From IMG/VR virus record IMGVR_UViG_3300011435_000032, positions 1 to 35,529 of that record: 35,529 nucleotides of DNA, one strand, 5' to 3'. Position numbers and translations under genes: made by a program. The DNA is from a virus. Its lineage: Duplodnaviria; Caudoviricetes. Below, piece after piece: positions 1-35,529 of the stretch (its first letter is position 1; the number at the start of each line of letters is the position of its first letter). The notes below the pieces were generated by a model. It was not told where the DNA came from, made no database searches, and worked only from the letters and a program-made list of their open reading frames with translations.

Positions 1-1169
1 GACTCGACGTCGGCGATATTTGCAAACGACGGATTCGTCCCCGAAATCGCGCCCGCCGTCGTCAGGTCGTTGTTATAGAGGCCAATCGCTATCAGGTGCG
101 CGATGGCACCCGGTGTGTAGGTGGCATACGTGACGGTATCTGACGATGCGTTCGCACTGTGCGACGCGGCCGCTGCGATGGGTGAGATGTCTGTTCGGCA
201 TCCCCGCAAAACAAAGATCAGCCCGAAGATCAGGAGATTGTTATCAGCACTCTTCGTAAAGGTAAACGACTGACCAGCCCCATCAGCCGTCGCGCGTTTC
301 CAAAAGATGCTGCATCGCTGATTGGCCGTATTGTTGACTTCTTTGATCGCGGTCCAGGTGCCATCCGGCGGACTAAGGACAAGATTGTCGTTTTGGTGAA
401 AGACCGCGACGAGAATGTCATTGGTCAGATAATCCGGCGCGGTCGGGCTTGCCGTTTGATTCTGCGCCGTCGCGGTGGTCGCGCCCACGCCCACCAGCAC
501 CACCTTTGGGCCGATCGCATTGGCGTCGTCTGCTACGCTCGCGCCACCGCTGTTTGTGGCATTGCGGTTGTTACTCGAATAGTCGGCGGTATCGGCGGTC
601 GGGTTGGCCCACATCCGCCAGTAGCCGTAGAGGTTCGAGGATTCTGAGAGCGCGCCTCCCTCGTAAACCTCTTGAATTTGCGCTTCAGTGAGAATGCGCG
701 ACCACACGGCCGCACCGTGCATCCGACCATTGAGGGACGAGTCGACGTTGGCGTTGTTGCCAAGATGAAGAGTTTGCGTGTCCGGTGTCACCGCGCCGGA
801 ACCACTGATTACATCATCGTAGACTTTTACGCCGTTGAGATAGAGTTGGCACGTGAACGTCGCGTAGTTGTGCGTCACCGCGACGTGATACCACGTGCCG
901 GCGTCCAACGTGACGGTGACCGACGCGTCGCCTTGCGTGGTCAGCCGTCCCGTTGTCCAGTAGAGGTTACTGTTCGCGCCGTCTCGCCAAATCAGGAGAC
1001 CGCCACGGCGGTTGCGGCTCGCCCCCGTGGCGATCTGACCGCCGTGCATGAAGATTGGATGGAACGTGTTGAACGAAGTGATCTTGATCCATGCGGCGAA
1101 CGTAACTTCGTCGCCGAGCGTAACCGATGCTCGGGTTGCAACGTCCGTCCCGAGAAACTCAAACGCCAT
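1..1169 (-). CDS. LamG/concanavalin-like domain tail protein (3' end outside the window)
   Basis: Not in the ORF track because there is no stop in the window. Translated by hand from ATG 1169 (GGGAGA SD upstream): MAFEFLGTDV...TFAAWIK...GTWYHVAVTHN...QLYLNGV...LHLGN...LNGRMHGAAVWSRILTEAQI, a LamG_3-type pattern, then a beta-rich domain. The frame stays open to position 1. Confidence 0.8.
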   Translation of the reverse strand, partial: MAFEFLGTDVATRASVTLGDEVTFAAWIKITSFNTFHPIFMHGGQIATGASRNRRGGLLIWRDGANSNLYWTTGRLTTQGDASVTVTLDAGTWYHVAVTHNYATFTCQLYLNGVKVYDDVISGSGAVTPDTQTLHLGNNANVDSSLNGRMHGAAVWSRILTEAQIQEVYEGGALSESSNLYGYWRMWANPTADTADYSSNNRNATNSGGASVADDANAIGPKVVLVGVGATTATAQNQTASPTAPDYLTNDILVAVFHQNDNLVLSPPDGTWTAIKEVNNTANQRCSIFWKRATADGAGQSFTFTKSADNNLLIFGLIFVLRGCRTDISPIAAAASHSANASSDTVTYATYTPGAIAHLIAIGLYNNDLTTAGAISGTNPSFANIADVE

Positions 1170-1198
1170 GTGGCGTTGTCTCCCTCACTGGCGTGTGG

Positions 1199-1606
1199 TT
1201 ATCCGTTGCCGTCCGTCAGGGTGAACGCCGTGATCGTGATCGTCCGACCCAAAATGATCGAGATGGTATCGAGTTGGAGATCGCCACCACCAGCCGTCAC
1301 GCTCACCGAGCCCTGCATGTGGCACGTAACGCCATCTGTCGCGTAGAGACGGAAATGCGCGGCCGTGCCTGTCGCGTCTGCCGATGCGTCCTGCCAGGTG
1401 CCGGCCTTCGCCTTCGCGCCCGTCGCCGCTGCCGCCATCCAGTCGGACGGCAACGACAACGACGCGAGTACGGTGCCCGTATCCGCCGCCGCGCAGTTCG
1501 CGGGCTGCGCGCCCGTCTTGATCTTCAGAACTGCACTGACTCCGATGGCCGTCTCGATCGCGTCGAGTCGCGCATTCCGAACCGCCTCCGATAGTTGAAT
1601 CGCCAT
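1199..1606 (-). CDS. Virion structural protein, tail tip/fibre region
   Basis: 135 aa, Ala/Thr/Gly-rich beta-type sequence (RNARLDAI...GTAAHFRL...), GGAGGGG SD, located among the distal tail genes. Confidence 0.65.
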   Translation of the reverse strand: MAIQLSEAVRNARLDAIETAIGVSAVLKIKTGAQPANCAAADTGTVLASLSLPSDWMAAAATGAKAKAGTWQDASADATGTAAHFRLYATDGVTCHMQGSVSVTAGGGDLQLDTISIILGRTITITAFTLTDGNG

Positions 1607-1630
1607 GATTCTGTCCCCTCCTGTTTTCGG

Positions 1631-2476
1631 TCAGACTTCTAGTGCGCCCTCGAAATCGCGATCGGCCACATACAGGTCATCGCCGATCTTGAACAGCCAC
1701 ACTTTGTTGAACTGCGGTTGGTGCGCCATCGCGTTGACCGTCAACGGTGCCGCCATTGACGGCACCATGACTCTCGGCTCAACAAGATTTGCCGCACGCG
1801 GCGCTGCGGTCGCGGTTGCCGGATGGTCATTGCCCGAACCGTCGAGCGCGACCGTATCGCTTTCAGCACTCCCGTCATCGGCGTTGGAGAAGGGGTAGTA
1901 CATTTCGAGGCCCGCTGTTGGCACCGCGTACACGCCTTCCGCATGCACGATGGCCCACTCAGCCGCACTCAACACGCGTCGCCAAATTGCGAGACCTTGG
2001 ATATAGCCATTCGCGGTGCCGTCGTTGAGTTCGTTCCCGCCGATGTACAACGGCTGTGGGTCCGGGGCCAAGGCTCCAACCGGATTCGCGTCCACGATGA
2101 ACGCGCCGCCGGCCGCAACACCATCGATGTAGAAGATCGGATCGTTCGAGGCCACCGTGCCGTCGTAGGAAAATCCGACATGGTGCGTCTCATTGAGCGG
2201 CAACGTGATTGCCTTGGCCCAATCTCCCGCCGTCGTCAAGGCCCCAACGCTCAGGTAGAGCAGCCGCTCGCCTGCCATACGAATCCAAAAACCCCAGCGT
2301 CGATTGCGACTCGCGCCCGTGAGGATTTGCCCGCCCTGAATCGCGACGTTCCAAAAGTCCCCACCCTCGCCCTCACCCAACATATGCACGCGTGCACTGA
2401 CCGAAATTTTCGAGCCCAACGTGACGAGCTTGTCGACGGTGACCCGAGACGTGGTGCCGTTGAACACGCGACTCAT
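1631..2476 (-). CDS. LamG/concanavalin-like domain tail protein
   Basis: Start MSRVFNG at 2476 (ATGA overlap with the upstream gene). HHVGFSYDG...FYIDGV...LYIGG...GYIQGLAIWRRVLSAAE is a LamG pattern. Paralogous to 1..1169. Confidence 0.8.
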   Translation of the reverse strand: MSRVFNGTTSRVTVDKLVTLGSKISVSARVHMLGEGEGGDFWNVAIQGGQILTGASRNRRWGFWIRMAGERLLYLSVGALTTAGDWAKAITLPLNETHHVGFSYDGTVASNDPIFYIDGVAAGGAFIVDANPVGALAPDPQPLYIGGNELNDGTANGYIQGLAIWRRVLSAAEWAIVHAEGVYAVPTAGLEMYYPFSNADDGSAESDTVALDGSGNDHPATATAAPRAANLVEPRVMVPSMAAPLTVNAMAHQPQFNKVWLFKIGDDLYVADRDFEGALEV

Positions 2477-2676
2477 ACGATGGTGTTGTTCCTCGGCACC
2501 GCGAGGATCGGGGGCGTCACGTCCGCCGAGACGACACCCAACACGTTCTCGCAATCCGGGCACAGGACGGTATCGGAGATGCGTTCTGGCGTGTCGTGCG
2601 TCACGATCACGCCCTCCTTTGTCGCTTCACACGTCGGACACCACCACTCGCGTCCGGCCGGGCGTGTCGTCGTCAT
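2473..2676 (-). CDS. Small Zn-ribbon protein
   Basis: CPTC...CPDC pair, GGAGG SD, ATGA overlaps at both ends. Confidence 0.65.
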   Translation of the reverse strand: MTTTRPAGREWWCPTCEATKEGVIVTHDTPERISDTVLCPDCENVLGVVSADVTPPILAVPRNNTIV

Positions 2677-3491
2677 AGTGCCTCCGTCCATCGCAGCGGA
2701 ATAGTCGCCACGGGGTAGTCGATCTCGGCCGGGTCGGATTCATCCTCCGCAATGAGGCCGTAGAGACCACCGAGGTATTCACAAACGGCGAGGAACGGGC
2801 CACGATCGTTCATACGGCGCTGAAGATCTTGCCAGAGGGCCAGGTCATCCCCGATGCCCGGCGCATCGAAGTTGACGAACAACTCCAGTGAGCCTTGAAG
2901 GCCCGTGTAGGGCGCACCGAGTCGCACCGTCCGAGTCCAATGTCCCGGCCCAACTTTCTTCTTTGGGAATTGCGTCCCCCACGTGTAGGACCATCGCCAC
3001 GCGCGCGGCAACTTCTCGACGGCTCCAGCCCACAAGCCCCCCAACGCGAAGAAACTCGATGCGTCCACACCGTCACGCTCGACCAACGTGGCTTGCGCCG
3101 GAATGAGAATGCGCGCATAGCGATAGAAGAATGCCGAGGACAGATGGGGCGTAGAGGATCGCGTGGTGAACGGGTGCCGCGTGAGCGACACCGCGCGATC
3201 GTAGGCCGGAGCAGAATCCCACAAGGCATCCGCCCCGCCCGTCGACGATGCGCGACCTTGCACGTGCACACTCGCGAAATTGGCATTGTTGAAGTCGAAC
3301 ACATGGACAGTCTTCGGCTCGCCAAAGTCGATATGAATCCACGACTGCGATGTACCAGACGAGTGCCACCGTTTCGCCGGCCGCTCTGACGACTTGATAC
3401 GGTCGGACCCGAACAATCCTGATCCGCTGTTCGACGAGGCTGTAACCGTCGCGGTGCGCAACAAGTTGACGAGCGACAAGTGAACGTTCAT
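2673..3491 (-). CDS. Distal tail/baseplate protein with discoidin-like N-terminal domain
   Basis: 272 aa immediately after the tape measure. WHSSG...WIHIDFG...YRYARI resembles an F5/8-type beta-sandwich. Function assigned by position. Confidence 0.6.
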   Translation of the reverse strand: MNVHLSLVNLLRTATVTASSNSGSGLFGSDRIKSSERPAKRWHSSGTSQSWIHIDFGEPKTVHVFDFNNANFASVHVQGRASSTGGADALWDSAPAYDRAVSLTRHPFTTRSSTPHLSSAFFYRYARILIPAQATLVERDGVDASSFFALGGLWAGAVEKLPRAWRWSYTWGTQFPKKKVGPGHWTRTVRLGAPYTGLQGSLELFVNFDAPGIGDDLALWQDLQRRMNDRGPFLAVCEYLGGLYGLIAEDESDPAEIDYPVATIPLRWTEAL

Positions 3492-6400
3492 CTATCGCCC
3501 CTGTGTGATGCGCGAGCCGCGACGGCCAGGTCGGAGGTATTCGTCCAGGCGCGGTCGCAGCACTTCCCACGCGCGATCAGGATCGTTACTGACGACGGTG
3601 ATGTTGAACGTGTTCCCGCCCCCACCAGAGACCGTTTCCGTTTGGACGCGTCCCGCCGTGCGCAACGCGAGATCACCAGCCGCACCTTCGCCGTTCGGCC
3701 CGATCATGTAGCCAGGCACGTTGTCTTCGGCGGGCACGATGCGCTCGCCTTCGTGCACGAGTGCCCACGTGGTACGCGGCATCGAGGCGATCCCCGCCGC
3801 GTAGCCTGCGCCCATCGATCGACGGATCGCATTGATGTCAGTTGCAATATTCTTCGTGTTGACCGACACACTCTTCAGGTCGATCGCTTGCACCGCTGCC
3901 GTGTTGCCAGCCGTTGTCATCGCCTCGACGATCCGTGCGAGGTCCGGTGCGACGAAATCGACGATCGCCTGACGCGCTGCCGCTTCGTTCATGTCGAGTT
4001 GCAGCACGGCAATGCGTGTCGCGTCGTTGATTTCCTGACTGCGCGTTTCGAGCGCCGCGATCTGCGCGAGCAGGTCTTCTTGACTCGCCCCCCGCGCCGT
4101 CGCCGTCATCTGGACGGATTCGAGCGCGCGGATCGTTTCGTCGAACAAGAGTTGATAGGCCGGGTCAGGTTTCGTATAGACCTTGGTGGCCGCGTCGAGC
4201 ATCGCCCGCGCCAACTCCTGCACGCGGCCTGCGCCCTCGGTGGTCGGCCCCGACCGGAAGGATGCGAGCGCCGACACGAATTCACTTTGCGCGAATGCGA
4301 ACTGGCCGTAAGGATCGGGCGGGGCCAGGTCGGACGTGAGCAGATCGAAAATCTGATCGCGCAGACTGTCCGCAACGCGCTCCCAATCCTCAGTCATGCG
4401 CACGATTTCTCGGAGCGTTTCGAGTTGATCTGTCAGGGCGTCTTGCTGCGACCGTGCATTCGATTCGGCTTGCGCTCGCTGGCGATCGTAGGCGGCACTC
4501 ACCGAGTTCTGCGCCGATGTCGCGGCCCCGGCGATGGCATCGAAGGCCGTAGTAAGTTGTGTCAGATCTTTGCTCTTGATCGCCAGATCCGCCAGACTCT
4601 TGATCGCAACTCCAGCACTTGGAGCCACGCTCGCGAGCGTGCCCATCACATCGGTGGTCTGTCGCAACTCGACGTCGAGGATATTCATCGCCGCGCCGAG
4701 CAGCCGAGACTTGGCGTCGACCGTTCCAATCAGTTCCGATGTCCGGAACAAACGCGCCGACACGCCCGAGAGATTGACATTGGCGTCTGCGAGCAGATCG
4801 GAATAGCGCGCGATCACCGACGACGCGTTGACGAGCGTATCCACAAGCGCCTTGAACTTCTCGTCAATCGCCGCGATTTCTTCTTCGGTCATCGGTCGCG
4901 TGGTAGTCCCACCGCCCGTGCGACCGGGATTCTGGGAGTTCATGGCGGCCCAGAAACTTGTTGCGCCGTAGATGTCAGCAAAGGAGCGGTTGTCAGAGAA
5001 GTATGATGGGGACGAGATCGATTCACGCTCCAGACGCGGCACCTCTCGACCGACGCCGGCGTCGGGCCGAGAAGTCCCGTCCGCCTCACGACCGATGCCA
5101 GAACCAAGAGTGTCAGTAGTGCCAGGCCGAGGCACTTGCACTGAATCACGGCCAGGACCAGGGTAAACATCAGGAATGGTGTCCATCCCCGTTGCTGCCT
5201 GTGGCATCCGGTTGAGGGCACGATTGGTGATCCCGAGACGATCAAGGATACGTGTGTTCCGCGCGCTGAAGATTCGCTCTCCAGGGTGCGCGAGGATTGG
5301 AATGCCAGCGGACGATCCGTCGAGGCGGTCGATACCAGTCGCCGCTGGTGCGAACACAGCAGTCACCGTGATATTAGCCAGACCGATGATGTGAGCATCT
5401 AGCGCGGCCTTCACACCACCGAGTGCGGTCGCAAGGCTAGCGATTGACGACGCGACAAAGTTTTCAGCTTCGGCAACCTTGCCGAGAACCGATTCCAGTT
5501 GTGTACCCGCCGTGGCGATTGACCCGCCGATGTCCTTGCCCGCAAAAATCATCGCGTCAGCGACGCTCTTTATGAGCGGGCCGGCTCCGTTGATGATGGC
5601 ATTGAGTGCCGCCGTCTGTGCCGCTTCATTGGCGAGCAGGAAATTCTCGGCCGTGAGCGCGCTATCGCCGATGATGCCCTTGAGTTCCGTCTGCGCATCG
5701 GCGACCGCTTTTGCTGCCGACCCCCCACTCTCTTTGAGTGCCACTGCCAACTCCTGCCCGAGCGGACCAAGGGATTTCAGAAACGCATCGATCGCCGCAT
5801 CCTGTTGCGCGACGAGGACAGCAATCTGATCGGCGTTCTTCTCAGGGTCGAGCTTATCGATCGCATCCTGAAAGGGCTTGCCGATCGTTTGCTCGATCTG
5901 CGCAATGGCTTTCCCAAATTCTTGCGTGAGCGATCCGACCATTTCAAGTCGTTGGGTCGGATCGGAGAGACTATTGGCGTAATCCAACGTGGTCTTGATC
6001 GTGGCAAACAACTCGCGAGTGGCTTCATTCATCCCGGCCTGCTCGCCCCTGTCTTGGCTCGCCACACCAAGACCAGCCGCGAACAGGTCGCTCGCCCCTG
6101 CGAGGGCCTTCATCTTGGATGCCGCCGTGGGCATCTGATCGACAAGCGCGATGGCCCCGCGAACAAGCTCGGACGTGTTGACGCCCACCTTGTTGAGCCC
6201 GTCAAGAACGCTAGCGGTGTTCTGCGCCGCCGAACCAATCGCGCCACCGATGCTATCGGCGATTGCCAAGAACTTCTGCGCCGCGTCGGCTAAGGCTCCG
6301 TAATACGCATTGGTCGCGGCAATCGCGGCTTCGGTGGCCCCGGTCAAGCCGTCGAAAATCTGGCTGAGCGCGGCGAGCCGCTGCGTCGGATCGTCGATCT

Positions 6401-9400
6401 GCATGGCATCGTTGAAGGCCGCTTGGTATCCACCCAGCAATTCCACACTGCTCGTGATCGCAGCGTCCATGTCACCAGTGCGAAGAGACTCCTGAATGCT
6501 CGCCTGCCAGAGTCTTGTTGCCGTCGACAATGCCGTCAGTCGCGCCTCGACGGTAGGCAGACTGTCCGCAAATTCGAGCATCGTCGTCGTCATGCCCGAG
6601 AGGCTCACGCCAGACGCCGCCGCCACAGCGGCGTGCGCGGCGAAGACGTTGCCCGCGTTCGCAATGGATTCGGTGCCGGCCTGAATCTGTGCGACCAAAG
6701 CCTGGAATGTCGCCAGTTCCATCTCGTAGCGTTGCTTGATGAGCGCCTCTTGCTGCGCGAAGTTCTCGGCGATGACCGTTGGGTCCCACGCCGATTCGGT
6801 GAGATCCGAAGCGAGGACCGCGAGTTGTCGGTCGATATCGGCCTGCGCTTCCCGCATGGCCGGAACCGGGTCGACCTTGGTCATGGCGTTTAGCTCAGCT
6901 TCGAGGCTCCGCGACTGTTGCCCAAGACGCAAGAGCGCAGCGCCGACCCGCTCGGTGGTCTCGCTAATCTCCTCACCGGCTTGCTGGAACGGCGTGACAT
7001 CCATGATGTTGATGAGTGCTTCGGGGCTTTTGATAAACGCTTTCGTCGCGGCGGCGGCAATCGCGTCAATGCCGCCCTCGACCCCAGAGGCGATGGCATC
7101 CAGTTGCGCCCGAATGGCGTCACCAGCTTTGAATTCGTCATGCTTCAACTGCTCGGCGACGTTGAATGTGGCGACAAAATCCATCGCCTCGCGATCGCCC
7201 AACATGGCCCCAGGCACGGCCGTTGCCTGTTTCTGAGTGATCCGGTCAATGGCCTTTTCCGACCCTTCCAGAACGCGAATGAGCGCGTCAAGGCCGAGCA
7301 TGAGATCCTGCCAAGCCTCAATCCCGCCCTCGATATCGCCCGGAGGTCCGGTCGCCGCGATCATCTCGGTCACCGATCCGACCCGACCACTGGAGAAGTC
7401 TTGCGCCGTAAACCCTTGCCCTGCGAGCCACGTCGTGATGTTCTTCGCCACGTCGGGAGGCAAGGTGAATGTCAGATCTCCGTCGAACTTGATATTTCCA
7501 CTCTGCGACTCTTCGGCGAGTCGCATGAGGATGCCCGCCGTCGACGATCCTGTACCGATAATCGGCTGACCGAACGAGCTTGAGAGATCAGCGAGGTTGG
7601 GCGCATTGAGGATTCGCCCCGACGTCTCGCTCATTGCCGTAAGGGCGGTATTGGTTCGCTGTTGCTGCCGAAGTTTATGAATGTAGTCCCAATCTTCGTC
7701 GAAGAGGCCACCCAGCAAACCACCGAGCCCGCCGCCGATGCCGGCACCCACGAGGGCACCGAAGGGGCCGCCGCCGAGCAGGAATCCTGCGCCAGCGCCG
7801 ATCGCCATGCCGCCCAACGTCCCGATACCGGCGTTCGTGCGCCCTTCTGTGAACGCCATAATGCCCGAGTAGAGACTGTACATGGCACCCAGCGCCGCCA
7901 CCGTCGTTCCAAGGACGCCGACCCCAGCGCCGAGATTATCAACAAACGTACTGACGCCCGCACTGAGGGAATCCCACGTACTGGCCCCTACATTCAGGCT
8001 GATATTGAACGCTTCCCATGCAGACGTTGCGGCGCTGATTGTTGACGGAAGATTGCCGATGCCCTGCCCAATCGACATCGCCCAATCGATAATGCTCCCG
8101 CCGAGCAGGCCACCACCGCCGACGCCTCCAACACCGCCGCCGAGACCGCCGAGAACGGAATTGGCAAACTGGCTGGCACCCTGTTTGAAAAACGCATCGC
8201 CCGCGCTCGACACGCCGCTCATGAGAATTTTGAAGAACCCTGTTGCGAAGGAGGCGGCAGCTTGCAGGAGCGGGTCGAACACTTGGTGCAAAACCAATTG
8301 CACGAAGTTCGTGAGTAGACTGCGCCCCAAATTGGCGAACGCATCGGCAATGTCCAATGTGCCTTGGATCATGCCGTCTGCCATTTTGGTGAACGTGTCC
8401 GTGATCGAGAGAAACGCGCTTTCGATATTCTTGTAGAGTGTCTGATCGGCGATCGCGGCGTTCCACGCGTTGGCAGCGGCCGTAACGTCTTCGAACGACG
8501 CGGTGCCGCGCTTCATGGCATCCCACGTCGCCTCGAAATTCTTCTGCGCCGCACTCACCTGCGCGCCCATCGCATCGAAGTTGTCACCGAGCAGCGACGC
8601 CTTCGTCGCAATGTCGTCCAGATTACTTTGGAAATTGGCCGGGATCATCCGATCGAGAGCGCGCTGCAACTCCATCGCGCGGTTGACCGCGTTCACCATC
8701 GCCGGGTCGAGCGGATCGAACGCGTCGCCAAACAACTTCACTTGCAGGGACGCGCGCAGGAATGCCTCGCCCGTCAACGTCGACGCGAGTTCCGCCGCCT
8801 CAAATTGCTCCTGCAACCCTCGCATCGCCGTGCCGGCTTGTTTCCACGCGGCATCGATCGTCGCCACCTTTGCGGCTTCGGCGACAAACTTTGCAGCCGA
8901 TTTCGACGCCTCGTCAGTCTTCGCCGAGAGTTGTTCCCACGTCTGGCCCGTCTCTCGGATCGCGATCTCTTGTCGCTTGACTGCTTCCGTCGTGCCGCCA
9001 AACGTCGCTTGCAGACTCGCAATGCTGCGCTCCATCACCGGAATGCCCAGCGATGCGCGAATGAACGCGTTGACTGACTCGGTGGATGCTTGAATCACGT
9101 CGGGCAGCAATCGGATCTTGCGTGCGAGTTGGTCAACCATCGGGTCGAAGGCAGACGTGAAGCCTTTGAACGACTCGGCGAGGTCGGCCGACGCCTTGAT
9201 GCCGTAGTTCTTCCAGAGCAGTTCAAGCGACGTGAGTTTGTTCTTCGTCGCCTGCTCGATCGCGGCAAGTTGCAATTCCGTCGGCTGTGAGAGTTCACCC
9301 ATCCCGGCGCTGATCTTTGCCATCGTCGCCTGGAAGTCGCGCTCGATCTTCGTCAACGCGGCGTCGAGTTCTCCGGTGCTGAACAAATCCTGCGTGAGCA

Positions 9401-11537
9401 CAGCACCTTGGCGCGAGACGTCGAGATACATCTTGGCGAGAGCGTCGTCGACCTTGTTGATATCTTCAGCGGCTTTCCGCGCGAATTCGGATTGTTTCCG
9501 CCATTCGTCTTGCGTGACTTTTGAAATACTCCCGACGTCGGCGATGATGCCCGACGTGATCGCCGCCATCGCCCCCCGGAATTCCGCTTGGCCTTTCGCG
9601 AGTTCCGACTTGATCTGATCCGGCGTCTTCTTCGTGGTGTCGGCGACGATGGCGGCTTGCTGTGCTGTCCAGATCTCTTGCGTCAACTTCGCCGACTCTT
9701 GCAGCGCCGTCATGTGCGCCATGAGCGATTCGATCTGCGTTTCGGCCGACGTGTCGAAGACCATGCGCAGTTTGAAACTCGCGTCAGCGACGGATTGGAT
9801 CGCTTCAAACTCCGTCTTCAGGGCTTGCAGTTGCGCAACCTGCTCCTGAAGTTGCTGCACGGACGGCCCTGGTGCCTTTTTTCCGGTCGACGCCTTGTCG
9901 GATTCAGCACTGACTTCTTTGATAACGGTGCCGAGTCCCATGTAGCGGTCGACGAGCGCATTGGTGCTCGCGACGGATTCTTGGAAGCGCACCGTCTGCC
10001 GCTTCGCGGCGGCATCCGCGTCGGAGAATCCCTTCGTAATCGAGGCCCACGCGCCGCTGAAATCGCCCTGCGCCAACTTCATCATCGCTTGCGCGATGCC
10101 GCCGATCGACGACATGAGAGCGGTAATAGGGATCATGACGAAGTTGATCCCCATCTCGAAGCCTTTGAACGCGAGCATGGCGGCAGCGCCGATCATCTTC
10201 AGCAACGGCAGGAGCGGTTCGAGAGCTTCCCACAGCGACACGAACACGCTCGACACGCCATCGATGATCGACTGCAACTCTGGCCCGTCTTCGATGACTT
10301 TCCTCATCCCAACGATCAGGTCCGTCATCTTGTTCGTGGCGATCGTCAGGGCGGGCGCAAACGCGGACCCAATGGCATCGATCACGCCACCTGTTGCGTT
10401 TGCGAGGAACGTCTGCGCCATGCCGAGTTCGCGCGCGCGTTGCGCCATCTCCTCCGTCCACGGGCTGAGATCGGCGACGCGTTCTTTCAACTCTTCGAGC
10501 GACATGGCTCCGTCGCGCACGAGTTCCGCGAACTGGCGACCGAAGCGCGCGCCAAACAACTCGATCAACGCCGACGTCTTCTCCGACTGCGATCCAAGAT
10601 CTTGAATCCCTTCGATCGCGCGTTGGAATAGCTCGCCTTCGCCGAGCGTTTGAATGTCCTGCACGGAGATGCCAAGTTTTTGCAGGGCCGCGCCACCCGA
10701 CTCGACGTCGGCGGAAATCTTGAAGATCGCCATGGATAGCGTTTCGGTGCTGATCCCAACCGCTTCCATCGCGTCGGCCAGGTCGTCCGCGTCGCCGGCC
10801 GCGAGCCCAGAGACGGCGCTGAATTGCTTGATCGACTGGAATGAAGACGTCAGATGTGACGTGGCCCCAATCAACGCCCCGGTCAACGCGGCGAACGCCA
10901 CCACGCCGGTTCCGAGCGTGATTGCCAGGGCACCCGCGTCACTCGTGGCGAGTTGGGCGATTTCTTTGAACGCATTCAAACCGATCTGCAATGACCCGAT
11001 CTGCACACCGGCTTGGTCCGCGAGCCCAGACAGTTTCGAGAGCGACGATCCGAGGACGCTGGCCCCGGCTCCCGCCGCGACGGTGCCTTTGGTCAGGTCC
11101 GCGAGCTTGGCGTTCATCGCGGCCTGCGCGCGGGCGACGTCTTCCGATGTCGAGAACGAGGACGTGCGAATCGTCTCGAATGCGGCCTTGATCGAGGCGG
11201 CTTGCCGATCAGCGTCGAATTGCTTCAACCCCTTCGACATATCGAGACCGAGCGTCGAGAACGCGCCCTTCGTCGTCGCGACGGCGGTATCGATATCAGC
11301 GAACGTCGGCTTGATCGTCCCGAGGTCCGAGCCGAGCTTGCGTGCATCTGCGCCGGCTTTACTGACAGCCGGGCCAACCTGCCCGAACGATGCGGCGAGG
11401 GACGCCGCCGATCGCCCGGAATATTCCATCGCTTGTGGGAGGGCCTTGCCGAATTGATCGACAAGGCCCCCCACTTGCGCCCGCGCTTCGTCGGCCCCTG
11501 CAACTTCGAGTCGAATGCCGACGCGTTCTTCAGGCAT
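3492..11537 (-). CDS. Tail tape measure protein (2681 aa)
   Basis: Very long Ala/Gly/Leu-rich helical ORF after the tail chaperone. Contains ALIELFG, Gly-rich hydrophobic segments (GALVGAGIGGGLGGLLGGLF) and C-terminal AxG...HxGERI motifs. Confidence 0.93.
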   Translation of the reverse strand: MPEERVGIRLEVAGADEARAQVGGLVDQFGKALPQAMEYSGRSAASLAASFGQVGPAVSKAGADARKLGSDLGTIKPTFADIDTAVATTKGAFSTLGLDMSKGLKQFDADRQAASIKAAFETIRTSSFSTSEDVARAQAAMNAKLADLTKGTVAAGAGASVLGSSLSKLSGLADQAGVQIGSLQIGLNAFKEIAQLATSDAGALAITLGTGVVAFAALTGALIGATSHLTSSFQSIKQFSAVSGLAAGDADDLADAMEAVGISTETLSMAIFKISADVESGGAALQKLGISVQDIQTLGEGELFQRAIEGIQDLGSQSEKTSALIELFGARFGRQFAELVRDGAMSLEELKERVADLSPWTEEMAQRARELGMAQTFLANATGGVIDAIGSAFAPALTIATNKMTDLIVGMRKVIEDGPELQSIIDGVSSVFVSLWEALEPLLPLLKMIGAAAMLAFKGFEMGINFVMIPITALMSSIGGIAQAMMKLAQGDFSGAWASITKGFSDADAAAKRQTVRFQESVASTNALVDRYMGLGTVIKEVSAESDKASTGKKAPGPSVQQLQEQVAQLQALKTEFEAIQSVADASFKLRMVFDTSAETQIESLMAHMTALQESAKLTQEIWTAQQAAIVADTTKKTPDQIKSELAKGQAEFRGAMAAITSGIIADVGSISKVTQDEWRKQSEFARKAAEDINKVDDALAKMYLDVSRQGAVLTQDLFSTGELDAALTKIERDFQATMAKISAGMGELSQPTELQLAAIEQATKNKLTSLELLWKNYGIKASADLAESFKGFTSAFDPMVDQLARKIRLLPDVIQASTESVNAFIRASLGIPVMERSIASLQATFGGTTEAVKRQEIAIRETGQTWEQLSAKTDEASKSAAKFVAEAAKVATIDAAWKQAGTAMRGLQEQFEAAELASTLTGEAFLRASLQVKLFGDAFDPLDPAMVNAVNRAMELQRALDRMIPANFQSNLDDIATKASLLGDNFDAMGAQVSAAQKNFEATWDAMKRGTASFEDVTAAANAWNAAIADQTLYKNIESAFLSITDTFTKMADGMIQGTLDIADAFANLGRSLLTNFVQLVLHQVFDPLLQAAASFATGFFKILMSGVSSAGDAFFKQGASQFANSVLGGLGGGVGGVGGGGLLGGSIIDWAMSIGQGIGNLPSTISAATSAWEAFNISLNVGASTWDSLSAGVSTFVDNLGAGVGVLGTTVAALGAMYSLYSGIMAFTEGRTNAGIGTLGGMAIGAGAGFLLGGGPFGALVGAGIGGGLGGLLGGLFDEDWDYIHKLRQQQRTNTALTAMSETSGRILNAPNLADLSSSFGQPIIGTGSSTAGILMRLAEESQSGNIKFDGDLTFTLPPDVAKNITTWLAGQGFTAQDFSSGRVGSVTEMIAATGPPGDIEGGIEAWQDLMLGLDALIRVLEGSEKAIDRITQKQATAVPGAMLGDREAMDFVATFNVAEQLKHDEFKAGDAIRAQLDAIASGVEGGIDAIAAAATKAFIKSPEALINIMDVTPFQQAGEEISETTERVGAALLRLGQQSRSLEAELNAMTKVDPVPAMREAQADIDRQLAVLASDLTESAWDPTVIAENFAQQEALIKQRYEMELATFQALVAQIQAGTESIANAGNVFAAHAAVAAASGVSLSGMTTTMLEFADSLPTVEARLTALSTATRLWQASIQESLRTGDMDAAITSSVELLGGYQAAFNDAMQIDDPTQRLAALSQIFDGLTGATEAAIAATNAYYGALADAAQKFLAIADSIGGAIGSAAQNTASVLDGLNKVGVNTSELVRGAIALVDQMPTAASKMKALAGASDLFAAGLGVASQDRGEQAGMNEATRELFATIKTTLDYANSLSDPTQRLEMVGSLTQEFGKAIAQIEQTIGKPFQDAIDKLDPEKNADQIAVLVAQQDAAIDAFLKSLGPLGQELAVALKESGGSAAKAVADAQTELKGIIGDSALTAENFLLANEAAQTAALNAIINGAGPLIKSVADAMIFAGKDIGGSIATAGTQLESVLGKVAEAENFVASSIASLATALGGVKAALDAHIIGLANITVTAVFAPAATGIDRLDGSSAGIPILAHPGERIFSARNTRILDRLGITNRALNRMPQAATGMDTIPDVYPGPGRDSVQVPRPGTTDTLGSGIGREADGTSRPDAGVGREVPRLERESISSPSYFSDNRSFADIYGATSFWAAMNSQNPGRTGGGTTTRPMTEEEIAAIDEKFKALVDTLVNASSVIARYSDLLADANVNLSGVSARLFRTSELIGTVDAKSRLLGAAMNILDVELRQTTDVMGTLASVAPSAGVAIKSLADLAIKSKDLTQLTTAFDAIAGAATSAQNSVSAAYDRQRAQAESNARSQQDALTDQLETLREIVRMTEDWERVADSLRDQIFDLLTSDLAPPDPYGQFAFAQSEFVSALASFRSGPTTEGAGRVQELARAMLDAATKVYTKPDPAYQLLFDETIRALESVQMTATARGASQEDLLAQIAALETRSQEINDATRIAVLQLDMNEAAARQAIVDFVAPDLARIVEAMTTAGNTAAVQAIDLKSVSVNTKNIATDINAIRRSMGAGYAAGIASMPRTTWALVHEGERIVPAEDNVPGYMIGPNGEGAAGDLALRTAGRVQTETVSGGGGNTFNITVVSNDPDRAWEVLRPRLDEYLRPGRRGSRITQGR
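4940..5170 (-). CDS. Candidate overprinted small hydrophobic protein inside the tape measure gene (alternative frame)
   Basis: MFTLVLAVIQCKCLGLALLTLLVLASVVRR... Over the first ~50 codons G/C-ending codons favour this frame, while the TMP frame shows many T-ending codons. SD is weak. Confidence 0.3.
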   Translation of the reverse strand: MFTLVLAVIQCKCLGLALLTLLVLASVVRRTGLLGPTPASVERCRVWSVNRSRPHHTSLTTAPLLTSTAQQVSGPP

Positions 11538-12033
11538 GCGGAGTGGCCTCCGGTGTTGCGCGGTCGTGCGTGACCGTATCGTTGCCGGAGAGTTCTTCCG
11601 GCGTCCCGAGTGTCGTCGGCACGTCGGACGTCACGAGCTTGGGTGCGTCTCCGATCACGCGCTTGCGAATGAATCCCTTCTTCGCTTGCCGTTCGAGGTA
11701 CGCACTGAGATTCGGATTGATCGCGACCGCGTGCTGCGGAATTGCCGCTTCCGTGATCTCGAACAAGGGAAGATCGCGACGGGCGCGCTCGGTGTACGCT
11801 CGCAGGCTTGGCAACTTGCCATCCTTGATGACCTTGCCCGCCGTCGCGATAATCTCCCTCGTCGCCCACGCGACCGCATCAACGAAGCGATGATGCCGCT
11901 TCTTCGCGCCGTCGAGGAACAGTTCAAACGTTGCCGGTGAGAACTGTTCGAAGATCGCGTGAGTCATCGTCTCACTCAGTTCATACGCGAGTGGTTCCGA
12001 TGTCTTCAGCCATTGTTCAACGTCTGTGAAGCC
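11530..12033 (-). CDS. Tail assembly chaperone frameshift extension (gpT-like)
   Basis: The -1 frame is open from the slippery site: GFTDVEQWLKTSEPLAYELSETMTHAIFEQFSPATFELF..., a gpT-like W...F..xP pattern. It lies between the chaperone and the tape measure. Confidence 0.7.
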   Translation of the reverse strand, partial: GFTDVEQWLKTSEPLAYELSETMTHAIFEQFSPATFELFLDGAKKRHHRFVDAVAWATREIIATAGKVIKDGKLPSLRAYTERARRDLPLFEITEAAIPQHAVAINPNLSAYLERQAKKGFIRKRVIGDAPKLVTSDVPTTLGTPEELSGNDTVTHDRATPEATPHA

Positions 12034-12398
12034 GGGGGGCGCGCACCCTCCCGCTTGCGGAGGATCTTGGCCTCCTGCAATCCCTCAACGAGCAACTGCA
12101 TCAAGTCGCCCGGCGTCTTCCCGTCGCGCACCAAGAAGTAGTCGTTGTACCACTCCTCGACTTTCTCCGCGCGAATGTTGGCATCGTCGCCGCGCTGCAA
12201 GCCGATCTGAAGGAGCACCATCATCGTGAGATGATCCGACTCCCACAGCGACTCGAACAACTTCTGCGACGTGACGCGCTCGTGCACGCCCATGTTCGCC
12301 TGAAGACGCGTGAGAATGTTCTGTGCGTTGCCGAGATCCTGTGCTGAAAACAGGATCTTGCGGGTGCGGTCCAGTTCGATGATCGTCGGCGTCGGCAT
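12006..12398 (-). CDS. Tail assembly chaperone (gpG-like)
   Basis: Start MPTPTIIELD at 12398 with GGGGAG SD; canonical position between tail tube and tape measure. Confidence 0.8.
   Translation of the reverse strand: MPTPTIIELDRTRKILFSAQDLGNAQNILTRLQANMGVHERVTSQKLFESLWESDHLTMMVLLQIGLQRGDDANIRAEKVEEWYNDYFLVRDGKTPGDLMQLLVEGLQEAKILRKREGARPPASQTLNNG
12033..12039 (-). other. Putative -1 programmed ribosomal frameshift heptamer C-CCC-CCG
   Basis: Fits X-XXY-YYZ in the chaperone frame, and a -1 shift joins the chaperone to the 11530 ORF. Confidence 0.6.
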
Positions 12399-12425
12399 GT
12401 GTCGCTCTCCCCGTTGTAAGTGTGC

Positions 12426-12506
12426 GGCTCGGCGGGCGGGCCGAGCCAACGCGATCGATGTGCGCATTCCGCCCGCCCACGGAATGCGTGCGGGGCCATG
12501 CCCCGC
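12426..12506 (-). other. Three tandem GC-rich hairpins downstream of the tail tube gene
   Basis: Inverted repeats at 12426-12447, 12463-12488 (cgcattccg/cggaatgcg) and 12490-12506. No U-tract. Confidence 0.5.
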
Positions 12507-12512
12507 TCAGGG

Positions 12513-12938
12513 CTAGAAGTCGCCAGCGGGCGGCTCGGAGAACACGATCTCCAGGTCGACCTTGGCGTAGTCGTCCACGGGCCAGTGCTCGCCGAAGTTC
12601 GACAACTGGCCGATGATGTCGTACTGCGTGAGCCCGACGTCGGGCAGGATCATCTGCCAGTTCTTGAACGTGCCGAGCTTCCAGTCCGACCGCATCGCCG
12701 CATGCGTGGGGTCGGCTGGATCGTAGAAGATCGAGAACCGCAGCGAGCCCGCGTCGGCGAGACCTGCGGCCTTCTGCTTGAAGCGGCCGGGCGTGCTGTG
12801 CGACGTGACGTCCTTGATGTCCGACTGCCCACCAGGACCGTCGATCGACAGCACGCGCGGGATCAGGGTGAAGACTTCCGGCGCTCCACCGTCACCGCGC
12901 TTCAGTTGGACTCCCTTTGCAAAAACCAGTTCGGCCAT
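12513..12938 (-). CDS. Major tail tube protein (lambda gpV/TTP-like)
   Basis: 141 aa; SIDGPGG.SDIKDVTSH...GLADAGSLRF.IFYDP is a typical siphovirus tube pattern; GGAGGGAG SD. Confidence 0.88.
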   Translation of the reverse strand: MAELVFAKGVQLKRGDGGAPEVFTLIPRVLSIDGPGGQSDIKDVTSHSTPGRFKQKAAGLADAGSLRFSIFYDPADPTHAAMRSDWKLGTFKNWQMILPDVGLTQYDIIGQLSNFGEHWPVDDYAKVDLEIVFSEPPAGDF

Positions 12939-12965
12939 GATTCGCTCCCTCCCCGCGCGCTCGGA

Positions 12966-13472
12966 CTACGCGCTTGTCCCGATGACGATGATCTTGTACG
13001 TCACGCTCGTGCCGGCCGCGCTGTTCGTGACCGTGAGGAGATCGCCTGTGCCTGCGGCGACCGCCTTTCCATTGCCGGTCGGTGCGACCCACAGGAACGT
13101 CTGCCCCGGCCCGAGGGCAATGCCATCACCCGCTGCCATGAACAGCGCAAGACCGTTCGCCGCAGGACGTGTCACCTGCACGTCGTTCGTGTTGCCGGGG
13201 ACGGCTTGAACGTAAACCGCCTTGATCTTCACCATTGCCAGCACGTCACCGAACACGCCCGCCAGCACTGCGTTCAGGTCGAGATCTTCGGTCGCGGAGG
13301 GCGCGAGCGTGCGCTGCGCCGAGTACACCTTATCGGCCTGTCCCGACCCGGTGCCGCTCGCGATCGTCCACGAGGCCGAGCCCTTGTGCTCAGCCTGTCC
13401 CGCTGCGAGCGCGTTCGCGGTGTTCGTCTCCTTCACTGTCACATTCAGACTGATCGATCCCGTCACCGCCAT
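12966..13472 (-). CDS. Beta-rich virion structural protein
   Basis: 168 aa, Ala/Thr/Gly-rich, GGAGG SD, between the tail terminator and the tube gene. Confidence 0.65.
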   Translation of the reverse strand: MAVTGSISLNVTVKETNTANALAAGQAEHKGSASWTIASGTGSGQADKVYSAQRTLAPSATEDLDLNAVLAGVFGDVLAMVKIKAVYVQAVPGNTNDVQVTRPAANGLALFMAAGDGIALGPGQTFLWVAPTGNGKAVAAGTGDLLTVTNSAAGTSVTYKIIVIGTSA

Positions 13473-13527
13473 GGTTCATCCTCCCTACGAAAGTTGTATG
13501 TGCTGCCGGTCGCTCCTCGCGCGCACA

Positions 13528-14064
13528 TCATTCGTCGTGTTTGACGAGCAGTCGGAGCGTCGCGTCCTTGCGAAATTGCCGCGCCCCGGTCGCGCTCGTG
13601 CGTGTATAGACCGGCGAGTAGTCGAACGCTTGGACTTGGACAATCACTTGCCCACCCGATCGCGTGCGCAGTCGCCGCATATTGCGAGCCGCTTGTGGCC
13701 CGCCCTCGGTGAGAACGTTGTACAGCCCTAGCGCATAGCGCCACGCTTTCCGCGTGAGCACCTGCGCGTCGATCCCTTCGACCAATGCGGTGCACAACAT
13801 CCGGTGCACCTGCACGAACGGCTCGCGCACTTGCAGATTGATTTCGGACTCAGGTGCCGTCAGAAAGATCGCCGGGCATTGAATCGGTTCGATGTATTCC
13901 GAGATGAAGACGTTGCCCGGATTCACGCGCGGCAGATCGATCAGCGTGTAGACCGGATCGAGTTGCTGGTAGTGCTCATAAATCCGTTCGAGTTCACCGT
14001 TGATCTCCGTCTCGATCACGCTTGCGATCGTCTGAATCGCGCCCTCGATCATTTCAAGGATCAT
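13528..14064 (-). CDS. Tail terminator/completion protein
   Basis: Start MILEMIEG at 14064 (ATGA overlap); CPAIFL motif; position. Confidence 0.6.
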   Translation of the reverse strand: MILEMIEGAIQTIASVIETEINGELERIYEHYQQLDPVYTLIDLPRVNPGNVFISEYIEPIQCPAIFLTAPESEINLQVREPFVQVHRMLCTALVEGIDAQVLTRKAWRYALGLYNVLTEGGPQAARNMRRLRTRSGGQVIVQVQAFDYSPVYTRTSATGARQFRKDATLRLLVKHDE

Positions 14065-14531
14065 CGCAGCACCCGTCCACGACTCAGCAAGTACGCCAGC
14101 GTCGCATCCGCGAGCATCGTGCCTTCCGCTTGTGTGAACGGCGGGACGACTACGCGAGCCGGAAGATTGCGAGCCGGGTCCCCCACTTGATGCGCGCGCG
14201 CATACGGCACCGTCGTCCCAAACTCCATCGCGCGCGCCGAGATCTTCACCACACTCCCTGCGCCGCGTGACGTGAGCGATCCATACAACGTGCCGCGCAT
14301 TCGCAGGATCGGCTGGCCCGGATAGTGCGCCGACTTCCACGCGGCATAGCGGGGCGACAGCGGAGCCCACGGCGTGCCCGCGTAGCCGCCTTCCGAATCG
14401 AAATGCCGTTGAATGAATTCGATGAAGATCTGATGAAAGACGTCACCCAACGGCCGCAAATCGCGCAACGCATCGGAGATCAGTTGCAGCCGTGCGCGCA
14501 CGCCGCTGTCCGAGACGGTCATGCGAATCAT
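14061..14531 (-). CDS. Virion morphogenesis/tail completion protein (Mu gpG / P2 gpS family)
   Basis: F.SEG...WAPLSPRY...ILRMRGTLYGSL...FGTTVPYARAHQVG...LPAR family signature; start at 14531 with GGAGG absent but ATGA coupling. Confidence 0.85.
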   Translation of the reverse strand: MIRMTVSDSGVRARLQLISDALRDLRPLGDVFHQIFIEFIQRHFDSEGGYAGTPWAPLSPRYAAWKSAHYPGQPILRMRGTLYGSLTSRGAGSVVKISARAMEFGTTVPYARAHQVGDPARNLPARVVVPPFTQAEGTMLADATLAYLLSRGRVLR

Positions 14532-15181
14532 CGGCGAGGTCCGATCGGCGGAATGTGCGGCTTGAAAACCGCCCACGCTGGAACCTTGTCCCGCCCTTGT
14601 CCCGCATAGTAGTCGTCGCGCATCTCGCGTGCGTTCTTGTACAGGTCATTCGCCATCTGACGAAACAAGTTCGAGCGGCCCAACATTTCGGAGTCGAGCG
14701 GCGCATCCTGCAAGATGAATCGATCGCTCATGCGCTGCACCCACCGCATCGCCTGTTTGTAGTACGCGAAGTAACCGCCGTAACTCAGGGCGGATTGATG
14801 CAGCCCGTTCGGCACGCTCGTCACCAGCATGGCGCTACTGAGTTGTCCAAGCCCAGCGGTCAGCGCGCTTGTTAGTTCCGAGTCGTCGAAGTAGCGAAAG
14901 TAATACGACGCGTGCAGACTCGCGGACGGAGGCGGGGGCGTCGCGAATGTCAAACGACCAAGCGCGGGCTCGACTGTGAGCCCAACCCCTTCGACGATCA
15001 GCGTATCGTTGACGATGACCGACACGCTACCAGGGATCAACCGATCCTCCCACGTGAAGAAAATCGTATTCACGCCGTTCGCGGGGCCGATGATCTGCTT
15101 CGACTTCACCGGGCGATCTGTTGGCCCGTCATTCAGGAATTGCCTGAGTTCAGTGAGCGCGGTCGGGAAGTCAGGCCACAT
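14528..15181 (-). CDS. Head-tail adaptor protein with inserted beta domain
   Basis: LTELRQFLND start, G.NG.N..F beta insert, YFDDSEL helical adaptor pattern; position downstream of the capsid gene. Confidence 0.65.
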   Translation of the reverse strand: MWPDFPTALTELRQFLNDGPTDRPVKSKQIIGPANGVNTIFFTWEDRLIPGSVSVIVNDTLIVEGVGLTVEPALGRLTFATPPPPSASLHASYYFRYFDDSELTSALTAGLGQLSSAMLVTSVPNGLHQSALSYGGYFAYYKQAMRWVQRMSDRFILQDAPLDSEMLGRSNLFRQMANDLYKNAREMRDDYYAGQGRDKVPAWAVFKPHIPPIGPRR

Positions 15182-15184
15182 GGT

Positions 15185-15523
15185 TCAGTGCGCGTTCACG
15201 TGTGCCTTGACCGTCGAGCCCGCCGCCGACGTGAGCTTCAGCCGCCAGTAGGGGCGCGCATCGTCAGCCACGTTGAACGACTTGAAGGCTCCCGACGCGA
15301 GCGTGGCGAAGGCCGCATTGTCGACGGTCTCCCAATCGGCGTCGACAGCGGAAGGGCTCACATGCGTGGCCTCGATCAACGCCGCCGTCAGCGCATTCGC
15401 GCCCGTGTTCTTCACGCCAAACGACTTCGTGCGGAAGTGCGACAGATCCCACGTCGCGACGACTTTCGCGACGCCCGCCGCAAGGGTCGTGGCATCCGAC
15501 GTCGACTTGAAATAATCGGTCAT
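15185..15523 (-). CDS. Small beta-sandwich structural protein
   Basis: Start MTDYFKS at 15523 (GGAG SD, ATGA overlap); DWETV...PYWRLKLT. Confidence 0.6.
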   Translation of the reverse strand: MTDYFKSTSDATTLAAGVAKVVATWDLSHFRTKSFGVKNTGANALTAALIEATHVSPSAVDADWETVDNAAFATLASGAFKSFNVADDARPYWRLKLTSAAGSTVKAHVNAH

Positions 15524-15918
15524 GTGGTCACCCACTCCTTCAAGTTGTCGATCGTCAACTGCCATCCCGGTTGCACGACGCCGTACTTCAAGCGATGCGT
15601 CTGCGCAAACTCCGCGCGCGCGTCGAGTTCGTCTTGCGACGGCGCACGCGACGGGAAGATATCGAGCAGCGCGCGGCGGTGTGGAGCCCAGATCGACCAC
15701 ACGAGCACCCGGCCATCCGGCCCGAAGACCGGCCCGAGCGCGCCCCCTCCGACCACGGGAAGCACCGTGATAAATCGAAAATAGGGCGACCCCAATACCT
15801 CACGCATCGCACGTTCTTTTCGAATTTTGGAGAGCAGCCGCGCATGCACAGGGCTATCCGATACAGGGGTGTCGTCCTCGTATCGTGTCGGCAACTGCCC
15901 GATCTGGCCCGTGAACAC
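15520..15918 (-). CDS. Hypothetical protein
   Basis: 132 aa, GTG start with AGGAGG SD, coupled to the next gene. Confidence 0.65.
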   Translation of the reverse strand: MFTGQIGQLPTRYEDDTPVSDSPVHARLLSKIRKERAMREVLGSPYFRFITVLPVVGGGALGPVFGPDGRVLVWSIWAPHRRALLDIFPSRAPSQDELDARAEFAQTHRLKYGVVQPGWQLTIDNLKEWVTT

Positions 15919-15942
15919 GTCGGCCCTCCTTTCTTCAGGACT

Positions 15943-15977
15943 GCGCGCGGCACCCGATGGTCTGGTATGCCGCGCGC
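15943..15977 (-). terminator. Stem-loop downstream of the major capsid gene
   Basis: 10-bp inverted repeat gcgcgcggca/tgccgcgcgc; no clear U-tract, so it may be a stabiliser or weak terminator. Confidence 0.4.
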
Positions 15978-15996
15978 CCTGTCATGCTCGGCGAGC

Positions 15997-17292
15997 CTAG
16001 AACGCGCCCGCCGTGGTGCCGTCGTTGCCGAGATACCAGAACCGCGAGCCGCCCGCGATCCACTCGGCCTCGAAGCGCCGACGCGATCGGAAGCGGTACG
16101 CATCCACTTCGAAGGACGACCCGGAGCCCGCAGCCTCCTGAATCACTTCCAGAGGATCGCGCTCCTGAAACAGAAAGCCCTTGCCACGCTCACCGAGCGC
16201 CCAGGCCCAATCCGGAAGGAACCGGGCGACGACGGGCTTGATGCCGAGACCGAGGAACGGATTCGCTCCGAACGCGCCACCGGGGAAGCCCGAGGCGGCG
16301 GTCGCAGCGGTCTGTGTGCTTGCGCCGATCGGCGCGGGGTAGTACGGCACCCCAGCCGGGGGCGCGACGAGGAGCGGAGCGTGCAGCGCGTCCATCGCGG
16401 ACACGAGCAGCGTATCCGGTCGGACGATGATCTTGTTGCCGAGTGGATCTTTCGCGTTCAGCAGCGCCGACCATGCGGCCTTCAGCGCGTTCAGACCGAG
16501 CGCCACATATGCAGCGGGACGATTGCCCACGGCACCGAACAGCGTCGTGCTGAACGGACCCGTGATCGTCGCACCGAGTGGGTTGGTGGTGGTGTAGCCC
16601 GAGGCGGGCACCGAGAGGTTGGCATACACGCCCGCTGCGCCGATGAACCGGATCGCGGCGTATGCGTTCTCCGTGATGCCCATGCTGGACCCGAGCGCCG
16701 ACGTGCGATTGCGGATCTGTCCCGTCTGATCGTCGTCGAACAGTTCACGTTCGAACGACTCGATCATTCCGAACTTGTAGTTCACCACCACCGAATCCTC
16801 GCCCACGACCTTGCCCTCGGGGAAGCGATCCCCACGGGCGACACGCGCGGCGACGGTGGAGCCGTACAACGGCGCGTACCACTCGGCCATGTTCGAGCTA
16901 TTGCCGACGAGGCAATAGTCCTTCCACTCGCGCTCGACGGTGTTGTACCAGTCGTTCGCGAGCGTCTGTACACCCTTGCGGAGCAGGAATGCGAATGCGG
17001 ACTCGGGTTGCGACTCCCGCATCCTCAGAAGCCGCACGCTCTTGCGTGCGCTCTCGAACCATCGCTTCGCGGAGAAGTTCGGCCGCGACCATACGCCGCA
17101 CGCCTCGATCGCGAGGTCGCAGACTTCGCGGCCGTACCAGTCGCGCTCCGACTCCGAGATGTAGGTGAATCCGCGCGCACTCGCCGGATCGCCCGGTACG
17201 ACGGGCGTGGCGAGTCCGAATGTCTGTCGCAGCTTCGCCGTGTGCGACTCGATCACGGCCACCGCCTGTTCGATCGTGATTTCCTGTGGCAT
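15997..17292 (-). CDS. Major capsid protein (Mu gpT-like, HK97 fold)
   Basis: VVNYKFGMIESFERELFDDDQTGQI and KDPLGNKIIVRPDTLLV are Mu gpT-like motifs; follows the protease and decoration genes. ATG 17292 preferred over GTG 17304 on SD spacing. Confidence 0.9.
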   Translation of the reverse strand: MPQEITIEQAVAVIESHTAKLRQTFGLATPVVPGDPASARGFTYISESERDWYGREVCDLAIEACGVWSRPNFSAKRWFESARKSVRLLRMRESQPESAFAFLLRKGVQTLANDWYNTVEREWKDYCLVGNSSNMAEWYAPLYGSTVAARVARGDRFPEGKVVGEDSVVVNYKFGMIESFERELFDDDQTGQIRNRTSALGSSMGITENAYAAIRFIGAAGVYANLSVPASGYTTTNPLGATITGPFSTTLFGAVGNRPAAYVALGLNALKAAWSALLNAKDPLGNKIIVRPDTLLVSAMDALHAPLLVAPPAGVPYYPAPIGASTQTAATAASGFPGGAFGANPFLGLGIKPVVARFLPDWAWALGERGKGFLFQERDPLEVIQEAAGSGSSFEVDAYRFRSRRRFEAEWIAGGSRFWYLGNDGTTAGAF

Positions 17293-17308
17293 TGGTCTCA
17301 CCACCCCC

Positions 17309-17788
17309 TCAGATCTGCGTGAGCGTGTATTCGTCGATCAGCACGGGCACGAGCACCGCGCCGGTCAACGTTGACCCGTCGGGCAGGTGGACAGTGCCGA
17401 TCGCGACGCCACCGACGCCCACGACGGTTGTGATCTTCTGCGTGTCGGTGCCACTCATGTACACGATGGTGCCGTGCACATACGTCTCGGCAGCGGTGCC
17501 GAGCAGCGAGTGAACACCCGTTGAAAAGACGCTGATCTCCTTCAGCGCGAGGGCCGGGTAGTTGCCCAGGCGGGCCATGCCCACCTGCGAATCGCGCGAG
17601 ATGCCGACGAACTTGACGTTCGTCGCACCGTCACGCGTGAACCGAACGAGCGCCTTGTCGTCGGCATCCCACCCGACGAGTTCTCCCATGCACAGGTCCA
17701 CCAGCGCAGCGAGCGGCTTGTACGGGATCGCTGTCCCGTCGCCGCGCGGGCGAACGTCCTTGAGGTAGGTGTACAGATCTCGCGGCAT
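17309..17788 (-). CDS. Capsid decoration/cement protein
   Basis: 159 aa between protease and MCP; GELV...FVGI...GTIVY...IGTV pattern. Confidence 0.65.
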   Translation of the reverse strand: MPRDLYTYLKDVRPRGDGTAIPYKPLAALVDLCMGELVGWDADDKALVRFTRDGATNVKFVGISRDSQVGMARLGNYPALALKEISVFSTGVHSLLGTAAETYVHGTIVYMSGTDTQKITTVVGVGGVAIGTVHLPDGSTLTGAVLVPVLIDEYTLTQI

Positions 17789-17833
17789 CCTGTCACATCC
17801 TTTCCGCGATCACCGAGGCGATCACGAGATGGT

Positions 17834-19543
17834 CTAGCGGTACGATTCCTTGAACGCGGCGACCGCGAGGTTCACGCTCGCGTCGACACCCTGCGGCGCA
17901 CCGTCACCACGCGGCCCAGCCCCGCCCGCATTCAGCACGGCGGCTTCGCGCGTGATCGTGCGCTTGGCCTGCTTGATCTGCACGGGCCACGACGCCGGTT
18001 CGAGTTGCAACAGATCTTCGACCGACAGCACGTCGGACGGGATCTCGGCCTCCCTCAGCATCTTCGTCGCGGAGTCGCGCCGCTTGAACCCGCTGAGTTC
18101 CGCCTTCAGCCGGATGTTCTCGTTCAGAAGATTGCCCTTGTCCTTGTTGGCTTCCACGAATCGACCCTCCTTCCGCGCGATCTCGCGCTGCAACCTAGCG
18201 ACGGTCTGTGCCAGCACGCGCGCCGCATCTTCTTGTGCACGATCCGACTCGCTCGTGTTCACGAGCTTGTGCCCCTTCGGCGGCAGCACGTCGTTGGACT
18301 CGCCGCAATGCGCACACGCGTACCGCATCGCGGTCTCCGCTTCCGCCATCTCTGTTTCGGTCTCGGCCGTGATAGCGGTTTCCTTCCCCATCCCCGCATC
18401 CGCATCCGTTTCCTTCGACTCCTCCGTTTCCTCGGAGTCTTCCCCGCCAACGACACCCGCCGTTGCGTCCGCAACGGGCGTGGCATCGCCGGTCATGACG
18501 GCAGCTTCTTCGTCGTCGATCGAATGTGTGGACCCACCCAGCGCCATCGCATCCTCGGGGGCCACCGGCTCCTCGGCCGGCAACGCAGGAGGGTCGAGGG
18601 GCATGGCATCGGGGCCGATCGCTTCGCCCGTCGCGATGGCGGGCGCACCGCCCGTCTGAGAGAGCATGCCCGCGAGCAATTCCGTATCCGACTTCAGATC
18701 CGAAATCAGCGCGAGCACGCCGTCAGGATCGGGCGGCAACTTGGTCAGCATCTTCTGAATCTTCGCGACGGCATCCTTGATGGTGGCGGGAGCCTCCATT
18801 GGCGGCACGACGGCTTCACGCTTCGGTGTCGTGTCGCGAATCGGGGTCCGCACAACCGCTGCGGCCGAACCCTTTGCCTCTGCCATACCTTTCCCTCCGC
18901 TCGGTTCTGTCCGAACCGTATTCGACGCCCGGTGTCGAGCGTGCTGAGTCCGCCACTCAGCCATTCTCTCTGCCTCTTGCATCAGATTGACGAAGCGTCC
19001 GCCACGCGCCGGGCGCGTGACGATATCCGCACTGACGGCTTCTTGAATTTCTTTGACGAGGTTCACTTGCATGCCCTGAATCATGCCGGGCTCGGACACG
19101 CCCCCGCCGTTGATCGAGATGCCCGCGTACACACTCTTCGAGTTTGGGAACCGGCGCTGGTACTCCAACGCCGTCGCAACTTTCGCGCGCGCGATCTGGC
19201 CCGCGTCGGATTCATCGAAGCGCAGCGAGCCGAGGCACGCCACAAGCGTGTCACCCGTCACCGGATCTTTCACGGTGCCGCGTGCGGTGTCATAGAAGTA
19301 GCCGGCCAGGTCACGCACGGAACGTTCCGGGCGGTCGCCTTCTTCGGTCGCGGTCGGATGATCGATGAAGAATTGCTTGCCGTTGAACAGCGGCACGCAT
19401 GACTCGACGGCTTCGCGCGTGTAGTAGTTCCGATCGCGGAGGTTGCCGAGCCCTTCGGTGATGATGACGACGCGCGCGGCTCCATCCGGAGCGGTGCCCG
19501 CTTCTCGAATCGTGACGAAGGACGTGAACGGTGTCGGGGTCAT
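17834..19543 (-). CDS. Prohead maturation protease fused to scaffold
   Basis: N-terminal IITEG...YY..EA, FIDHP (His), AGISIN (Ser), SADIVTRPARGG (Asp); acidic linker, CxxC and C-terminal coiled coil. Confidence 0.85.
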   Translation of the reverse strand: MTPTPFTSFVTIREAGTAPDGAARVVIITEGLGNLRDRNYYTREAVESCVPLFNGKQFFIDHPTATEEGDRPERSVRDLAGYFYDTARGTVKDPVTGDTLVACLGSLRFDESDAGQIARAKVATALEYQRRFPNSKSVYAGISINGGGVSEPGMIQGMQVNLVKEIQEAVSADIVTRPARGGRFVNLMQEAERMAEWRTQHARHRASNTVRTEPSGGKGMAEAKGSAAAVVRTPIRDTTPKREAVVPPMEAPATIKDAVAKIQKMLTKLPPDPDGVLALISDLKSDTELLAGMLSQTGGAPAIATGEAIGPDAMPLDPPALPAEEPVAPEDAMALGGSTHSIDDEEAAVMTGDATPVADATAGVVGGEDSEETEESKETDADAGMGKETAITAETETEMAEAETAMRYACAHCGESNDVLPPKGHKLVNTSESDRAQEDAARVLAQTVARLQREIARKEGRFVEANKDKGNLLNENIRLKAELSGFKRRDSATKMLREAEIPSDVLSVEDLLQLEPASWPVQIKQAKRTITREAAVLNAGGAGPRGDGAPQGVDASVNLAVAAFKESYR

Positions 19544-20196
19544 TGCGCCCCCTTCTGTGTCTCGATCTTCAGGGCCGCGATCTTGGCGGCTTCGTCAAGC
19601 ACTTCTTGAGCTTTCTTCTCGGCGATCGCGAGCACTTGCTTGGCCTGTTGCATTGCCAGGGCGATCATCGCGTCCGCGTGGTCCATCTTGGAGGGCAACA
19701 GAACCGGACCCGTCGTGCCCAACGGAGTGCCTTCCGCACGGCCTTCTTCGAGACCGCGCAGGTGCGCCTCTTTCCCGGTCACCGCGACCAACGCGTCCTT
19801 CATCGAATTCGTGTTCTTCTCCAGCTCCCCGATGATCGTGGCTTGTGCTTCAATTTTCGTCGCCGTGGTGGCACTGGTAACCGCCGCAGCCGTGGCTTGG
19901 CGCGCGGCGCTGCCAGCCCTCAGAAGCGCAAACCCGGCGAAGATCGCGCCGATGATGCCGACAAGGAACGTCCCGAGCGGGATCAGGATCTCTTTGACGT
20001 CATCCGGAGTCCATGTCGAGGTCGAGGTCACGGCCGTGGTGGTCAGCGGCCGGCTATCAGCATCAGCCCCAAGCACGAGCCGGGCTCCCACCACGCCCAA
20101 CACCAGCACCACCGACAGGGCCAGACGCCACAACGGCCACGACCATGACGGTGCAGTGAATTCTTCCAGGTCGCCCAGGAATTTCCGCACACTCAC
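19540..20196 (-). CDS. Membrane protein (2 TM segments plus coiled coil)
   Basis: Hydrophobic LALSVVLVLGVVGARLVL and ILIPLGTFLVGIIGAIFAGFALL; GTG start at 20196 with AAGGGG SD. Confidence 0.65.
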   Translation of the reverse strand: MSVRKFLGDLEEFTAPSWSWPLWRLALSVVLVLGVVGARLVLGADADSRPLTTTAVTSTSTWTPDDVKEILIPLGTFLVGIIGAIFAGFALLRAGSAARQATAAAVTSATTATKIEAQATIIGELEKNTNSMKDALVAVTGKEAHLRGLEEGRAEGTPLGTTGPVLLPSKMDHADAMIALAMQQAKQVLAIAEKKAQEVLDEAAKIAALKIETQKGAQ

Positions 20197-20197
20197 G

Positions 20198-20677
20198 TCA
20201 TGCCCCTTCGCGCTGGCGCGCAATTGCCTCGGATTGCACGGCCGTCCGCACCGTCTCTGACGCTGCTATGCTCGGCATCAGGAACGCGCCCGTGCCCGGC
20301 ATCTCAGTCTCGCTCGCCGCCATGGGAGCCGTCCCGCGCTCCCATTCGTCGCACGTGTCGACCGGGCGAATCAGGCCGATCACGCGCGTGCACGAACCCG
20401 GCGCGCTGAAGTGCGCACACGCCCCGCACGATTGCTCGCGCACGTTGGCGTAGCGGTAGCTCGCTTCTTCTTTCGTGACCATGCGCGGCGCAGTCATCAT
20501 GTCGTCTTCACGTTGCTTCTGCGCGTCACGCATCCGTGTCAACGCGATCTTGTCGTCCAGGTCATCGGCGAACGATGCGAGCGGCACGTTGGGCGTCTCG
20601 ACCGCAGACGGCTTGGCGAGCGACGCGCGCACCATCGGAGCGACGGCCGATGTCGGCTGCGATTCTCGATTGGTCAT
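20198..20677 (-). CDS. Protein with HiPIP-like four-Cys domain
   Basis: KEEASY...QSCGACAHF....CTRVIGLIRPVDTCDEW matches the small-HiPIP spacing Y..CxxCxxF..C..V.G.I.P..xC..W. Confidence 0.7.
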   Translation of the reverse strand: MTNRESQPTSAVAPMVRASLAKPSAVETPNVPLASFADDLDDKIALTRMRDAQKQREDDMMTAPRMVTKEEASYRYANVREQSCGACAHFSAPGSCTRVIGLIRPVDTCDEWERGTAPMAASETEMPGTGAFLMPSIAASETVRTAVQSEAIARQREGA

Positions 20678-20973
20678 CGTTCCGTGGCCCGTGGGCGTGG
20701 CTCGTTCAGCACGAGCACGCCGTTGTCGTTACGCACGTCTTTGAGACGCACGCGCTTGTACAGTTCGCGCAACGGTTCGAGATCTTCTTTCTCGTGGACG
20801 CCGACGTACACGATCTCTTCCCATCCGGTCTCTCGATTGCGGCGTGTGGCGACACGCAATTCCGCGTTGCCGCGTTGCTTCAACCGCTCGAAGGCTTGCA
20901 GAACGAATTCACGCTCGGCCTGCAAGAGTTCATCGGGGGCGAAGGAACGTGACGACGGCGGATATTGCGCCAT
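20674..20973 (-). CDS. Hypothetical protein
   Basis: 99 aa, GAGG SD, ATGA overlap with the next gene. Confidence 0.6.
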   Translation of the reverse strand: MAQYPPSSRSFAPDELLQAEREFVLQAFERLKQRGNAELRVATRRNRETGWEEIVYVGVHEKEDLEPLRELYKRVRLKDVRNDNGVLVLNEPRPRATER

Positions 20974-20978
20974 GGCCT

Positions 20979-21257
20979 CTACCAGCCTGCGTCGGCCGGC
21001 GTGAAGCGCCGGCGATTGTGGAAGACGTCAACGATGATCTTGCCGTCCGGTGACCACCGGATGCGTTCGAACTTGACGCTCGATAGCTCCAGGTCGGGGT
21101 TGTGTTTCTTCATGGCCGAGAACTGATCGATCAGACCGACGACCAGCTTGTTGAGTTCCGGTTGCATCAACCGCACGGCTTCGTCACGTCGGCCGATGAT
21201 CTCCGAGACCAGTTCTTGGATCTTGTAGCGAGGCTCGGCCTCCATGATCGTGCTCAT
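20979..21257 (-). CDS. Hypothetical protein
   Basis: Start MSTIMEAE at 21257 (GGAG SD, ATGA overlap); protein-like composition. Confidence 0.6.
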   Translation of the reverse strand: MSTIMEAEPRYKIQELVSEIIGRRDEAVRLMQPELNKLVVGLIDQFSAMKKHNPDLELSSVKFERIRWSPDGKIIVDVFHNRRRFTPADAGW

Positions 21258-21487
21258 GCTGCGTCGTCTCCCCGCAGCGGCGGGCACCACCGCTTGAGTT
21301 CGCGGCCGGGGCGCGGATCGAATTCATCCGTGGCGACCCGGTGCACGGCTTCGTAGCCATCCGTGGTGCACGTGAGCAGCGAATCGCCAGCGTGATTCTG
21401 AAGACCGACGTGAAGGAGAGAACGGCAGAGCGGGCATCGAGGGGGCGACTGCGCGAGGACAGGCGGGACGTCGATCGTGCTATCCAC
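21254..21487 (-). CDS. Small Zn-ribbon-like protein
   Basis: GTG at 21487 with GGAGG SD; CPLC...LLTCTTDGY. Confidence 0.5.
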   Translation of the reverse strand: MDSTIDVPPVLAQSPPRCPLCRSLLHVGLQNHAGDSLLTCTTDGYEAVHRVATDEFDPRPGRELKRWCPPLRGDDAA

Positions 21488-21650
21488 GGTCGGCCTCCAC
21501 CTTTTCCTGATGCCCGCATTCCGCCGCACAGATGTAGACGAAGACGACCCGGCCGAGACTAACACCGGAGAACTTGCGCATTGGTCGCCCGCAATGCACC
21601 GGCACGGTCGGCACTTCACGAAGCGGAGTCACGGCGCGGAGGTCGTTCAT
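21480..21650 (-). CDS. Small Zn-ribbon-like protein
   Basis: MNDLRAVTPLREV...HCGRPM...YICAAECGHQE; 56 aa, directly after the 21655 stop. Confidence 0.5.
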   Translation of the reverse strand: MNDLRAVTPLREVPTVPVHCGRPMRKFSGVSLGRVVFVYICAAECGHQEKVEADRG

Positions 21651-21654
21651 CGTT

Positions 21655-22344
21655 CTATCGCCCGAACATCCCGCCCCAATTGAATCCGCCGCCGCCAGTA
21701 TTCGGGCAGAACTGAGAGCGATTCTGCCGGCACGCTGTCGTGCAGGCCAGGCTGACCGCGCTGCCGTAGGCACCATCCCATTGCGCCTTGGCGTCGTTCG
21801 GCCACGACGCGCGGGCCACCGAGCCGAGGATGTTCACGTGCAGACACGCCTCAGCCGGATCAGGAGCGGGCACGCGCACGGCCTTCCAGGTCGGCGTGGC
21901 CTTGCACGGCGTGGTCGCGTATCCCCAATAGGCCGGGGGCTTGTTCATGTAGTTGGTCGCGCGATCGTTCTCGCACGCGGCCATGGTCTCGAAGTAGATA
22001 GGCAACCACCAGCGCGGCTCGTTTTCGACGACCTTTTGCTGATAGAAAAACTTACCGGTGAACCGCGTGTGCATCGTCACGCCGCTGTTCGGATCGTTGT
22101 AGATGTACACGGCCGAGCAGTCGGAGGTCACGTTCAGCGGCTGGCCCTCGTACCACGTCGAGCCCGCAAAGCCCCACGGCTGCGATGCGCCGTACTTGCC
22201 GACGCACTCCGGCCGCAACGCGGCCCCGGAGGGCACGTTGTAGAAGTAGAACAGGCCGGCGATGGGGTCGAACTGCGCCTCGGCGGGCGCGAAGACGGCC
22301 AGGGTCAGCACCGCAGCGAGCATCACTCCTAGTACACGCTTCAT
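21655..22344 (-). CDS. Secreted Cys-rich protein (moron-like)
   Basis: Sec signal peptide MKRVLGVMLAAVLTLAVFAPAEA|QF, several Cys, AGGAGG SD. Confidence 0.8.
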   Translation of the reverse strand: MKRVLGVMLAAVLTLAVFAPAEAQFDPIAGLFYFYNVPSGAALRPECVGKYGASQPWGFAGSTWYEGQPLNVTSDCSAVYIYNDPNSGVTMHTRFTGKFFYQQKVVENEPRWWLPIYFETMAACENDRATNYMNKPPAYWGYATTPCKATPTWKAVRVPAPDPAEACLHVNILGSVARASWPNDAKAQWDGAYGSAVSLACTTACRQNRSQFCPNTGGGGFNWGGMFGR

Positions 22345-22423
22345 CTCGTCTCCTCCTGTGGCCCCCGTTTACGAGGGCACGTCTCGGGGTGTTGCGAAGT
22401 CATTTCGTTGTATGTCGTTGCCG

Positions 22424-22453
22424 AGTATGGCGAGAATTGCGGGGGAGGGTCAA
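22424..22453 (-). promoter_or_regulatory. Putative sigma70 promoter for the secreted-protein gene
   Basis: TTGACC-N18-CATACT with an upstream A-tract, in an AT-richer intergenic gap. Confidence 0.5.
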
Positions 22454-22486
22454 GTTTTTCTCGGGCATTGCCCGCGCATTGTCTAT

Positions 22487-22675
22487 TCATTGAACAACGG
22501 GGCGGTCGCCTTCATAGGGCGGGGATTGACGCAGCGCCTCGACCACATCGCGAACGTAGGACTCCGTTTCTTCGTCGAGTTCCCGTTCGAATTCCATGAT
22601 GGCTTCGGGCGGGATTTTCCCTTTCATTTCGGCATAGTGCATCTGAACCTCTAGCGGCATCTCCGTCCATTCCAT
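22487..22675 (-). CDS. Small acidic protein (candidate immunity/DNA-mimic partner of the upstream nuclease)
   Basis: 62 aa MEWTEMPLEVQ...EFERELDEETESY; AAGGA SD; starts 2 nt after the nuclease stop. Confidence 0.6.
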   Translation of the reverse strand: MEWTEMPLEVQMHYAEMKGKIPPEAIMEFERELDEETESYVRDVVEALRQSPPYEGDRPVVQ

Positions 22676-22677
22676 TG

Positions 22678-24533
22678 TCAGAATCCTTTGTAGACCAGCG
22701 ATTTCTTGTACCCGGTCTGCGCCTCGGGACTGTTCCAACCAATGCGCTTGTGCAGGCCCTCGAACTTGTAGATATCCGCGACGCCTGACGACAGGCTTTT
22801 CGCGTCAACCACCATCGTGATCGTCTCGAACGTCACCTTCCGGCCCAACACCCGCTCGATTTGTTGCTGCGCGAGTTGCTTGCGCGCGAAGATCCGGTCT
22901 TGCTTCAAGCCGCCGTAGCGGCGGCGGTCTTCCGCTGCGACGTGCTTGAAGGCTTCTTTCTCGCGGCGGTTCGGCTCACCTTGCGTGAGTCGCCATTGCT
23001 GCGCCTTCTTCGACGCCGCAATATCGCCGCCCTTCACTTCGACCACGCGCGAGTCATAGACGATATCGACCGGATAGTTGTTGCGGCCGCTCGGCTTGAT
23101 CGGGCGGGCGTCTTTGAATCCTTGCGAGCGAAGATACTCGATCGCGAGTCGTTCGGAGACAGCCTGCGTTTCGTTTTTCGTGAGCGTGACGCCGTGGCGC
23201 TTCGGCTCGCCTGTGAAGTTCTTCTTCGTGGTCGCGATTCGCACCGAACGAGCGGAGAACTTCTTCTCAAGCTCGACGCGTACCTGTTCGTCGGTGAACG
23301 TCGCATCTTTCGGCAGGGCCGGCGTCGACGCGCGCGAGACACGAGGTCGGATCGATCGCGCCGGCCCACTCCCGTTGCGGTCACTCACGTAGCCTTCGCC
23401 ACCACCATCACCGCCACCACCGGACGTGAATCGCCCGATGTCATCACGTGGGTGGAGGTCTTCGCTCCACTCTTCGCGGAGTGGAACAAGCTCGGCCCGG
23501 ACTAGAGGCGTCCGTCGCGCTTGGCCTGTTCCAGTTTGCGACGTGTCGATTCGAGATCTTCCGGGGTCGGTTCCCGGCCCCCCGTTGCGAGCTTGAAGGC
23601 GTGCACGATCGCGTCGAGGGTCAAGTCGCGCGGGTTGAGCATCGTCATGGACGGCTTCGCGTTTGGCATCGTTGGCTCCTTTGTCTTTGGGGACATTCTT
23701 GAACCACGCTTTTTGCGCCGGCACGTTTTCGGACTGGCCCGTCTTGAAGTTGAAGACGGCGAGTTGATGATGCTCACGGCCCATGCCGAAGGCTTCGTTC
23801 CGATCCTTCATGACGCCTGAGATGTCAAGGAATGCGTTGTTCGTGACCGGATCGTGCCACACGCCGAGATACGCGCGTTGATCTTCGCGCAGGAGATCGC
23901 CGTTGCGGAGCGCGTAGTCGAGCAGGTCTTCCGCTTTCAGTTTCGACACCGGGATCACCTGCTCTCGACCGGGATACATCGCGACGGCGTAACCCTCGTC
24001 ACCGATGTTGACGGCGTGATGCGAGAAAGGGTTGTACGTGAATCCGCTGTCAGGTTCCGCCACGCGCGCGAGCAGGGCGTCGAATTCAGCGGGGCGCAGA
24101 CCGCTGCGATCGATCTTCGTCAACGTCGCCGTGCTCGTACCCCCGCCACGATCCTTCGCGCCCGCCGAGGCACCGCTGTCAGATGCGCCACCGCCCCCGC
24201 CGCCTCCCGACGAGAACTTACCGTCGTCAGCACGCGGGTGCTTCTCTTCATCCCACTCTGACTCGACGAGCACGGCGCGCACCGGCTTCGGCAGCACGAC
24301 CACCGCGCGAAGATATGAACCAAAGTATTGATACGGCAACGCACGCAACCACGCCTCGGGCGTGTCCGTCGTGACACGCTTGCCCTTCACGAGCGGGCGA
24401 TCGGTGAGCACGTCGGCCGCGAGCGTCGGATTGCCGTGCGTGCGGATCGATCCGTCGACCCCACCGTTATCGAGCGTGAGCAGGACGTCTTGCCCGCCGT
24501 CTGGCCGCGTGCTCAGGAGTTGAACGGTGACCA

Positions 24534-24534
<1 letters not shown>
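22678..24534 (-). CDS. Multidomain putative capsid cargo protein: N-terminal module, tag, unknown alpha/beta domain, tag, PD-(D/E)xK nuclease
   Basis: Start MVTVQLL at 24534 (TAATG overlap); two W...HPR...GxF tags; C-terminal SERLAIEYL...YPVDIV...VVEVKGG restriction-endonuclease-fold motif. Confidence 0.75.
23502..23669 (-). CDS. Overprinted 55-aa protein nested out of frame in the linker of 22678..24534
   Basis: AAGGAG SD 7 nt before ATG; mostly G/C-ending codons; helical MPNAKPSMTMLNPRDLTLDAIVHAFKLATGGREPTPEDLESTRRKLEQAKRDGRL. Confidence 0.7.
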   Translation of the reverse strand: MPNAKPSMTMLNPRDLTLDAIVHAFKLATGGREPTPEDLESTRRKLEQAKRDGRL

Positions 24535-25665
<1,131 letters not shown>

Positions 25666-25682
<17 letters not shown>

Positions 25683-28600
25683 CACGCACCTTGGGGGCGA
25701 GCGTCGCGCGCACGGGCGAGCGCGTGGGCGTCTTCTTCTTGGCCGGCGTTGGCTTCGGCGTTGGCTTGGCTTCATACGGCGCACCCTTGCCGTACAACCA
25801 ATGCGGCCCTGCGTTCAAGTCGATCAGGTTCGCGTCGTCATCGTCCATGTCATCGTCCATGTCATCGTCCTCACGATCGTCTTCGGCTTCCGAGGCAGCG
25901 ATGCGCTGTTTCTCAAACGTCGGCGCGTTATGCGCAAAGGCGTCCCACTTTGTCCAACCCGAGCCCATCAACACGACTTCTTGTTCGTCGTGGACGTTCT
26001 GCCCGAAGACCGGGAGCGAGAACACAGCCGTGCGCGGCGCTTGCACGCGCAACACAACACGCTGCGCGCCTTTCGGGTGCACGCCAATGCCGCCCCACTC
26101 GTTTGCGACGCTGATCTTCGATGTAGCGGATTGTAGGGAGTCCCGTTCAAGTTTCAGATTCGGCAACGGCTCACCCGTCTTCGGCTTTGAATCGAGGACG
26201 CGCATGTCGCCCCGATAGACCACGACCTGCTCGGCCTTGGCCTTCGAGAGCACATACTGCGAGACTTCCCATTGCGCGCGCGCATACGCCTGCACATGGG
26301 CGAGATCGTATTCGTGCACCGTCACAGGCGGCCTGCCAGCGGCTTCGGGACGCACATCACGGGTGCGCGTATCGAATTCTTTCGCCACTGCCGTGCGCAA
26401 CAACACGCCGCCATTTGATGCCGGGGATTCTTTCCATCCGTCCCACAACCGACCGGCCAGCGTTTCGTAATCGCGGTCGTCAGCCAAGCCACGGTCTTTG
26501 AGGATTTGTCCGTAACGCTTCTCGGTCATGCGCGCAGCGAGGGCGTGCGTTGCGGTGTAGTCGTCGCCATCTTGGAACGGCTTCCATTCTTCCGGCTCGT
26601 GAATGACAACGGCTTTTTCACTCTGTTCCAGTTCGCTTAGATTTTCTTTCGCGTACTCGAACTTCTTGTCATCCTCCATCTGGCTCCAAAACTCTGACGC
26701 GGCTTCGGCGGCCTGCTCGTTCAACCACTCGGGAGGATTGTCGATCATCCGCTCACGGATCGCCTCTCGTTTCCCGTCCATCTTGTCTTTCATGAACGAC
26801 GTGAAGGAGTCCTTGACTTCGGCCCACCGTTCTTCCGACGTGCGGCGCAAGTTGTCGAGCGGAAGATCCAACTGCTCGGCGTCAGCCGGCGATCCCCATT
26901 TCAATTCATTGGAGTCCACGTCAACATCGTCGTCGGTGTCCTGAGGGCGATTGATGGCGTTGTAAAGCGATGCGTGGTCCAGGTCCAATCCGCTGTCATC
27001 GATGAATTCTGCGGCCCGGTCCTTCCACCACGCATCGTCATCACGCAATTCTTCGTGCACCGGCTCGTCGAGGTTCTCTGACCACGACTCATACTCAGAA
27101 TCGTAGAACTCACTTTGGTTGTTCTCGACCCACGTATCTTCGGCTTTAGCTTGTTGTTTACTCGACAACGCGTCCCACGCTTCAGGAGCATCGGAGACGT
27201 CGACTTCACCGCCCTCTTCCACGATCGCGTCTTTCAAACGATCGAGGTCTGGCTTGACCTTTTCGAAGTCGCGGAACATCTTCTCCGTGTTTTGCTTGCC
27301 CCATTCGTCGCGGGGCGTGTCACGCTCCGGGGACACAGCCCCGCCACCGCCTGTTGACGAGAATCGGCCGATATCGTCACGCGGGTGCTTCTCTTCGTCC
27401 CATTCTTCGAGGATGCGCGCCGTCGCGAGATGGGACGGCTGCACGAGCACGCGCGTGAGAAAGTAGCGTTCGTCTTCAGCGAGTTCGTCGAGCGTGACGA
27501 GGCTTGCGGCGTCGATTTCTTCGGGCGTCAGGATCGCCTGCGCGGCTCCGCGACGCTGCGCGAGCATGACCACGGTGTTCGACCACGGGCGATAGAGTGT
27601 CCCAAGCGTGCGCAGGATCGTGACGTCGAGCCCGGCTTCTTCGCGCATCTCTCGCTGTGCGGCCTGCGCATAACTCTCGGCCTTATCGACGTGTCCACCG
27701 GGCAGTGTCCAGAACGTGAGGCCACGCGGACGAACCGCCCACACGCGCCCCGAGGGTTCGAGACACGCGACGGCGACGCGCGTATACGGGGAGAGTCCGA
27801 CTTGCGGGCCAAAGCGTTCGCGCGCATAGAGCACTTGGCCCGTGGCGAAGTCCACGAGCATGTCGACGTCGTGCTCATCCACCACGGATTCATCGCCCAC
27901 CGCATCGGTGATCGGGACACGCGCGACGGCGAACACGAGCGATCCAATCGCGGTGCCTCGATTCAACATGTGTGAAACGAGATCGTCGAGCGCCGGCGCG
28001 ACCGGCCACGCGGCCAGATACTCCTGTCCGCGCGCAATCGTCGCCGCGTCGTCCTTCGTGATGAACGTGCCGGCGTATTGTTCGCCGAGGGCGCACGACG
28101 GAAACGTGACGGTGCGCAGACCGGGCCAACGTCCGATCAGGTATTGGGAGAGTCGCTTGCGCGGTTGGTTCCACGACGGGCCGTCTGGTGCGTCGAGGGC
28201 CACGCCACCGGGCACAGGTATCCACACACCGGGCGCGTCGAGGGCCAGCGTGTACCAGCCCTTCGCGCACGCGACGCTTAGGGTCGTGCCGTCCGAGGCG
28301 ATCAGCACGTGATCCGGCTGCGCGAGGGCGCGCGCCCGAGCGAGAATGCCGTGCCACTCAGGCGTGAGCGTGCCCACGAGCAACGCAGGCAGATCCGCCC
28401 ATGGGAGCGTGGCATACGAATGCGCACGGCGCGGCTTCACGCGCGAGAGGGCGGCGGGCATCATCGTTTCATCGCCCCACGCCCAACCCTCGCGGGCGGC
28501 TTCGCGGAGCGACTCCATCATCTCAGCACCACGACGCGAGTAGCCGTTTGCCTGCAACCACGCGGTGCCTTCGGCGCGGTATTCTTCGAGGTCCGTTTCG

Positions 28601-30258
28601 CCGGGGAAGACGGCCGGAATGCAGCGACAGTTTGATATCAGAAGGTTACTTGCTACAATCGTTCCATTACTCGACTGGAGGTCATACACGTGCCCCCGAA
28701 AATCCACATCAAGAATTTCGATGATCTGGTCCGGCAGTACAAGCTCGGGCACTCGCTGCATGAGTTGTCGCGCAAAGAAGGCATTGCGCAGCCCGTACTG
28801 GCTCGACACTTCTCGGATCGCGGTATCAAGATTCGAACACAATCCGAAGCTGCGAAACTCCGATGGAAGCTCGGTCGCAACGTCACGCCGTGCGTGACAG
28901 GCCGACTCTCCGGGGTCTCTGGCATCAAGAAGAGTCCCACGCACAAGGCTGCGATTGCCCGAAGTCGCATGCGAAATCTTCGGAGCAGCGTGGGAAGGTT
29001 CGAGCACGAGACGCTCAGACTGGCACGCACGATCCGTTCGGAGGCGACGCCGCAATTCGCTGTCGACAGTTACAATCTCGATATCGCCTTCCCCAAATCG
29101 CGCGTCGCCATCGAATTGCTCGTCAAACCTCCGCAGAGTCGTCGGGACTTCACCAGAACGCTTGAACGTCTCAAACACCTGCTCGATCGTGGTTGGTCTG
29201 TATTGTTCATTGTCTGGCGACCACTCGGCGCGCAGCGCGGACAAACCATCTTCGTCCCGGCCGCTATACGAAAGCAGATAGTCACCTTCTTTCAACTCAC
29301 CCGCGCGCTTCCACCCGGCCAAAGTCGGTATCGCGTGATTCGGGGTAACGGAGAGCGACTGACCGTGAGTAGTACGGATTTTCCGGATCTGCCCCGCGTA
29401 TAGCATGCGCATCGCAGCGTTGAATCGACCTTGAACGGGTGTGTCTCCCGCGACACAATTGTAGTGACGCGGCATTGATTCACCGAGTTCATTGAGTGCA
29501 CGCCCGTGTCGTGCAGCACATCCCGGCGTGGTCCGTTCATCAAGCGTGGCCCACCACACCAGCATTGCACCTTGTTCCTGAGCGATATCCTTCATGAGTC
29601 CTGCGAATTGCCGGCGCGCTTCATTGCGATAGATGTTGATCGCTTTACTAGCTGGGCCGCGCGGAGCTTTCAGTTTATCGACGCCGAATGCCTTGTAGAT
29701 CTTCTCGCGGGCGGTATCGAAGTCGTCGCCGTTCAAGAGCGACGAGCGCACCGTGCTCGTGACGTTCGTCTTCAGATCATCGCTCATGGCGAAGACGCGA
29801 TCGAAGAACGTGCCGCCACCGACCGTGCTGGTGGTCAAATCATTGAGCACGAGATTTTTCGCGGGCGGGATCTCATGCACCTGCGCGTCAAGCAGATTGC
29901 CGACCAGCTTGTTGACGACCGGGCGTTGCACGCTCAGAAGTTCCGCGAGACTATCGAGCGCCGTCGTGCCCACCGTCTCGGCGAGTTCCGACACCGTGCG
30001 CGTGATCGCATTGTCGAGGGCTTGGGCTCCCATCGTGGATCGGGCGCGCAGAAACGTGGTGTCGCGCCCGAGGAATTCGTCATACACGGAGCGCAACCGC
30101 TCGATCATCGTGCCGCGTGAATCTTGATAGAGACGGGCGAGGTCGAGGGCGTCGGTGTCGATACGACGCTCCACCCATTCGCGCGTTTTCTGTGCCGCGC
30201 GAACCAGCGACGCCTGAAGATCTTTCGGGGACGGGTCCGCCTCGCGGAGAACCACCAC
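25666..30258 (-). CDS. MuF/SPP1 gp7-like minor head protein with intein, Nudix hydrolase and C-terminal ADP-ribosyltransferase-like domain
   Basis: WWATLDERTTPGCAARHG...PRHYN/CRC MuF motif; Nudix box GGHVDKAESYAQAAQREMREEAGL (~27628-27699); ART R-S-E triad VYRG / QSATS / EQEVVL (~25970-26226). GTG 30258 directly follows the upstream stop. Confidence 0.88.
25837..25870. repeat. 12-nt tandem repeat (GTCATCGTCCAT x ~2.8) encoding DDDM
   Basis: Seen directly; forms the acidic tail after the ART domain. Confidence 0.85.
28632..28681 (+). promoter_or_regulatory. Antisense sigma70-like promoter and SD inside the intein
   Basis: TTGATA (28632-37), N16, TACAAT (28654-59) with extended TG; GGAGG at 28677-81, 8 nt before GTG 28690. 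Confidence 0.65.
28690..29403 (+). CDS. Antisense-encoded HTH + DUF559/Vsr-like endonuclease (putative homing endonuclease) inside the intein
   Basis: LVRQYKLGHSLHELSRKEGIAQPVLARHFSDRGIKIR (HTH), GIKKSPTHKAAIARSR (NUMOD3-like), FE...QFAVDSYNLDIAFPKSRVAIE...RLKHLLDRGWSVLFI (DUF559-like); own SD and promoter. Confidence 0.82.
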   Translation: MPPKIHIKNFDDLVRQYKLGHSLHELSRKEGIAQPVLARHFSDRGIKIRTQSEAAKLRWKLGRNVTPCVTGRLSGVSGIKKSPTHKAAIARSRMRNLRSSVGRFEHETLRLARTIRSEATPQFAVDSYNLDIAFPKSRVAIELLVKPPQSRRDFTRTLERLKHLLDRGWSVLFIVWRPLGAQRGQTIFVPAAIRKQIVTFFQLTRALPPGQSRYRVIRGNGERLTVSSTDFPDLPRV

Positions 30259-30259
30259 G

Positions 30260-30883
30260 CTAGCCGCGCGAGCGAAGATCCGCGCGAACCGGAGCGGAAA
30301 CCGGCTCGCGCCGCTGCGGCGTCGCAGGCGATGACGGCACACCTTGCGCGGAAGGTTTCCCTTGGGGCTCGGGCGGTTTTCCGCCCGGCGTCGCGTCCCA
30401 CGCGCCGCCCTTTCCCTGCGACGCATTCCATTCGAGCGGTGACGCGCCTCCTGTCGGCGCGCGCGGTTGCGGAGGCGGATTCACCGCCTTGTCGACCGCC
30501 GCCTGTACGTCAGGGCCGACGAGCGAACCCGTGAAGGAGTCTGCGAGCCCGAGGGGCGTCTTGGCGACGGTCGCCTGCTCGCGCTGAATCTGCGCGCGTT
30601 CGTCGTCGTAGTCGTAGGATTCGATCCCGAGTTCCTTCGCAATCTGCTCGGCCATGCGACGATGCGAGATCGTGTCGAGCCCTTGCGCCGCTGCGAGGTC
30701 TTTGATCTTGACCGTGCGGTCTTCTTCGTACACGGTCGGGAACACGATGTCGACTTGCATCTCGGAATCATCGGCGATCACTCGGCGCACATGCAGCAAC
30801 GGAGTCGGGGACCACGGAGCCGACACGTCAACGGCTTCGACGATGTGCCGTCGCATCCCTTCACGATAGCGTGGCGTGCTCAT
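30260..30883 (-). CDS. Portal protein C-terminal part encoded as a separate ORF
   Basis: VDIVFPTVYEED...ISHRRMAEQIAKELG...DYDDERAQIQRE is the typical portal crown pattern; ATGA overlap with the portal ORF stop. Confidence 0.7.
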   Translation of the reverse strand: MSTPRYREGMRRHIVEAVDVSAPWSPTPLLHVRRVIADDSEMQVDIVFPTVYEEDRTVKIKDLAAAQGLDTISHRRMAEQIAKELGIESYDYDDERAQIQREQATVAKTPLGLADSFTGSLVGPDVQAAVDKAVNPPPQPRAPTGGASPLEWNASQGKGGAWDATPGGKPPEPQGKPSAQGVPSSPATPQRREPVSAPVRADLRSRG

Positions 30884-32991
30884 TGGATCGGCTCCCGTTG
30901 AATGCGCATCGGTTCACGCAAAGGTGCGCCCGCGCGCGGCCCGTCGTCTTCATCCGGCACGAGTTCAGGGTCACCACGCACGGACGAGGGGCGGATGCGG
31001 CCCGCTTGCAGCGCCGCCGCAATCACGCGATCGTAGATGTCTTCGAGCGTTTCTCGCATGATCTGTTGCCGGTCTTCGACCGCTTTCACGGCCGGGTCCG
31101 TGCGCACGAGCGCCGTCGCCCGCGGTGCGCCGCCCGTCTCGATATTGAAATACTCGGCGGGCAGGTTGAGCGACGTGGCGACGATCGCGGCGATTTGCTG
31201 GCCGATGCCGCCGCTCCCACGATTGGCCGTCAACTGCGCCGACGACGGCGAGAGTTCGACGGACTCGTTCTCGATCCACACACCACCAGGCGGGGGCAAC
31301 TCCGTCATTGACGGATCGGTGAGAAACTTGTCGACGTCCGTCTGGTCACCGCGCACTTTGATCTTCCACACGAGGTTCGCTTCGAGTAGCGCCTTGACGG
31401 TCTGCCCATTGTAGAAGTCATTGAAGCGTTTCAGCCACGGCATCGACGGGAGGAGATCGCTGCGCCCGCGCTTCTCCTGCGACGATTCGTTGATCTTCAC
31501 GTGCACGATGTTCGTGGGCGGCACCTGCTGAATGATGTACTTCGACACGGGAATGTTGCCGCTCACCCACACCTGATACGGCGTCGGCCACTGAAAGTGA
31601 TAGTAGTAGACGCGCTCGATATCTTCAGGATCGGTCACCACTTCCCAACACGTGCTTGCGTCGAGATTGCGCAAGCCGATGTGGCCGGGGCGCGGTTCGT
31701 AGAATCGCAAGAGCAACTCACCCTGCCACATCAAGTCGCTCGTCATGTGGCGCAGCTTCCGCCGCATAGTTTCACGATCCCAGAACTCGTTCCAGATCTT
31801 GTGCGCCACGTTGTTCTTCACGTGAAAGGACAAACCGCGCCCGAGCACGAAGCGCGTCATGATCTTGTTGGCCGACGCGGCGAGCGCGTTGTGGTTCTTC
31901 AACTCAAATGAGTTATGCACGAAGACGCCTTGACCGACCGCGAAGTTGTGATGTTTCTCGACAGTCAGGTCGTACACGTCGGCACGACCGATCGATCGGA
32001 CGGAGACCACGCGATGATTCACAGCGCGCTTGAATCCTTTTCCAGTGACCACCACACCCGACTTGCGCCACTTCTCCACACGCGCCGCGCGTTCGTCTGG
32101 CGTGTACTCCATCGCCACTCGCTTGTGTGTCGGCTCCCACACCGACACGCACGGCTGATACACGTGCTCGTACCCCTTCACGGTCTTGCGATAGAGAGGC
32201 ATGAGCGAGTCGTCGGGGAGAAGTTTCTGCGCCTGACGGTAGGAGCCATCGCGCAGCATGAAGAGATGGTCAGGGGTGCACTCGATTGTTTCACCGTTGT
32301 CCAACAGCACTGAGACAAGTTCTTGATCGCGTCCGGTACGCTTCGCCCACTTCGCGAGACCAGGGACGACGCGGCCCTTGGCATCGCAGGAGTACACCCA
32401 GAAGTTTCGCCGCCGCTCATGTGCAAGTTGTTCGATCGTCACTGTCGTGCCGTCGAGCAGCGGGATCGGTGTCGATCCCACGAGACATCGCGCGTGCATT
32501 TGCAAGTAGTCGGTCAGGTAAAGCTGTTTGGAAAATGGGCCAGCAAGCGTCGGCACGAATTCGTGGTCGATCAGATGCGTCGCACTGCGGCCATACGTCT
32601 CGCCCGTATCGAAGTCGTCGCCGCTTTCGAGGAACCGCTTGTGCTGCCCACGATCGGACTCGAAGAACGCGCGCAAGTCACGCACACTCGTGATGACGCG
32701 CGGTCGCCAGCGTTCTGATTCACGGATCGGTTCGAGCATCACCGCGCGCAGGCCCGGATGGACCTTCACGCCCGCTTCGGTGGTGATCGTGTCGCGGACG
32801 TTGAATCGCTTGACGTATTCCTCGACGGGCACGCGGAAGGACGCCGCATTGAAGTCGGCGTCAGGGTCATAGGGCGGGGCGGGTCGCGAGCCGGCTGTCG
32901 GACGGGCCACCCGAGGACGGGCCACGTCGACCAGTTCATCCCCGACGTGCGCATGCCCGTTCGTCCCGAGAGTAATCGGCTGTCGCGCCAT
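30880..32991 (-). CDS. Portal protein (intein-containing), N-terminal/main part
   Basis: Follows terL; FVLGRG, WNEFW, GELLL, IVHVKIN...KRGRSDL, NLPAEYF portal motifs; ATG 32991 with GGAGG SD. Confidence 0.88.
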   Translation of the reverse strand: MARQPITLGTNGHAHVGDELVDVARPRVARPTAGSRPAPPYDPDADFNAASFRVPVEEYVKRFNVRDTITTEAGVKVHPGLRAVMLEPIRESERWRPRVITSVRDLRAFFESDRGQHKRFLESGDDFDTGETYGRSATHLIDHEFVPTLAGPFSKQLYLTDYLQMHARCLVGSTPIPLLDGTTVTIEQLAHERRRNFWVYSCDAKGRVVPGLAKWAKRTGRDQELVSVLLDNGETIECTPDHLFMLRDGSYRQAQKLLPDDSLMPLYRKTVKGYEHVYQPCVSVWEPTHKRVAMEYTPDERAARVEKWRKSGVVVTGKGFKRAVNHRVVSVRSIGRADVYDLTVEKHHNFAVGQGVFVHNSFELKNHNALAASANKIMTRFVLGRGLSFHVKNNVAHKIWNEFWDRETMRRKLRHMTSDLMWQGELLLRFYEPRPGHIGLRNLDASTCWEVVTDPEDIERVYYYHFQWPTPYQVWVSGNIPVSKYIIQQVPPTNIVHVKINESSQEKRGRSDLLPSMPWLKRFNDFYNGQTVKALLEANLVWKIKVRGDQTDVDKFLTDPSMTELPPPGGVWIENESVELSPSSAQLTANRGSGGIGQQIAAIVATSLNLPAEYFNIETGGAPRATALVRTDPAVKAVEDRQQIMRETLEDIYDRVIAAALQAGRIRPSSVRGDPELVPDEDDGPRAGAPLREPMRIQREPIQ
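31912..32487 (-). mobile_element. Mini-intein (192 aa) in portal with remnant of an HNH endonuclease
   Basis: C1 CLVGSTPI, block B ECTPDHLF, block F DVYDLTV, terminal HN followed by Ser+1; short insert KGYEHV...WEPTHKRVA. Confidence 0.93.
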
Positions 32992-33246
32992 GGAGCCCTC
33001 CCTATGGCCGTGCATCATCGCCGATCTCACAGGACCATTGCAAGTTTTGACGGAAGCGCGCCGAGCGTGGGGTCAGCAAAGCCGGCATCACGGCCCGCAC
33101 GAGCCCACTGGCAAACCCTCTGCCCGCCGTCGCTCGTGCCGATCAGCGGAGCGCGCTGCCACCTATTGCCGGGTTACATACGGGCCTCCTGACGTCTCAC
33201 GTGCACAGCACCCGGCCAGGACACTACGGCATTCGCGGCCGGCGTG

Positions 33247-33426
33247 TCAACGGGCACGCTCGGGCGGATTGGGCGGCATCGGCACGTCCGCGTCCGTCTT
33301 GTCGGGCGGATTCTTCGGAAGCGGAATGTCATCGATCGTCTTGTCAGGCGGATTCTCGGGCATGGGCGGGATCGGAGCCTTGGCCTTCTTTGGCGTCTTC
33401 ACGTTCTTCTTCTTGAACGTCGGCAT
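33247..33426 (-). CDS. 59-aa Lys/Pro-rich repeat peptide
   Basis: Below the ORF-track cutoff; AAGGAG SD; MPTFKKKNVKTPKKAKAP followed by three P[ML]PxNPP[DE] units. Confidence 0.7.
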   Translation of the reverse strand: MPTFKKKNVKTPKKAKAPIPPMPENPPDKTIDDIPLPKNPPDKTDADVPMPPNPPERAR

Positions 33427-33438
33427 AATGGTTCTCCT

Positions 33439-35262
33439 TCAACGATAGCGGTTCATCCGTGCGGCTTGTCCCCCCACGATGGAGCCGGCGCGCGGGGACA
33501 CCATCGCGCCGGCTTGTCCGGTTCGAGACGGCGAGCCCACAAGCAATGCACGCGGCACCAAGGTCGCCTTGCGCGTGTGCGGCACACCCGAGACCGGCGT
33601 GATGATCGGCTGCTCGCGCCCCGCAATCCACCAACACAGGAGCAACGCGTGAAAGTGGTCGGGCGACTTGCGGCCTTCAATCGCGCCCGCCGCTTGCGCA
33701 TATTCGTCGACGTCATCGGGATCGACGATCCGAATGCGACCGATCGCATCGAATTCTTGTTTGACCATGGACACCTGCCCAATCAACGCTTCGAGAAATG
33801 TCGTGCGCGCCGTGGGCACAGCGGTGCCATCGACTTCGGTTGCGTGGCGCAAGCGCGCCAGCGAGATCAAGCCTTGTTCGAAGCCAGAGCGCAGCGCCCA
33901 TCCCATTTGTGATTTCAGATTTGTAAAGTGGGACTCGATCAGATGTTTGCGCTTGCGCGTCTCACGTTCTTCCGGCGTGCGCGGCTTATCGGTGGGCGAG
34001 GCTCCAAAGTTGATCGGGATCACGTTCTCGCCCGCGTGTCGCAAGATATCCGTCACGCCACCCCCGAGCCCGGTGTCGTCAATCACGATGTACTCTGCGC
34101 CGATCTCTCTGCGCATGCGGGAGCACGCTTCCGCCGTCACGACGACCGAGCGATACAGAGGATGTTTCGGGTCCGCGCCGATGCCATACGTGCGCGCTTC
34201 CGGGGCGGTGGATTCTTCCGGCGTGCGCGCGATCGTTTCGCCGCACAAGATCGAGCCGCCTTCAGCACCGATCAGGACGGTGCGGTCGCGACCGTGGCGG
34301 GCGACGTCGCAGGCCACCACACGCGGCCCGTCGCATCCGTCTTCGATATCTTCGGCGCGTTCGAGCCACGTGTACGGCACGAGCACGTCACCCTCGAAGG
34401 AGGGGAAGTCGCCCACGACACGCGCGACGAACACGGGCGAGTCTTCGCCCCACTCCTGCGCACGATCACGCACCCATTCCGGACGCACACGCTCGGAAAA
34501 GTAGAGACGCTCAGGCGGGTGGGCGTGCGAATACTTTTCGCGCAGGACGGCGGGGCGGATGACGAACAGCGATTTCCACGTGGTGCGGTATTGCGTAAAG
34601 ACTTTGTAGAACTCTCCGACCTGCCCGCCCGGCGTTGACGCGACGAGGAGCTTGGCTTCTTGCGTCGTGCGCATGCCGGCCATGGATTCCCACGTCTGAC
34701 GCGGGATGCCTTTGGCTTCGTCGAAGATCGAGAGCAAGTGTTCGGAGTGATAGCCTTCGATGTTCAGCGATTGCGACGACGCGATGCCGACTGCGAACCA
34801 GTCGAGCGGACCTGAGCGCGCATTCGAGCGCGCGGCGAGCGGCAGAGCTTGGAGCCGCGTCGTCTGCAACTCGAAGAATTGCGTGAGCCACGGCGAGCGC
34901 GCCTCGGCCACACGCCACCACTTACTGACGCCTTGCGCCCACAACACATCTTTGACCTGTTTGCTGAACGTGGGAGCCGTCGTGGGCACGACGGCGAACG
35001 GGCGCGTGGTGGTGAACCACAAGATCACCCACGCGAGCAGCGAGGTCTTTCCTGCGCCGTGGCACGAGCGCACGGCGACGTTTTCGTGTTCCATGATCGC
35101 GTCGAGCACATCGCATTGCCACGGATCGGGCGTGCCGGCCAGGACGTCCTGCACATAGCGCACAGGTTCGAGCGCCCACGCGCGGAAGGCGTCGACGAGT
35201 TGATCCGTCTCGTCGACGTCATCCACAACGGCCGCGACGTCGGGCGGTATGCGCGGGGGCAT
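33439..35262 (-). CDS. terL: Terminase large subunit
   Basis: Walker A RSCHGAGKT, Walker B SIFDEAKG, coupling motif STP, nuclease ACDVARHGRD / IDDTGLGGG / SPD. Confidence 0.96.
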   Translation of the reverse strand: MPPRIPPDVAAVVDDVDETDQLVDAFRAWALEPVRYVQDVLAGTPDPWQCDVLDAIMEHENVAVRSCHGAGKTSLLAWVILWFTTTRPFAVVPTTAPTFSKQVKDVLWAQGVSKWWRVAEARSPWLTQFFELQTTRLQALPLAARSNARSGPLDWFAVGIASSQSLNIEGYHSEHLLSIFDEAKGIPRQTWESMAGMRTTQEAKLLVASTPGGQVGEFYKVFTQYRTTWKSLFVIRPAVLREKYSHAHPPERLYFSERVRPEWVRDRAQEWGEDSPVFVARVVGDFPSFEGDVLVPYTWLERAEDIEDGCDGPRVVACDVARHGRDRTVLIGAEGGSILCGETIARTPEESTAPEARTYGIGADPKHPLYRSVVVTAEACSRMRREIGAEYIVIDDTGLGGGVTDILRHAGENVIPINFGASPTDKPRTPEERETRKRKHLIESHFTNLKSQMGWALRSGFEQGLISLARLRHATEVDGTAVPTARTTFLEALIGQVSMVKQEFDAIGRIRIVDPDDVDEYAQAAGAIEGRKSPDHFHALLLCWWIAGREQPIITPVSGVPHTRKATLVPRALLVGSPSRTGQAGAMVSPRAGSIVGGQAARMNRYR

Positions 35263-35390
35263 CAGGTCAGGAGTATGACATAGACCGGGCCGAGTCGAGA
35301 AGGACGGGGCGCGATGTGCGTGCGGCGGTAGTGCTCGGCCAGCGTCTCAATTTCAGATGTGACGAACCCACATGCGCACCGGAGCGTCAC
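35262..35390 (-). CDS. Small C2H2-like Zn-finger protein (42 aa)
   Basis: GTG with GGAGG SD; MTLRCACGFVTSEIETLAEHYRRTH...; TGATG overlap with the terL start. Confidence 0.5.
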   Translation of the reverse strand: MTLRCACGFVTSEIETLAEHYRRTHIAPRPSRLGPVYVILLT

Positions 35391-35529
35391 ACGCGCGGCC
35401 TCCGACCGAAGGGCTTGGGCGGCATGGGCAGGGGATAACGATAGCGCGACATGGATTCTGGCGCAGGCGCAGGCGGCGGCACATCATCAATCGGCGCGAA
35501 ACTCAACCGATGGGCATGGGCCATGACAC

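Follow-up and report, generated by a model that had tools for sequence, protein, structure and literature searches.

Several described systems come close to the arrangement reported here. In MuF polymorphic toxins, variable cargo is encoded in a head-module gene and is followed by a small immunity ORF, and delivery by the capsid has been proposed (Jamet et al. 2017, PMC5576092). Phage polyvalent proteins unite numerous unrelated domains within a single head-associated chain (Iyer et al. 2017, PMC5512222; also PMC9503650). Linker frames that run over an older gene are described for the polymerase spacer of hepatitis B virus (HBV) and for the linker/movement-protein overlap in apple stem grooving virus (ASGV) (PMC8227390). 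In the engineered OAFI design an inner gene with its own ribosome-binding site is placed in a tolerant outer region, the outer-frame stops are cleared and both products are functional (10.1101/2024.11.07.622342). Furthermore, the MuF-like gene 20 of mycobacteriophage Patience contains an out-of-frame ORF of 171 bp and 56 codons, which is supported by MS peptides and reported as not conserved (PMC4324244). The main text of the polyvalent-protein paper (PMC5512222) contains neither ‘overlap’ nor ‘linker’, and no nested partner genes were seen in it. Subscription papers and supplements aside, the literature gave us no account of conserved cognate partner genes that lie nested within the cargo linkers of phages. 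MuF cargo with partner ORFs behind it, polyvalent proteins, linker overlaps, OAFI and the Patience ORF are thus known, and a conserved partner nested in a cargo linker is what we consider new.

The whole stretch of DNA analysed, 35.5 kb in length and from an uncultured phage, is called the window here; its long genes all lie on the minus strand, as do all its features given below. A portal gene with an intein and a MuF gene together span 25666–33030. The MuF ORF (25666–30426, true start not settled) contains an intein, a Nudix domain and a tagged C-terminal module. The next gene (24534–25682) encodes a tag and a PI3/PI4-kinase-like domain, and its stop overlaps (TAATG) the start of the host ORF of this study (22678–24534), a chain of 618 residues with two tagged cargo modules. 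The tag, WxExxHPRxxxGxF, is encoded by a 71-nt repeat that occurs four times ahead of cargo domains. The host chain begins with an 81-residue segment (24292–24534), followed by tag 1 (WDEEKHPRADDGKF, 24214–24255), cargo domain 1 (129 residues, 23722–24108), a linker, tag 2 (WSEDLHPRDDIGRF, 23428–23469) and cargo domain 2 (22681–23250); both tags are preceded by a glutamate. Domain 1 belongs to an alpha/beta phage family with the pattern GFTY...GxWHD...LDxS...QxAxF. Library searches with domain 2 gave no meaningful match, and a motif recognised by eye suggests that it may be PD-(D/E)xK nuclease-like. Directly after it lies an acidic gene of 62 residues (22487–22675), a candidate partner kept as a separate gene, for which the family search gave no match. 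The window also contains a head maturation protease/scaffold gene (17834–19543; PHROG head maturation protease, E 2.8e-6), a major capsid protein gene and what are presumably terminase and tail genes, likely assignments made by eye.

Like polyvalent proteins, the host ORF joins at least two unrelated domains in one chain and is encoded in the head module, and related loci have matches to ART-PolyVal, RelA/SpoT, 2H, kinase and topoisomerase IB domains. The residue before the cargo tag (window and L057–L073) is nearly constant within a genome and varies between genomes (E, D, K, N), and this pattern is what a cut site of the head protease would be expected to show. The enzyme cutting before the tags is likely the head maturation protease. 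From the gene position and the constant residue before the tag, we infer that the host chain would be packaged into the virion and processed. A count of the candidate cut motif [LIVM]RE[AES] was thin, had an out-of-frame row for the kinase and is not used as evidence. With MuF toxins the locus shares a head-module gene, a cargo domain and a small ORF after the cargo. In the MuF toxins described in PMC5576092 the toxin is C-terminal with the small ORF downstream, whereas here the cargo is internal and the small gene lies inside the ORF in the +1 frame. Also unlike them, the 618-residue host has no MuF domain of its own (a MuF search of it gave no match, and MuF sits two genes upstream; the related locus L068 does have one), and toxicity of domain 1 is putative.

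The 81-residue N-terminal segment is, from sequence comparison, likely the partner of the kinase fused to the next cargo; its match to the small gene after the kinase domain in L057 and L058 is weak (hhalign probability 16, E 0.0016, 24 columns). Between 22487 and 25900 four cargo junctions show four apparent ways of keeping a partner: an in-frame acidic tail at the MuF end, fusion of the kinase partner to the N-terminus of the next cargo, nesting, and a separate gene (22675–22487). At the end of the kinase gene, a 6-nt tandem repeat (24647–24694) encodes a PTPT linker.

The nested gene (23502–23669) encodes 55 residues, is in +1 relative to the host ORF and lies wholly within it, with a start signal of its own. 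A sequence-only reading of the window had claimed a strong AAGGAG, an ATG and 55 codons mostly ending in G or C within a stop-free, filler-like host frame, placed between the end of the first cargo domain and the next tag. All of this is present. The Shine–Dalgarno sequence (23676–23681) stands 6 nt before the ATG at 23669 and the ORF ends with TAG (23504–23502). Domain 1 ends about 17 codons before the ATG, and tag 2 begins at 23469, 11 codons past the nested stop. G or C ends 44 of the 55 nested codons versus 26 of 55 host-frame codons over the same bases (0.73 for the whole host ORF). The host-frame linker (23500–23667) is open, polar and poorly conserved, reads as quoted in the earlier note, and has 15% large hydrophobic residues; from the nested start up to the tag its frame has no ATG, GTG or TTG. 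The same reading had described an amphipathic helical peptide, and this part was not borne out: a low-confidence model of a fused relative gives a strand followed by two helices and not one helix. At 23573–23584 a six-G run adds one glycine to the conserved TGRE motif, an in-frame insertion after which both frames stay open.

ORFs of this length are common in shifted frames of the GC-rich window, and word-based searches with the peptide, with alignment A1 or with domain 1 confirmed nothing, so that HMMER and motif scans were needed. The frequency of such ORFs and the empty word-based searches with the peptide would fit a chance shadow of the host gene. As a control we used the shifted frames of seven long window genes, leaving out seven rows from an out-of-frame slice of the kinase gene. 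Among 46 ATG starts of shifted-frame ORFs of at least 45 residues, only that of the nested ORF has a strong Shine–Dalgarno sequence (AGGAG/GGAGG), and in this comparison the G/C contrast at third positions is reversed in the nested ORF only. The X1 contig spans 23461–24676, and pieces from X2 and X3 cover 23541–23691, 23448–23612 and 23664–23866, all with 0 differences and 0 gaps against the window. No assembly slip is seen, since contigs of three runs match without an indel; these runs share habitat and year, perhaps belong to one campaign, and X1 is possibly the source run. No RNA data set is listed as a holder of the sequence. A chance shadow or an assembly artefact is contradicted by the difference-free contigs and also by the stand-alone relatives, the conserved position and the codon-position pattern described below, and we regard it as hardly credible. 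The nested ORF is almost certainly a real gene.

A full HMMER scan of 1.84 billion representatives with the peptide gave nine matches. Five are stand-alone small proteins of 50–84 residues with 44–52% identity (E 6e-5 to 3.6e-4) and the same start region; the other four, long repeat proteins, were dropped. A profile search identified 26 family proteins among 500 candidates, and motif scans gave 7 viral and 47 metagenome loci; 30 profile matches of at least 30 bits were found among 57 loci. The family (KPxLxL...FxxLTGREPTPEE) is unnamed: Pfam and NCBIfam have no family at a meaningful score for the peptide or for domain 1, and the Atlas gave nothing usable for the peptide and places domain 1 in unnamed viral clusters. 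The Patience ORF, a small out-of-frame ORF within a MuF-like phage gene (PMC4324244), was considered as a relative and ruled out. It has no match to the family, uses the +2 frame and sits early in a short MuF gene.

Several of the small-gene loci have the gene immediately after a homologue of domain 1. A reverse search from the domain returned 25 loci, or 22 once three near-copies were dropped. The sequence-only reading had suggested that the peptide might occur as a stand-alone gene behind homologues of the upstream domain. At 14 of the 22 distinct loci the small gene does lie directly behind the domain 1 homologue (11 of 19 if the three seed contigs of the search are left out), by a linkage profile built without the domain loci, with two of the matches weak at about 20 bits. 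In the window and in these 14 loci an ORF of less than 150 residues thus stands right after the cargo domain, as in MuF pairs. The small gene is missing in the other eight loci, one of which ends about 100 nt past the domain, and also in three GenBank phages with distant domains; 11 loci with at least 400 nt upstream have the small gene without the domain. As judged by their co-occurrence, domain 1 and the small gene appear to travel as one cassette. In one contig without a cargo domain nearby, the small gene stands alone in three tandem copies (L024, 1280–1925).

Both parts are found at 18 distinct loci, of which 11 are nested (the window, L057, L058, L059, L060, L066, L068, L071, L072, L073, and L045 with L036 as one locus) and seven have the domain last. 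With the domain internal, the small gene is in the +1 frame in 11 of 11 cases, and the host frame runs on into a tag or a MuF-like region. With the domain last, it is in +2 in five of seven, four of them with an ATGA or GTGA overlap; in L013 it is in +1 and the host ends 21 codons in. In L065 (2986–3534) domain and peptide form a natural in-frame fusion. Frame and position are associated (Fisher p 4e-4), a value to be read with the loci being related, not independent, and the nested class being partly defined by openness. When read-through of the coupled geometry is simulated, no more than 3% of shuffles of the terminal copies get through, so nesting needs a one-base frame change and not mere stop loss. 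The nested frame likewise differs from that of most terminal copies, and therefore stop loss alone does not give nesting. The modules downstream of nested loci vary (topoisomerase IB, RelA/SpoT, zeta-like kinase, ART-PolyVal, MuF). The earlier suggestion of a single fusion of two effector cassettes does not hold as a one-off event, as the nested layout recurs in ten other phage contigs with these varied downstream modules.

In a tree of the domain the nested state needs 4–6 changes, and under an AU test one clade uniting the nested copies is rejected (p 0.022), with the trees being poorly supported (2 and 0 starred branches). Repeated switching between nested and other states is likely. Two further short reading frames were noted in these loci. 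In L076 (3300–4239) the domain is followed by another short segment, which begins at a TGATG overlap and continues into the next cargo as a fusion; it has no match to the peptide profile. In the L066 host ORF (2–2783), a possible nested ORF of 35–45 residues lies near codon 59; it has an SD-like word, and its codon score is barely positive.

Selection was analysed on ten nested copies; L072, which has no clear start, was left out. Base identity by codon position of the small gene is 0.51/0.64/0.36, and the small frame has 40% amino-acid identity, the host frame 20%. Conservation in favour of the host frame, named in advance as a finding that would speak against the nested gene, is thus not what is seen; the opposite is. 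At third positions where a T would make a stop in the host frame, nested copies have T in 0 of 116 sites. Terminal copies have it at 4 of 78 (p 0.025), stand-alone copies at 12 of 195 (p 0.004) and host genes at 279 of 1499. Terminal and stand-alone copies are the fair comparisons; they also avoid T there, so that our first null for frame openness overstated the effect and was discarded. An older or better conserved inner gene under a fast-changing outer linker that joins two domains is common to the HBV and ASGV overlaps (PMC8227390) and to this locus. Those are fixed single overlaps in eukaryotic viruses, whereas here a mobile cassette of tailed phages is found nested, coupled or fused.

The same comparison bears on whether the host reads through the small gene by accident, with the downstream module being a separate gene or not made at all. 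By chance, 13 of 20 stand-alone copies have this frame open, so openness alone counts for little, and in three of ten nested copies a GTG or TTG before the next tag could serve as a start. Against an accident, the next module is in the frame of the domain in all 11 internal cases and seven of the ten nested copies have no start codon before it. In L068 a MuF domain stands behind two nested genes in one ORF and depends on read-through. We consider accidental read-through very improbable; the outer frame appears to be maintained and needed, chance openness being the caveat.

A programmed frameshift could also join the frames, from the domain into the peptide or from the peptide into the next cargo. 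The L065 fusion shows that domain and peptide can exist as one chain, a G-GGG-GGC stands at codon 30 of the window's nested gene, and the engineered nested gene described in 10.1101/2024.11.07.622342 yielded a minor frameshift product. A slippery heptamer is however present in only two of ten nested copies and at different places. SD-like words precede eight of the ten (that of L036 read from the overlapping L045; none in the other two), homology begins at the ATG, and the host frame requires no shift. A frameshift is therefore improbable, though slightly less so than accidental read-through, and separate initiation of the small gene is preferred.

Domain 1 alone gives a complete and confident model (pLDDT 94.9). 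Among predicted viral proteins, 22 match its structure at E 0.001 or better, none of which names a function, and its PHROG matches are of unknown function. Sequence and fold searches of the PDB gave no confident match (best Z 4.5), which is not proof of a new fold, and the domain could already stand in the supplementary domain lists of PMC5512222. Residues 34–129 have a strand and helix order like that of the phage SAM lyases (T3 gene 0.3 and Svi3-3), with W84 and D95 spaced like Y58 and E69 of Svi3-3 (PMC7877911). The scores are at background level: Z 2.9 and rmsd 5.5 over 85 residues aligned to 7ock_L, a hhalign probability of 0.2 against the single T3 SAM lyase sequence, Foldseek E 0.93 against 6zm9, and E 0.09 against a DUF3293 model. 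A SAM lyase is a weak lead only.

A multimer prediction, proposed together with the first description of the ORF, yields a complex of domain 1 and the peptide with a score of 0.79, compared with 0.19 for the best of three controls. The mark used for complex scores is reached by 116 of 157 solved pairs and 2 of 215 mismatched pairs. Contact agreement between runs is at least 91% and the pLDDT of the partner at least 82. In the predicted interface the peptide touches the domain helix 57–70 and the strand with the invariant G82 and W84; the near-invariant D95 and the invariant Q115 are outside the listed contacts. The predicted interface includes residues 57–63 and 81–84 of the domain and 9–11, 21–25 and 38–46 of the peptide. 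A single-sequence model of the L065 fusion (pLDDT 45) is too poor for contacts. The term partner gene is thus supported, by stand-alone homologues, linkage at 14 of 22 loci, conservation of the nested frame and a predicted complex. The nested peptide is probably a binding partner of domain 1, and it may well be its inhibitor, an immunity role that we consider somewhat more likely than not.

The same gene and the same binding would also be expected if the peptide was an activator, a folding helper or a structural subunit. The L065 in-frame fusion could reflect a lasting subunit just as well as an inhibitor, and the predicted pairing of the peptide strand with the sheet of the domain is in line with a helper or subunit. 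In addition, domain 1 has no known toxic activity and eight of the 22 domain loci lack the small gene. Against this reading, the domain models completely on its own. Other cargo domains too have their own small downstream genes (the kinase, and the zeta-like domains in 42 of 66 loci), and a small gene downstream of cargo is the pattern of the MuF toxin–immunity pairs described in PMC5576092. We consider such an activator, helper or subunit role, the main rival, rather unlikely, although a good deal less so than a frameshift.

The reading that we favour, with some reserve, is a conserved nested gene whose product is predicted to bind the cargo domain just upstream and would hold it inactive while the producing cell assembles the phage. 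If nothing stands behind the domain in its protein, the small gene follows as an ordinary coupled gene. When modules are added behind the domain, the host frame must cross the small gene, and it would do so in the one frame able to stay free of stops, leaving a linker that can be discarded. Translation probably uses both frames, with the small protein starting from its own Shine–Dalgarno sequence and simple read-through giving the downstream module. The head protease would cut just ahead of each tag, which likely makes the linker tolerable, and the inhibitor would be made beside its target and left out of the packaged chain. OAFI is synthetic (10.1101/2024.11.07.622342), and the nested phage gene looks like its natural and recurrent counterpart.

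When 60 nested ORFs in 19 tagged hosts were ranked by codon score, four members of this small-gene family took ranks 1–4. Rank 5 is an ORF of 56 residues behind the zeta-like domain of L068 (2897–3064, plus strand), in the +1 frame with a strong Shine–Dalgarno sequence and a GC3 of 0.84 versus 0.36. An iterated profile assigns it to a family without a name that follows zeta-like domains in 42 of 66 distinct viral loci, where the gene is almost always separate or fused. No nested partner was found in other long hosts of the zeta-like domain, and tblastn of the L066 and L068 small proteins against GenBank phages gave no match. This second, unrelated family can thus nest but does so rarely, as nesting is confined to L068, one of the 42 partner-bearing loci. 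That tailed phages repeatedly use a general device, in which a disposable linker carries in its +1 frame the inhibitor gene for an internal cargo, is possible and put forward tentatively.

Among 15 billion called proteins, none of the seven nested copies looked up was present compared with four of four terminal copies, and the exact 618-residue host protein is there. This is a systematic blind spot of annotation. If the device is general, gene callers miss the nested genes, linkers of polyvalent proteins would hold unannotated effector inhibitors, and each hidden inhibitor would point to the activity of its upstream domain. The small predicted binder is itself a handle for finding the activity of a widespread phage domain. 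One gene pair that occurs nested, coupled or fused forms a natural series for studying how overlaps originate. For the phages, nesting would be a concrete route by which toxin–partner cassettes may be stacked in one protein with the partner kept, which would fill a gap in the account of polyvalent proteins.
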